64,000 nt of DNA from Alphaproteobacteria bacterium. GTDB taxonomy: Bacteria; Pseudomonadota; Alphaproteobacteria; GCA-2731375. The position numbers and the translations under genes were made by a program. Positions 1-64,000 of this stretch are shown one piece after another. The stretch is from positions 608,001 to 672,000 of the forward strand of contig CBDDBZ010000039.1 in NCBI GenBank assembly GCA_965225945.1. The letters run 5' to 3'. How positions within the stretch are numbered: the stretch's first letter is position 1; every line of letters starts with the position of its first letter. The notes below the pieces were generated by a model that did not search any database, was not told where the DNA came from, and was given only the letters and a program-made list of their open reading frames with translations.

Positions 1-1
1 T

Positions 2-436
2 TCGCCCGATTCGAAGCGGATCGTCTTCAACTCCGACCGTGGCGGCTCGCAGCAGCTCTACGTGATGGACGCCGACGGCGCGAACCAACACCGCATCAGC
101 TTCGGCAAGGGCCGCTACGCGACCCCCGTCTGGTCGCCGCGCGGCGATCTGATCGCCTTCACCAAGTTCCGCAAGGGCCGTTTTCACATCGGTGTCATGC
201 GGCCCGACGGCAGCGGCGAGCGGTTGTTGACCGAGAGCTTCCTCGACGAGGCGCCGACCTGGGCGCCGAACGGCCGGGTGCTGATGTTCTTCCGCCAGGA
301 GCGCAGCAAGAGGGACGGCGTGGCCGGCCGGGTGCGGCTGCGCTCGATCGATCTCACCGGCTACAACGAACGCGAGGTCATTACGCCGATGGATGCCTCG
401 GATCCGGCCTGGTCGCCGCTCGCGCCCTTGAATTGA
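2..436 (+). CDS. tolB: TolB beta-propeller protein, C-terminal part (5' truncated by window)
   Basis: Frame reads [22 protein letters not shown]...WSPRGD...WAPNG...DPAWSP (PD40 repeats); directly upstream of pal. Confidence 0.95.
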
Positions 437-643
437 GACGATGGGATCGATAGAGTTCGCGGCGAACAAATTCGGTGGTTCTCGATAATATGTCGGTGAA
501 GCGGGGACGATCCGGGGCCGGGCGTCACATTGACGGTTGCGCCCGACAGGGCTCGGAGTTTATTCGTTCGCGCGTAAAGTCGCCGGAGCATGGAGATCCC
601 ACCGGCGACGATCGCTCACGGTACCGAAAAAGGAGTTGGTTAC

Positions 644-1174
644 ATGCGGTTTCGTAACATCGGCCTGAAGGCCTTCTGCCTCATCGCCGCGCTGGGATTG
701 GCAGCCTGCACGACGCAGGAGGAACAGGCGACCGATACGGGCTCGACCGGCCAGGCGCCACAGTCCACGCAGGCGCAGCCCGTGACCGCGCAACCGGCGG
801 TGCGCGAGGGACCGGCGCCGGGTTCGCAGGAGGACCTGGACCTCAACGTCGGCAGCTTGGTCTTTTTCGATTACGACCAGTCCGACCTGACGTCCGAGGC
901 CCAGGCGACGGTCAAGAGTTGGGCCGAGTGGCTCCGGAAGTATCCGGCGGTGACGGTCACGCTCGAAGGCCATTGCGACGAGCGCGGCACGCGGGAGTAC
1001 AACCTCGGTCTCGGTGAGCGACGAGCCAGTTCCGCGCGCAATTTCCTGGTGGCCCTCGGCATCGACGATAGTCGCCTCGGCACGATCTCCTACGGCAAGG
1101 AGCGGCCGGTATGTGGGGGCTCGAACGAAGCGTGCTGGTCGCAGAACCGCCGCGATCACATGATCGTCAACTGA
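644..1174 (+). CDS. pal: Peptidoglycan-associated lipoprotein Pal
   Basis: AGGAG RBS at 631-635; lipobox LAAC; OmpA-like motif EGHCDERGTREYNLGLGERRA. Confidence 0.97.
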   Translation: MRFRNIGLKAFCLIAALGLAACTTQEEQATDTGSTGQAPQSTQAQPVTAQPAVREGPAPGSQEDLDLNVGSLVFFDYDQSDLTSEAQATVKSWAEWLRKYPAVTVTLEGHCDERGTREYNLGLGERRASSARNFLVALGIDDSRLGTISYGKERPVCGGSNEACWSQNRRDHMIVN

Positions 1175-1411
1175 CCGCTTCCAACCGGCCCGGCGACGGC
1201 GCCCGACGACCGGCCCCTGCGTGGTCGGCGCTCGGGCGCTCTTGCATGCGGCGGGCGGGTCTCCCGCGCCGCCCGACCGGGCTCGCCGCCCATGGCATGA
1301 TTCCCGCAAGCGCGATCATCCGGCTCGCACAAGGCTCGAAACCTAATTTCGCCGCATTTGGTCGTCATCTTGGCGGCATCGGTTCGTGAGGGGATGGATA
1401 AGGGGCCAGCC

Positions 1412-2395
1412 ATGTCGAGGAAGCGCGCGAGGGGTCGGATTTATTGGTCGGCGCTGGGTATTTGGGCGTTGATCGCCAGTTTCGCGGTCGTGGCCGACAC
1501 CTCCGCGCAGAGCGGCGTCACCCGCTCGCTGTTGAAGAAGATCGACAGTCTGGAGCGCAAGGTCGAGGACCTCGAGCGGCAAGTTTATCGAGGCGAGACA
1601 CCGCAGTCGCGGCCCGCATCTGCGGCCGCCGGCGGGCGGGACGCCGACCGGCGCGCCGCCGGCGTCGAACTCAGGATCACCGCGCTCGAAGACCAGCTTC
1701 GCGCGATTACCGGGCGGCTGGAGGAGAGCGAGCATCGCGTGCGCCAGCTCGAAACCCGTCACGAGCGCTTGGTCGGCGCCATGGACGCGCGGCTCAGGGA
1801 ACTCGAGCACGGCCTCGAGGGCCTCTTGGCGGGTCGAGGGCCGGCGGCGGTGGACGCCGAGGGGACGGTGGGCTCGGGTGATGCGACGACGGTGGTCTCC
1901 GGCGCCACGGCGGTCGAGCCGCGGGCAGTCGACCAGGCGGGTGGCGGCACGGCCACCGCCGGTCTCCGCACCGCGCCGGCCGCGCCCCGGCTCATCGTGC
2001 TACCGGACGGCACGCCCCGGCAGCAATACGACTACGCCCAAGCCCTGCTTCGCAAATCCAAATTCGATGCGGCGGAGCAGGCTTTCAGTGCCTTCATGGA
2101 ACTCCATCCCGACAACAAATTGGCGCCTGCGGCGAACTACTGGCTCGGCGACACGCTCTTCCTGCGCAAGGCGTACGAAGAGGCGGCGCGCGTTTTCTTC
2201 GAGGGCTATCAGCGTTTTCCCAAAGGTGCCAAGGCCAACGACACCCTGCTGAAACTCGGCCTGTCGCTCGCGCGGCTCGATCAGGTCGAGGAAGCCTGCG
2301 CGATGTACCGGGAACTGCTGACCCGCCTGCCGAAACGGGAGCGGCGTCTGCGCCCGCGCGCCGAGCGGGAGCGGCGCGACAACAAGTGTGGTTGA
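1412..2395 (+). CDS. cpoB: Tol-Pal system protein CpoB/YbgF
   Basis: Signal peptide, coiled coil, C-terminal TPR (ANYWLGD, LLKLGLSL); follows pal; start approximate. Confidence 0.92.
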   Translation: MSRKRARGRIYWSALGIWALIASFAVVADTSAQSGVTRSLLKKIDSLERKVEDLERQVYRGETPQSRPASAAAGGRDADRRAAGVELRITALEDQLRAITGRLEESEHRVRQLETRHERLVGAMDARLRELEHGLEGLLAGRGPAAVDAEGTVGSGDATTVVSGATAVEPRAVDQAGGGTATAGLRTAPAAPRLIVLPDGTPRQQYDYAQALLRKSKFDAAEQAFSAFMELHPDNKLAPAANYWLGDTLFLRKAYEEAARVFFEGYQRFPKGAKANDTLLKLGLSLARLDQVEEACAMYRELLTRLPKRERRLRPRAERERRDNKCG

Positions 2396-3773
2396 GCCGC
2401 GCGCTTCCGCGAGGAAGACGACCGAGGCGGACGGCGGCGCGCCGAGGCTCGATGCCGGGCAATTCGATGCCGCCATGGCCCGGCTCGGCCCTTACGAACC
2501 CCATCCACGCCTGGCCGTGGCCGTCTCCGGCGGTGGTGACAGCATGGCCCTCGCGCACCTCGCCGCCGCCTGGACATGGGCGCGGGGGGGGGAAGCGGTC
2601 GCGCTCACCGTCGACCACGGTCTTCGCCCGGAAGCGGCCGACGAGGCGGCCTGGGTGGGCGCGCGGATGCGGGCCCTCGGTCTCCCCCATTTCGTTTCGA
2701 GGCCCTGGGAGGTCCCGCCCGCGAGCGGCATCCAGGCTTGGGCTCGGAGCGTGCGGCGCGCGCTGCTCGCCGCCTGGTGCCGCGACCATGGCGTGATCCA
2801 TCTCCTGCTCGCCCACCAGCGCGAGGATCAGGCGGAAACCCACCTGATGCGCCGCGCCCGAGGCGATGGGCCCGGCGCGGCCGCGATGGCCCCAATTGTG
2901 GCGCGAGACGGGGTTCGCGTGCTTCGGCCCCTGCTCGACGTTTCGCGCTGCTCGCTCCGCGCCTATTTGCGCGCCCGCGGGATCGAATGGCTGGAGGATC
3001 CGAGCAACGTCGATCTGCGCTTCGAGCGGGCTCGTCTGCGCCGGCGGATGACGCCGGGGGAGGCCGATGTGGCACTCGGGCGCGCGGCGGCGGCGGCGGC
3101 CTCGCGAGGGATGATGGAAGGCGAGACGGCGCGGGCGGCCGCCCTCGTGCTATCGCCCGCGCCCGCCGGATTTTGCCTCCTGGACGGCGCCCTGTTCGCG
3201 CCCCTGCCCAGGGCGATCCGCCGGGCCCTCCTGGCGCGCGTCGCCGCCAGCGTCGGCGAGCGCGCTTGGCCGCCCCGGCGCGAACGGGTCGAGCGATTGG
3301 ATTCGGCAATTGCCGGCGGCGACCTCGGCCGGGGGCGAACGCTCGCCGGCTGCCGGGTGTTGCCGTGGCGGGAGCAAATTTTGATCTGTCGCGAGCACCG
3401 CCGGGCAACCCTGCCGCCGGCGATCGCGATCAGCGACGACGGCCCTGTTCGTTGGGATCGCTTTCAAGCCCGCCTCATCGGCCTCGCCGGCCGGTGCTGC
3501 GAGCTCCGGCTCGGCGCCCTCGGCCGCGCCACCCCGGGGACAGGCCGAGAACGGGCCCGCGTACCGGCGCCGGCACTGGCGAGCCTGCCGGCGCTCTACG
3601 ACGCGAACGGCCCGCTCATCGTCCCCCACCTCGGCTTCCGCCGGGCCGATGCCGGCGCGCTCCGCCTGGAAATCGAGCTCGAACCCCGCAACCCGATCGT
3701 CGCCTGGCCCTTCCCCGTGACCGGAACCGCTTGCGATCCTCGGTCTGGAGCGCCAGATTGCGCCGATGAATAA
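2388..3773 (+). CDS. tilS: tRNA(Ile)-lysidine synthetase
   Basis: PP-loop AVSGGGDSMAL, TVDHGLR, AHQREDQAET, EDPSN. Confidence 0.95.
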   Translation: MVEPRASARKTTEADGGAPRLDAGQFDAAMARLGPYEPHPRLAVAVSGGGDSMALAHLAAAWTWARGGEAVALTVDHGLRPEAADEAAWVGARMRALGLPHFVSRPWEVPPASGIQAWARSVRRALLAAWCRDHGVIHLLLAHQREDQAETHLMRRARGDGPGAAAMAPIVARDGVRVLRPLLDVSRCSLRAYLRARGIEWLEDPSNVDLRFERARLRRRMTPGEADVALGRAAAAAASRGMMEGETARAAALVLSPAPAGFCLLDGALFAPLPRAIRRALLARVAASVGERAWPPRRERVERLDSAIAGGDLGRGRTLAGCRVLPWREQILICREHRRATLPPAIAISDDGPVRWDRFQARLIGLAGRCCELRLGALGRATPGTGRERARVPAPALASLPALYDANGPLIVPHLGFRRADAGALRLEIELEPRNPIVAWPFPVTGTACDPRSGAPDCADE

Positions 3774-4470
3774 TCGCGACCGCAACGTGGGGCCGGTGCC
3801 GAGGCTCGACCATGTCGAGTATTGGATCTTCGATCTCGACAACACGCTCTATTCCGCCCGGCACAACCTGTTCGCCCAGATCGACCAGCGGATGGGGGAG
3901 TTCGTCGCCGATTTTCTGGATCTCGATCCGGTGGCGGCGAAGCGGGTCCAAAAATCCTTCTTCCACCAGCACGGCACCACGCTTCGCGGCATGATGCTGG
4001 AGCACGCCATGGCGCCGGAACCCTTCCTCGACTACGTGCACGAGATCGACCTCTCCGTGATCCCGCCCGACAGCCGGCTCGACGCGGCCCTCGAAAGCCT
4101 GCCGGGACGGAAGTTCATCTTCACCAACGCGTCGAGCGGGCATGCCGATCGGGTCACCCGCCGTCTCGGCATTCGCCGTCATTTCGAGGATCTCTTCGAC
4201 ATCGTCGATTGCGACTACCTGCCGAAGCCGACGCGGGCGCCGTACGAGAAGCTGCTGTCTCGCCATGGCATGGAGGCCCGCCGCGCCGCCATGTTCGAGG
4301 ATATTCCCCGCAATCTGGAGCCCGCCGCCGCGCTAGGCATGACCACGGTCCTGGTGCCCAACCCGAGCGCCTGGGCGCGCGACGGTTCGGATGGCGGCCA
4401 CATCCACCACGTGGTCGAGGATCTAGGCGAATGGCTCGCCGCCGTCGCCCGGGCCCGCGCCGCCGGTTGA
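3766..4470 (+). CDS. Pyrimidine 5'-nucleotidase (HAD family)
   Basis: WIFDLDNTLY, HGTTLRG, PKP, MFEDIPRNL motifs; usual position before dapD. Confidence 0.9.
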   Translation: MNNRDRNVGPVPRLDHVEYWIFDLDNTLYSARHNLFAQIDQRMGEFVADFLDLDPVAAKRVQKSFFHQHGTTLRGMMLEHAMAPEPFLDYVHEIDLSVIPPDSRLDAALESLPGRKFIFTNASSGHADRVTRRLGIRRHFEDLFDIVDCDYLPKPTRAPYEKLLSRHGMEARRAAMFEDIPRNLEPAAALGMTTVLVPNPSAWARDGSDGGHIHHVVEDLGEWLAAVARARAAG

Positions 4471-4525
4471 CAGGGCGCGCGTCCGGGATTAGTCCCGGCG
4501 CGACGTGTTTCCGGGAGGGATGACG

Positions 4526-5371
4526 ATGGACACGGCGAGGCTCGAAGCCGCAATCGATGCCGCCTGGGAAGACCGTGACGCCCTGAGTCCGGCCACCGGG
4601 GGCGAGACCAGAGAGGCGATCGAAGCGGCGCTCGATGGGCTGGATCGCGGCGACTTTCGCGTCGCCGAGAAGCGGGCCGAGGGCTGGCACACCAACCAGT
4701 GGCTGAAGAAGGCGGTGCTGCTGTCCTTCCGGCTCTACGACATGGCGCCGGTTCCGGGCGGTCCCGGCGAGAACGCCCCCTGGTTCGACAAGGTGGCGTC
4801 TAAGTTCGAAGGTTGGGGCGAGAACCGCTTCCGCGACGCCGGCTTCCGCGCGGTGCCGAACTGCATCGTCCGCCGCTCCGCCCATATCGCGCCGGGCGTC
4901 GTGCTGATGCCCTGCTTCGTCAATCTCGGTGCCCGGGTCGGCGCGCGCACCATGATCGATACCTGGGCCACCGTCGGAAGTTGTGCCCAGGTCGGCGAGA
5001 ATTGCCATATCTCCGGCGGCACCGGGATCGCCGGGGTGCTGGAGCCGCTGCAGGCCGATCCGGTGATCATCGAGGACAACTGCTTCGTCGGCGCGCGATC
5101 CGAGGTGGCGGAAGGCGTCATCGTCGAGGAGGGCTCGGTGCTGTCGATGGGCGTCTACATCGGCGCCTCGACCCGCATCATCGACCGCAACAGCGGCGAG
5201 ATCCACCAGGGCCGCGTGCCGGCCTATTCGGTCGTCGTGCCGGGCACGTTGCCCGGCGGAACGCTGCCCGACGGTTCGCCCGGACCCAACCTCTACTGCG
5301 CGGTGATCGTCAAGACGGTCGATGCCGGCACCCGGGCCAAGACCTCGATCAACGAGCTGCTGCGGAGCTGA
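4526..5371 (+). CDS. dapD: Tetrahydrodipicolinate N-succinyltransferase
   Basis: [24 protein letters not shown], hexapeptide repeats, KTSINELLR. Confidence 0.97.
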
Positions 5372-5394
5372 GGCGCGGACGCGATGGCCAGCCG

Positions 5395-6537
5395 ATGACG
5401 AATCGTGCCGGCGTCGATGCGCTTCGGCTGGCCGGCGAGTTGATCCGCTGCGAGAGCGTGACGCCTCTCGAGGGCGGCGCGCTCGATCTCTTGGGCGATG
5501 TGCTGAGTGGCCTCGGCTTCGTTTGCCACCGTCTGCCTTTCGCCGAGGTCGACAATCTCTACGCGCGTTTCGGCACCACCCGCCCCAACTTCTGCTTCGC
5601 CGGCCACACCGACGTGGTGCCGAGCGGCGATCCGGGCGAATGGAAGGTGCCGCCCTTTGCCGGCGAAGTGGTGGACGGCATGCTCGAGGGACGCGGCGCC
5701 GCCGACATGAAGGGGGCGATCGCCGCCTTCGCCGCCGCCGCCGCCGGCCTGATCGAAGCGCGGGGCGCATCGCTCGACGGCTCGATCAGCCTGCTCATCA
5801 CCGGGGACGAGGAAGGTCCCGCCGTCAACGGCACGGTGAAGGTGCTGGACTGGCTGGGTGCCAACGGCGAAAGGCTGGACCATTGCCTGGTGGGCGAGCC
5901 GACCAATCCGACCCGGCTCGGCGAGATGATCAAGAACGGTCGCCGCGGCAGCCTGAACGCCTGGATCACCGCGCACGGCGCCGGAGGCCACGTCGCCTAT
6001 CCGCACCTCGCCGACAATCCCGTGCCGCGCCTCACGCGCATCTTGCGGCGCCTGCAGGACCGCCGTTTCCATGATGGCGACGACCAATTCCAGGCGACCA
6101 ACCTGGAAGTGACGGCGATCGAGGTCGACAGTTCCGCCACCAACGTCATTCCCGGCGCCGCTAGGGCGCGCCTCAACATTCGCTTCAACACCCAGCACTC
6201 GGGCGCCAGCCTCTCCGAGTGGTTGCGCCGGCAATGCGCGGCGGTAGGTGGCGAGAACGAGTTGGAGATCCAGGTGAGCGGCGAGCCGTTCCTGACCGCG
6301 CCCGGCGATTTCACCGACCTCCTGATCGCGGCGATCGAGGCCGAGACCGGCATCCGCCCCGAGCTCTCGACCACCGGCGGCACCTCGGATGCGCGCTTCA
6401 TCAAGGATCATTGCCCGGTGGCCGAGTTCGGCCTGATCAGCCGGACCATGCATAAGGTCGACGAACGGGTCGCCGCCGCCGACATCGAGGGCCTGACGCG
6501 GATCTACGCCCGGATTCTCGAAAGCTATTTCGCCTGA
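5395..6537 (+). CDS. dapE: Succinyl-diaminopimelate desuccinylase
   Basis: [41 protein letters not shown]. Confidence 0.97.
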
Positions 6538-6538
6538 G

Positions 6539-7117
6539 ATGGTGAGCCGGGCCGAAATCAACAGCTCGATTTACGGGGCTTGGCGCGTCGCCTTCATCGA
6601 CCCGGCCGCATTGCGCTATTTCAACGTGACGATCGAGGGCTTCTGGCACTCCTTCGTGGCGATCCCCATCACCCTCGTTCTCGTGCTGCCGCAGTTCGTT
6701 TTCGACCATGCGGCAGCGCTGCGCGAGGGGGCGGAGACGGTCTCGGTCGAGCTCTTCACGACGGTAAAGGTGGCGACGTTTCTGGCGGTGTGGATGGTTT
6801 TTCCGGTGGCGATGATCTGGATTTCTCGCCTCCTCCGACTCACCGATCGCTACGTCCAGTTCATCATCGTGTGGAATTGGGGCAACGTGGTGGGTAGCGC
6901 CTTCATGTTGCCGGCGGCAGCACTTCACGGCTTTGCCTTCCCCACGGAGGGGATGGCGGGAACGATCCTGCTGATGTTCGTATTGGCGCTGCTGTATTAC
7001 GGCGTCCAGGTGGCGCGGGCCGGGCTCGCCTGCGGCCTCGGGACCGCGGTCGGCATCCTCGTCTTCGAATTCGTTCTGCACATGTTGATCGACGCGCTCG
7101 CCAGGACCGTCACGTGA
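6539..7117 (+). CDS. Hypothetical membrane protein
   Basis: About five hydrophobic segments; starts 1 nt after the dapE stop. Confidence 0.75.
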
Positions 7118-7874
7118 CCGCCGCCCCGCCCTCTTCCGGATAGCCTACGGAGACGAGATAGAGGCCGTCGGGCGGCGCCACGGGGCCGCAGGCGGCGCGG
7201 TCGCGGGCAGCAAGCGCGGCTTCGAGGTCCGCCGCTGACCAGGCACCCTCCCCCACCCGCTTCAAGCTGCCGACGATCGAGCGGACTTGAGTGTGCAGGA
7301 ACGAGCGTGTCCGCGCGGTCACGTGGATCTCCTCGCCCACCTCCACCACCTCCAGCCCATCGAGGGTCTTCACCGGCGACTCGGCCTGACACTCGGCGGC
7401 GCGGAAGGTCGTGAAATCATGCCGGCCCAGGAGAATTGGCGCCGCGTCGGCCATCGCCGCCACGTCGAGCCGGCCCCCCACGTGCCAGACCCGGCCGCGC
7501 GTCATCGTCGGTGGCGGCCGGCGGTTCAACAGGCGATAGCGGTAGCATCTCTCGACGGCGGCGAAACGGGCGTGGAATTCGTCGCCGACGGCCCGGACCT
7601 CCAATACCGCAATCGCCGCCGGCTTCAGGTGGAAGTTGGCGGCGTCGCGGATCGCGTCGAGCGGGCGCGCCGGCGCCAGATCCACATGGGCGACCTGGCC
7701 CAGCGCGTGCACCCCGGCATCGGTCCGCCCCGCGCCCTGGACCGTCGGGGGTGAATTCGCGAGCGGCGCCAACGCCGCCTCCAGCGCCGCCTGGATCGAG
7801 GGCCCGTTGATTTGCCGCTGCCAGCCGACAAAGCCGCGACCGTCATATTCGATGGTGAGGCGGTAGCGCGGCAT
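7110..7874 (-). CDS. truA: tRNA pseudouridine(38-40) synthase
   Basis: [30 protein letters not shown]. Confidence 0.96.
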
Positions 7875-7877
7875 GGC

Positions 7878-8801
7878 TCAGCCGAGCCGGCTTCCCGGCG
7901 CCAGCGCCACGCCGCGCAGGAAGGCCTCCGCGTCGAGCGCTGCCTTGCCCGCCCGTTGCAGCCGCAAGAGGCGAAGCGCGCCCTCGCCGCAAGCCACCCT
8001 CGGGCCCGTGTCCAGCACGGTACCCGGGGCGCCGTCCCCCACCACGGCCTCGGCCAGAAGCAGCTTGATCCGCTCATCCTCGAATTCGAACCAGGCGCCG
8101 GGATAGGGCGAGAGCCCGCGCACCCGGTCGGCGAGCCGCTTCGCCGCCAGCGTCCACTCGATCCTCGCTTCCGCCTTGTCGATTTTGTGGGCGTAGGTGG
8201 CGCCGATCTCCGGTTGCGGCCGGGCCACGAGGTCGCCGGCGTCGAGACCGGCGAGGGTCCGGAGCATCAGCGCGCCGCCGGCCTCGGCCAGTCGATCGTG
8301 CAACTGACCCGCCGTCATCAGCGGCGCAATCCCAATCCGCTCGGCCAGCAACATCGGCCCGGTATCGAGGCCTTCGTCGATCGCCATGGTGGTGATGCCG
8401 GTCTCCTTGTCGCCGGCCATGATCGCCCGCTGTATCGGCGCCGCGCCGCGCCAGCGCGGCAACAGCGAGGCATGCAAGTTGAGGCAACCGAGGCGTGGCG
8501 CCCGAAGCATCGCCGGCGGTAGGATCAGGCCGTAGGCGACGACCACGGCGGCGTCGAGCTCGAGTTCGGCGAAGGCCGCCTGCACCGCCTCGTCGCCGAG
8601 GCTGGTCGGATGGGCGAGCGCGAGTCCGTGCGCCCGCGCCACCACCTCGACCGGCGACGGCCGGGCCCGATGGCCCCGCCCGGCCGGGCGGGGCGGCTGG
8701 GTATAGACGCGGCGGATGTCGTGCCCGGCGGCGATCAGCGCCTCCAGCGTCGGCACCGCGAAATCGGGCGTTCCCATGAAGGCGAGGACGCGCGGCCGCA
8801 T
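7878..8801 (-). CDS. fmt: Methionyl-tRNA formyltransferase
   Basis: [28 protein letters not shown]. Confidence 0.97.
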
Positions 8802-8824
8802 CGCCCCTCTCCCGCCCGGCCGGC

Positions 8825-9346
8825 TCAGGCCGAGGCCTTTTGCTTGCGCGACTTGATCAGCTTGCGCAGGATGATGTTCCGCTTCAGCGCCGAGAGATGG
8901 TCGACGAAGAGGATTCCGTCCAGGTGGTCGTATTCGTGCTGGATGCAGCGGGCGAGGATGGCGTCGGCCTCCAGCGTGCGCTCGACCCCGTCACGGTCCC
9001 GGTAGCGGACCGTGCAGCTCGAAGGCCGCTCGATCTCGGCGAAATGCTCGGGCAGCGACAGGCAGCCTTCGCTGTAGACCGCGCCCTCGTCGGAAACCCG
9101 GTCTATCACCGGATTGATCAGGAAATGCGGCGCGCGGGAGCCGTCGTCGTCGTGGCTGACGTCGAGCACGATCAGCCGCTTCGCCACGCCCACCTGGATC
9201 GCCGAGAGGCCGATGCCCGGCGCCTCGCGCATCGTCTCCAGCATGTCGTCCATCAACCGGCGGAGCTTGTCGTCGATGTCCTCCACCGGTTCGGAACGCA
9301 CCTTGAGACGCGGGTCCGGGGCGATGATCACGGGCAACAGGCTCAT
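8825..9346 (-). CDS. def: Peptide deformylase
   Basis: [22 protein letters not shown]; def-fmt-truA order. Confidence 0.97.
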
Positions 9347-9582
9347 GGACGTAATCCGGGCGGCGGCGTGGCGTTACGCGCCCGGGTTACCTAGTCGCTC
9401 CCCCGAAAAGCGTCAAGCCGGAGCGGGACCTCGCGGGGTGGCTCGGCCGGATCGAGGAGGTCCGGCTCGAGGACCCGGCGGCGGCGATCGCCCCGCCGCC
9501 GGGCGAGGAGTCCCCGCCGGCTTGATTTTCCAAGCACCGAGCCGCAGGCTTTGGCCCGACGAGCAAGCGGGGCGAGGGACAG

Positions 9583-10830
9583 ATGCGGCAAGACGGGGCG
9601 GAAATCGGCGCCGAGATCGAATGGCCGAGGGGCGACAACACCCGCGTGCCTTACCAGGTCTTCATGGACGAACGGGTCCACGCCCGCGAGCAGGCGCGGA
9701 TCTTCCAGGGCCCGAGCTGGCAGTTCCTCTGTCTCGCCGACGAGGTGGCGGCGCCCGGCGACTGGAAGACCGGCTTCCTCGGCGAGACGCCCATCGTCGT
9801 CACCCGTGACGAGAAGAGCGCGATCAACGCCTTCGAGAACCGCTGCGTCCACAAGGGCTCGCTGGTTTGCCTGGCCGACCGGGGGAACGACGCGGCGCTC
9901 ACCTGCGTTTACCACAACTGGACATACGACCTGGCGGGAAGGCTGCAGAGCGTCGCCTTCCGACGCGGCATCAAGGGCGAGGGCGGCATGGGCGAGGGCT
10001 TCCGGCTGGCCGATCACCGCCTACGGCCGCTCCGGGTGGCCGAAATCGCCGGCCTCGTCTTCGCCACCTTCGCTTCGGACGGGCCCAGCCTCGAGGACCA
10101 TATCGGGCCCGAGATCGTCGCGCGCCTGCACCGAGTGCTGAACCGCCCCGTCCGGATCCTCGGCTATCACGCGCAGTATTTGGCGAACAACTGGAAGCTC
10201 TACGTCGAGAACGTCAAGGACACCTACCACGCAGGGCTACTGCACCTCTTCTTCGCCACCTTCAAGCTGAACCGGCTCGCCTCCGAGGGCGGCGTCGTGA
10301 TCGACGAGAGCGGCGGCAACCACGCGAGCTATTCCCGCCGCCGGACCATCCACGCCGACGACGAATACGATTCCGACCGGCTGCGCGCGAGCCGCGAAGA
10401 CTACGCGCTGGCCGATCCCTCGCTGCTGGACTCGATCGACGAGTTCGGCGACGGCATCAACGTGCAGATCCTGACCGTGTTCCCAAATTTCGTATTGCAG
10501 CAGGTGGAGAACTCGATCGCCGTGCGCCAGATCTTGCCGAAGGGGCGGTACGAGACGGAGCTGCTCTGGACCGTGCTGGGCTTCGAGGACGACGACGAGG
10601 CGATGGTCGAAATGCGCCTGAAGCAGGCCAACCTGATCGGCCCCGCCGGCTACATCTCGATGGAGGACGGCGCCGTCGGCGGCTTCGTGCAGCGGGGCAT
10701 CCACGGCGGCGGCGATGCGGCCTCCATTGTCGAGATGGGGGGCGCGGGCGAGGTAAGCCAAGCGACACGGGCGACCGAGGCCTCGGTGCGCGGCTTCTGG
10801 CGCGCCTACCGCCGGGCCATGGGCTATTGA
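9583..10830 (+). CDS. Rieske aromatic ring-hydroxylating oxygenase alpha subunit (salicylate 5-hydroxylase/anthranilate dioxygenase-like)
   Basis: Rieske CVH...CVYH; mononuclear Fe motif NWKLYVENVKDTYHAGLLH; GPAGYISMEDG. Confidence 0.9.
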   Translation: MRQDGAEIGAEIEWPRGDNTRVPYQVFMDERVHAREQARIFQGPSWQFLCLADEVAAPGDWKTGFLGETPIVVTRDEKSAINAFENRCVHKGSLVCLADRGNDAALTCVYHNWTYDLAGRLQSVAFRRGIKGEGGMGEGFRLADHRLRPLRVAEIAGLVFATFASDGPSLEDHIGPEIVARLHRVLNRPVRILGYHAQYLANNWKLYVENVKDTYHAGLLHLFFATFKLNRLASEGGVVIDESGGNHASYSRRRTIHADDEYDSDRLRASREDYALADPSLLDSIDEFGDGINVQILTVFPNFVLQQVENSIAVRQILPKGRYETELLWTVLGFEDDDEAMVEMRLKQANLIGPAGYISMEDGAVGGFVQRGIHGGGDAASIVEMGGAGEVSQATRATEASVRGFWRAYRRAMGY

Positions 10831-10832
10831 GA

Positions 10833-11309
10833 ATGCGGGCCGAGCTGGAAACGCGGCTGGAGGTGGAGGATCTTTCGGCCCGTTACGCCGACTGTCTGGA
10901 CCAGGGCCGCTTCGAGGAATGGCCCGAGTTCTTCGAGGCCGATGGCCGCTACAAGATCATCTCGGCGGAGAACCACGAGATGGGCCTGCCCTTGGGCGTC
11001 ATCGACTGCCGGGGCCGGGCGATGATGCGGGACCGGATCACCGCGCTCCGCGACGCCAACATCTACGAGGCACAGCGCTATCGCCACGTGCTCTCGACCG
11101 CGCTGATCCGCGCCGCCGACGGCGCGACCATCCGGGCCGAGACCAGCTATCAGGTGACGCGGACCATGCGCGACGGCCTGGCGATGCTGTTCAGCGTCGG
11201 GCGCTATCTCGACACCTTGGTCCGCCGGGGAGACGACCTCCACCTCGCCCAACGCCTGGTCGTGTTCGACAACCGGCGGATCGACACGCTGCTGGTGATC
11301 CCGCTCTGA
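10833..11309 (+). CDS. Ring-hydroxylating oxygenase beta subunit
   Basis: YADCLD..FEEWPEFF, ANIYE..YRH, IDTLLVIPL; 2 nt after alpha subunit. Confidence 0.9.
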   Translation: MRAELETRLEVEDLSARYADCLDQGRFEEWPEFFEADGRYKIISAENHEMGLPLGVIDCRGRAMMRDRITALRDANIYEAQRYRHVLSTALIRAADGATIRAETSYQVTRTMRDGLAMLFSVGRYLDTLVRRGDDLHLAQRLVVFDNRRIDTLLVIPL

Positions 11310-11328
11310 ATCGAGCGCGGATGCCGCT

Positions 11329-12273
11329 CTAGCGGGCGCGCAAGCCGGCGAGCATGGCGTCCGCGAGCGCCGGCAAATCAAAGCGGGGCGCCCAACCCCA
11401 ATCGCTGCGGGCGGCGCCGTCATCAATGCTGTCGGGCCAGGAATCGGCGATTCGCTGGCGGAAATCCGGTTCGAATTCGCAAACAAACCCATCGACCCGC
11501 TGCGCCACTTCCCCGGCGAGCTCGGCGGCGGTGAAGCTCATCGCCGTCAAATTGTAGCTGGTGCGCACCGAGAGCAGGGAGGCATCGGCAAACATCAACT
11601 CTAATGTCGCGCGCACCGCGTCGTCCATGTACATCATGGGCAATCGGGTGTCGGGCGTGACGAAGCAGGTGTAGCGCGCGGAACGAATCGCCTCGATGAA
11701 CATCTCCACCGCATAGTCGGTGGTGCCACCGCCCGAATAGGTCTTGTAGGTGAGCAAGCCGGGATAGCGTAGGCTTCTGACGTCGAGACCATATTTCAGA
11801 TGGTAGTAATGGCATAGATGCTCGCCGGCCAGCTTGCTCACGCCGTAGATGGTCGTGGGTTCCAGCACGGTGCGTTGCGGCGTCTCCCAGCGCGGCGTCG
11901 TCGGCCCGAACACGGCGATCGAACTCGGCCAGAAGACCTGATCCAGCTCCAGCTCGACCGCCAGATCGAGCACGTTCTTCAAGCTCTCCATGTTGATGTG
12001 CCAGGCCAGATCCGGCTGCCGTTCCCCGTCGGCCGACATCAGTGCCGCCAGATGATAGATCGTCCCGATTCCGTGCGTTTCGATCACCGATCGGAGCGCC
12101 GCGCGGTCGGTGGCGTCGAATTGGGCAAACGGACCGGCTTCCCGCATTTCCGGAGACGGCGGTGTGCGCCGCCCGGCGGCGACGACATTGTCGGCGCCGA
12201 CGCGCGCGCGCAGCGCCGGCGTCAAATCAGTGCCGATCTGGCCCACGGCGCCAATGATCAAAATGCGCCGCAT
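11329..12273 (-). CDS. NAD-dependent epimerase/dehydratase family, L-threonine 3-dehydrogenase-like
   Basis: IIGAVGQIG, PSSIAVFGP, YGVSK, GGGTTDYAV, QRIADSWP. Confidence 0.85.
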   Translation of the reverse strand: MRRILIIGAVGQIGTDLTPALRARVGADNVVAAGRRTPPSPEMREAGPFAQFDATDRAALRSVIETHGIGTIYHLAALMSADGERQPDLAWHINMESLKNVLDLAVELELDQVFWPSSIAVFGPTTPRWETPQRTVLEPTTIYGVSKLAGEHLCHYYHLKYGLDVRSLRYPGLLTYKTYSGGGTTDYAVEMFIEAIRSARYTCFVTPDTRLPMMYMDDAVRATLELMFADASLLSVRTSYNLTAMSFTAAELAGEVAQRVDGFVCEFEPDFRQRIADSWPDSIDDGAARSDWGWAPRFDLPALADAMLAGLRAR

Positions 12274-12399
12274 CACCCCTCCTCCCCTGGAATGCAACGG
12301 CGCGGACGCCAGCATCGCTCGCCGGCGCCGCGCCGACGCAGGCAGCCCCGTGAAGACCATTGCTATGCCGGATCGCGAAGCCGCGCAATCCGGGCGAGG

Positions 12400-12563
12400 G
12401 GCATCGACACGTCAACTGGCTGGCCCTGGCGGGGCATGTTGGATATCGTAATTCGACGAACCCGATTTTCCACGAACGCCATCACTTCCCGCCAGTGATC
12501 TTCCAACGAGCCGTCTGCCCGTTATATGCGCGGTTCACGCTTTCATTCCGCGACGTCGAGGAG
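12400..12563 (+). mobile_element. IS6-family transposase remnant (N-terminal fragment)
   Basis: Translates PIFHERHHFPPVIFQRAVCPLYARFTLSFRDVEE, matching the IS6 N-terminus pattern (RHRFP..I...AVWLY.RF.LS.RDVE); no start codon or DDE core. Confidence 0.75.
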
Positions 12564-12886
12564 ACGAGCGGTAGTCCGCCGTCCTCGGCGCGTGGCGACG
12601 TGCTCGATTCGGGCGCCTTCGTCTCCGTGATCGCCGCGCGGAGACGATGGCGGCCCTGGGCGAGCATGGGCGCCGCGGTCGGCATTTCGTCATGGGCCCG
12701 GCGCTCGGTGGTGGCGACCTTCGCTCGGCCGCCAATGTAGGTTATCGAGGGTAGACTCCCCGTCGGGCCGGGGCGGTGGTAAGATTTCTCTGAATTGGGG
12801 GCGCTGGGAATCGTCGGCCGAGGAGCAACGACAGCCTCCGAGGCGAGGCCGCAACGACCAGGATCGGAGCAAGCGAGAGGGAAACC

Positions 12887-13321
12887 ATGCTGGTTTCGCA
12901 AATTTTCAAGGACAAGGGCGACCGGCTCGTCACCGCGCGCCCACACGACACCATCGCGACGGCGGCGGAGACTCTGAAGCGCGAGCGAATCGGCGCGGTC
13001 ATGGTCGTGGACGAGGGTGGCGAACTGGTCGGCATCCTGTCCGAGCGCGACATCGTGCGCGCCATGCCGGAACACGGACCGAAAGTCTTCGCCCTGGCGG
13101 TGGCAAAGCTGATGACCCGCAAGGTCATCACCTGCGGCCCCGGCGACCAGGTTCACGAGATCATGAAGACCATGACATCCGGACGATTCCGCCACATACC
13201 GGTGATGGACGACGGCAAGCTCGTCGGCATCATCTCCATCGGCGACGTGGTCAAGAGCCGGCTTCAGGAGCTGGAGAGGGAGACCTCGCAGCTTCGCGAC
13301 TACATCGTCGGCACCGGCTGA
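12887..13321 (+). CDS. CBS-domain pair protein
   Basis: GILSERDIVR, RHIPV, GIISIGDVVK; RBS GAGGG. Confidence 0.93.
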   Translation: MLVSQIFKDKGDRLVTARPHDTIATAAETLKRERIGAVMVVDEGGELVGILSERDIVRAMPEHGPKVFALAVAKLMTRKVITCGPGDQVHEIMKTMTSGRFRHIPVMDDGKLVGIISIGDVVKSRLQELERETSQLRDYIVGTG

Positions 13322-13749
13322 CCGGCGCCCGCCAGACCGCCGCTAGCCCATGATGCACGGCCTCCGGAGCGATATCGATCAGCGCTTCGCGCTGGCTGGT
13401 GGGCGGGCCGTCTCGCGGTCGATATCCCGCTCATCGCCCGAGGTTCCCCGGTGGGCGGCCGGCCCGAAGGCGAGCGAGCACCCCGGCGAGCCAGCGCCCG
13501 AGATCGGCGAGTGCCGCAGCCAGTATCAGATGTTTGACGCTTTTGGGCACGTTCGCGCGAGGTGGTGGCGCCGTCGCCGCGCGCCGTTCGCTCACCGGCT
13601 CCATCGGTGTTTCCTAATCCCTGCCCTTTGCGGGAAAGCCTAACCTAGAGCATTTCAAGCTCGGTCGATATTCGCGGAATTCGACGCGGTAAGGGCCGCA
13701 ATTCCCCCGGGGTCGGACAACGGTCCGACACGGGCGTATCATCGCCGTT

Positions 13750-15207
13750 TTGGCAATCGATCACGGCTCGGAGTTCCGCTTGCCACAAGAATCGTCATCG
13801 TCGCCGCGCGCGGGCGTCACCGCGCGCCCCGTGATCGGGCTGCTGGTGGTCTGCGCCGGCGCCTCGATCATGCCGCTCGATACCGCCGTCAATATCTCCT
13901 TCCCGCACATGGCGCGCGACCTCGGCGTCGGCCTGAGCGATATCCAATGGGTGGTGATCAGCTACGTCACCACCTATGCCAGCCTGATGCTGGTCTGCGG
14001 CAAGCTCGGCGATCTCTTCGGCTACCGCCGGGTGTTCGTCATCGGGCTGGCGATGGCGACGGTGGCGCTCACCCTCTGCGCCTTGGCGCCGAGCTACGGC
14101 TGGCTCCTGTTCTTCCGCTTTCTGCAGGGGCTGGGCACGGCCCTGGTGGTCAGTTGCGCGCCGGCGCTGGCGACTTTGATGTTCGCCGAATCCGCCCGCG
14201 CCCGGGTGCTCGGCGTCTACACCATGACCTACGGGCTCGGCAGCGCGCTCGGCCCCTGGCTCGGCGGCCTGATGGTGGAGAGCTTCGGCTGGGAGGGCGT
14301 CTTCGGCTTCCGGGTGCCGCTCGCCGGTCTGGCGTTGTTGGCGGCTTGGCGGATCGCCGAGCCGAGGCGCGAGGGCGAGGCGGGCGAGCGTCTGGACCTC
14401 GGCGGCGCCGCCCTGGTCGTGGTCGCCATGGCGCTATTGGTGGCGACGGTCAGCCTGCTGCAGGCCACTGGTGCTGTGCGTTGGTGGGCGGCGGCGCTGG
14501 CGCTCGCGGCGGGAGCTGCGCTCTATCTCTTCTGGCGCCACGAGGACCGCCATCCCTTCCCGCTGATCCGGCCCGGCGCGTTTCGCGATGCCCCCTTCAC
14601 GGTGGTCAACCTGGCCAACGTGGTCAGCAACTTCGTCGCCTTCGCGGTGTTGTTGCTGGTGCCGTTCTATCTCGCCCGCGCGACCGACCTCTCGGTCGGG
14701 GGGGCCGGCGCGGTGATGGCCGCCGGCTCGCTGGGCTGGGTCCTCTCGGCGCCGCTCGGCGGCCGCTTGATCGGGCCCGTCAGCGCCAAGCGCATGGCCG
14801 GCCTGGGCCTGCTGCTGATCGGCCTGGGCCTGCTCGGCACTGCGCAATGGGAGGCTTCGAGCGATATCGCGGTGATGGTCGCGACGCTCTTCCTCCAAGG
14901 CGTCGGCATGGGGCTGTTCCAGGTGGCCTACATGTCGATCGTCACCGGCACGCTGGCCCGGCGCGAGCGCGGCGTGGCGGGCAGCCTCACCATGGTGACC
15001 CGGACCATCGGCGTCGTCGTCGGGGTCTCGATGCTGACCCTGCTCCACGCTTCCGCCGAGAGCGGCGCGCTGGCCGAGGGCGCGGGCGGGCTCGACGCCT
15101 TCATGGTGGGGTTCCGCTGGACCTTCCTTTGGGCGGGCGGCGGCATGTTCGGATTCCTGGCGTTGACCGCGCTCTCGCCCCGCAACTGGTGGACGCGAGA
15201 GCGCTAA
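13750..15207 (+). CDS. MFS transporter (DHA2/EmrB-like, ~14 TM)
   Basis: Motif A GKLGDLFGYRR, RFLQGLG, many TM helices; start uncertain. Confidence 0.9.
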   Translation: MAIDHGSEFRLPQESSSSPRAGVTARPVIGLLVVCAGASIMPLDTAVNISFPHMARDLGVGLSDIQWVVISYVTTYASLMLVCGKLGDLFGYRRVFVIGLAMATVALTLCALAPSYGWLLFFRFLQGLGTALVVSCAPALATLMFAESARARVLGVYTMTYGLGSALGPWLGGLMVESFGWEGVFGFRVPLAGLALLAAWRIAEPRREGEAGERLDLGGAALVVVAMALLVATVSLLQATGAVRWWAAALALAAGAALYLFWRHEDRHPFPLIRPGAFRDAPFTVVNLANVVSNFVAFAVLLLVPFYLARATDLSVGGAGAVMAAGSLGWVLSAPLGGRLIGPVSAKRMAGLGLLLIGLGLLGTAQWEASSDIAVMVATLFLQGVGMGLFQVAYMSIVTGTLARRERGVAGSLTMVTRTIGVVVGVSMLTLLHASAESGALAEGAGGLDAFMVGFRWTFLWAGGGMFGFLALTALSPRNWWTRER

Positions 15208-15213
15208 CGCATT

Positions 15214-15897
15214 TCAAGCCTGGTCGAACCCGCCCGCTCCCCCGCCGGCGCCGGGCCCATGGCGGAGCCGCGCCAGCAGGCGCCACGGCGAGGGCGCGCG
15301 GGCCCGGAGGCGCTCGAGGCGGCGGCGCGCCTTTTCGATGGCCATGACCTCGGCGATCCGACGGTCGAGGAAGGCCCAGGTCGCCCGGCGCCCCGCGCTC
15401 TCGTCGCCGAGCCAGTAGAGCACGCTCGAGAGGTAGACCCCGGCCAGCAGGCCGCGCTTGGTGTAGTAGTTGAAGTCGGTCGAGCGGTCGCCGACGGCGC
15501 GCCAGATCGTATCCACCGTCCGATGCAGGCCACGGGCCGCCAGGCCTGAGTTCCCCGGCAGGCTCAGATAGGCGAAGGCGCGCCGCACCGCTTCGCGGTG
15601 AGGCTCCGCCCGCTCGAGCCGCAGCCGAACCGCCAGCGTGACCTGGGCGCGGACGCCGAGGCCGTCGAGATCGTGCCGGCCCAGCCCCGCCGCGAGCTCG
15701 CGGTCCGCCGTGTCCATGTGGAAGACCAGCACGTCCCGCGCGCCGCCCGGAAACAGCCGGTCGGCCTCGGCCGGGCTCAACCCAGCGTCCGCGACCGCGC
15801 GGCGGAAGGTTCCCTCGCTCCAGCCGTCGAAGGCCGCGTGGCGGAGCATCCGGGCGAGAACCCGGGGCTTCGATTCCTCGCCCGCCCGTCGGCTCAC
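15214..15897 (-). CDS. COQ9 family protein
   Basis: AAFDGWS, DTIWRAVGDRSTDFNYYTKR, TWAFLDRRI; GTG start overlaps def2 stop. Confidence 0.92.
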   Translation of the reverse strand: MSRRAGEESKPRVLARMLRHAAFDGWSEGTFRRAVADAGLSPAEADRLFPGGARDVLVFHMDTADRELAAGLGRHDLDGLGVRAQVTLAVRLRLERAEPHREAVRRAFAYLSLPGNSGLAARGLHRTVDTIWRAVGDRSTDFNYYTKRGLLAGVYLSSVLYWLGDESAGRRATWAFLDRRIAEVMAIEKARRRLERLRARAPSPWRLLARLRHGPGAGGGAGGFDQA

Positions 15898-16463
15898 GCC
15901 GCTTCCCCCTCCTCGTCCGTCTCCTCGTCGCTCTCCTCGTCGCGGTCGGGCCAATGGCGGGACTCGGTCTCGAAGATCAGCTTCGAGAGGTCGGCCATCC
16001 GCTGGGGATAGAGGATGCCGTCCAGATGGTCGCATTCGTGCTGCACGACGCGGGCATGGAAGCCCTCGGCCAGCCGCTCGATTCGCTCGCCCGAAAGCGT
16101 CAGGCCCGAATAGCGAATTCGGCTCGCGCGGGGCACCAGGCCGCGCATGCCCGGGACGGAGAGGCAGGCCTCCCAGTCTTCTTCGTGCTCCTCGCCCAAC
16201 GGCTCGATCAGCGGATTGAGCAATACGGTCAGCGGCACGGCGCCTTCCTCCCCGCCGGCCCGCTGCGCGCCGACGAGGAAGATCACCAGGCGCTTGGCCA
16301 CATGGACCTGCGGCGCCGCCAGGCCGGTTCCGCCGGCGTCGGCCATGGTTTCGATCATGTCGGCGACCAGGGTGTGGATTTCGGGCGCCGTCGGGTCCAC
16401 CACCGGCTCGGCGGGGCGAAGCAGCACCGGGTGGCCCATGCGGGCGATCTTCAGGATGGCCAT
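15894..16463 (-). CDS. def: Second peptide deformylase
   Basis: GTGLAAPQ, EACLS, QHECDHLDG. Confidence 0.93.
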   Translation of the reverse strand: MAILKIARMGHPVLLRPAEPVVDPTAPEIHTLVADMIETMADAGGTGLAAPQVHVAKRLVIFLVGAQRAGGEEGAVPLTVLLNPLIEPLGEEHEEDWEACLSVPGMRGLVPRASRIRYSGLTLSGERIERLAEGFHARVVQHECDHLDGILYPQRMADLSKLIFETESRHWPDRDEESDEETDEEGEAA

Positions 16464-16587
16464 GGGCGGTCGGTGACCTCTCAGGGGGCGGCAACGGGAA
16501 CCGGCGAAATTATACGAACCGCGCGCCGGGTCGACTAGAGTGCTTCAAATTCGAAGCTATTCGCCGGAGCTGCGGGGAGGACGAGAG

Positions 16588-17907
16588 ATGGGCACGGACC
16601 ACGAACGACATAGCCACGACGCCGTCATCATCGGCGCCGGGGTGATCGGCGCCTGTCTCGCCTACGAGTTGGCCAAGCGCGGCTGGCGGAGCCTCAGCCT
16701 CGACATGGCAGGCGAAGCGGGGCACGGCTCGACGGCAAGTTCCTGCGCCATCATCCGCACGCATTATTCCACCCTCGACGGCGCGGCGCTGGCGCACGAG
16801 GGCTGGTTTTACTGGAAGGATTGGGCCGGCTATCTGGCGCACGATCGCGCTCGCCCGCTGGCCCAATACCGCGATATCGGCTGCCTGGTGATGAAGGCGG
16901 AGAGCAACGAGGACTTGGCGCCGATTTGCCGCAACATGGACGCGCTCGCCATCCCCTACGAGGAATGGGACGAAGCCCGGATAGCCGAGCGCTATCCGTT
17001 CTACGACATCGCCCGCTTCGCGCCCGCCAAACGGCTGGACGACGACGACTTCGGCACAGCCACCGGGGGGCGCCTGGCGGGCGCGGTGTTCTTTCCCCGC
17101 GCCGGCTACGTCACCGACCCGGCGCTCGCGGCACAGAACGCGCGCTGGGCGGCGGAGGCCAAGGGCGCCGAGTTCCGCTTCAATGCCCGCGTGGTCGAGA
17201 TCCGGCGCGAGGGCGGGCGCACCACCGGGGTGACGCTGGAGAGTGGTGAGCGGATCGACGTGCCCGTCGTCGTCAACGTCGGCGGGCCGCATTCGGCGAA
17301 GCTCAACCGGCTGGCCGGGGTCGAGGAGGGCATGAACATCAAGACCCGGGCGCTGAAGCAGGAGGTCGCCCACGTGCCGGCCCCGCCGGGCTTCGATTAT
17401 GAGCGGGACGGCTTCGTGACCTCCGACGGCGACATCGCCTGCTACGCCCGGCCCGAACTCGGCAACCACCTGCTGATCGGTAGCGAGGATCCAGAATGCG
17501 ATGAGCGCGAATGGGTCGATCCCGACACCTACGACCGCAACTTCACGGCGCAGTGGCGGACCCAGGTGCTGCGGATGGCGCAGCGAATCCCGAGCCTGGG
17601 GGTGCCGGAACAGGCGCGCGGTCTCGTCGATCTCTACGACGTCGCCGACGACTGGATCCCGATCTACGACAAATCCGACCTCGCGGGCTTCTACATGGCG
17701 ATCGGCACCAGCGGCAATCAGTTCAAGAACGCGCCGGTGGCGGGCGCCCTGATGGCGGCGCTGATCGAGGCCTGCGAGGACGGCCGAGACCACGATTTGG
17801 ACCCGCTCTCCTTCCACTTGCAATACACCAAGCGCGACATCGACCTCGGATTCTATTCCCGCCGGCGGGAGATCAATCCGGAATCGAGTTTTTCCGTGCT
17901 CGGCTGA
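16588..17907 (+). CDS. FAD-dependent oxidoreductase (DAO/sarcosine oxidase beta-like)
   Basis: IIGAGVIG, GHGSTASS, YDVADDWIPIYD, GTSGNQFK. Confidence 0.88.
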   Translation: MGTDHERHSHDAVIIGAGVIGACLAYELAKRGWRSLSLDMAGEAGHGSTASSCAIIRTHYSTLDGAALAHEGWFYWKDWAGYLAHDRARPLAQYRDIGCLVMKAESNEDLAPICRNMDALAIPYEEWDEARIAERYPFYDIARFAPAKRLDDDDFGTATGGRLAGAVFFPRAGYVTDPALAAQNARWAAEAKGAEFRFNARVVEIRREGGRTTGVTLESGERIDVPVVVNVGGPHSAKLNRLAGVEEGMNIKTRALKQEVAHVPAPPGFDYERDGFVTSDGDIACYARPELGNHLLIGSEDPECDEREWVDPDTYDRNFTAQWRTQVLRMAQRIPSLGVPEQARGLVDLYDVADDWIPIYDKSDLAGFYMAIGTSGNQFKNAPVAGALMAALIEACEDGRDHDLDPLSFHLQYTKRDIDLGFYSRRREINPESSFSVLG

Positions 17908-17917
17908 AGCCGTGCGA

Positions 17918-19057
17918 TCAGGCCGCCTCGCGCGCGATCCAGCCGCCGCCGAGCAGCCGCTCGCCCCGGTAGAGGACGCCGGCCTGACCCGGCGCCACGC
18001 CGGTCTCGGCGACGTCGAATTGGACCTGGGCAGCCCCATCGCCCAACGCCCGGACCCGCGCCGGCACCGCCGGACGGGTGGAGCGGATCTTGATTTGGGC
18101 CGCTAGTTCGCCCCCACCCGGGGCCGAGAGCCAGTTCATCTCCCGGAGCCGGAGCGCGCGACGTTCTAGCTCCGAGCGCGGGCCGACGACGAGGCGCCGT
18201 CCCTCGGGCTCGATTCGAAGCACGTAGAGCGGCTCCGGGCCCGAGAGGCCGAGCCCGCGGCGCTGTCCGACGGTGAAGCGGGTGATCCCCGCGTGCAAGC
18301 CGAGCACGCGGCCGGCAGAATCGACGATCGGGCCGGGCCCGTCGGCGTCCGGTCGATGGCGCGCCACGGTCTGCCAATAGCGGCCCTCGGGCACGAAGCA
18401 GATGTCCTGGCTGTCGGGCTTCTCGGCCACCGCGAGGCCCAGCTGGGCGGCGAGCCGGCGAACCTCGCGCTTGGCGGAAAAGCCGCCCAGCGGAAAGCGC
18501 AGGAAGTCCAATTCCGCGGGCAGCGTGGCGAACAGGAAATAGCTCTGGTCGCGGCTCGCGTCCACCGCCCGCCAAAGCTCGGGCCCCGCTGCGCCCTCGA
18601 TCCGGCGCGCGTAGTGGCCGGTGATCAGCGCCCTTGCGCCGAGCCCGCGCGCGGTCTCCAGCAGATCGCGGAACTTGATCTTCTGGTTACAGCGGACGCA
18701 GGGGATCGGCGTCTCGCCCGCAAGGTAGGAATCGGCGAAATCGTCGATCACGGCGGCGCGGAAACGCGCCTCGTAGTCGAGCACGTAATGGGGGATATCG
18801 AGCTTGCCGGCGATCCGCCGGGCATCGTGGATGTCCGCGCCGGCGCAGCAGGCGCCCGGCTTGGAGAGCGTGCGGCCATGATCGTAGAGTTGCAGCGTAA
18901 TGGCGACGACCTCGAGGCCGAGGCGCCGGCAGAGTGCGGCCGAGAGCGCGCTGTCGACGCCGCCCGACATCGCCACCACGACGCGCGCGCCGGGCGCGAG
19001 GCCGGAGAGCGCCTCGGCCACGTGCCCGGGAATCGGAATGTCGCCCGTCTCCGCCAT
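17918..19057 (-). CDS. mnmA: tRNA 2-thiouridine synthase MnmA
   Basis: AMSGGVDS, TPIPCVRCN, TGHYAR, DQSYFL, DSQDICF, FTVGQRRG, APGQ. Confidence 0.97.
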   Translation of the reverse strand: MAETGDIPIPGHVAEALSGLAPGARVVVAMSGGVDSALSAALCRRLGLEVVAITLQLYDHGRTLSKPGACCAGADIHDARRIAGKLDIPHYVLDYEARFRAAVIDDFADSYLAGETPIPCVRCNQKIKFRDLLETARGLGARALITGHYARRIEGAAGPELWRAVDASRDQSYFLFATLPAELDFLRFPLGGFSAKREVRRLAAQLGLAVAEKPDSQDICFVPEGRYWQTVARHRPDADGPGPIVDSAGRVLGLHAGITRFTVGQRRGLGLSGPEPLYVLRIEPEGRRLVVGPRSELERRALRLREMNWLSAPGGGELAAQIKIRSTRPAVPARVRALGDGAAQVQFDVAETGVAPGQAGVLYRGERLLGGGWIAREAA

Positions 19058-19366
19058 GGCCCGGGTATATAGCCGCTGGCGCGCCCGAGGCAATGGGCGG
19101 CGGGCTCGATCGGTCGTTTCCGGACGGCGCGGCGCTGACTGACTTTGCCGCTCTGGCGAGCTACAATCCGGGCCAAGGCATCCCTCCGAGGGGAACAATA
19201 GTGTCCAGTTGCGGCCTCGCCCGGTTCCTCGCCGCCGTCCTCTCGGCGGACCTTGCGGGTGGCGCGGCTCCGATGTGGCGAAGTCGGCGGGAAGGATCGA
19301 TTGCTATGATGGCGAGCGAAAATTTGTTTTCAACGTGCTGGAATAGTTAGCGAAATATGAACGGCA

Positions 19367-20497
19367 ATGTTCCAGGAGCGTAGCCTAATGGTCAGGAAAG
19401 TTCGTTTGATCTCGGGGCTCATACTGTTTTCGTTTTTGACCTGTCATCTAGGGAATTTAACCTTTGGTCTTCACTCGTTGGCGGCTTTGGACGATGCGCG
19501 TCCGTGGTTTCTTTGGTTTTGGGCAACCGGCCTCGGAATTTTCTTCTTGATGGGCTCGATGGCGGTCCATCTCATGCTGGGATTGTTTAGGCTCTACGAG
19601 CGAAACACGCTCAGGATGAAGATGGGAGACATGGTCCAGCTCGTTCTGGGATTACTGATCTTTCCATTGCTGTTCGGCCACCTTCTGGGAACGGTCGTCG
19701 GTCCGCTGATGACGGGTACCCGGCAGAGTTACTTCTCCATTCTGACTTTATTCTGGGTTCTGGACCCGTTCCTCGGCCTCAAGCAGGTCGTCGTGACCGT
19801 CATGGCTTGGATCCACGGCTGCATGGGACTGGTTATTTGGCTGCGGATTCAATCGTGGTGGCCCCGTGTCGCCGGGTTTGTCTACCCGCTCGTGGTCGCC
19901 ATTCCCTTGCTTGCCATGTTGGGTATGGTCGAAGCTGGGAAGGAAGTCATCGAACTCAACAAGAACCCAGAGCTCGCAAGAGAGGCCCTCGACACACTGT
20001 CCCCGTCCAATGCCACGACGAATACATTGCTCGAAATTTTACCAATCGGTTTATGGGGATACTTTCTGGTCCTCGCCACCGTTCTCCTGGCTCGCTATAT
20101 TCGCCTCCGCAAGCGCCGCTCGGCATTGGCCGTAAGCTATGTCGACGGTACCGTATTGACGGCCAGGTCTGGACTGACGCTGCTTGAGATCAGCAGAATG
20201 AACGACATCCCGCACGCCAGCTTGTGCGGGGGACGGGGGCGCTGCGGCACTTCCCGTGTTAGAATTCACGAGGGTATGGAACTGCTACCCGAACCGGGCG
20301 AATTGGAGCGAAAAATCCTGAATAGAGTCGGAGCGGATTCGGATACGCGATTGGCCTGCCAGGTTATCCCGGAAAGCGGCTCGATCAGGATCGAACGGTT
20401 GCTGCCGTCCTATATCGAGCCGAAGGACCTTCGACGCGCGCGGGCCGCCCAACTCGATCTCGACGACCGCGATGCCAATCCGGGAGCTGTTAAATGA
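19367..20497 (+). CDS. Membrane protein with heme-b-like TM domain and C-terminal 2Fe-2S ferredoxin-like domain (CyaC N-terminal-like, no cyclase domain)
   Basis: TM His residues (TCHLGN, AVHL, FGHL, AWIHGCMG); HASLCGGRGRCGTSRV...RLACQ; ends ~40 aa later. Confidence 0.8.
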   Translation: MFQERSLMVRKVRLISGLILFSFLTCHLGNLTFGLHSLAALDDARPWFLWFWATGLGIFFLMGSMAVHLMLGLFRLYERNTLRMKMGDMVQLVLGLLIFPLLFGHLLGTVVGPLMTGTRQSYFSILTLFWVLDPFLGLKQVVVTVMAWIHGCMGLVIWLRIQSWWPRVAGFVYPLVVAIPLLAMLGMVEAGKEVIELNKNPELAREALDTLSPSNATTNTLLEILPIGLWGYFLVLATVLLARYIRLRKRRSALAVSYVDGTVLTARSGLTLLEISRMNDIPHASLCGGRGRCGTSRVRIHEGMELLPEPGELERKILNRVGADSDTRLACQVIPESGSIRIERLLPSYIEPKDLRRARAAQLDLDDRDANPGAVK

Positions 20498-22760
20498 AGA
20501 ACATTCTTCGCATTTTGGCGGTCCTGTCGTTGGCGCTAGCCGGACCGTCGGCACAAGGACAAACGCCTCTCGACCTGATAACCGGTACACAAAGCGAAAA
20601 TTCCACCGGCGGATCGACATCGGAAGTGGAACTTCGCGAGCTTGTCCGCCTATTGAGCGATCCCGCGCTGATCGAGCGATTGAGGCAACGGTTGCCGGAG
20701 GAGGTGGAGCGGCAGTCGAGTGATGACTATTCGATTTCGAGGATACAGCAATATTTTCACGCCACGCTGGTACTGATCGAGAATAGAGCGAGCGCTGTCG
20801 TTCATGCGCTGATGACGGTTCCCCGGTTGCCCTGGGCTCTCGCCACGGCCTGGGATGAGATCATGGCCGCGAGCGATTTTCTTCAGTCGGCGATTTACGT
20901 GGTCGTCTTCTTGTTCGGCGGCTTTGGATTGGAATGGCTTTACTGGAGCTATTTATCGGCCACGCTGACCCGGATCGAACTTTCGCAACCAAAGAGCTAC
21001 GGCAGTGTCTTGAAGGCCGCCATACTACGAGCCGCCCTGCTGTTTGGAAGCATTGCCGTATTCGCGTTTGGAAGCGTCGGACTATTTATCGGCTTTGAAT
21101 GGTCCCCCTTTATCGAGCATATTGTCACTTCGCTATTAGCCGGCGTAATAATTATGAGAGTCATCGTCATGATTGCTGTATTTGTCCTCGCTTCCAAAGT
21201 CGATGGTTTGAGATTGTTGCCGCTTGACAAGGCGGCGGCGAAAAACATTTTCACCTGGATCTTGGCTATCGGCGGGATCGGCCTTGTCGGCTATCTGGGT
21301 TCGACACCATCGACCGGATGGACATAGCGGCCCCGTCATTGTTGGCCATCGAATCGATTGCTGGCTTATTGTTCGTAACCGCGCTGGTCGCCGCGTTTTG
21401 GCGGACCGATCTCATGCGCCATCGAATTGTCGCGACACCTGGCGGGGATGGTGTCGCGGTCACCGGTGCGCTCTTGCTGGCGCCGGGGAACTTCAGGCTC
21501 GTGCTGTCGAATGTTATCGTTCTAGTTGCTTTCATGCTATGGCTACTCGGCATCGACGCGGTGCTGTGGACGCTGGTCACTTTATCTCTCCTATTCCCGG
21601 CCATCGCGCTCTCCCGGACCATGATCAATCACATTTTCGACAACGTCGAGGATCTAACTCCGATTGCGGCGGAGGATGGCGATGATTTGGAAGAGGAAAA
21701 CGCGTCCGAAATACCAAGCCGTTATCAACTGTACCGTCCGATCGCGTATCGATTGGTCCGATTTGTCCTGACTATCGCCGCCATCCTGACACTCGGCGCG
21801 ATATGGGACGTCACGTCGTTATTGAGCGCGACGTCAGATTCACTCGCCGAGAAAATTTTTGGATTCATCATCGACGTCGTCTTCGCCTTGCTCGTCGCCG
21901 ATTTGATTTGGACTTGGGCGAAAACCGCGATCGAGCGAAAATTGGCCTCCATACCGACACCCGAACCTGGAAGTGCTCCGGGACCGAAAGCTCGAATGGC
22001 AACCTTGCTACCGATGATAAAGAAGGTCTTGTTGATCACCATCATTATCATGGTGACGCTTATTTTTCTGTCATCATTGGGGGTCAACGTCGCCCCGATC
22101 TTGGCCGGCGCGGGCGTGCTGGGTATCGCCTTGGGTTTCGGCGCCCAGGCCTTGGTAATCGATATCTTTTCCGGAGTGTTCTTTCTGATCGATGATGCCT
22201 TTCGGGTCGGTGAATATATTGAAATGGGTGATTTTCGAGGCACTGTCGAAGCCGTTTCCATCCGTCCATTGCGCGTGCGTCATCATCGCGGGGCTTTGCA
22301 TACGATTCCGTACGGAGAATTGAAGTCCTTGACCAACTACAGCCGTGACTGGGTCATAATGAAACTGGAATTTCGAGTTCCGTTCGACACGGATATCAAG
22401 TTGATAAAGAAGATCGTCAAGAAGGTCGGCGCAAAGTTGAAGGATAATCCCGATTATGGTCATCACATAATTCAAGATCTGAAGTCCCAGGGCGTGCGGA
22501 GGATGGAGGAATTCAACATGGTGGTGGGCATCAAGTTCATGGCGGTACCAGGTGAGCAATGGACGATTCGCCGCGACAGCTATCAAATGATCCGCGACGA
22601 GTTTGAAAAGAACGGTATCGTCTTCGCGCAACGTCATGTCAAGGTCGAGGTCGTCAGCGATAGGCCGCTGACAGAGCAGGAAGAAGAAGCCGCCGCGAGC
22701 GCGGCACAGGAGAGTGTCGAACAGCAGGAGCCCGCGGGTCCGGCACCGGATGAACCTTAG
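20494..22760 (+). pseudogene. Large MscS-family mechanosensitive channel, split by an apparent frameshift near 21298 (ORFs 20494-21327 and 21318-22760)
   Basis: ORF1 has a signal peptide and TMs; ORF2 has LAGAGVLGIALGFGAQ, DDAFRVGEYI, IPYGEL...NYSRDW; the frames join as GYL-x-FDTIDRMD. Confidence 0.7.
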
Positions 22761-22865
22761 AGTCCGAGCGAAAAGTCGCCATTGGCGGCCCTTGGCGGCG
22801 AAGCGCCGGTGGTTCCCTATGATCGGGCGGCGCTATAGCATCTCCCTCCGTGGGGAGGGGCGGCC

Positions 22866-26159
<3,294 letters not shown>

Positions 26160-26210
26160 GGCCGAAATGACGGCATCCGAGATCGGCTACGCCAGGGGAG
26201 GAGACAGGCC

Positions 26211-27404
26211 ATGAAGATCATCCCGGAAATCGCCGCGCGAGCCGAGGAGCTCGGCCAAATCCGCCGCGACATCCATGCCCATCCCGAGCTCGGCTTCGAG
26301 GAGAGCCGGACCTCGGACCTCGTCGCCGGCCTGCTGGAATCCTGGGGAATCGAGGTCCATCGCGGTCTCGCCGGCACCGGCGTCGTCGGCACGCTGCGGG
26401 CCGGCGAGGACAAGCGCGCCATCGGGCTTCGCGCCGACATGGACGCGCTGCCGATCCAGGAGGCGAACGATTTCGCCCACCGCTCGCGGAACGAGGGCAA
26501 GATGCACGCCTGCGGCCACGACGGCCACACCACGATGCTGCTGGGCGCGGCCCGTTACCTGGCCGAAACCCGCGACTTCGACGGCACCGTCCATTTCGTC
26601 TTCCAGCCGGCGGAGGAGGGCCTGGGCGGTGCCCGGGCGATGGTCGAGCAGGGGCTGTTTCGCGATTTTCCGATGCAGCGAATCTACGGCATGCACAACA
26701 CGCCCTCGCTCGGCCCCGGTCGCTTCGCCATCCGGGCGGGCCCGATGATGGCGGGCGGCGCCTTCTTCGACATCGAGATCACCGGGCGCGGTGCCCACGG
26801 CGCCCGGCCGGAGGGCAGCGTCGATCCCGTGGTGGTCGCGGCCCAGATCATCACCGCGCTGCAGACCATCGTCGCCCGCAACACAGCGCCGCGAGAGGCC
26901 GCCGTGGTGAGCGTGACCCGCCTGCATGCCGGCGAGGCTTACAACGTCATTCCCGGCGAGGCGCGGCTCGGCGGCACGGTTCGGGTGTTCAGCGCCGAGA
27001 CCATGGCGCTGGTGGAGCGGCGGATGGCTGAATTGTCGGGGGGCATCGCGCGAAGCTTCGGCGCCACCGCCCGGCTCGATTTCCGCGAGATCTTCCGCCC
27101 CCTCGTCAACGACGCGGAAGAGACCGCCTTCGCCGCCGAGGTGGCGGCAGAACTGGTGGGGCCCGAGAACGTCGAGCGCGAGCGCTCGCTGGTCATGGCC
27201 TCGGAGGATTTCTCCGACATGCTGGCGGCCTGCCCCGGGGCCTACATTTATATCGGTAACGGCGACGAGACTGGCCAGGGGGGCGAGGCCTGCCAGGTGC
27301 ACAATGCCGGCTACGATTTCAACGACGCGATCCTGCCCTTGGGCGCGAGCTACTGGAGCCGCCTGGTGGAAACCAAGCTGGCGCGCGAGCGGCCGGCGGG
27401 CTGA
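26211..27404 (+). CDS. M20D amidohydrolase (hippurate hydrolase-like)
   Basis: HAHPELGFEE, LRADMDALP, MHACGHDGHT, QPAEEG, SEDF. Confidence 0.93.
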   Translation: MKIIPEIAARAEELGQIRRDIHAHPELGFEESRTSDLVAGLLESWGIEVHRGLAGTGVVGTLRAGEDKRAIGLRADMDALPIQEANDFAHRSRNEGKMHACGHDGHTTMLLGAARYLAETRDFDGTVHFVFQPAEEGLGGARAMVEQGLFRDFPMQRIYGMHNTPSLGPGRFAIRAGPMMAGGAFFDIEITGRGAHGARPEGSVDPVVVAAQIITALQTIVARNTAPREAAVVSVTRLHAGEAYNVIPGEARLGGTVRVFSAETMALVERRMAELSGGIARSFGATARLDFREIFRPLVNDAEETAFAAEVAAELVGPENVERERSLVMASEDFSDMLAACPGAYIYIGNGDETGQGGEACQVHNAGYDFNDAILPLGASYWSRLVETKLARERPAG

Positions 27405-27507
27405 TACCAACGGACCTGGGCCCCGGCCGCTCCGATCCCCCGGCCACGCCCCATGCGGCGGGCCACGATCGCGGGCGAAGGCCCGGTCCGAGCCGTTTCG
27501 AATCGGC

Positions 27508-28296
27508 TCAGCGCGGCCAGTCGCGCAAATTCACCAGGCCGCCGTCGATCGGCAGCAAGATCCCGGTGACCCAGCGCGCTTCGTCGCTGGCCAGGTAGAG
27601 CGCGCCCCAAGCGACGTCCCAGGCGGTGCCCCGCGTCGCCATCGGCACCTGGTCGACGCGGCGTTGGCGCGCCTCCTCGCCCATGTGGGCGACCATGGGC
27701 GTGTCCACCGTGCCGACAATGATGCAGTTGCTGCGAATGCCGTCGCGGGCGAAGTCGGCGGCGACCGAATAGCTGAAGCCGTGCATGCCGGCCTTGGAGG
27801 TCGCATAGGCGGCGGCGCCGACGGCGCTGATCAGCCCGCGGGCACCGGCGATCGAGGAGATGTTGATGATCGAGCCACCGCCGGCCCGCTTCAGCGCCGG
27901 GATCGCCGCCTTGGTGCATTGCATCATCGACTTCAAATTGACCTCGAGGACCGCGTCCCAGTCGGCTTCCTCGACCACCTCGGCGGTGCCGCCCTGGCCG
28001 ATGCCGACGTTGTTGACCAGGATATCGAGGCGGCCGTGGCGCGCTTCGGCCAGGGCGACCATGGCGCCCGCGTCCTCGGCCCGGGTCGCGTCGCCGGCAA
28101 AAACCGAGGCCTCGCCGCCCTCGCCGGCGATCTCGACGCGGAGCGCCTCGGCCCGTTCCTCGGAGCGGTTGACCAGGACCACGCTAGCGCCTTCGCGGGC
28201 GAAGAGGATCGCCATCGCCTTGCCGTTGCCGACACCCTCGCCGCGCGAGGCCGCGCCGGTGACGATGGCGACCTTGCCGTCCAGCCGTCCGGTCAA
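27508..28296 (-). CDS. Short-chain dehydrogenase/reductase
   Basis: VTGAAS..GVGNG, LVNNVG, YATSK, IDGG. Confidence 0.93.
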   Translation of the reverse strand: MTGRLDGKVAIVTGAASRGEGVGNGKAMAILFAREGASVVLVNRSEERAEALRVEIAGEGGEASVFAGDATRAEDAGAMVALAEARHGRLDILVNNVGIGQGGTAEVVEEADWDAVLEVNLKSMMQCTKAAIPALKRAGGGSIINISSIAGARGLISAVGAAAYATSKAGMHGFSYSVAADFARDGIRSNCIIVGTVDTPMVAHMGEEARQRRVDQVPMATRGTAWDVAWGALYLASDEARWVTGILLPIDGGLVNLRDWPR

Positions 28297-28659
28297 TGTT
28301 TCTCACTCCTTGAAACCGACTTGTCCCAATTGACCGCCGGTTCTGGCCATGACGCTAGCCATTTGGGCCTTCGATGGCAATTTGGCGATCGTTCGCCGCG
28401 CAGGGGGCGCCCGCCGCCGGTCCGCGGCGACGAGGATACACCTCGTCATGACCACGCGAGCGGCGCCGTGTTCGATGGAATTGGCGCCTGTCGGCAAGCG
28501 CGCCGGCACCTCTGTCCCATTTTGAAACTGTATTAAACTAGAACAACTGCCCCAATTTGAACTATTTGTCCTAATTCAGAACGTACCGATTTGGGGATTT
28601 CCGCTCAATAGAGGGATGCGACGCGGGAAAACCCTTGGAATCCCACAGGTGCCCATAGT

Positions 28660-28675
28660 TGGCACGCCCCTTGCT
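28660..28675 (+). promoter_or_regulatory. Sigma-54 (-24/-12) promoter
   Basis: TGGCACG-CCCC-TTGCT, exact match to consensus TGGCACG-N4-TTGC(A/T). Confidence 0.85.
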
Positions 28676-28684
28676 ATGTATGTT

Positions 28685-28818
28685 GGTGAAGGCCACGAGG
28701 CGGTCCGACCCGGCAAGCGGTTTTCACCTAGAGTGTAGATTCCCTCTCTGTCTGACCGTTCATGCCCTCAACCCGGTCAGACGTCGCTTTCGGGCGCCCT
28801 CGGGCGCCCTTTTCTTTG
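28685..28818 (+). ncRNA. Candidate sigma-54-dependent small RNA (~130 nt)
   Basis: Starts ~12 nt after the -12 GC; stems GGTGAAGGCC/GGTTTTCACC and GTCTGACCG/CGGTCAGAC; ends in an intrinsic terminator; no credible ORF. Confidence 0.7.
28792..28818 (+). terminator. Rho-independent terminator
   Basis: GGGCGCC-CTCG-GGCGCCC hairpin followed by TTTTCTTT. Confidence 0.85.
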
Positions 28819-28917
28819 CTTATAGGCCCTGTCGGGACGAATTGCCATCACCATTCGTCAACGCCATCGGGGCGCCCGGGCCGCGGGATCGGGCGCGATG
28901 CGGCCCGAGTCCCGCGA

Positions 28918-30315
28918 TTATTTCTCCAGCGCGGCGCGGGCGCGGGCGATCTCGCCGGCCAGTAGGTCGGCTTGCGGCAGGCCGGGCTCGATCTTGGCCA
29001 GCAGCCGCTCCCAGAGCTCGACCGCGCGGGCCAATCGGCCGGACCGGGATTCGGAGAGGCCGACGAACCACAGCGCCTCGCCGTGCTCGGGATCGAGCTC
29101 CAGAACCCGTCTGAAATCGTCGAGCGCCGCGGCCGGGAGCGCCGCCTCGTCGGCGGCGGCGGCGATCGAGGCGCGCGCGCGGGCCACCAGCGGCGCCGGA
29201 TGCTCGGGGCGAAGCGCGCTCGCCCGGCCATAGGCCGCCACCGCCTCGGCCCCGCGTTGCAACACACCGTAGGCGCGGCCGAGCCGCATCCAGCCGTCGA
29301 AATCCTCGGGCGTCTGCTCCAGCCGCGCGGCCAGCCGCGCGACCATGGCCCCGATGAACGCGGCCCGCTCACCTTCGTCCATGCCCTCGACCAGGGAGGG
29401 ATCGGGCGCGCCCGGCGCCGCCGTCCTCGCCCGGGCCTCATGGCTGCGCAGGCGCGCCAGGAACGCCGGCGGCAACTCATCTTCCAGCGGAATCGCCAAC
29501 TTCTCGCCCGCCCGGGCGAGCCTGAGCAACACCCGATCGAGCCAGGGAGCGTCCACCGAGGCCGTCTTGGCCAGCGCGAGCCAGCCGTCGAAGGCCGCCT
29601 GCGGCCGGCCCGCCTGCCATTCCGCCAGCGCCAGGTAGTAATGCGGGCGGGGCAAGGCCGGATCGCGCGCCCGCGCCGCCTCGAAGGCCGCGCGCGCGGC
29701 CGGGCGAACCGTGCCCTCGGCGGCAAGGGTCAGCGCCTCGCCGAGGTCCGCCTCGCTCCGCGCCTCGCCCGGCGCGCGCGCCACCGCCTCGTAAAAGGCC
29801 TCCGCTGCCGCCGTCGCGCGACCGTGTGCCAAAAGCGCGTGGCCGAGAACACGCCAGCCCTCGACGTCGCCCGGCGCCTCGGCCAGGCGGGCTCGGAGCT
29901 GCCGGACTTCCTTGCTCAGCGGTGCCCGCGCCTCGGCCTCCGGGCGCGGCGCGGGCACCGCGCCCTCCAGCCCGGGCGAACCGAGAAGCGCGTAAAGCCC
30001 AAGCGCGATCGCCGGCAGGGCGAGCACGACGACGATCGCCGGCAGACGGGAGCGGTCCCCCGCCTCGCCGCCATCCTCCGCCAGGTCGACCAGGCGGAGC
30101 AGCCGGCGTTCGATCTCCAGCCGCGCCGTGGCCGCCTCCCCGGCCCCGATCAGGCCCCGCACGAGATCCTCCTCCAGCTCCGCCAATTGCCGGCGGTGAA
30201 CGGCGATATCGTGCTCGCGCCGGGCCCTGGGCGCGCGGGCGCGGCCGAACAACGGCACCAGCAGCATGGCCGTCATCGAGGCCGCCAGCACTGCCAGAAC
30301 GAGCCAGAGACTCAT
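28918..30315 (-). CDS. ccmI: Cytochrome c biogenesis protein CcmI/CycH
   Basis: N-terminal TM, RRQLAELEEDL.RGLI, ARLEIERRLL, LYALLGSP, two TPR clusters. Confidence 0.9.
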   Translation of the reverse strand: MSLWLVLAVLAASMTAMLLVPLFGRARAPRARREHDIAVHRRQLAELEEDLVRGLIGAGEAATARLEIERRLLRLVDLAEDGGEAGDRSRLPAIVVVLALPAIALGLYALLGSPGLEGAVPAPRPEAEARAPLSKEVRQLRARLAEAPGDVEGWRVLGHALLAHGRATAAAEAFYEAVARAPGEARSEADLGEALTLAAEGTVRPAARAAFEAARARDPALPRPHYYLALAEWQAGRPQAAFDGWLALAKTASVDAPWLDRVLLRLARAGEKLAIPLEDELPPAFLARLRSHEARARTAAPGAPDPSLVEGMDEGERAAFIGAMVARLAARLEQTPEDFDGWMRLGRAYGVLQRGAEAVAAYGRASALRPEHPAPLVARARASIAAAADEAALPAAALDDFRRVLELDPEHGEALWFVGLSESRSGRLARAVELWERLLAKIEPGLPQADLLAGEIARARAALEK

Positions 30316-30791
30316 ACCGGCCCGTCCTCTTCGGCCAGCAGGTCCTCGAGCCGGCGGCGCTCGTCGGCCGCCAGCGCCGCCGGCGCCGCCGCGCTTTGCC
30401 GGCGCCGGCGATACCACAGGACGACGCCGAGACCGCCCCCGATCAGCAGCAGCGCCGGGGCCAGCCAGATCAGCGCCGTCGCTGGGCGAAACGGCGGCCG
30501 CAACAGCACCCACTCGCCGTAGCGTCGAACCAGAAACGCCCGCACCTCGTCGTCGCCGTCGCCCGCCACCAATCGCTCGCGCACCAGGGTGCGCAGATCG
30601 CGGGCCAGTTCGGCGTTGGATTCGGCGATCGACTGGTTCTGACAGACGAGGCAGCGGATTTCCCGGTGCAGCGCCAGCGCCCGGGCCTCGAGGGCGGGAT
30701 CGACAAGCGGCACCTCCGGCGCGCTCTGGGCCCAGGCCGTCGCGGCGAACGCCAGCACCGCCGAGGCCAGAGCCACGCGAAACCTCAGCAT
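30312..30791 (-). CDS. ccmH: Cytochrome c biogenesis protein CcmH/CycL
   Basis: IRCLVCQNQSIAESNA, RYGEWVLLRPP. Confidence 0.95.
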   Translation of the reverse strand: MLRFRVALASAVLAFAATAWAQSAPEVPLVDPALEARALALHREIRCLVCQNQSIAESNAELARDLRTLVRERLVAGDGDDEVRAFLVRRYGEWVLLRPPFRPATALIWLAPALLLIGGGLGVVLWYRRRRQSAAAPAALAADERRRLEDLLAEEDGPV

Positions 30792-31396
30792 GCCACCGCC
30801 TCTCCGGCCCGTGCCGCCCGGATCGCGGGCAACAGTTTGGTTTCGAGGGCTTGCTCCGATATCGCGCCGATGTGCTTGCAAACGATGCGGCTGCCGGCAT
30901 CGACGACGAAGCTTTCCGGCACCCCGTAGACGCCCCAGTCGATCGCCACCCGGCCGGCCCGGTCGGCGCCGACGCCCTGATAGGGATCGCCGAAGCGGGT
31001 CAGCCAGCGGAGCGCCGGCTCCCGCTCGTCCTTGTAGTTGAGGCCGTGGACGGTGACGATTCCCCGCTCCTTCAGTCGCATCAGGATCGGATGTTCGATC
31101 CGGCAGGTGAAGCACCAGGAGGCGAAGACGTTGACCAGCGTCACCTCGCCCACCAAGTCGGCGCTGGCGAGGCCCGGCGCGCGGCCCTCGATCGGCGGCA
31201 GGTCGAACTCGGGCACGGCTGAGCCGATGAGGGCGGAGGGAATCTCGCGGGGTGCCAGGTAGAGACCGTGCAGCAGAAAGCCGCCGAGCGCCACGAAGGC
31301 GAGCAGCGGCACCAGCGCGAAGCCGAGGCCCAGGGGATTTCGGAGGGGACTCCGCGGCGCGTCGTCTCCACCGGCGTCGTTCTCCGAGGTGCGCAT
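30785..31396 (-). CDS. ccmG: Thiol:disulfide interchange protein CcmG/DsbE
   Basis: NVFASWCFTC, GVYGVPESF. Confidence 0.95.
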   Translation of the reverse strand: MRTSENDAGGDDAPRSPLRNPLGLGFALVPLLAFVALGGFLLHGLYLAPREIPSALIGSAVPEFDLPPIEGRAPGLASADLVGEVTLVNVFASWCFTCRIEHPILMRLKERGIVTVHGLNYKDEREPALRWLTRFGDPYQGVGADRAGRVAIDWGVYGVPESFVVDAGSRIVCKHIGAISEQALETKLLPAIRAARAGEAVAC

Positions 31397-31406
31397 CGGC
31401 CGTCTC

Positions 31407-33398
31407 CTATTCCGCCGCCGCCGGCGCCGGCGCCATCGGCGCGAGGCGACGGCGGAGGGGCGCGCCGACCCGGTGGCGGCGGTCGCTCAGCGAGAGCGCG
31501 CCCCCCAGCACCATGATCAACGCGCCGCCCCAGATCCAATGCACCAGCGGCTTGAAATAAAGCCGCGTCGACCAGGCGCCGTCGCCCACCGGCTCGCCGA
31601 TCACGGCGTAGAGATCGCCGCCGGGCCGGGGCTGGATCGCCGCCTCGGTGGTCTGCATCGGCGGGTTCGGATAGCGCCGCGACTGCGGTGCCAGGACGGC
31701 GATCTCGGCGCCGTCGCGGAACACCCGAAAGCGGCCCTCGACGGCGGCGTAGTTCGGCCCCCGGACCGGGCGCACCCCCTCGAAGCGGTAGACATGGTCG
31801 CCGACCCGGGCCTCCTCGCCGGGTTTCAGCGGCAGCAGGCGTTCGCTCTCCCAGGCGGTCGAGGCGACGATACCGAGCAGCACCACGCCGGCGCCCCCAT
31901 GCGCCACCGTCATCCCCCAGGCGGCGCGCGGCAGCGCCACGGCCCGGCGCCAACTGTCCCGCGCGGGCGCGCGAAAGAGCTTCACCCGGTCCGCCAGCCC
32001 GACGCCCGTGGCGACGATCAGCCAGGCGCCGAGCGCCATCCCCGCAATCGCCAGCCACGGCCCGTCCGAGACCGCGACCAGGCCCCAGATCACCACCCCC
32101 AGCGCCGCCAGGGCGGCGAGCCAGAGCCGCTGCAACGCGGCGCCCAGATCGCCGCGCTTCCAGGGCAGCAGCGGGCCCACCGCCATCGCCGCCAACACCG
32201 GCACCATGATCGGCCCGAAGGTGGCGTTGAAATAGGGCGGGCCGACGGAGATCTTCTGGCCGGTCAGCGAATCGAGGAAGAGCGGATAGAGCGTGCCGAG
32301 AAAGACGGTGGCCGCCGCCGCGCTCAACAACAGGTTGTTGAGGATCAGCGCGCCCTCCCGGCTCACCGGCTGGAACAGGCCGCCGCCGCCGAGCCGGGGC
32401 GCGCGCAGCGCGTAGAGCGTGAGCGAGCCGGCGACCACGACGAAGAGGAAGGCCAGGATGAAGATGCCGCGCGCGGGATCGTTGGCGAAGGCGTGCACCG
32501 AGGTCAAGACGCCGGAACGCACCAGGAAGGTGCCGAGCAGGCTCAACGAGAACGTCACGATCGCCAGCAGCACGGTCCAGCTCTTCAGCGTGTCGCGCTT
32601 TTCCACCACAATCGCGGAATGCAACAGCGCGGTGCCGGCGAGCCAGGGCATGAAACTCGCGTTCTCCACCGGATCCCAGAACCACCAGCCGCCCCAGCCC
32701 AGCTCGTAATAGGCCCACCAACTGCCGAGCGCGATCCCGAGGGTGAGAAAACACCAGGCGACGAGCGTCCAGGGCCGCACCCACCGCGCCCACACGGCGT
32801 CGACCCGGCCCTCGATCAGGGCGGCCACGGCGAAGGAGAAGGCGATCGAGAAGCCGACATAGCCGAGATAGAGGAAGGGGGGATGGAAGGCGAGGCCCGG
32901 ATCCTGCAACAGCGGGTTCAGGCCCTGGCCGTCCGCCGGCGCGGGCGAGAGCCGGGCGAAGGGGTTGGAGGTGAACAGGCTGAAGGCGAGAAAACCCACC
33001 GCGATCAGCGCCTGCACTGCCAGCACCCGGGCGCGGAACGCCGCCGGCAGGTTGCCGCCGAACCAGGCCACGGCGAGACCGAAGAGCGCCAGGATCAGCA
33101 ACCAGAGCAGGAGCGAGCCCTCGTGGTTGCCCCAAACGCCGCTGATCTTGTAAAGCAGCGGCTTCGCCGAGTGGGAGTTTGCCACCACGTTCACAAGCGA
33201 GAAATCCGAATTTACGTAGGCCGCGGTCAGGCACCCGAAGGCGAGCGCGATCAGCAGGAACTGCGCCGTCGCCTGCGGCCCGGCGAGCGCGATCAGCCGG
33301 GCATTACCCCTGGCCGCGCCCCAGAGCGGCAAGATCCCCTGCGAGACCGCCACGACGAAGGCGAAGACCAGGGCGAAGTGACCGATCTCCGCGATCAC
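31407..33398 (-). CDS. ccmF: Heme lyase CcmF
   Basis: WGNHEGS, WAYYELGWGGWWFWDPVENAS, SVHAFA. Confidence 0.97.
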   Translation of the reverse strand: MIAEIGHFALVFAFVVAVSQGILPLWGAARGNARLIALAGPQATAQFLLIALAFGCLTAAYVNSDFSLVNVVANSHSAKPLLYKISGVWGNHEGSLLLWLLILALFGLAVAWFGGNLPAAFRARVLAVQALIAVGFLAFSLFTSNPFARLSPAPADGQGLNPLLQDPGLAFHPPFLYLGYVGFSIAFSFAVAALIEGRVDAVWARWVRPWTLVAWCFLTLGIALGSWWAYYELGWGGWWFWDPVENASFMPWLAGTALLHSAIVVEKRDTLKSWTVLLAIVTFSLSLLGTFLVRSGVLTSVHAFANDPARGIFILAFLFVVVAGSLTLYALRAPRLGGGGLFQPVSREGALILNNLLLSAAAATVFLGTLYPLFLDSLTGQKISVGPPYFNATFGPIMVPVLAAMAVGPLLPWKRGDLGAALQRLWLAALAALGVVIWGLVAVSDGPWLAIAGMALGAWLIVATGVGLADRVKLFRAPARDSWRRAVALPRAAWGMTVAHGGAGVVLLGIVASTAWESERLLPLKPGEEARVGDHVYRFEGVRPVRGPNYAAVEGRFRVFRDGAEIAVLAPQSRRYPNPPMQTTEAAIQPRPGGDLYAVIGEPVGDGAWSTRLYFKPLVHWIWGGALIMVLGGALSLSDRRHRVGAPLRRRLAPMAPAPAAAE

Positions 33399-33447
33399 GG
33401 AGCCGTCCTCCTCGGGCGGCGCGGCGCGGCGCGCTCGATGCCCATCG

Positions 33448-34401
33448 CTATCGACCCACCGGGGTCAGCACCGGCCGGCCGGCGAAATGGCGGACCAGGT
33501 TCTCGATCATCAATTCACCCATGGCGGTCCGGGTCTCGATGGTGGCGCTGGCGTGATGCGGCTGCACGATGACGCCGGGAAACGCCAGCAGTTCGCCCGG
33601 CACGTCGGGTTCCGCCTCGAAGACGTCGAGCGCGGCGCCGCCGATCAGCCCGTCACGCAGCGCCCCGATCAGGCCGTCGGTGTCGACCACGCTGCCGCGC
33701 GCGACGTTGACCAGGAAGCCGCCCGGCCCCAGCGCCGCCAGCACCTCGTGGTCGATCATGTGCCGGGTCTCGGGCCCGCCCGGACAACAGAGCACCAGAT
33801 AGTCCGAGGCGGCGGCGAGTTCCCTCGCGCTGGCGTGATAGTCCTCGGCGACGTCGGCCTGCCGGTTTCGACCGTGATAAGCGACGGTCATGCCGAAGGC
33901 CGCCGCCCGCTTGCCCACCTGCTTGCCGATGCGCCCGAAGCCGACGATGCCGACGGTCTTGCCGCGAAGCGCGCTCGAGAGCCCGATGTCGCCTTCCCGG
34001 GGCCAGCGCCCGGCGCGGACGTAGCCGTCGCCCTCGACGATGCGGCGCGACGCGGCGATCAGCAGCCCCATGGCGAGGTCGGCGACGCAATCGGTCAGCA
34101 CCTCCGGCGTGTTGGTCACCACGACGCCCCGCTCGGCCGCGGCGGCGAGGTCCACGAAATCGACCCCGACGGCGAAGCAGGAGACAATCTCGAGGCCGGG
34201 AATTGCGTGGATCATGGCGCTATCGACCGGGTCCGGCGCGGTCGCGACCACGGCGCGGACACCGCCCGCGACCCGGCTGAGCAAGGCCGCCGGTTGCTCG
34301 GCGCTGTGATACTTGTGGACGGTGAATTCGGCTTCCAGCTTCTCAGTTGTCCAGGGTGGAAAATCGGAGACCTGCAGAACCTCGACCCGATCCTCGCTCA
34401 C
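33448..34401 (-). CDS. D-2-hydroxyacid dehydrogenase (glyoxylate/hydroxypyruvate reductase-like)
   Basis: VTNTP.VL, GIVGFGRIG, NVARGSVVD, LDVFEAEP, QPHHAS; GTG start overlaps ccmE stop. Confidence 0.92.
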   Translation of the reverse strand: MSEDRVEVLQVSDFPPWTTEKLEAEFTVHKYHSAEQPAALLSRVAGGVRAVVATAPDPVDSAMIHAIPGLEIVSCFAVGVDFVDLAAAAERGVVVTNTPEVLTDCVADLAMGLLIAASRRIVEGDGYVRAGRWPREGDIGLSSALRGKTVGIVGFGRIGKQVGKRAAAFGMTVAYHGRNRQADVAEDYHASARELAAASDYLVLCCPGGPETRHMIDHEVLAALGPGGFLVNVARGSVVDTDGLIGALRDGLIGGAALDVFEAEPDVPGELLAFPGVIVQPHHASATIETRTAMGELMIENLVRHFAGRPVLTPVGR

Positions 34402-34841
34402 TGCGTGCCTCCCTTCCACTTGCCGGACTTCTTCAGGGCCTCGGCGACTTCCGGCGGCATGTAGCTCTCGTCGTGCTTGGCCAGCACCTGCGAGGCGACG
34501 AAGACGCCATCGGCATCGAGCGCGCCTTCCGCCACCACGCCCTGACCCTCGCGAAAGAGGTCCGGCAGCATGCCACGAAAGACCACCGGCACGGCGTGGG
34601 CGAGATCGGTCACCTCGAAGCGGACGCTGACGCCGTCCTCGGCACGTTTGACGCTGCCCTCCACCACCAGGCCGCCGATTCTGAGCCGCTGGCCAGCGGG
34701 CGGCGCGCGGGCCACCAGCTCGCTCGGCCCGTAGAAGAAGACGATGCTATCCTCGAGGACGACCAGCACCAGGGCCACCACGGCGCCGAGGCCCGCCAGC
34801 GCCGAGATCGCTATCCAGAGCCGACGATGCTTGCGCTTCAC
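34398..34841 (-). CDS. ccmE: Heme chaperone CcmE
   Basis: RIGGLV, PDLFREGQGVV, VLAKHDESYMPPEV. Confidence 0.97.
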   Translation of the reverse strand: MKRKHRRLWIAISALAGLGAVVALVLVVLEDSIVFFYGPSELVARAPPAGQRLRIGGLVVEGSVKRAEDGVSVRFEVTDLAHAVPVVFRGMLPDLFREGQGVVAEGALDADGVFVASQVLAKHDESYMPPEVAEALKKSGKWKGGTQ

Positions 34842-35026
34842 GACGTCTCGTCCTCTTCCCCGCCATCGGCCAGTCGACGCAGCTCCTCCAGCCGCCGGGC
34901 GACCTCGCGCTGGCGGCGGCGGCTCAGCCCCGCGAGCCCGGCCATGAGCGCGGCGGTCGCGAGGAACGCCGGCCAGACGAAACCCGCGTAGCCGCCCATG
35001 TCGAGGAAGTCCCGGATCGCCTGCAT
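34838..35026 (-). CDS. ccmD: Heme exporter protein CcmD
   Basis: FLDMGGYAGFVWPAF + TM + basic tail; between ccmC and ccmE. Confidence 0.9.
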   Translation of the reverse strand: MQAIRDFLDMGGYAGFVWPAFLATAALMAGLAGLSRRRQREVARRLEELRRLADGGEEDETS

Positions 35027-35143
35027 CAACCCGCTCCCGGCCGCTCCCTCGAGGCCATGCCCCGGCGGCGCCGTTGCCACCGTCGTCCCCCCGACGTTAT
35101 AGGAAGCCGCCCCTCGAGCGTCCAGGTGGCGGCGATCACGAAA

Positions 35144-35911
35144 TCAGGCGCGGACCACCGGCGTCGGGGGCGCGGAATCCTCCGCCAGGCGCGCCTCCAG
35201 GACCCGGAGCTGGCGAAGGTCAAGCTCGGTCTTCATCCTGACCAGTAGCACGGCGACGAAATAGGCGTTGAAGCCGGCTGCCATCACCAGCAGCGGCCAC
35301 AGCATGCTCGCGTGGATGGCGGGCCCGTCGGCGCGCAGCACGCTCGCCGGCTGGTGCAGCGTGTTCCACCACTCGACCGAGAACTTGATGATCGGCACGT
35401 TGACGAAGCCGACGAGCGCCAGGATGGCACAGGCCCTCGCCGCCTTGCTCGGATCCTCGATCGCCTGGCCGAGAGCCATGTAGCCGAGATAGAGGAAGAG
35501 CAGCACCAGCACCGAGGTGAGACGGGCGTCCCAGACCCACCAGGTGCCCCACATCGGCTGGCCCCAGAGCGCGCCGGTGATCAGCGCCTGAGCGGTGAAG
35601 ATCGCGCCGATCGGCGCCATCGCCCGGGCCGCGACGTCGGCCAGGGGATGCTTCCAGACCAGCGAGATCAGGCTCGCCGCCGCCAGCGCCGTATAGCACA
35701 GAAGCGCCATCCAGGCCGACGGCACGTGGACGAACATGATCCGGACCGTCTCGCCCTGCTGGTAGTCGGCGGGCGCCGCGAACAGGGCGAGCCAGAGCGC
35801 GAGCCCGATCAACCCGACCGCGAGCCCGGTGGCCCAGGGCAGCATGCGGTCGGCCAGCCGGCGGAACCGGGCCGGATTGGCCAGGCGGTGCATGGCGCCG
35901 GAGATCGCCAT
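35144..35911 (-). CDS. ccmC: Heme exporter CcmC
   Basis: IMFVHVPSAW, WGQPMWGTWWVWDARLTS, WWNTLHQ; start 35911 or 35893. Confidence 0.96.
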   Translation of the reverse strand: MAISGAMHRLANPARFRRLADRMLPWATGLAVGLIGLALWLALFAAPADYQQGETVRIMFVHVPSAWMALLCYTALAAASLISLVWKHPLADVAARAMAPIGAIFTAQALITGALWGQPMWGTWWVWDARLTSVLVLLFLYLGYMALGQAIEDPSKAARACAILALVGFVNVPIIKFSVEWWNTLHQPASVLRADGPAIHASMLWPLLVMAAGFNAYFVAVLLVRMKTELDLRQLRVLEARLAEDSAPPTPVVRA

Positions 35912-35963
35912 GCTCAGCCCGCCCCAGCGGGCGACACCCGCTCGAGGCCTATCTCCATCGGTA

Positions 35964-36158
35964 TCATTCGTCGTCCCCGAGTTCACGCGCCTCGTCGATC
36001 AACAGGATCGGCACGCCCTCGCGGATCGGATAGGCGAGACGGGCCCTGGGGCTGATCAGCTCCTGGCGCTCGCGGTCGAAGCGGAGCGGCCCCTTGCTCA
36101 AGGGGCAGACCAGGATCTCCAGCAGCTTCGGGTCGACGCTCTGATTGTCGTCACTCAT
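35964..36158 (-). CDS. Trm112/UPF0434 family protein
   Basis: [28 protein letters not shown]. Confidence 0.93.
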
Positions 36159-36218
36159 CGCGCGGCGTCCTCCCTATACCAATCGAGGTAAGTCCCGGCC
36201 GTTCCGGGGCGGTTGGCA

Positions 36219-36557
36219 TTATCGCCCCTTGGCGCAATCCACGCAGAGCGTCGCGGCGGGGTCCAGCTCGAGCCGGCGACCTGGCAGCTCGTCGTCGCAG
36301 CCGAGGCAATGGCCATAGTCCCCCGTCTCGACCCGGTGCAGCGCCGCCTCGATCCGCTTCAGCTCCCGGGCGCGTCGCCGTTCGGTCTCCAGCGCCATGG
36401 CCTGGTCCTGCATCGCAGCCATCCGCGAGAGCCGTCCGACCCGGCTCTGATCGAGCTCGACCGGGCGGCGCGCGTCCGCCATCGCCGCGTCGATTTCGAG
36501 CAACCCCTCGCGCCGCGCCTCCAGCCGCCGGCGGGCCTCCGCCAGATCCATCGCCAC
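36219..36557 (-). CDS. TraR/DksA C4-type zinc finger protein
   Basis: VELDQSRVGRLSRM, YGHCLGC...LCVDC. Confidence 0.9.
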   Translation of the reverse strand: MAMDLAEARRRLEARREGLLEIDAAMADARRPVELDQSRVGRLSRMAAMQDQAMALETERRRARELKRIEAALHRVETGDYGHCLGCDDELPGRRLELDPAATLCVDCAKGR

Positions 36558-36579
36558 CCTCCAGAATGGCCCAAATACG

Positions 36580-36606
36580 AAAAAGGCCCGGTCCGGGACC
36601 GGGCCT
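36580..36606 (-). terminator. Rho-independent terminator after rpmG
   Basis: AGGCCCGGTCC-G-GGACCGGGCCT inverted repeat with a T-run on the minus strand. Confidence 0.8.
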
Positions 36607-36629
36607 CGCCGTTCGGTCCGACGCGAAGC

Positions 36630-36797
36630 TTACTTGATTCTCGCCTCCTTGAACTCGACATGCTTGCGCACGACCGGATCGTACTTGCGCATGGCCATCT
36701 TATCGGTCTGCGTGCGGGGATTCTTCTTGGTCACGTAGTAGTAGCCGGTGCCGGCGGTGCTGACGAGCTTGATCTTGATTGTCGCGGGCTTCGCCAT
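36630..36797 (-). CDS. rpmG: 50S ribosomal protein L33 (not in ORF track, 55 aa)
   Basis: [55 protein letters not shown]; GGGAGG RBS. Confidence 0.97.
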
Positions 36798-36860
36798 CCG
36801 AGCCTCCCGTGCCTGAAAACCTGTCCGTGTCGCCCCAAGTTAGGTCGGTCGCCCGCGAAG

Positions 36861-38036
36861 TCAAGCTTTCGGGCGCCGCCAAGGGCCCCATTGCCGGGCG
36901 CACCAGAGCAGGACGAAGGCGAGGCCGGCCAGCGCGAGGGTTCCCGGCAGGCCTTCCGGGTTCCAGACGTCCATCGCCCAGCCGGCGGCGGGCGGTCCCG
37001 CCAGATGAGCGATGCCCCACAGCACGCTGAAGGCGGCGTTCGCCGCCACCAGGTCGGCGCCGCGAAAGCGCTGGCCGAGAAGCGTCATCGCCACCGTATA
37101 GACCCCCGAGCCGAGCCCGCCCCAGAAAAACAGCAGCGGCCAGAGCCACGCGCCGTGGTGAATGGCGAGGGGGAGGAGCAGGCTTCCGGCCACCACCGAC
37201 AGGCCGCAGAACAGCAGCACGAGATAGCGGTCGTAGCGGTCGAGAGCCCAGCCGATGGCGATCTGCAGGACGACGTTGCCGACGGTCAGCACCACCAGCA
37301 GGCGCGCCGCCGCCCCATCGTCCATGCCGAGCTGGACGCCATAGACCGGCAGAAGTGAGAACTGGGTCATCAGCACGAAGGCGAACAGCATGACCGCGCC
37401 GGCTAGCGTCGGCGCCTGTTTGATGAAGCCCAAGACGCCGAAGCTCGATCCTGTCTCGATCGCCGGCGCCGTTTCGCCGGCTAGCAGCAGCGGCGCAATC
37501 GAGACGAGAATGACGCCGGCGCCGATCAGAAACGGCGGCCATCCCTCGATCCCGGTGAAGCCGATGATCACGGGCCCGAGCGCCAATCCGGCCGAGATCG
37601 CCATGACGTAAATCGAGACCACGCGGCCGCGCGTCGCGTCCTCGGCGAGCTGATTGATCCAGCTCTCGGCGGCGATGAACAGCAGCGCGCCCGAAGCGCC
37701 CAGGACGAAACGCAGGACGAACCAGACGGCCAGGTCGTCGAGCGCCGGAAACAGCAGCAAGACGGCGACCTCGACGACCAGGGCGAATGTGATCACCCGG
37801 CGATATCCCAGCGCCCGGATCATCCTGGGCACGAGGGGAGAGACTAGCAGCACGGCGAGCGCCGGTGCCGCTGCGTTCATGCCGATGATGGCGCGCTCGA
37901 CGCCGCGCGATTCCAGGATCAGCGAGATCAGCGGCGAGGTCAGGCCGAGCGTCACGCCATAGACGGCGATCGTGGTAATGATGGCGGCCAGGCTGCGTCG
38001 GCGCTCGCCCCGGGTGAGGCCCGGCGCCTCATTCAT
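36861..38036 (-). CDS. MFS transporter (12 TM)
   Basis: AESWINQLA....RGR, GWALDRYDR, hydrophobic profile. Confidence 0.9.
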   Translation of the reverse strand: MNEAPGLTRGERRRSLAAIITTIAVYGVTLGLTSPLISLILESRGVERAIIGMNAAAPALAVLLVSPLVPRMIRALGYRRVITFALVVEVAVLLLFPALDDLAVWFVLRFVLGASGALLFIAAESWINQLAEDATRGRVVSIYVMAISAGLALGPVIIGFTGIEGWPPFLIGAGVILVSIAPLLLAGETAPAIETGSSFGVLGFIKQAPTLAGAVMLFAFVLMTQFSLLPVYGVQLGMDDGAAARLLVVLTVGNVVLQIAIGWALDRYDRYLVLLFCGLSVVAGSLLLPLAIHHGAWLWPLLFFWGGLGSGVYTVAMTLLGQRFRGADLVAANAAFSVLWGIAHLAGPPAAGWAMDVWNPEGLPGTLALAGLAFVLLWCARQWGPWRRPKA

Positions 38037-38673
38037 AGCGGACGCGCGATCGCCCTTGGCGGTAATGGAAAAACGGAATGCCGGGCGCCCGCCAGCCGTC
38101 CAGCCGCCTTTGCACCTCGCCCAGAACGAATTCCGTCACGTCCGCGACATTCATCGCCAAAGCTTCGGGAATTGCGAGCCAACGGAGATCCCGTAATTCG
38201 CGGCTGTCCCGCGCCTCGCCCGTGGCGTCGCTGGCGTCGGCGAGAAAGAAGCGGGCGTGGAAGCGGATGGAATAGTGGGGCGGCGTGATCGCCCGGGCGA
38301 TGTAGTCGAAGCCGGCAAGTGCTGGACATGGCTTGCCCGCGACGAGGCGGCCGAACACCAGCCCGGTTTCCTCATGCGTCTCGCGCGCCGCCGTCACCGC
38401 CAGGGCGCGCGCGATCCGGGGCGGCCACTTGGCCTCCAGCTTGGCCGCGACCTCGCGCGACAAGTCCGAGTCCACGGCGCTGCGGCTGTCCGCCGGGTCC
38501 AGCCGGCCGCCCGGGAAGACGTAGAGATTGGGCATGAAGCGATGGCGGGAGGCGCGCCGGCCCATCAGCACCTCATGCCCCTCGCCGCAGCGACGCAGGA
38601 TGACGAGGCTCGCCGCGTCCTTCGGCTTGACCGGGGGTTTGACCGGGCGCTCGGCCTTCCGCGCCGCCGTCAT
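38029..38673 (-). CDS. NUDIX hydrolase
   Basis: PKDAASL, VFPGGRLD, AARETHEETG, RAITPP...RFHARFF. Confidence 0.9.
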   Translation of the reverse strand: MTAARKAERPVKPPVKPKDAASLVILRRCGEGHEVLMGRRASRHRFMPNLYVFPGGRLDPADSRSAVDSDLSREVAAKLEAKWPPRIARALAVTAARETHEETGLVFGRLVAGKPCPALAGFDYIARAITPPHYSIRFHARFFLADASDATGEARDSRELRDLRWLAIPEALAMNVADVTEFVLGEVQRRLDGWRAPGIPFFHYRQGRSRVRYE

Positions 38674-39368
38674 TCGTGCTCGACGATGCGCTTGCCGTGG
38701 AGGACGCGGTAGGCCGGCACCGTGCCACGGCGCTGCCAATCCTCGGGCGCGGACAGGATCTCTTCCACCGTGTCGAGCACGATTTTGGTGATCCCGGAAA
38801 GTTTCAGCAACTTGGCCCTTGCGATGGGAATCCACTCGATGTGGAGCAATTCGCCGCTGCCGTTGATCTTGCCGGAGGTCCGCTCGCCGTCGGCGAGAAA
38901 AAACCGGGCATTGAAACGCCGGTTTCGAAACGGCGGCGTCACCGCGCGGGTGATGTAGTCCAGGGCGTAGAGGTCGGGGCCTTGCCCGGTCTCGTAGAAC
39001 CGCGCCCAGGACTTAGGGATCCGGCGGGGGGCGGCCATCGGTCGGCCGATGATCAGGCCGGTTTCCTCGAAGGTCTCGCGCACGGCGGCCAGCGCCAGGG
39101 CCTGCGCCTTCCCGGGCGTGGCGGCGGAGCGGCCCAGCAGATCGGCGACCCGGTGGTTGAGCGGGCGGGCCGGGGCTGCGTGATAGTCGGCCCGCTCGAG
39201 GCGGCCGCCGGGAAAGACATAGTGATCGGGCAGGAATTCGAGCCCGCCATGGCGCTGGCCCATCAGCACGGCTGGCTTGCCGCCCTGCGAGCGGACCAGG
39301 ACCAGGGTTGCGGCATCCCGTGGCCGCGCGGCGCGGCGCGGCGAGGGCGACGTGTTTTTCATGACCAT
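38670..39368 (-). CDS. NUDIX hydrolase (paralog of downstream gene)
   Basis: PRDAATL, VFPGGRLE, AVRETFEETG, RAVTPP...RFNARFF. Confidence 0.9.
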   Translation of the reverse strand: MVMKNTSPSPRRAARPRDAATLVLVRSQGGKPAVLMGQRHGGLEFLPDHYVFPGGRLERADYHAAPARPLNHRVADLLGRSAATPGKAQALALAAVRETFEETGLIIGRPMAAPRRIPKSWARFYETGQGPDLYALDYITRAVTPPFRNRRFNARFFLADGERTSGKINGSGELLHIEWIPIARAKLLKLSGITKIVLDTVEEILSAPEDWQRRGTVPAYRVLHGKRIVEHE

Positions 39369-39486
39369 CCGATCGAGCGCGAGCGCTCCCCGATAGCACC
39401 CTCCTCGCCGCGATGTCCACTCGGCGCCGGCGACGCCAACGGCGGCGAGGCGGGCTCGCGTCGGTCTTGCGGCCTCGTGCATCGGC

Positions 39487-41733
39487 TCAGCCGCGTCGTC
39501 GCCCACGCCCACGCCCGTTTCGCGGAGCGGGCCGGCCGCCACGCTTGGCGCCGCGCCGGGGGACCTCGCGCGGCTCGTGCTCCGCCCAATCCACCAGCTC
39601 GAGGGCCAGTTTGCCGGTGATCGTGTCGGCGCGGACCAGGCGCACGCGCACGCCATCGCCCAGCCGGTGGATGCGGCCCGTCCGCTCGCCGATGAGCGAT
39701 TGGGACTCCTCGTCCAGGACGAAATATTCGCGCCCGATCGTGCCGATCGGCACCAAGCCGTCGGCGCCGGTCTCGTCGAGGCGGACGAAGAGGCCGGCGC
39801 GCGTGACGCCGGCGATGGCGCCCTCGAACTCTTCCTCGACGCGACCGGCCATGTGGGCGGTGAGATAGCGGTCGAGGGCATCGCGCTCCGCCCGGGCGGC
39901 GCGCCGCTCGGTCATCGAGACGTGCTCGCCGATCTCGTCCATTTGCGCCGCCTCCCCCTCGCTCAGCCCGTCCGGGCCGAGGTTCAGGCCGCGCACTAGC
40001 GCGCGATGCACCAGCAGGTCCGGGTAGCGCCGGATCGGCGAGGTGAAATGCGCGTAGCGCCGGAGCGCCAGGCCGAAATGGCCCGCGTTCTCGGGCCCGT
40101 AGAAGGCCTGTGTCTGGGCCCGAAGGACCGCCTGGTTGACCACGTCCCGGGGCCCGCTCTCCGCCACCTGGGCCAGCAGGCGGTTGAAAAGGGCGGGTCG
40201 GATCACCTGGCCGAGGGCGAGGTTCAGGCCGAGGGTGCGGAGGAAGTCGCGAAGCGCGCGCACCTTTTCGGGGTCCGGGGCGTCGTGGACCCGATACATG
40301 CAGGGCTGTTGCCGGCGCTCCAGCTCCTCCGCGGCCGCGACGTTGGCGGCGATCATGAACTCCTCGATCAGCCGGTGGCTGTCGTGGCGGGGCTGGGGCG
40401 CGATATCGGCCACCCGACCCTCGTCGTCGAGCCTGACCCGCAGTTCCGGCAGGTCGAGGTCGAGCGGCCCGCGCCGCGCCCGCGCCCGCATCAGCGCCTC
40501 CCAGGCACCGTACAGCGGGCCGATCCGGTCCCGCGCCGCCATGGCCAAGTTCGATTTCGATGCCCCGTCGCGGACCTCCTGCACCTGGTCGTAGGTCAGG
40601 CGGGCGCGCGAGCGGATCATCGCCCGGTGGAAGCTGTGCTCGAGCTTATCGCCGCCCGCCCCGAAGCGCATTTCCGCGACCATTACCGGCCGGTCTTCCT
40701 CGGGGCGCAGGCAGCAGAGGTCGTTGGAGAGCCGTTCCGGCAGCATCGCCACGACGCGGTCGGGAAAATAGGCCGAGTTGCCGCGATCCCGCGCCGCCCG
40801 GTCGAGCGCGCTTTCCGGCCGGACGTAGTGGGCGACGTCGGCGATCGCGACCATCACCCGCCAGCCGGCGGCGTTCCCGGCCGCCTCGTCCGGCGCCGCC
40901 CAGACCGCGTCGTCGAAGTCGCGGGCGTCCTCCCCGTCGATGGTGACGAAGGCGAAGTGGCGAAGGTCGAGGCGCGCGTCGAGCTCGGCCGGCACCGCGG
41001 CCTCCGCCTCGGCCAGCGCGAGGGCTGGGAAATCATAGGGGATCTCATGCTCGGTGATCGCGATCAGGCTGGCGGCTCTGGGATCGCCGAAGCGCCCGAC
41101 GACCTCCAGCACTCGGGCTTCGCGCAAGCCGAGGCGCCGGCCCGCCGCGGTCTCGGCGATGACCAGATCGCCTTTCTTCGCGCCGCCCCGTCCGTCCGGG
41201 GGGACCACCAGATCGAACTTGTTGCGCCGATCGGTCGGAATCAGGCGCTGGCTGCCGGCGATTTCGCTCATGACGCCGACGATGCGGTCCGGCGCGAAGG
41301 CGAGGCGGCGGATGACCGTGGCCCGGTAGCCGCCGTCCGCCTTGGCGAGCCGCGCCAGGACCCGCTCCCCGGGGCCGAGCGCCGGGCGAGCGCGAGGTTC
41401 GTCGCGAAGCTCGATCCGGGGCGCCGCGGCGTCGTCGTTCCAGGCCACGGGGCGGGCCACCAGGTTGCCATCGTCGTCGGCGCCGATCACCTCGATCACG
41501 GCCACGGGGGGCAATTCACCCTTCGGCCGCACGGATTTCCGCCGGCCGCGCTCGATCAGGCCGTCCTCGGCCAATTGCTTCAGGACCGCGCGCAGCTCGG
41601 CGCGGGCGGGCCCGCGAATATCGAAGGCACGGGCGATCTCCCGCTTGCCGACCTTTCCCTCGCTCTCGTTGATGAAGCGGAGGATCTCCGCCTGACTCGG
41701 GAACGGAGGGGCCTCGGTGGTTCGTCGTGCCAA
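39487..41733 (-). CDS. rnr: Ribonuclease R
   Basis: TIDGEDARDFDDA, LIEEFMIAAN, HFTSPIRRYPD, S1 domain; TTG start inferred. Confidence 0.95.
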   Translation of the reverse strand: MARRTTEAPPFPSQAEILRFINESEGKVGKREIARAFDIRGPARAELRAVLKQLAEDGLIERGRRKSVRPKGELPPVAVIEVIGADDDGNLVARPVAWNDDAAAPRIELRDEPRARPALGPGERVLARLAKADGGYRATVIRRLAFAPDRIVGVMSEIAGSQRLIPTDRRNKFDLVVPPDGRGGAKKGDLVIAETAAGRRLGLREARVLEVVGRFGDPRAASLIAITEHEIPYDFPALALAEAEAAVPAELDARLDLRHFAFVTIDGEDARDFDDAVWAAPDEAAGNAAGWRVMVAIADVAHYVRPESALDRAARDRGNSAYFPDRVVAMLPERLSNDLCCLRPEEDRPVMVAEMRFGAGGDKLEHSFHRAMIRSRARLTYDQVQEVRDGASKSNLAMAARDRIGPLYGAWEALMRARARRGPLDLDLPELRVRLDDEGRVADIAPQPRHDSHRLIEEFMIAANVAAAEELERRQQPCMYRVHDAPDPEKVRALRDFLRTLGLNLALGQVIRPALFNRLLAQVAESGPRDVVNQAVLRAQTQAFYGPENAGHFGLALRRYAHFTSPIRRYPDLLVHRALVRGLNLGPDGLSEGEAAQMDEIGEHVSMTERRAARAERDALDRYLTAHMAGRVEEEFEGAIAGVTRAGLFVRLDETGADGLVPIGTIGREYFVLDEESQSLIGERTGRIHRLGDGVRVRLVRADTITGKLALELVDWAEHEPREVPRRGAKRGGRPAPRNGRGRGRRRG

Positions 41734-41755
41734 TGCAGCTGCGCTTTCCGGCGCC

Positions 41756-44398
41756 TCAGTCGCTCGTCGAGGGGGCCGGGGCCGCCTTGCCGCCGCGGCC
41801 CTTGGCGCGCGTGCTCTTGGACCGCTTGGGGGTCGTTTTGGCTTTGGCGCCCTTGGCGGACTTCGCCCCCTTGGCGGCACGGCCCTTGCCGCCACCGCTC
41901 GCCGCCTTCTTCTGGATCAGCGCCACGGCTTCTTGCAGGGTGATCGCCTCCGGCGTCATGGACTTGGGGATGGTCGCGTTGACCCGCCCGTGCTTGACGT
42001 AGGGACCGTAGCGCCCGTCCATCACCACCACGGGGGCCTGATCTCGAGGATGGGCGCCGAGTTCGCGAAGCGCGCTCGAGGAGGTCCGCGACCCCTTCGC
42101 CGCTGCGAGTTCCGTCACCGCCCGATTGAGCCCGATGGTCAGCACATCCTCGGTGTTCCGCAGTCGGGCATACTTGCGATCACACTCCAAGAACGGACCG
42201 TAGCGTCCAATGCCAGCGTTGATTTGCTTAGCCGTTTCGGGGTGATCACCGACCTTTCTCGGCAGCCGCAACAAGCCCAGCGCCAAGGTGAGGCCGAGCT
42301 GATCGGACGGCACGTCCTCGGGCAGCGAGGCCCGCTTGGGCTTGGCGCCGTCCTCGCCCGCCTCGCCGAGCTGCAGGTAGAGGCCGTAGGGACCCTTGCG
42401 CAGGCTGACCTCGAGCTTGGTTTCCGGATCGACGCCGAGGATGCTCGGCCCGTCGGCCAGGATGTCCCCCGCGCCGTCGTCCTCGCCGCCCGTCAGCGGC
42501 CGGGTGAAGCGGCACTCGGGATAGCGCGAGCAGCCGACGAAGAAGCCGAACTTGCCGCCCTTGAGCGACAGCTCGCCCTCGGTGCATTTGGGACAGCTCC
42601 GGGCCCCCTCGTCGTCGCCGTAGAGATAGGGGGCCAGCAGGTCGTTGACGGCGTCGAACACGTCGCGAACCCGGAGCTCCTTGGTCTCGTCCACGGCGGC
42701 GGAAAACTCGGCCCAGAAGGTCGCGAGGACGGATTTCCACTCGATGTCGCCGGCGGAGATCTCGTCGAGCCGGGACTCCATGTCGGCGGTGAAGCCGTAT
42801 TCCAGATAGCGCGGGAAGTAATTGACCAGGAACGCCGTCACCAGCCGGCCCTTGTCCTCGGGCACGAAGCGGCGCTTGTCGAGGCGAACGTAACTTCGCT
42901 CCTGCAGCACGGTGAGGATCGAGGCATAGGTCGAGGGCCGGCCGATGCCCAGCTCCTCCATTCGCTTCACCAGCGTCGCCTCGGAATAGCGGGGCGGCGG
43001 CTCGGTGAAATGCTGATCGGGCGTGATGTCGCGGCGTTCCAGAGCCGCGCCCTCGGCGACCTTGGGCAGGCGGCGCTCGTCTTGTCCCTCGCCCTCCTTG
43101 TCGTCGCGCCCCTCCTCGTAGAGCTTGAGGAAGCCCGGAAACTCGATCACCGAGCCGGTGGCGCGGAGCCGCGTCGTGGCCTCGGACGGGGCGATGTCGA
43201 TGTTGGTGCGTTGCAGCCGCGCGCTCTCCATCTGGCTCGCGATCGCGCGCTTCCAGATCAGCTCGTAGAGGCGGGCCTGATCCTTGTCCAACCGGCCCCC
43301 GATCGAGCCTGGGTCGCGGGCGAGATCGGTCGGCCGGATCGCCTCGTGCGCCTCCTGCGCGTTCTTCGCCTTGGCGCGGTACAGGCGCGGCTGGGAGGGC
43401 ACGAAAGCCTGGCCGAAACGCTCTGCTATGACCGCGCGGCAGGCCGTGATCGCCTCGTCGACCATCTGTACGCCGTCGGTCCGCATATAGGTGATGAGGC
43501 CGGTCGTCTCGCCGCCGATATCGATGCCCTCATAGAGCCGTTGGGCGATCTGCATCGTGCGCGAGGCCCCGAAACCGAGCTTGCGCGCGGCTTCCTGCTG
43601 CAGCGTCGAAGTGGTGAACGGGGGTTGGGGATGGCGCCGCGCCGGCTTGGTCTCGACCGCGACGACACGCCAGACCGTCCCCGCCTCGAGCCTCGCCACG
43701 GCGCGGGCGGCGGCGGCCTCGTCGCCGAGGGCGAACCTGTCCAGCCGCGCGCCCTCGAGATGCGTCAGGCGCGCGCTCAGGTGTTCGCCTTGCGCCGTCT
43801 CGAAAATTACCTCGACGGTCCAATACTCGATCGGCGAGAACAGCTCGATCTCGTTCTCCCGCTCGCAGACGAGCCGCAGCGCCACCGACTGCACGCGGCC
43901 GGCCGAGCGCGCGCCCGGCAATTTCCGCCAGAGCACGGGCGAGAGCGTGAAGCCGACCAGATAGTCGAGCGCGCGGCGGGCCTGCTGGGCGTTCACCAGG
44001 TCCATGTCCAGCTCGCGCGGATGGGCCATGGCGTCGAGCACCGCGTTCTTGGTGATCGCGTTGAAGACCACGCGCTCGACCTCGATGCCGGCCAGATCCC
44101 GCTTTTCGCCAAGCGCTTGCAGCACGTGCCAACTGATCGCCTCGCCCTCGCGGTCCGGGTCCGTGGCCAGGATCAGCCGGCCGGAACCTTCGAGCGCGCG
44201 GTTAATCTCCGCCAGATGCTTCGCCGCCCGGGGCTCGACCTGGTAGGTCATGTGGAAATCGTTGTCCGGCTCCACCGAGCCGTCCTTGGACGGGAGATCG
44301 CGGACGTGACCGTAGCTCGGCAGCACGACGTAGCTCGCGCCGAGATACTTGTTGATGGTCTTCGCCTTGGCGGGAGACTCGACGACGACGACGTTCAT
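41756..44398 (-). CDS. topA: DNA topoisomerase I
   Basis: VVESPAKAKTI, ATDPDREGE, SAGRVQS, ITYMRTD, GIGRPSTYA, Zn ribbon and C-terminal repeats. Confidence 0.98.
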   Translation of the reverse strand: MNVVVVESPAKAKTINKYLGASYVVLPSYGHVRDLPSKDGSVEPDNDFHMTYQVEPRAAKHLAEINRALEGSGRLILATDPDREGEAISWHVLQALGEKRDLAGIEVERVVFNAITKNAVLDAMAHPRELDMDLVNAQQARRALDYLVGFTLSPVLWRKLPGARSAGRVQSVALRLVCERENEIELFSPIEYWTVEVIFETAQGEHLSARLTHLEGARLDRFALGDEAAAARAVARLEAGTVWRVVAVETKPARRHPQPPFTTSTLQQEAARKLGFGASRTMQIAQRLYEGIDIGGETTGLITYMRTDGVQMVDEAITACRAVIAERFGQAFVPSQPRLYRAKAKNAQEAHEAIRPTDLARDPGSIGGRLDKDQARLYELIWKRAIASQMESARLQRTNIDIAPSEATTRLRATGSVIEFPGFLKLYEEGRDDKEGEGQDERRLPKVAEGAALERRDITPDQHFTEPPPRYSEATLVKRMEELGIGRPSTYASILTVLQERSYVRLDKRRFVPEDKGRLVTAFLVNYFPRYLEYGFTADMESRLDEISAGDIEWKSVLATFWAEFSAAVDETKELRVRDVFDAVNDLLAPYLYGDDEGARSCPKCTEGELSLKGGKFGFFVGCSRYPECRFTRPLTGGEDDGAGDILADGPSILGVDPETKLEVSLRKGPYGLYLQLGEAGEDGAKPKRASLPEDVPSDQLGLTLALGLLRLPRKVGDHPETAKQINAGIGRYGPFLECDRKYARLRNTEDVLTIGLNRAVTELAAAKGSRTSSSALRELGAHPRDQAPVVVMDGRYGPYVKHGRVNATIPKSMTPEAITLQEAVALIQKKAASGGGKGRAAKGAKSAKGAKAKTTPKRSKSTRAKGRGGKAAPAPSTSD

Positions 44399-44442
44399 GT
44401 ACGCTACGGGCCGGGTGACTTAATGGTTTCGACTTGCCGAAG

Positions 44443-45561
44443 TCAGCGAATCGACACCTTGTTCCCCGGATGTCGATCGAGCCGACCGGCCAAGTCGAGT
44501 TCCAGCAAAATGGTGATTACCACCGGCGGTGTCAACTTCGACTGTCGGATCAGCTCGTCGGCCTCGACCGGCGTCCGGCTGAGAAGCGAGATCACGAGCT
44601 CTCGCGCCGGGCTCAATTCGTCCTCGCTCGGCTGCCTCGCGGGGGGTGAGATCGACACCGGCTCCTCGCGCTCCTCGACGCGGCGCGCGCGCATCGCGTC
44701 GAGGGCGTGGGCGATGTCGGCGGCGCTTTCGACGAGTGTCGCGCCCTGGCGAATCAGGTTGTTGGCGCCCCGGGCCCGGGGATCCAACGGCGAGCCCGGC
44801 ACGGCGAACACCTCGCGGCCCTGTTCGGCCGCCAGGCGCGCGGTGATGAGCGAACCGGATCTGGGCGCGGCCTCGACGACCACGGCGCCGAGCGCCAGGC
44901 CGGCGATCAGTCGGTTGCGGCGAGGAAAGTGGCGGGCCGTCGCGCTCGTCCCCATCGCCGCCTCGCCGAGGATCGCCCCGCGCGCCGCGATCTCCTCGTG
45001 AAGCTCCGTGTTTTCGAGCGGATAGATCGTGTCGATGCCGCCGGCGACGACCGCGATCGTGCCGCCGTCGAGCGCACCGGAATGGGCCGCCGCGTCGATC
45101 CCGCGCGCCAGGCCCGAGACCACGACGTAGCCCGCTTCTCCCAGCTCGCGCGCGAGGCTGCGGGCGAAGCGGACGCCGCCCGCCGAAGCGTTGCGCGCGC
45201 CCACCACCGCCACGCAATCGCGTTGCAGCAGGACCTCGTGGCCCTTCAGGAACAGCAGTGGCGGGGGGTCGGCGATGGCGCGAAGCGCCGCGGGATAGTC
45301 CGGCTCGGAGAAACCGACCAGCCGCGCGCCCGCCGTCTCGGCCGCCGCCAGCTCACCCTCCGCCTCGGCCTGGGTGGCGAGGCGGATCTGTCGCCTGCCG
45401 CCGCGCCGCGCCAGGTCCGGCACGGCCTCCAGCGCCGCCTCGGCGTCGCCGAAGCGGTCGAGCAACTGAAAGAAGCTGATCGGGCCGATACCCTCCGAGC
45501 GGATGAGGCGGAGCCACGCGATCCGTTCCCTCCGCGACAACGGCCCTCGCCGTGGTGCCAT
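44443..45561 (-). CDS. dprA: DNA-processing protein DprA
   Basis: AVVGARNAS, SGLARGID, FPRRNRLIAG, SGSLITA. Confidence 0.96.
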   Translation of the reverse strand: MAPRRGPLSRRERIAWLRLIRSEGIGPISFFQLLDRFGDAEAALEAVPDLARRGGRRQIRLATQAEAEGELAAAETAGARLVGFSEPDYPAALRAIADPPPLLFLKGHEVLLQRDCVAVVGARNASAGGVRFARSLARELGEAGYVVVSGLARGIDAAAHSGALDGGTIAVVAGGIDTIYPLENTELHEEIAARGAILGEAAMGTSATARHFPRRNRLIAGLALGAVVVEAAPRSGSLITARLAAEQGREVFAVPGSPLDPRARGANNLIRQGATLVESAADIAHALDAMRARRVEEREEPVSISPPARQPSEDELSPARELVISLLSRTPVEADELIRQSKLTPPVVITILLELDLAGRLDRHPGNKVSIR

Positions 45562-45593
45562 GGAGCGAGTTTCGCCCGATCCCGCGGGCACGG

Positions 45594-46250
45594 TCAATTC
45601 TCGCGAGTTTCGGCCTCGGATTCGGAATCGTCTTTCTCGCTGGCGCCGATTTTCGGCTCGCGGCCGGTGAGCAGACGGCGGATGTTCTGGTAATGGCGAA
45701 GCACGACGACGACGGTGATCAACAGCGCCAGTTCGGTCCGTTGGAGATCGGCCAGAAAATAGGCGAGGGGGGGCGCGAGGCTCACGGCCGTGAGCGACGC
45801 GATGGAGGAATATCTGAAGAGCGCGGCCATCGCGAGCCAGATCGCGCAAGCGGCGAGGCCGACAAGGGGGGCGGCCGCGAGCATGGTGCCCAGGAACGTC
45901 GCCACGCCCTTGCCGCCGCGAAACTTGAGCCAGATTGGAAAACAATGTCCGATGACGGCGCCGGCGCCGGCCAGCACGGCCATGTCCGGGCCCAGCATGC
46001 CACCGATCAAGACGGCGGCGGCGCCCTTTCCGCCGTCGAGCGCGAGTGTCGCGGCCGCCAAACCTTTGTTGCCGGTTCGCAAGACGTTGGTGGCGCCGAT
46101 ATTGCCCGAGCCCACGGCCCGAATGTCGCCCAGACCGGCGAGCCGGGTGAGCAGGAGCCCGAAGGGAAGCGAGCCCAGCAAATAGCCGGCGATGGCGGCG
46201 GCGTAGAACGGCCAGGTGTAGGAGAGGTCGCCCAGCGGATCGACGAACAC
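45594..46250 (-). CDS. plsY: Glycerol-3-phosphate acyltransferase
   Basis: YLLGSLPFG, GSGNIGATNVLR, GHCFP, GGKGVAT. Confidence 0.96.
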   Translation of the reverse strand: MFVDPLGDLSYTWPFYAAAIAGYLLGSLPFGLLLTRLAGLGDIRAVGSGNIGATNVLRTGNKGLAAATLALDGGKGAAAVLIGGMLGPDMAVLAGAGAVIGHCFPIWLKFRGGKGVATFLGTMLAAAPLVGLAACAIWLAMAALFRYSSIASLTAVSLAPPLAYFLADLQRTELALLITVVVVLRHYQNIRRLLTGREPKIGASEKDDSESEAETREN

Positions 46251-46254
46251 CGGG

Positions 46255-47556
46255 CTACGCCGGGTCCCGGAGGTATACCGTCTCGCCGGCGACCACGGTG
46301 CGGGCGATCCGACCCTGGACCGGGCGGCCGCCGAAGGGGGAATTCTTGGACTTGCTGCGGAACCCGTCCTCGTCGATTTGGTAGGGCACGTCGAGGTCGA
46401 TCTCGATCAGGTCCGCCGGCGCGCCCGGGGCCAGACGCCCCTGGGCCAGGCCGAAGATTGCGGCTGGCGCGCAAGTCATGGTCGCGAGCGTTCGGGCCAG
46501 CGTCAGCTCGCCGTTGTGATAGAGCTCGAGGGCCAGCGGCAGCAGGGTCTCGAGGCCGATGATCCCGGTCGCCGCCTGGGCGAAGGGCAGACGCTTACTC
46601 TCGACGTCGCGGGGATCGTGACCCGAGGCGACGAGGTCGATGGTGCCGTCCGCCAGACCGTCCGCCACGGCCCGTCGATCGGCCTCCGCGCGCAGCGGCG
46701 GCGCCGTCTTGGCGAAGCTTCGGTACGAGCCGACGGCGGTCTCGTTGAGGGCGAAGTTGTGCACCAGCGCGCTCGCCGTGACCCGGAGGCCGCGCGCCTT
46801 GGCCGCGCGGATCGCGGCCACCGAGGGGGCGGTCGAGAGGGCGGCGGCGTGATAGCGAGCGTCGGTCAGCTCGACCAGGTGGAGATCGCGCGCCAGCATG
46901 ATCGTTTCGGCTTGCCCAGGGATCCCGGCGAGACCGAGCCGCATGGAGATTTCGCCCTCGTTCATCACCCCGTCGGGTGCCAGCGTCGGGTCCTCGGGAT
47001 ACTGGCAGACCACCACGTCGAAGGCATCGGCGTAGCTGAGGCAACGGCGCATGACACGGGAATCGGCCACCGCGCGATCGGCGTCGGTGACGGCCACGGC
47101 GCCTGCTTCGGCCAGGAGTCCGTATTCCGTCATCTCGCGACCGGCCAGGCCCTTGGTCATCGCCGCCATGGGGTGGACCCGGACCTTGGTCGAATCGCGG
47201 GCCCGCCTGGCCATGTATTCGACCAGCGCGACGTCGTCGATCACCGGATCGGTGGTCGGCATGGTCAGGATCGTGGTGACGCCACCCGCCACCGCCGCCT
47301 CGCCCGCGCTCGCCAGGGTCTCACGATGCTCGGAGCCGGGCTCGCCCACGAAGACGCGAGCATCGATCAGCCCCGGGGCCAGAACCCGGCCGGCGCACTC
47401 GACCACGGCGATCCCCTCCGGCACGCCGTCGGCGAACAGGCCGGGGCCGAGCTCGGCGATTCGCCCACCCTCGCTCAGCAACGCGCCCTTGGCCTCGAGG
47501 CCGCTTTCGGGATCGATCAGACGGGCGTTCAGATAGGCGACGCGCGGCGCGCTCAC
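46255..47556 (-). CDS. pyrC: Dihydroorotase (PyrB-associated; probably the inactive PyrC' type)
   Basis: PGLIDARV lacks the metal-binding DxHxH; AGGVTT; KRLPF; adjacent to pyrB. Confidence 0.88.
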
Positions 47557-48521
47557 GCGACCAGTCCCGCCAAGGTGTTTCGACGCCGCTGCGCCAGCAG
47601 ATCGAGCACCGCCATCCGCACCGCGACGCCCATCTCCACCTGCTCGCGGATGAGGCTGCGGTGAATGTCGTCGGCGACCTCGCTGTCGATCTCGACACCT
47701 CGGTTCATCGGTCCGGGGTGCATGATCAGGGCGTCCGGCCGGGCAAAGGCCAGTTTTTCCCGATCGAGGCCGAAAAAGCGGAAATATTCCCGGACCGAGG
47801 GCACGAAGCTGCCGTTCATGCGCTCGACCTGGAGCCGCAGCATCATCACGATATCCGCGTCGGCGAGCCCGCCCTCGAGATCGTGATGGACCTCGACGCC
47901 CATCCGTTCCATGGCCGTCGGCAGCAGCGTCGGCGGCGCCACCGCGCGCACCCGGGCGCCCATGGTGTTAAGCAGCATGATGTTCGAGCGGGCGACCCGG
48001 CTGTGCAGGATGTCGCCGCAGATGGCGACGATGAGGCCACCGAGCCGGCCGCGCCGCCGGCGGATGGTCAAGGCATCCAGCAGTGCCTGGGTCGGGTGTT
48101 CGTGTGAGCCGTCGCCAGCGTTGATCACCGCGCCGTCGACCTTTTGCGACAGCAGCTCGACCGCGCCCGCATCGGGATGGCGGACGACCAGGACGTCGGG
48201 GTGCATCGCATTCAGCGTCATCGCCGTGTCGATCAGGGTCTCGCCCTTCTTGATCGCGGAGCCCTCGGCCGACATGTTGATGACATCGGCGCCGAGGCGC
48301 TTTCCGGCCAATTCGAACGAGGTCCGGGTCCGGGTCGAATTTTCGAAGAAGAGATTGATCTGGGTCCGTCCCCTGAGCACGGACTGTTTCTTGTCGAGCT
48401 GGCGGTTCCGCGCCACATATTCATCCGCGAGATCGAGGACGGTCTCGATATCCGACGGCGCCAGCCCCTCGATCCCGAGGAGATGGGGATGCGGAAAACC
48501 GCTCGGTTGGGCAAGGGGCAT
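47553..48521 (-). CDS. pyrB: Aspartate carbamoyltransferase catalytic subunit
   Basis: [29 protein letters not shown]. Confidence 0.98.
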
Positions 48522-48642
48522 TAAAGGGGCATTCTATAGGCGTCGAGCGAGGCGCGTGCAACCCGGCCGGTAACGCCTTGCCCGAGGCTGTCGGATCGCC
48601 GAGGCGCGCGGGCGAATCGGCAGCGGTGGGGAGCGGCACGCC

Positions 48643-49863
48643 ATGGCGCGAGAACGACAATTCCAAACCCCGGTGACGCGGGACGAGGCGCTCGACGACG
48701 TCTTGGTCGACGAGGTGGCGGAGTGGCTGATGTCGCGGGCCTTGGGCCGCGCCGAGGCGGAAACGCTGCTCGCGGATTGCGGCGAGCGACTGCAGGCCGC
48801 GGGCGTGCCGGTCGCGCGGGCCCAGATCGCCTTCCCGACCCTGCACCCCGTCCTGCGCGCCATGAGCTTCACCTGGACCGCCGGGGGCGATGCCGTCCCC
48901 CTCGGCATCGAACACGAGGGCGGCGCGGAACGGCTTCGCGCCACGCCGCAGTTCCACATGATCCGGACGAAATTGCCGCATCTCCGCCGGCGCCTGGTGG
49001 GACCGGAGGCACAGCACGATTTCCCGATCCTCGGCGAACTGGCGGCCGAGGGCTATACCGACTACCTGGCCTTCGCCGTCGCCTTCGACGAGACCTTCGA
49101 GGATGGCGTCATCGGCTCCTGGGCGAGCGACCGGCCCGACGGCTTCTCCGACCGCCACCTTCGCGCCCTGCTGCGCATCCAGCGCCGCCTGGCGGTCGCC
49201 TTCAAGCTCGTCATCAAGCAGCAGATCACCGAGAACGTGCTTCACACCTATCTCGGGCGGGAGGCGGGGGACCGCGTGCTGGCCGGGCACATCCGGCGCG
49301 GCGATCATGTGGAGATCCCCGCCGTGGTCTGGTTCGGCGATCTCAGAAACTCGACCCGGATGTCGGAGACGATGGCGGTCGAGGACTATCTGGCGATGCT
49401 GAACGATTATTTCGAATGCGCCGCCGGCGCCGTCCGCGCACAGGATGGCGAGGTGCTGCTGCTGCTGGGCGACGCGGTGCTGGCGATCTTCCGCTTCGAC
49501 GAGGCTTTGGGCGATGCGGACCGCGCCGCGGATCGCGCGCTCCGCGCAGCGCGCGACGCGCTCGCGCGGCTCAATCGCGATCGCGCCCGGGCGGGGCGGG
49601 AATTACTCGCGCAGGGCATCGCGCTCCACGTCGGGCGGGTGATGTACGGCAACATCGGCGTGCCGGAGCGGCTGCAGTTCACCGTCACCGGCCCGGTGGT
49701 GAACGAGGTCGCGCGGCTGGAGGCGCTGACCAAGAGCCTGGGCCGCACCATCCTGGCGAGCCGCGCCTTCGCCGATCTCGCGCCCGGTGCCTGGCATTCC
49801 CTCGGCCGGCCCGACCAACCGGGCGTGCCGGAGCCCTTGGAGGTGCTCAGTCCAGACGCGTGA
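48643..49863 (+). CDS. Class III nucleotidyl cyclase with N-terminal GAF-like region
   Basis: TLHP, YLGREAG.RVLAG.I.RG, WFGDLRNST, GDAVL, NEVARLE. Confidence 0.88.
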   Translation: MARERQFQTPVTRDEALDDVLVDEVAEWLMSRALGRAEAETLLADCGERLQAAGVPVARAQIAFPTLHPVLRAMSFTWTAGGDAVPLGIEHEGGAERLRATPQFHMIRTKLPHLRRRLVGPEAQHDFPILGELAAEGYTDYLAFAVAFDETFEDGVIGSWASDRPDGFSDRHLRALLRIQRRLAVAFKLVIKQQITENVLHTYLGREAGDRVLAGHIRRGDHVEIPAVVWFGDLRNSTRMSETMAVEDYLAMLNDYFECAAGAVRAQDGEVLLLLGDAVLAIFRFDEALGDADRAADRALRAARDALARLNRDRARAGRELLAQGIALHVGRVMYGNIGVPERLQFTVTGPVVNEVARLEALTKSLGRTILASRAFADLAPGAWHSLGRPDQPGVPEPLEVLSPDA

Positions 49864-49983
49864 GCCTCACCGCCTGGGCGGCAGCCGGCGTGTTTGGGGA
49901 GGACCAGGGCATGGCCGCTGCCGTGCCACTTCGGGCAATCGCGGCCGAATGCCGCTCAGGTCGCCGCACCTCCCACCTAGGAA

Positions 49984-50325
49984 TCAATCATCTCCGAGCA
50001 GTTCGTTCAAAACGGTACCGAGTCTTGGTAGCTCGTCCTCGACGACGCGCCACACTCGGGCCCGGTCGACCACGGCGTAGCCGTGCACCAGGATGTTGCG
50101 AAAAGCCACGATGCGCCGATAGTCGGGCACGCGCTCCGCCAACTCGGGGTCGGATCGTGCCAGCTGCGCTAGCGCTTCGCCGATGATCTCAAACTGTCGC
50201 TCCACCGCCGAATGGAGCATGGCGTCGGAAATGTATTCCTCGAGCGTCTTGCCAAGCGTGAATGCGACGATGGCGTCCGCCGCGGCGCGGGCGTCCCAAA
50301 GGAACTTGCGCGGATCATGGTCCAA
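49984..50325 (-). CDS. HepT-like HEPN ribonuclease toxin (DUF86)
   Basis: AVERQFEIIGEA, RNILVHGY (RX4HXY). Confidence 0.92.
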   Translation of the reverse strand: MDHDPRKFLWDARAAADAIVAFTLGKTLEEYISDAMLHSAVERQFEIIGEALAQLARSDPELAERVPDYRRIVAFRNILVHGYAVVDRARVWRVVEDELPRLGTVLNELLGDD

Positions 50326-50623
50326 AGACCTGCTCCCGCGATCGCTCGATGCTGGCGCGGAGATAGGGGTTTGTCACCGCTCCTGCCTCGACCAGATCGA
50401 CCCTTCGCTCGAGCAGCGCTTCGAGCGCTTCCTTCAAGCCGAAGTAGGCGGCGAAGGATTGCGCGCGCGGATCGGTGTCGAACTCCACCAGAAAATCGAC
50501 ATCGCTCCGTTCCAGGTCAAAGTCGCCGCGTGCCGCCGAGCCGAACAGCTCTAGGCGCCGCACATGGAAGCGCCGGCACAGCTTGGCGATTTCTTTCCGC
50601 TTGACGTCGATCAGTTGCAGCAT
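50315..50623 (-). CDS. MNT/MntA minimal nucleotidyltransferase antitoxin
   Basis: LFGSAARGDFDLERSDVD (GSX10DXD-like), RVDLV, NPYL. Confidence 0.92.
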   Translation of the reverse strand: MLQLIDVKRKEIAKLCRRFHVRRLELFGSAARGDFDLERSDVDFLVEFDTDPRAQSFAAYFGLKEALEALLERRVDLVEAGAVTNPYLRASIERSREQVFGP

Positions 50624-50708
50624 CGCGCCCGTCCGTCCTGCCTCGACGTAGGCCCGCCCCGCGGTTCCCACGAGGCGTCCAAAGGGTGGACAATCTTGAA
50701 GTTGTAGC

Positions 50709-50870
50709 TCACCCGCGGGCTGGTCGCACCTTTTCCCGATCGGCGCGCCGGCCGGGATCGTCCAGGCTGGTGCCGGTCACCACGGTGAAGGTGAAGCCGC
50801 AGGCGATCGGCTCGCCGCGCGCCGTGTCGCGGACCGCGCCCAGGAGGCAGCCGCCTTCGTCGTCGCTCAT
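50709..50870 (-). pseudogene. Internally deleted GFA (glutathione-dependent formaldehyde-activating) family remnant
   Basis: MSDDEGGCLLGAVRDTARGEPIAC...VTGTSLDDP resembles the GFA N-terminus (GGCLCGAVRY...GEP) joined to the C-terminal GTLDDP motif; GGAGGG RBS. Confidence 0.6.
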
Positions 50871-50892
50871 GGTTCTCACGCCCTCCAACTCC

Positions 50893-51795
50893 TCAGATCA
50901 ACGCCACCGGCCGCACTGGCGAGCCCGTCGCACCCTTGAACTTCACCGGCAGCAGGATGAAGCAGAAGCTCGAGATGGAGTCGCGGATCAGCGAGTCCAT
51001 CACCAGGTTCTCGATCAGGTAGACCCCCGCGTCGATCAGGCAGTGCTGGTGCACCGGCATGACGATCTCGGGATGGTCGGTGCCCGGCAGGACCTCGACC
51101 GCCATGTTGTCGACGCCGATGGCGACGACGTCCCGCTCGGTCAGCCATTGCGCCGCCGCCAGGTCGAGACCCGGCTCGCCCGCCACGTAGCGATCGTTGT
51201 CGGTCATGAAGAAGCGGCCCCAGCCGGTGTTGAGGCAGACCACGTCGCCGGCCCGCAGTTCGATGCCCGTCGCCGTCAAGGCCCGCTCGACGTCGCCCTG
51301 GCCGACGGCGCGGCCGGCTTCCAGATATTCGCCGCCATCGAGGCCAGAGACGTCGATGCAGACCCCCCGGGTAATGAAGGCCGGCGCGTGCTCGATGCCG
51401 AGCTTCTCCAGCCCCCAGTCGCCGACCACTTCCTCGGCGCTGTGACCGCCATAGAGCGCGTCGCCCCGGGAGAAGTGGCCCAGCGCGTCGATATGGGTGC
51501 CGACGTGGGTGGTCATCTCGATCCGCTCCAGGTTGGAGCCGACCTCGTTGGTGGCGCCGAGCGCGGCGCGGCGCTTGATGCCGTTCCGGGAGGTGGCGGA
51601 AGCGGTGATGACATAGGGCAGCTGCGCCGGAGCCATTCGCGGCGCGCCCATCTCGATCAGCTGGCTCATGTCGTGGATGCGGCCCTCGGCCACGAGCGAG
51701 AGGGCGGCGAGCACGCCTTCCGGCCCCAGCAGGTGTCCGGCCCCCAACTGGTCGCCGGCGCCCCAGCGAGAATGGTCGTGGATGCAATTGGTCAT
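50893..51795 (-). CDS. Cyclase family (kynurenine formamidase-like) metal hydrolase
   Basis: RWGAGDQLGA, HVGTHIDALGH, GVDNMAVE, LIENL, GATGSPVRPVA. Confidence 0.9.
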   Translation of the reverse strand: MTNCIHDHSRWGAGDQLGAGHLLGPEGVLAALSLVAEGRIHDMSQLIEMGAPRMAPAQLPYVITASATSRNGIKRRAALGATNEVGSNLERIEMTTHVGTHIDALGHFSRGDALYGGHSAEEVVGDWGLEKLGIEHAPAFITRGVCIDVSGLDGGEYLEAGRAVGQGDVERALTATGIELRAGDVVCLNTGWGRFFMTDNDRYVAGEPGLDLAAAQWLTERDVVAIGVDNMAVEVLPGTDHPEIVMPVHQHCLIDAGVYLIENLVMDSLIRDSISSFCFILLPVKFKGATGSPVRPVALI

Positions 51796-51808
51796 CTTTC
51801 TCCCTCGT

Positions 51809-53113
51809 TCAGGTCGGTTTGGTGCCCACCGCGCAGTGCATCGGGCGGGCGAGATACTGCGTGCCGGCGGCGACGGCCGCCGCGAGCGCGCGATGCCAGA
51901 CCGTCTTCTCCGCCGCGTCGAGCAGCGACAGCACGTGCGGCTCATAGTAGCGAAAGCTCGGATTGTTCACGTCGTCGACCGCCATGTAGGCGGGATAGAG
52001 CCTGAGATCGCCGAGCCCGGCGGCGGCGAAGCGGTCGTAGAGGCTGGCGTCGGCGCAGCCGTCGGCGCTGACCGAGCGAATCGGCGCCTCGACGCGCTCC
52101 CGGATGTCGTCGGGAAGCGGCAGGTTCCAGATCATCGGCCGGTCGACCGCGCGCACCACCGCGCCGACCCGCCCGCCGGGCCGGGTGACCCGAATAAGCT
52201 CCCCCAGCATGGCGTCGGCGTCGCCTTCCTCCATCACCGTCAGGCAGAGCGTGACGTCGAAGGAGCCTGTCTCGAAGGGGAGCTTGGTGGCATCGCCCGG
52301 CCCGAAGGCGATGCGGTCGCCGACGCCGTCGCGCGCCGCCAGCGCCCTCGCCTCGCCCAGCAGGAAATCGTTGACGTCGACCGCCGTGATCGGCGCCGTC
52401 GTCGGGATTGTCGTCGCCAGCCACCTGGCCACCGCGCCGGTGCCGCAGCCGACCTCGAGCAGGCGCTCGCTTTCGTCGAGCGCGATCTCGTCCATCAGGC
52501 TCCGTAGCACCCGGCGATAGCCGGAGCCGGTGCCGCGTCCCTCCAGCACCGCGACCATGCCCAGGCGGTCGCCACCGGTGAGGACGACGGCATGATCCTC
52601 GGCCAGATCCTCGATGATTGCGTCCCACTGGCCGGGCGACAGCAGCATCGGCATCAAGATCAGGGCGGGACCGCGACCCCGGACGCGGTAGGTGATGCCC
52701 TCGACCTCGCCACGGGCGCCGTCGAGGTCGAGGCGGCTCGCCGGTGCCTCGTCCTCGCGCTTCGCGAGGAAGGCCCGCATGGCCGCCAGGATCTCCCGCT
52801 TGCGCTCGCCGACCACGTCGGTCCAGGTCTCGCAGCGATAGTTCCGGAAGCGATGGGCCTCGGCGTCCGGAAGGTCCGAGATCGCGCGTTCCGTGGCCTG
52901 GGCGGAATATCCCACCTCGCCGGTGAAGACCAGGAGGCGCCCGCCCAAGCGGGCCAGCCGGGCCGTGTCGGTCCGGTTGGGCGCCATCAGCGTCAGCGAT
53001 GCCAGGCGGTCGACCGCGCCGTCGATCAGCGCCTCGAGGTCGGGCTGAAACTGCGTCGCGATATGGGCCCGCTCGATCCCCAAGCGCTCGAATAGCGCCG
53101 CCATTCCGTCCAT
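51809..53113 (-). CDS. Degenerate alpha/beta-hydrolase-like domain fused to class I SAM methyltransferase
   Basis: C-terminal LLEVGCGTG, GDATKLPF..GSFD, RVTRPGG; N-terminal hydrolase-like segments. Confidence 0.8.
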   Translation of the reverse strand: MDGMAALFERLGIERAHIATQFQPDLEALIDGAVDRLASLTLMAPNRTDTARLARLGGRLLVFTGEVGYSAQATERAISDLPDAEAHRFRNYRCETWTDVVGERKREILAAMRAFLAKREDEAPASRLDLDGARGEVEGITYRVRGRGPALILMPMLLSPGQWDAIIEDLAEDHAVVLTGGDRLGMVAVLEGRGTGSGYRRVLRSLMDEIALDESERLLEVGCGTGAVARWLATTIPTTAPITAVDVNDFLLGEARALAARDGVGDRIAFGPGDATKLPFETGSFDVTLCLTVMEEGDADAMLGELIRVTRPGGRVGAVVRAVDRPMIWNLPLPDDIRERVEAPIRSVSADGCADASLYDRFAAAGLGDLRLYPAYMAVDDVNNPSFRYYEPHVLSLLDAAEKTVWHRALAAAVAAGTQYLARPMHCAVGTKPT

Positions 53114-53220
53114 GTCCGATCCCTCCCCTGGTCCGGCGCCATTCCAGCGCCAGAATTGCGCTTTCGCAAGCGGTGATGGCGCCCCTTATAATGGGCCGCG
53201 CCAAAGAAGCGGGGAGCGGA

Positions 53221-54876
53221 ATGCAAGGCAGCATCGACGCCGTCGATCTGGGGATCATGTGGGATCGGCTGATCGCCATCACCGACGAGATCGTCTCGAC
53301 CCTGGTGCGCACCTCCTTCTCGACCATCGTCTCGGAGAGCTACGACCTGACCGTCGTGGTGCTGGACGCGGACGGACGCTTGATGGCGCAGGGCGCCTAC
53401 TCCATCCCGGTCTTCATCGGCACGGCGCCGCTGACGCTCCGCCATATGCTTGAACGTTTTCCGCCGGAGAGCCTGCGGCCCGGCGACGTGCTGGCGACCA
53501 ACGATCCCTGGCTCGGCACCGGCCACGTCTTCGACATCTGCGTCATGCGGCCGGTGTTCCAGGGCGGCCGGATCGTCGCCTACACCATGAGCATCACGCA
53601 TCTACCCGACGTCGGCGGCATCGGCCTCTCCGCCGCCGCCTCGGAGATCTATCAGGAGGGCCTCAGGCTCCCGGTGGTAAAGCTGGTGCGGGAAGGCCGG
53701 CTCGACGAATTTCTGGTCGACCTGATCCGGACCAACGTCCGGATGCCGGAACAGACCATGGGCGACGTGCTGGCCAACATCACCGCGGTCGAGGCCGGCG
53801 AGCGCTTTCTGCAGGAATTTCTGGAGGCGTACGAGATCACCGATCTGGGGCCGCTCTCGGCGGCGATCCGCGAAAATTCGGAAGCGGCGATGCGGGCCAA
53901 GATCGCTGAGATGCGCCCCGGCGTCTACCGGAACGAGATTCGCATCGAGGGGATCGACGAAGCGCTTACCATGGCCTGCCGGATCGAGGTCGGCGACGGC
54001 CGAATCGAGATCGATTTCGCCGGCACCGGCCCCGCTGTCAACCGCGCCATCAACGTGCCGTTCTGCTACGCCAACGCCATGGCGCTCTATTCGATCAAGT
54101 GTCTGACCATTCCGGCGATCCCCAACAACGAAGGCTCCGTCGCCCCGGTGACGGTCCGCGCACCCGAGGGCTCGATCCTGAACGCGGTGCCGCCCGCAGC
54201 CACCGGCGGGCGCCACATCATCGGCCACTTCGTGCCCTCGGTGATCTTCGGCGCGCTTGCCCAGGCGGCGCCCGATCATGTGCAGGCCGACAGCGGCATG
54301 GTTGACATCGTGACCTTTCAAGGCCGCCACGCGGACGGCCGCGAGGTCGCCACCCTCTATTTTGCCTCGGGCGGCTTCGGCGCGCTCAGGGGCCGGGACG
54401 GGGCGAACGCGACACCCGGCCCCTCCAACATCGCGGTGGTTCCGGTCGAGGTCTGGGAAGCGCTCACGGCCGTGACCATCGAGCGCAAGGAGATGCTGGC
54501 CGACAGTGGCGGCGCGGGCGAAGCGCGCGGCGGTCTCGGCCAAGTGGTGGTGATGCGAAACGACAGCGGCCATCCGATGACCATCTTCTGCATGGCCAAC
54601 CGGACGGAATTTCCTCCGCTGGGCCATGCCGGCGGCCTCGACGGCCGGCTTCGCGAAACCCGGATCAACGGCGAGGCGGTGCACCCCAAGGGCCAATACA
54701 TCCTGGCGCCGGGCGATTCGCTCGCCCTGTCGCAGGCGGGCGGCGGCGGCTTCGGCCCGCCGGGCGCGCGTCCGCCGGGCGCCATCCTCGCCGATCTGGC
54801 CGAGGGCTGGGTCACGCCGGAGGGCGTCTTGCGCGACTATGGGATCGAGATCGAGACGGTGGAGGCGGCCCGATGA
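53221..54876 (+). CDS. Hydantoinase B/5-oxoprolinase family subunit
   Basis: LVRTSFSTIV.ES.D, NDPWLGTGH, HLPDVGG, IYQEGLRLP, DSGGAG..RGG, GGGGFG. Confidence 0.92.
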   Translation: MQGSIDAVDLGIMWDRLIAITDEIVSTLVRTSFSTIVSESYDLTVVVLDADGRLMAQGAYSIPVFIGTAPLTLRHMLERFPPESLRPGDVLATNDPWLGTGHVFDICVMRPVFQGGRIVAYTMSITHLPDVGGIGLSAAASEIYQEGLRLPVVKLVREGRLDEFLVDLIRTNVRMPEQTMGDVLANITAVEAGERFLQEFLEAYEITDLGPLSAAIRENSEAAMRAKIAEMRPGVYRNEIRIEGIDEALTMACRIEVGDGRIEIDFAGTGPAVNRAINVPFCYANAMALYSIKCLTIPAIPNNEGSVAPVTVRAPEGSILNAVPPAATGGRHIIGHFVPSVIFGALAQAAPDHVQADSGMVDIVTFQGRHADGREVATLYFASGGFGALRGRDGANATPGPSNIAVVPVEVWEALTAVTIERKEMLADSGGAGEARGGLGQVVVMRNDSGHPMTIFCMANRTEFPPLGHAGGLDGRLRETRINGEAVHPKGQYILAPGDSLALSQAGGGGFGPPGARPPGAILADLAEGWVTPEGVLRDYGIEIETVEAAR

Positions 54877-56507
54877 CGACGCGCGAATTCGACGCGGTCA
54901 ACCTCGGCATCATGTGGGACCGGCTGATCTCGATCACCGACGAGGTCACCTCGGCGCTGGTCCGTAGTTCCTTCTCCACCATCGTTCGCGAAAGCGGCGA
55001 TCTCTCCGTCGTGCTGCTGGACGCGGCCGGCAATGCGCTGGCCCAGGGTCACTACTCCGTGCCCTCCTTCACCGGCACCGCCGCGCCGACGCTTGGGCAC
55101 ATGCTGCGGCGCTTTCCGCCCGAATCGCTTCGCCCCGGCGACATCATCGCCACCAACGATGCCTGGATGGGGACCGGCCACCTCTACGACATCAACGTCA
55201 TGCGGCCGGTCTTCAAGGGCGAAATAATCGTCGGCTACACCATTTCGATCACTCATTTGCCGGATATCGGCGGGCCCGGCTTCGGCGCTAGCGCGACGGA
55301 GATCTATCACGAGGGCCTGCGCCTGCCGATCTGCAAGCTGGTGCGCGAGGGTGAGTTGGACGAGACGGTGATCGATATCGTCCGCAACAACGTCCGGGTG
55401 CCGGAGCAGGTGTTCGGCGATCTGATGGCCAACGTCACCTGCAACGAGGTCGGCGGCCGGCAGTTGCTGGAGTTCCTGGACGAATACGGACTGGACGACA
55501 TCGAGGATCTGTCGCGGGCGATCCGCGAATCTTCCGAACGCGCGCTCCGCGAGCGTATCGGCGAGATCCCCGAGGGCGTCTATTCGAACGCGCTCCAGAT
55601 CGAGGCGATCGACGAGCCAGTGACGCTTCGCTGCGAGGTGACGGTCCGAGGCGACGAGATCGCGATCGACTTCGCCGGCACCGGGCGAACCGTGCCGCGC
55701 GGCATCAACGTGCCGTTCTGCTATACCCGCGCCATGACGCTCTACGCGGTGAAGTGCCTCACCGTGCCGAGGATGCCCAACAACGAGGGGGCTGTGGCGC
55801 CGATCAGCGTCACCGCGCCCGAGGGCTGCATCCTCAATGCCCTACCGCCGGCGGCGACCGGGGGCCGGCACGTGATCGGCCATTTCGCCGTGGCTTGCGT
55901 CTTCGGCGCGCTGGCCGAGGTGGTGCCGGCAATGGCGCAGGCCGATTGCGGCCTGATGAACCTGGTGACCTTCCAGGGCCGCCATCGCGACGGGCGGCGG
56001 ATCTCGACGATCTATTTCGCCTCGGGCGGTTTCGGCGCGCTCGAGGGCCGGGACGGCGCCGAGGTCACGCCCGGCCCCTCCAACATGGGCTCGGTGCCGG
56101 CGGAGATGTGGGAATCGCTCACCAGCACGACGATTGTGGAGAAGCGCCTGCTGCCCGACAGCGGTGGTGCGGGCGCGGCCAGGGGCGGGGCCGGCCAGGA
56201 GATCACCTTCCGCAACGATAGCGGCGAGGACATGCAGCTCTTTTGCATGGCGGCCCGCACCGAGTTTCCGGCCCGGGGCTTCCTCGGCGGTGGCGAGGGT
56301 GGTTATCGGCAGATCCTGATCAACGGCGAAGTGGTGCATCCCAAGGGCACGCACGTCTTGCGGCCGGGCGACAGCTTCACCATGCGGGAAGCCGGCGGCG
56401 GCGGTTTCGGCGACCCGCGCGCGCGGCCGAGGGCGCTGGTGGCGGTGGACGTCGCCGCCGGTCTGGTCACGCCCGAGGCGGCGGCACGGGACTACGGGCG
56501 GGGCTGA
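54873..56507 (+). CDS. Hydantoinase B/5-oxoprolinase family subunit (close tandem paralog)
   Basis: Same motifs; ATGA overlap with the previous gene. Confidence 0.92.
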   Translation: MTTREFDAVNLGIMWDRLISITDEVTSALVRSSFSTIVRESGDLSVVLLDAAGNALAQGHYSVPSFTGTAAPTLGHMLRRFPPESLRPGDIIATNDAWMGTGHLYDINVMRPVFKGEIIVGYTISITHLPDIGGPGFGASATEIYHEGLRLPICKLVREGELDETVIDIVRNNVRVPEQVFGDLMANVTCNEVGGRQLLEFLDEYGLDDIEDLSRAIRESSERALRERIGEIPEGVYSNALQIEAIDEPVTLRCEVTVRGDEIAIDFAGTGRTVPRGINVPFCYTRAMTLYAVKCLTVPRMPNNEGAVAPISVTAPEGCILNALPPAATGGRHVIGHFAVACVFGALAEVVPAMAQADCGLMNLVTFQGRHRDGRRISTIYFASGGFGALEGRDGAEVTPGPSNMGSVPAEMWESLTSTTIVEKRLLPDSGGAGAARGGAGQEITFRNDSGEDMQLFCMAARTEFPARGFLGGGEGGYRQILINGEVVHPKGTHVLRPGDSFTMREAGGGGFGDPRARPRALVAVDVAAGLVTPEAAARDYGRG

Positions 56508-56516
56508 GCCGGGCCG

Positions 56517-57209
56517 ATGCGCCTCGCCGGGTGGCTCGTCGCGCTCCTGATTCTTTATCCGGGTACGGGCGCCAGGGCCGAGGCCCGCGAGGTCGACCTG
56601 GAGCTGGTGCTGGCGCTCGACGTCTCGTCCTCGATCTCGGCCGCGGAATACCTGTTGCAAGTCGAGGGCTTGGCGGCGGCCTTTCGCAGCCCCGAGGTGG
56701 GGGAGGCAATCGCTGGCTTCGCGCCGCGCGGGATCGCGGTGGTGGTGCTGCAATGGGCGAGCGTCGGCGAGCAGCGCCGGATGGTGCCGTGGCGCTGGGT
56801 GCGCGATGGGGCGAGCGCCGAGCGCTTCGCCGCCGAGATCGCGGGCATGCGCCGCATCGGCCACGAGGGGGTGACGGCGATCGCGCTGGCGATCGAGCGC
56901 TCCCGGCGGCTCTTCGGGGGCAATGGTTTCGAGGGCGCGCGCCGGGTGATCGACGTCTCGGGCGATGGCCACTCCAACCAGGGCCCGGCGGTCGGGCCGG
57001 CGCGCCGGCGGGCGGAGGCCGACGGAATCACCATCAACGGCCTGGCGATCGTCAACGAGCAGCCCCGCCTCGACGAGTATTATCGTCGCAACGTCATCGC
57101 CGGGCCGGGCGCCTTCGTCATCGAGGCGGCCGACTACGACGACTTCGCCCGCGCCATCCGCGCCAAGCTGGTGCGCGAGATCCGCGGCGCCGGGTTGGCG
57201 CTGAGGTGA
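56517..57209 (+). CDS. DUF1194 (vWA-like) exported protein
   Basis: Signal peptide; VDLELVLALDVSSS, VIDVSGDG..N, ITINGLAI, VIAGPGAF. Confidence 0.88.
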   Translation: MRLAGWLVALLILYPGTGARAEAREVDLELVLALDVSSSISAAEYLLQVEGLAAAFRSPEVGEAIAGFAPRGIAVVVLQWASVGEQRRMVPWRWVRDGASAERFAAEIAGMRRIGHEGVTAIALAIERSRRLFGGNGFEGARRVIDVSGDGHSNQGPAVGPARRRAEADGITINGLAIVNEQPRLDEYYRRNVIAGPGAFVIEAADYDDFARAIRAKLVREIRGAGLALR

Positions 57210-57276
57210 AGGTGGGCGACGCCGGAACCTGGAAGCTGATGAAATTCGCGAAACGCTTGCGGAAAATCACGGACGA

Positions 57277-57933
57277 TCAGCCGCTACCTTCGCCTCGCCC
57301 CCACGTCGTCGCCAGGCGGTGGTCGAAGTTGCGCCGCCAGATCGGGGCGATGATCGGGTGGCGGGCGACGCGATGGGTCAGGTCGTCGCAGCGCGGCAAG
57401 TCGTGGCCGCCACCCTGCCAGGCGTTCAGCATGGCGAGATAGACGTCCGCCAGGGACATCGAGTCGCCCAACAAGAACCCACCCGGCCGGAGTTCGCCCT
57501 CGATGAGGCCGAGGCCGTCGGACATACGTTTCGTCGCGGCCTCGGCGACGCCGGCGGCACCGGCGGAGTCGGTGGTGAATCGTTCGGGATATCCCTTGCG
57601 GATCTCGCTTTCGTAAATGTTGGCGCTCATGAAGACGATCCAGCGCAGGAACACCGCATGCGCCGTCGTCCCGGGTGTAGGTCCAAGCTCCTTGTCCGGA
57701 TGACAGGCCGCGAGATGGACGAGGATGGCGGCCGTCTCGGTCATCATGGTCCCGTCAGGCATCACGAGCACCGGCACCTGGCCCCAGGGATTGATCCGGC
57801 GAAAGGTCGCCGGCAGCGGCGTGCCGGGCACCGAGTCCAGCCTGACGAGTTCATGAGGGACGTCCGCCAGCGCCAACGCCGCCTCGACGACGAAGCCGCC
57901 CGAGCCTTCACGATTGTAGAGCTTGTAGGCCAT
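57277..57933 (-). CDS. Glutathione S-transferase family protein
   Basis: INPWGQVPVL, ETAAILVHL, LLGDSMSLADVYL. Confidence 0.9.
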   Translation of the reverse strand: MAYKLYNREGSGGFVVEAALALADVPHELVRLDSVPGTPLPATFRRINPWGQVPVLVMPDGTMMTETAAILVHLAACHPDKELGPTPGTTAHAVFLRWIVFMSANIYESEIRKGYPERFTTDSAGAAGVAEAATKRMSDGLGLIEGELRPGGFLLGDSMSLADVYLAMLNAWQGGGHDLPRCDDLTHRVARHPIIAPIWRRNFDHRLATTWGRGEGSG

Positions 57934-57978
57934 CCTCGAATTTCTCTTCTCCAGAGGCCCGAGGTCGTATTGCAGGAT

Positions 57979-58009
57979 GGAACTACGTCGCTCCAGCCGA
58001 CGTAGCTCC
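57979..58009 (-). terminator. Hairpin just after the hydantoinase A stop
   Basis: GGAACTACGTCG-N7-CGACGTAGCTCC; no strong U-tract. Confidence 0.4.
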
Positions 58010-58011
58010 TT

Positions 58012-60096
58012 CTACAGCGCGATGACGATATTGCCGTAGTCGTCGAGCCGCGCCGTCGCGCCCGGCGGGATGACGGTGGTGCTGTCGTATTCCTCGACGA
58101 TGGCCGGGCCCTCGCGGCCCTCGGCGAGCTCGCGCCGGGCCAGGATCGGGGTCTCCAGCCAGCCCATGTCGGGGCCGAAATAGGCCTTCCGCGCGCCCCC
58201 GCCCGAGGCTTCCTCCCGCTCGGCGACGACGCGATCCGGCACGTTCGGGCGGTCGGGCAAGCCCTGGCCCACGACCTGGACGTTGACCAGCTCCACCGGC
58301 TCCTCCGGTCCGGCCCGGTGGCCGTAGGTGGTCTCGTGCTCCTGGCCGAAGGCCTCGTCCATCGCCGCGACCGCGGCCGCATCGATCTCGCCGTCGGCCA
58401 CCGGCACGGTCAATTCGTAGATCTGGCCCTTGTAGTGCATGTTGGCGGCGCGGCGGGTCAGAATTTGATCGTCGCGGAAGCCGTCGGCGCGTAGCTGCGC
58501 CCGGGCCTCGTCCGCCATCGCCTCCCAGACCTGGTGCAATTCGGCCGGGTCGGCAGTCCTGAGCATGCGGCGGAAGGTCCTGGAGTAGTGGTGCTCCACG
58601 TCGGCGTAGAGGAGGCCGAAGGAGGAAAACAGCCCGGCCGAGGGCGGCACCACGATCCGCTTCATCGCCAAGGCCTCCGCCATGGGGACGGCGAACAGCG
58701 GACCGTTGCCGCCGAAGGCGAAGAGTGTGTATTCACGCGGATCGCGCCCGCGCTCGCTGGAGACCGCCTTGATCGCCCGGATCATGTTGGAGCCGGCGAT
58801 CAGATGGGCGCCGTGCGCGGCGCGGGCGAGCTCGAGGCCCATAGGTTCCGCCACCCGCTCGGCGAAGACTTCGCGCGCCTTCTCGGCATTGAGCTTCAGG
58901 TCGCCGCCGATCAAATGCGAGGGGTTGAGGTAGCCGAGGATCAGGCTGGCGTCGGTGATGGTCGGGTCCTCGCCGCCGCTGTCGTAGCACACCGGGCCGG
59001 GCTCGGCGCCCGCGCTCTCGGGCCCCACCCGCAGCGAGCCGGCGGCATCGATCCAGACCTTGGAGCCGCCGCCGGCCCCCACCTCGGCCAGATCGATCGA
59101 CGGGATCTTCAACATGTAGCCGGCGCCCGTCAGCAGGCGCGAGCCGAGCATGATGCCGCCGCCGACCTGGTATTCCTGGCTCCGCGTGACCTCGCCGCCC
59201 TCGATCAGCGCCGCCTTAGCGGTGGTGCCGCCCATGTCGAGGGTGATGACGTTCGCGAGGCCGATCTTGGCCGCCAGCGCCTGGGCGCCGACGACGCCGG
59301 CGGCGGGGCCGGACTCGATGATATTGGCCGGCAACCGGGCCGCCACTTCCGAGGTCGTGAGACCGCCGTTCGACTGCATCAGCAATAGCGGCGAGGTGAT
59401 CGAGGCGTCGTTCAAGTCGGCGCGTAGCTGGGTCAGATAGCGGGCGACCACGGGTAGGATGTAGGCGTTGATGACGGTCGTCGAGGTCCGCTCATATTCC
59501 TTGATCTCCGGCAGCACGTCGAAGCTGATGCAGCAGGGAAGCTCGGGCGCCTTGGCTTGGATGATCTCCTTCAGGCTTTGTTCATGCGCCGGATTGGCGA
59601 AGGAGTTCAGCAGGCAGACCGCGATCGCCTCCACCCCCTCGGCCAGCAGCGAATCGACGGTGGCCTCCGCGTCTAGGGGATCGAGCGCGGTCAGGACCTC
59701 GCCGTCGACGCTCACCCGTTCGTCGACGACATGGCGCAGATAGCGCTCGACCAGCGGCGGCGGCTTTTCCCAGTGCAGGTCGTAGAGCCTGGGCATGCGG
59801 AGATTGCGGATCTCCAGGACATCGCGGAAGCCCTTGGTGGTGATCAGGCCGGTGAGCGCCCCCTTGTGTTCCAGGATCGCGTTCGAGGCCACCGTGGTGC
59901 CGTGGCGGATCTCCTCGACGTCGGCGCCGGAAAGCCCGGTATCGGCGAACACCTCCCGCAGGCCGCCGGCGATGGCGTGGGCGTAGTTGTCGACGCTGGA
60001 CGAAACCTTCTTGGTGTGAAGCTGTCCGTCGGGCGCGAGAAAGACGATATCGGTGAAGGTGCCGCCGATGTCGACACCGACGCGAAGGTTCCCCAT
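58012..60096 (-). CDS. Hydantoinase A/5-oxoprolinase ATP-binding subunit
   Basis: GVDIGGTFTD, HGTTVASNA, EYERTSTT..NAY, ESGPAAG, DMGGTT, GAGGGS. Confidence 0.94.
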   Translation of the reverse strand: MGNLRVGVDIGGTFTDIVFLAPDGQLHTKKVSSSVDNYAHAIAGGLREVFADTGLSGADVEEIRHGTTVASNAILEHKGALTGLITTKGFRDVLEIRNLRMPRLYDLHWEKPPPLVERYLRHVVDERVSVDGEVLTALDPLDAEATVDSLLAEGVEAIAVCLLNSFANPAHEQSLKEIIQAKAPELPCCISFDVLPEIKEYERTSTTVINAYILPVVARYLTQLRADLNDASITSPLLLMQSNGGLTTSEVAARLPANIIESGPAAGVVGAQALAAKIGLANVITLDMGGTTAKAALIEGGEVTRSQEYQVGGGIMLGSRLLTGAGYMLKIPSIDLAEVGAGGGSKVWIDAAGSLRVGPESAGAEPGPVCYDSGGEDPTITDASLILGYLNPSHLIGGDLKLNAEKAREVFAERVAEPMGLELARAAHGAHLIAGSNMIRAIKAVSSERGRDPREYTLFAFGGNGPLFAVPMAEALAMKRIVVPPSAGLFSSFGLLYADVEHHYSRTFRRMLRTADPAELHQVWEAMADEARAQLRADGFRDDQILTRRAANMHYKGQIYELTVPVADGEIDAAAVAAMDEAFGQEHETTYGHRAGPEEPVELVNVQVVGQGLPDRPNVPDRVVAEREEASGGGARKAYFGPDMGWLETPILARRELAEGREGPAIVEEYDSTTVIPPGATARLDDYGNIVIAL

Positions 60097-60199
60097 GGCG
60101 TGGCTGTTCCTGGTTGTCGATAAGGAGGACGGGTCGGGACGCGCCTCGTCCAGGGCGTAGTCGCTCGAGGTTGCGCGCTCGGTTGGGTCGGGACGCCGA

Positions 60200-62005
60200 T
60201 CACTCGGCCGCTTCGACCGAGGCCAGGTCGGTCCAGGCGTCGGTCCAGGTGACCGGCGCCGGCTCGCCCGCCGGCCGGGCCGCCCGCATCCTCGCGCGAA
60301 GCTTTGCCGTCGCCGCCTCGTCGACCCGCCAGGCCTCGGCGTCGACGATCACGCCATAATCGGCCCGCGCGCGGGCCAGGCTCAGGAACTCGTTGCGCAC
60401 GTCGCTGAGCACTGCCGCCGGCTCCCGCTCCAGCGGGTCGCCCCAGCCGCCGCCGCCCGCCAGCTCGTGGCGGAAGACGTCGCCCCGCTTGATCTCCATG
60501 GTGAGCTTGGTGGGCAGCTCCCGGTTCGCACCGTCGGGGTCCATGAAATTGAGCGAGGGCTGGCCCGCGCCGCCGCCATAGAGGCCATAGGGCCGAAAGC
60601 GCCTGCGGTCGGAGCGGACTTGCAGGATGCCTTCCGCCTCCAGGAACTCGTAGTCGCGCCGGTAGGGGACGCCGCCGCGATATTTGCCGATGCCGGCGCG
60701 GTCGGGGATGAAATCGTAGGAGCCGATCCTGATCGGGTTCTCCGCCTCCGTCACCTCGACCGACTGCGAGGCCATGTTGGCGAACATGTTGGAGTTGCCG
60801 TCGAGGCCGTCCGACCAGGGCCGCCCGCCCCAGGTGCCGCAGGTGAAGTCGACGTAGATGAAGGGGTTGCGGTCGTCGTCGTAGCCGCCGATGGAGACCC
60901 CGGTGTTGCCGCCGTCGGAGGCGGCGAAGACCCGGTCCGGGACCATCATGGCGAGCGCGCCGAAGGCGCAGTCGACCATGCGGAAGCCGGTCAGGCCGCG
61001 CGCCGCGCAGGCCGCCGGCAGCACGCCGTTGGCGATGGTGCCGGGGGGCGCCGTCACCTCGATCACCCGGAAGACGCCCTCGTTGTTGGGAATGCCGCCG
61101 GGCAGGATCGAGCGGATGGCGGTATAGGTCGCGGCCTTGGTGAAGGAGAGCGTGTTGTTGATCGCGCCCTTGACCTGGGCCGAGGTGCCGGTCCAGTCGA
61201 CCTTCATCGAGTCGCCCTGCTTGTGCATGGTGACGAAGAGGCGGATCGGCTTGTCGCGATCGATGCCGTCGTCGTCGATCCAGTCCTCGAAGCTGTAGGT
61301 GCCGTCCGGCAGCTCCGAGATCGCCGCCCGGGTCAGCCGCTCGGCATAGTCGATCACCTCCGCCATATAGAGCTTCACGGTCTCCTTGCCGTAGCGCTCG
61401 ATCAGCTCCATGAACTGCCGCTCGGCGATGGTGCAGGCGGCGAGCTGGGCGCGGAGATCGCCGAACACCTTGACCGGCACCCGGACGTTTTTCTCGATCA
61501 TCGAGAACATGGTCTCGTTCCGCTTGCCGCGATCGAACAGCTTCAGCGGCGGGATGCGCAGGCCTTCCTGATAAATCTCGGTGGAATCGGAGGCGTTGGA
61601 GCCAGCGACCCGGCCGCCGACGTCGGTGTGGTGGCAGATGGTCGCGGCGAAGGCGATCCGCTCGCCGTCGACGAAGAGCGGCTTGAAGATGAAGATGTCG
61701 GGGAGATGCATGCCGCCGTCGAAGGGGTCGTTCAGGATGAACATGTCTCCGGGATTTATTTCGCCGGCGAAACGTTCGACGATGACGTCGAGCGCGGTCG
61801 GGATCGAGCCCAGGTGGCCCGGCAGCGTCAGGCCCTGCGCCACCAGCTTGCCCTCGGCGTCGGCGAAGGCGGTGGAGAAGTCCATGTTGTCGCGCAGCAC
61901 GGAGGAATAGGTGGTGCGACAGATGGTCAGCGCCATCTCGTCGGCGATGGAGAAGATCGAGTTCTTGAACAATTCGAAGGCGATCGGATCCTGGATCTCG
62001 GTCAT
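60200..62005 (-). CDS. Hydantoinase B/5-oxoprolinase subunit (partner of the downstream A subunit)
   Basis: NDPFDGGMHLPD, HHTDVGG, EIYQEGLRIPP, GGGGWGDP. Confidence 0.94.
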   Translation of the reverse strand: MTEIQDPIAFELFKNSIFSIADEMALTICRTTYSSVLRDNMDFSTAFADAEGKLVAQGLTLPGHLGSIPTALDVIVERFAGEINPGDMFILNDPFDGGMHLPDIFIFKPLFVDGERIAFAATICHHTDVGGRVAGSNASDSTEIYQEGLRIPPLKLFDRGKRNETMFSMIEKNVRVPVKVFGDLRAQLAACTIAERQFMELIERYGKETVKLYMAEVIDYAERLTRAAISELPDGTYSFEDWIDDDGIDRDKPIRLFVTMHKQGDSMKVDWTGTSAQVKGAINNTLSFTKAATYTAIRSILPGGIPNNEGVFRVIEVTAPPGTIANGVLPAACAARGLTGFRMVDCAFGALAMMVPDRVFAASDGGNTGVSIGGYDDDRNPFIYVDFTCGTWGGRPWSDGLDGNSNMFANMASQSVEVTEAENPIRIGSYDFIPDRAGIGKYRGGVPYRRDYEFLEAEGILQVRSDRRRFRPYGLYGGGAGQPSLNFMDPDGANRELPTKLTMEIKRGDVFRHELAGGGGWGDPLEREPAAVLSDVRNEFLSLARARADYGVIVDAEAWRVDEAATAKLRARMRAARPAGEPAPVTWTDAWTDLASVEAAE

Positions 62006-62223
62006 CGGCGTCAGTCCCACTGAATGTGCCCGCTGGAGCACGGTCGGCGAAGCTTACCGATCCGCCGCGCCTCCGTCCAGGCCGGACGGGCGGCGGCCGA
62101 TGCCCGGGGTCGTGGGCCAAGGCAACGGCGTCTCGCCCATGGCGACCTTTCGAATTCCGACCGACCCGCTATGATCATCCCTCGATATGCGCTTTGACGC
62201 CAAGCGGCGAGGGGAGGGACGTG

Positions 62224-63102
62224 ATGGTGAAGGTCGGTGAGTTCGAGTTGAGCCGGGTGGTCGAGATGGAATTTCCCTTCGTCGAGGCTTCGGCCTTCCT
62301 GCCCGATTCCACGCCCGAGGTGATCGAGGCCAATGCCGAGTGGCTCTATCCCCGCTACATGCAGCCGGGCGGGGACATGTGCAATTTCGCGTTCCAGTCC
62401 TACATCCTGCGCACAGCCCACCACACCATCCTGGTCGACACCTGCGTCGGCAACGACAAGCCGCGCCCGGCCCGGCCGATGTGGGACATGATGAACGGCC
62501 CCTATCTCGCCGACCTGGCGGCCGCCGGCGTCCAGCCGGAGGAAGTCGACTTCGTGCTCTGCACCCATCTCCACGTCGACCACGTGGGCTGGAACACCCG
62601 GCTCGTCGACGGCCGCTGGGTGCCGACCTTCCCCAACGCCAAATACGTCTTCGCGCGCAAGGAGCACGACTTCTGGGAGACCGGCTGGCGCGAGGGCACG
62701 ACGGGCCTGGTTCCCAACGTCTATGACGATAGCGTGCTTCCGGTGGTCGAGGCGGGACAGGCGGTGCTGGTCGATTGGGACCATCAGTTGGAGGACGGCG
62801 TCTCGCTGGAGCCGGCGCCGGGCCACACCCCGGGCAACATCGTGATCAACCTCGCCTCGGCCGGCGCCTCGGCGGTGCTGAGCGGCGATGTGGTGCACCA
62901 CCCCTTGCAACTGGTCCGCCCCGAATGGTCGAGCCGGGCCTGCGAGGACCAGGCGCTCTCGGCGACGACCCGGCGCGCGCTCTTGGAGAAGCACGCCGAC
63001 AGCGACACGCTCTTCTGCCCGGCGCACTTCGCCTCGCCCACCCTCGGCCACATCGTCTCCAAGGGCGACGCCTTCGCTTATGAGCTGCTGGGCGAGGGCT
63101 GA
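62224..63102 (+). CDS. MBL-fold metallo-hydrolase
   Basis: THLHVDHVGWNT, PGHTPG, GDVVH, PAHF. Confidence 0.92.
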   Translation: MVKVGEFELSRVVEMEFPFVEASAFLPDSTPEVIEANAEWLYPRYMQPGGDMCNFAFQSYILRTAHHTILVDTCVGNDKPRPARPMWDMMNGPYLADLAAAGVQPEEVDFVLCTHLHVDHVGWNTRLVDGRWVPTFPNAKYVFARKEHDFWETGWREGTTGLVPNVYDDSVLPVVEAGQAVLVDWDHQLEDGVSLEPAPGHTPGNIVINLASAGASAVLSGDVVHHPLQLVRPEWSSRACEDQALSATTRRALLEKHADSDTLFCPAHFASPTLGHIVSKGDAFAYELLGEG

Positions 63103-63167
63103 GCCGAGGCCGCGAGGCGCCGCGCGCCGTGGCGGGAAATCGACGCGGATGCTAATCTAGCGACGCG

Positions 63168-64000
63168 ATGGCCGATCTTTTCTTCGAGAAACCGATCCTC
63201 AACACTCCTTACGCGTTTCCGGCGAGGCACTGGGAACTCGATGGGGACGGTCAGCCGACCAACCAGATCCTGGAGACGCGCCGGCGCTCCGAGCTGATCT
63301 CCCCGGTGCCGAAGCCCAAGAAGCGCAAGAAGGCCAAGAACCAGGGCCAAGCCGAGATCGTCTTCGACGCCGGCGACGGGCTCTCCACCGTCGAGCAGGA
63401 GTACAACCGCACGATCGTCAACGAGGTTCGAGGCGCCGTCGATGCCTGGCGTGCGCTACCAAACCCGGACCAATGGCAGGTGACGCCGGAAACGGCGCGG
63501 CTTCTCCAGCACTGGCGCCATCATCGCTTCCAGGACATTCGCCCGTTCTTCTGCCAACTCGAGGCGGTGGAGACGGTGATCTGGTTGACCGAGGTCGCGC
63601 CGAGGCGAGGCGGTCGCGGCGCGCGGTTCTGGAAGCACCTGCGAGGCGCCAACGAGCAGGCGAACCCCGAACTCCTACGCCTCGCGCTCAAGCTTGCCAC
63701 GGGGGCCGGCAAGACTACGGTGATGGCGATGCTGATCGCCTGGCAGGTCGTCAATGCGGTTCGCCATCCGGGCGGCAGGCACTTCTCGCGGGGCTTCTTG
63801 ATCGTCACGCCCGGCATCACGATTCGCGACCGGCTCAGGGTGCTGCTCCCCAACGACCCCGAGAGCTACTACCGCAACCGCGAACTCGTCCCCACCGACA
63901 TGCTGGCCGAGATCGAGCGGGCCAAGATCGTCATCACCAACTTCCATGCCTTCAAGCTCCGAGAGCGGATGGACGTCTCGAAGGTCGGCCGCGCGCTGCT
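63168..64000 (+). CDS. Type III restriction enzyme Res subunit / DEAD-box helicase (3' truncated; not in ORF track)
   Basis: MADLFFEKPILNTPY..P.RHWELD, RPFFCQLEAVET, Walker A KLATGAGKTTVMAM, TPGITIRDRL. Confidence 0.88.
   Translation, partial: MADLFFEKPILNTPYAFPARHWELDGDGQPTNQILETRRRSELISPVPKPKKRKKAKNQGQAEIVFDAGDGLSTVEQEYNRTIVNEVRGAVDAWRALPNPDQWQVTPETARLLQHWRHHRFQDIRPFFCQLEAVETVIWLTEVAPRRGGRGARFWKHLRGANEQANPELLRLALKLATGAGKTTVMAMLIAWQVVNAVRHPGGRHFSRGFLIVTPGITIRDRLRVLLPNDPESYYRNRELVPTDMLAEIERAKIVITNFHAFKLRERMDVSKVGRAL

Follow-up and report, generated by a model that had tools for sequence, protein, structure and literature searches.

The window, i.e., the whole stretch of 64,000 nucleotides, contains between two protein genes a sigma-54 promoter and, directly behind it, a predicted small RNA (sRNA) gene with three hairpins, the last of which is an intrinsic terminator (Table 1). 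Both flanking genes, one for a short-chain dehydrogenase and one for a CcmH/CycH-type TPR protein, are located on the minus strand. Downstream of the sRNA no co-directional gene is found, and the next gene converges on it from the opposite strand. An earlier note on this DNA had described a perfect sigma-54 promoter with a start around 28686 and two minus-strand neighbours that leave this promoter without a protein gene to drive; both descriptions agree with the promoter sequence and the two ORFs listed in Table 1.

Table 1. Features of the sRNA locus (positions in the window) and the candidate activator gene (position in genome G000)
Feature	Position	Strand	Basis or remark
Short-chain dehydrogenase ORF	27508-28296	-	Flank of the sRNA locus
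Candidate activator box 1, TGTCCCATTTTGAAACT	28513-28529	+	Centre at -165; 11.3 bits
Weak box-like repeat, TGCCCCAATTTGAACTA	28548-28564	+	Good left half only; below 4.7 bits; possible third site
Candidate activator box 2, TGTCCTAATTCAGAACG	28567-28583	+	Centre at -111; 8.1 bits
Promoter-proximal A-tract element, CGCGGGAAAACCC	28622-28634	+	Around 25 nt upstream of the -24 element
Sigma-54 promoter, TGGCACGCCCCTTGCT	28660-28675	+	-24 GG at 28661-28662, -12 GC at 28673-28674; read from the sequence
Predicted sRNA transcript, around 132 nt	28686-28817	+	+1 from promoter geometry; R3 alignment 28687-28818
5' hairpin: 10-bp outer helix, internal loops, small inner helix	28685-28728	+	RNAfold
CU-rich single strand, TAGAGTGTAGATTCCCTCTCT	28729-28749	+	Unpaired in the centroid fold
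Stem-loop 2: 9-bp stem, 15-nt loop with invariant UGCCCUCA	28750-28782	+	RNAfold, covariation
Intrinsic terminator: 7-bp GC stem, loop CTCG, tail TTTTCTTT	28792-28817	+	Terminator scan
CcmH/CycH-type TPR protein ORF	28918-30900	-	Flank of the sRNA locus
NtrC-family candidate activator gene	G000 contig 18, L048:1373-2851	-	GSFTGA loop

Concerning the promoter, the strict motif TGGCA[CT]N5TTGC[ATC] has only six matches on both strands of genome G000 (6.27 Mb), such that its presence at this locus is not explained by chance. One of these six precedes a flagellin gene, flagellin genes being classic sigma-54 targets, and rpoN is encoded in the genome. Judging from the promoter geometry, transcription would start near 28686. 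An A-tract-like element (GGCGGAAAACnGC or its complement) occupies the same position in most copies of the sRNA family described below, and may act as a bend, as an IHF site, or as the site of a second protein. A strict sigma-54 promoter is also situated at C38:162764 (+) of G000, in front of an ORF that, judged by eye, resembles the start of a GGDEF domain (diguanylate cyclase); it carries the proximal element of the sRNA promoter (GGCGGGAAAC...GGAAT) and has no TGTCCC box. As for the neighbourhood, the sRNA gene points, in convergent orientation, towards the 3' end of a gene for a CcmH/CycH-type TPR protein in four genera (window, 28918-30900; L012, L021, and L026) and diverges from a gene for a FAD-dependent oxidoreductase in two, which looks like an old and conserved arrangement.

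The RNA begins with a helix formed by GGTGAAGGCC (28685-28694) and GGTTTTCACC (28719-28728), which comprises ten pairs including two G-U pairs. After the CU-rich single strand, GTCTGACCG (28750-28758) pairs with CGGTCAGAC (28774-28782) and encloses the loop TTCATGCCCTCAACC; the terminator hairpin GGGCGCC-CTCG-GGCGCCC (28792-28809) passes directly into the T-rich tail TTTTCTTT. RNAfold predicts exactly these three hairpins with a free energy of -54.3 kcal/mol (z = -3.0), a stability reached by one of 200 shuffled sequences. The succession of elements in the earlier note, i.e., a 10-bp stem, an unpaired tract, a second stem with CCCTC in its loop, and a GC hairpin followed by a T-tract, was recovered at the same positions throughout.

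In metatranscriptome data from one study (unstranded Logan contigs), two of four runs cover the locus, from 28495 to 28802 and from 28601 to 28795, respectively. These contigs begin upstream of the promoter and their depth is low, as it is in the other contigs of the organism; no discrete RNA ends were seen in the contigs of the four runs, and the contigs at the locus may represent carried-over DNA or read-through. At position 28739 they exhibit a T, as opposed to the A of the window; the GATTCCC of the window thereby becomes GTTTCCC, the consensus of the family, and the difference probably reflects strain variation.

BLAST comparison with two genomes of the same genus yielded a similarity that starts at the promoter and stops at the terminator; in three other genera the likeness is confined to the 3' half. 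A first covariance model (R1) was built from this 3' half alone, and the promoter and the 5' hairpin, having been left out of it, therefore served as independent tests. Within the genome collection, the family to which the window belongs is equal to its whole order (33 genomes of eight genera). R1 matched in 17 of these 33 genomes, and a second model (R2), built without the promoter from 25 verified copies, matched in 29 of them, representing seven of the eight genera. Two first-round matches (L025 and L044) were dropped, as they were based on the terminator alone. Among 150 other alphaproteobacterial families, each represented by one genome, R2 found no credible match, and its one extra match outside the order had an E value of 0.0036 in a genome of 1 Mb. 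A blastn search of a plasmid collection gave no match, whereas a pattern scan of a named genome collection retrieved four metagenome-assembled genomes (Alphaproteobacteria/Rhodospirillales) in addition to nine chance hits in unrelated phyla.

Many genomes possess two or three tandem copies of the sRNA gene, around 300 nt apart. The promoter motif is found at a fixed distance in 42 of 45 copies, and the search models held no promoter: TGG[CT]A[CT]-N5-[TC]TGC is present in 24 of the first 25 copies, at 61-71 nt and once at 87 nt upstream of the model start, and the motif recurs in 18 of a further 20 that were outside any model, which widens the usual distance to 60-72 nt. In the three exceptions, the -24 or the -12 element is altered at one or two positions, and in one case the loop has decayed as well. 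The loop core UGCCCUCA is invariant in 44 of the 45 copies, the tract GCUUUYCUCUYU is kept across the family, and the terminator is retained in all copies, with covarying pairs. The sequence of the 5' hairpin is quite different between genera, whereas the CU tract and UGCCCUCA are nearly invariant. Since many copies are close kin, most of them from one genus, these counts overstate the independence of the observations. The unit from promoter to terminator is kept across the order, as would be expected in relatives from the interpretation of the earlier note. In genome G001, the identical sRNA sequence occurs on two contigs, and a group II intron is situated directly downstream of one sRNA copy (L008:1745-2035, contig 7; Rfam D1-D4, 132.8 and 54.1 bits).

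Compensatory changes were seen in all helices. In stem 2, all nine pairs show changes on both sides, and 92-94% of the alignment cells are paired, compared to 24-50% when the partner strand is slid. When 27 full-length copies, taken from the largest genus and from one other, were aligned with plain MAFFT and without fitting to any structure, the alignment gave 94.8% paired cells, again compared to 24-50% after sliding, and double changes in 17 of 30 pairs. A third model (R3) built from this alignment aligned all 12 copies from the other five genera at full length, its 5' end coincides with the predicted start (28687 in the window), and in the alignment fitted with it double changes are found in 26 of the 30 pairs. 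For the 5' helix, compensatory changes affect three of six pairs in the unfitted and five of six in the fitted alignment; furthermore, when 44 copies were folded singly, 42 of them had a hairpin within 5 nt of +1. One alignment (A8) was excluded because it contained antisense terminator matches.

Comparison of the whole window with 4227 Rfam models produced no match at the gathering thresholds, in accordance with the suggestion in the earlier note that this may be a new family. The loose likeness to the core of alpha-r8/suhB/MmgR that had been mentioned there did not hold as membership: the corresponding model (RF00519), whose gathering score is 41, reaches 15.0 bits (E = 2.1) in the window and 17.9-20.4 bits in the relatives, and the seed of MmgR is deleted in the cmscan alignment. 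Among the relatives, the highest scores below threshold were 29.6 bits for ncS54 (RF02871; threshold 43) and 25.1 bits for BjrC1505 (RF02356; threshold 50). As the scores for suhB/MmgR, BjrC1505, and ncS54 are all sub-threshold and rest mainly on the terminator, this likeness does not amount to membership, and assignment to suhB/MmgR was rejected also in view of the length of around 132 nt, the three hairpins, and the two C-rich motifs. In the literature searched, no sigma-54-dependent sRNA with a dedicated activator was found for Alphaproteobacteria, and nothing matched the element of the window.

Of the enhancer-binding proteins encoded in G000, three, namely NtrC, NtrX, and FlbD, score above the NCBIfam cut-offs, while two further ones, of 492 aa (contig 18) and 664 aa, are unclassified. 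The loop that contacts sigma-54 was found only in NtrC and FlbD (GAFTGA) and in the contig-18 protein (GSFTGA). The latter falls below every NCBIfam cut-off; for its orthologues only generic names occur in the sources, and the TacA paper gives no binding site. The receiver domain is normal in most of the orthologues, whereas the usual aspartate context is missing from those of the genus of the window. The region from ntrX to hfq is present twice in G000 with identical scores (C22:101932-105087 and C36:411194-414350), which may point to a duplication that arose during assembly and would agree with the contamination of 5.6%.

The sRNA genes are preceded by TGTCCC-N5-GGGACA-type repeats, and the promoter of the contig-18 activator gene contains a 17-bp dyad TGTCCC-N5-GG(C/G)ACA in all 15 genomes examined (there as TGTCCC-N5-GGCACA). 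It overlaps with CTTGTC-N17-CTAnAn, which, by the -35/-10 consensus, resembles a sigma-70 promoter. A weight matrix was derived from these 15 activator-gene boxes only and scanned over 212 nt upstream of each sRNA promoter, with 2000 windows of the same genomes as background (mean -0.4 bits, 99th percentile 8.1 bits). The best site exceeds the 99th percentile in 36 and the 95th percentile in 38 of 42 sRNA promoters, with a median of 12.75 bits. In 23 of the 42 promoters the centre of the best site falls between -94 and -98, and in the others it is mostly found at -86, at -108/-109, or at -119 to -121, positions that lie around one helical turn apart. Among the 42 copies, good boxes were missing in both genomes of the genus g8, in the downstream tandem copies of the genus g7, and in G002. 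The window itself has rather weak boxes (11.3 and 8.1 bits) with poor right halves; as the genome has 460 sites of at least 8.1 bits in 12.5 Mb, the occurrence of two within 220 nt is improbable by chance.

The distributions of activator and sRNA correspond only loosely: both were detected in 27 of the 33 genomes, many of which are incomplete; two genomes possess the activator alone (G007, which is 100% complete, and G017), two the sRNA alone (G041, and G046 with a decayed copy), and two neither. Clear orthologues of the activator (58-67% identity) exist in 13 of the 150 other families sampled, and in these the box is found in the orthologue's own promoter at no fewer than three of 11 loci, with 15-23 bits. 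Other sites of at least 13 bits within around 260 nt of a sigma-54-like motif were not found in G000, in which the sRNA thus appears to possess the sole sigma-54 promoter with boxes of this activator; a search of the same genome for perfect dyads yielded one unrelated site. A strict pattern of box plus promoter matched once in 400 further genomes of the class, at a place that resembles coding sequence, and not at all in five genomes with activator orthologues, a result that says little, since the pattern also missed G000 and three sampled genomes of the same order and is therefore of low sensitivity. Among the perfect boxes of these five genomes, one from another family (G033; L180:1501-1760), TGTTCCATTGCGGGACA, is followed at a distance of 174 nt by a sigma-54 promoter and then by a gene for a signal-peptide protein, which may be a protein-coding target that the orthologous activator controls there. 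Downstream of the activator gene, most genera have a gene resembling indolepyruvate ferredoxin oxidoreductase (L048, L153-L164), and a conserved inverted repeat between the two (AGGTCAGAATAGCTTACCT) suggests a separate repressor site.

Other sigma-54 promoters of the order carry different boxes. Those of glnB and glnK are preceded by dyads of the form TGCC-N9-GGCA (e.g., TGCCTAAATTTTGGGCA), which probably constitute the NtrC box of this order, and the flagellin promoter exhibits repeats of the GGCGGCA type. Given these differences, a protein of the contig-18 type is the best candidate for the activator of the sRNA genes, with NtrC as its main rival. The regulatory sRNA under the control of an enhancer-binding protein that the earlier note had proposed is thereby supported, with rpoN present, the promoter retained in nearly all copies, and a candidate activator whose gene carries matching boxes. 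The -12 elements of the glnB/glnK promoters (L071, L082-L130) are unusual, namely ATGC, GTGC, or TTGG. A motif upstream of one glnK gene of G000 (TGTCCCGATTC), which had been followed as a lead, was rejected because it is the end of an IS630-like element; a copy of the terminal repeat of such elements is situated upstream of a P-II gene (G000 C30, around 51500).

Regarding the mode of action, an sRNA that pairs with G-rich ribosome-binding sites and thereby masks them would be in keeping with the C-rich tract UUCCCUCUCU, the loop UGCCCUCA, the U tail, and an hfq gene in the genome; the U tail TTTTCTTT and the invariant loop are features of Hfq-type sRNAs. Tandem sRNAs with C-rich loops mask ribosome-binding sites in other Alphaproteobacteria. 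When 4670 translation-start regions of G000 (66% G+C) were scanned for duplexes, chance hits predominated. The best match of the loop comprised 12 contiguous pairs with a PanE-like gene, and a site in the gene for the pyruvate dehydrogenase E2 component (PDH E2) was the second candidate; neither site is kept in the orthologues (four genomes for the PanE-like gene and five for PDH E2), and both were discarded. The two candidates hence lend no support to the pairing model, and the anti-Shine-Dalgarno action of the RNA is putative. An insertion sequence of G000 with a transposase of 373 aa (52 copies, e.g., C14:35269) has a ribosome-binding region (AAGAGGGAAATCATG) that is complementary to the CU tract of the sRNA over eight to nine bases, a match that may be fortuitous or may mark a genuine target.

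The same sRNA might be activated by the general nitrogen regulator NtrC instead of the contig-18 protein, which we consider unlikely. NtrC is encoded with an intact GAFTGA loop, the boxes at the sRNA genes have the same layout as those at glnB/glnK (17 bp with an AT-rich centre), some sRNA sites read TGCCCC...GGCAC, and the alphaproteobacterial sRNA MmgR is described as NtrC-induced, with a predicted RpoN motif (PMC7143759). However, the third base of the half-site differs consistently and symmetrically (TGTC...GACA compared to TGCC...GGCA), in every one of the 15 genomes examined it is the other activator gene whose promoter contains the matching box, and the P-II loci with their NtrC-type boxes, used as background, do not exceed 12.0 bits with the matrix. 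That the upstream TGTCCC motifs have no regulatory role and are leftovers of mobile-element ends, the promoter being silent or served by another activator, is regarded as very improbable: the IS630-like terminal repeat CTAGTGTCCCGATTC, present in 25-31 copies in G000, does have 11 bases in common with the half-site of the box, but the full dyad is kept near -97 and in helical phase across genera whose upstream sequences have diverged, and it recurs in the activator promoter in 15 of 15 genomes as well as at three of the 11 orthologue loci in other families.

An alternative role for the RNA itself would be that of a decoy for a CU-binding protein, in the manner of CrcZ or RsmZ, with tandem copies adding binding sites. 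The two conserved C/U-rich motifs in single-stranded contexts, the arrays of two or three copies, and the failure to find a conserved mRNA target (two candidates of G000 in up to five genomes) are all compatible with such a role; each RNA, however, carries only two motifs, the combination of a seed in an apical loop with the U tail of a terminator is the layout of a pairing sRNA, and we know of no CU-specific global regulator in Alphaproteobacteria, such that the decoy appears quite unlikely. A gene for a small protein, or the leader of a longer mRNA, can scarcely be credited. An ATG in the loop does open a frame of 67 codons in the window (28762-28965), but across the copies no conserved ORF was found, and the sole recurrent frame, which starts from the ATG or GTG of the loop, varies from five to 120 codons and has five codons in ten copies; in addition, a strong terminator and then a converging gene on the opposite strand follow, and the helices covary as RNA. 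A small translated ORF, which the earlier note had named as a finding that would speak against its interpretation, is thus not indicated by the family.

The segment 28660-28817 is accordingly best regarded as an independent gene for a trans-acting sRNA of around 132 nt, controlled by sigma-54 and an NtrC-family activator and pairing at ribosome-binding regions, a reading to which we attribute a probability of roughly 0.7. It would be transcribed by sigma-54 RNA polymerase, and the contig-18 protein, the most likely activator, would bind to TGTCCC-N5-GG(C/G)ACA dyads that precede the start of the sRNA by 90-190 bp and, by way of autoregulation, also to the dyad in its own promoter. The resulting RNA would consist of a 5' hairpin with retained structure and variable sequence, a CU strand, a hairpin displaying UGCCCUCA, and the terminator with its U tail. 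The C-rich loop, aided by the CU tract and probably together with Hfq, would pair with G-rich ribosome-binding regions and block translation. The order of control would then run from a response-regulator activator through sigma-54 to the sRNA, as in the LuxO-Qrr system.

The copies constitute a real family of predicted sigma-54-dependent sRNAs that is order-wide, had not been catalogued before, and probably has a dedicated activator. More tentatively, these genes might be the principal, perhaps even the only, sigma-54 output of a conserved alphaproteobacterial response-regulator activator, in a two-tier switch of the LuxO-Qrr type; we consider this possible, with the odds somewhat against it. 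If so, a signal would set, in a graded manner, the dose of one to three tandem sRNAs, by which translation is reprogrammed. As orthologues of the activator occur in 13 of 150 other families and at least three of 11 loci have the box in their own promoter, counterparts of the sRNA that are unrelated in sequence may exist in other orders. The analysis provides a new RNA family with a covariance model ready for use, a predicted recognition box for a fairly widespread NtrC-family activator, a testable circuit with autoregulation, and an entry to regulation in an order for which metagenome-assembled genomes are nearly the sole source of knowledge. In addition, it illustrates that real sRNA genes can be discovered in raw sequence by starting from the promoter.

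Among known alphaproteobacterial sRNAs, MmgR of Sinorhizobium (alpha-r8) is described in a review as Hfq-dependent and 77 nt in length, with an anti-Shine-Dalgarno motif, induction by NtrC, and predicted RpoD and RpoN promoter motifs (PMC7143759). This constitutes a functional parallel to the sRNA of the window, and both have a tract resembling UUUCCUCCCU, of anti-Shine-Dalgarno type, before the terminator of an Hfq-type sRNA. MmgR is considerably shorter, however, and possesses a small 5' hairpin, a single anti-Shine-Dalgarno tract, and no second seed loop; furthermore, the boxes found here differ from the NtrC-type boxes of the order. AbcR1/AbcR2 and CcsR1-4 are tandem alphaproteobacterial paralogues as well, in which C-rich motifs in loops and single strands mask ribosome-binding sites. 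Their tandem arrangement and the location of these motifs are similar to those described here, whereas their promoters are of the sigma-70 or heat-shock type, and no Rfam match to them was obtained.

In Gammaproteobacteria, the sigma-54-dependent sRNAs Qrr, GlmY, CrcZ, and NrsZ, the last of which is made of processed repeats, have dedicated activators and act as central switches. For NrsZ of Pseudomonas, dependence on RpoN and an enhancer-binding protein is described, and GlnZ and NrsZ are named as RpoN-dependent sRNAs (PMC9731577). NrsZ adjoins ntrBC and has no sequence relation to the sRNA of the window, whose activator is probably another. GlmY of enterobacteria depends on sigma-54 and on GlrR (QseF), which binds to several dyads upstream of the gene. 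The GlrR box, TGTC-N10-GACA, resembles the TGTC-N9-GACA found here, with a spacing that differs by one base; GlmY itself folds differently, serves as a decoy for the protein RapZ, and gave no Rfam match in the window. Concerning the Qrr sRNAs of Vibrio, there are again differences: no Rfam match to Qrr was obtained up to E = 10, the box is another one, the copies are in tandem here and dispersed in Vibrio, and the activator gene is located apart from the sRNA gene in the genomes studied here. Despite these differences, the general organization is similar to that of the Qrr/LuxO system, in which several paralogous short sRNAs with a conserved seed and a terminator are likewise expressed from sigma-54 promoters, with an activator of the response-regulator type binding to upstream dyads.
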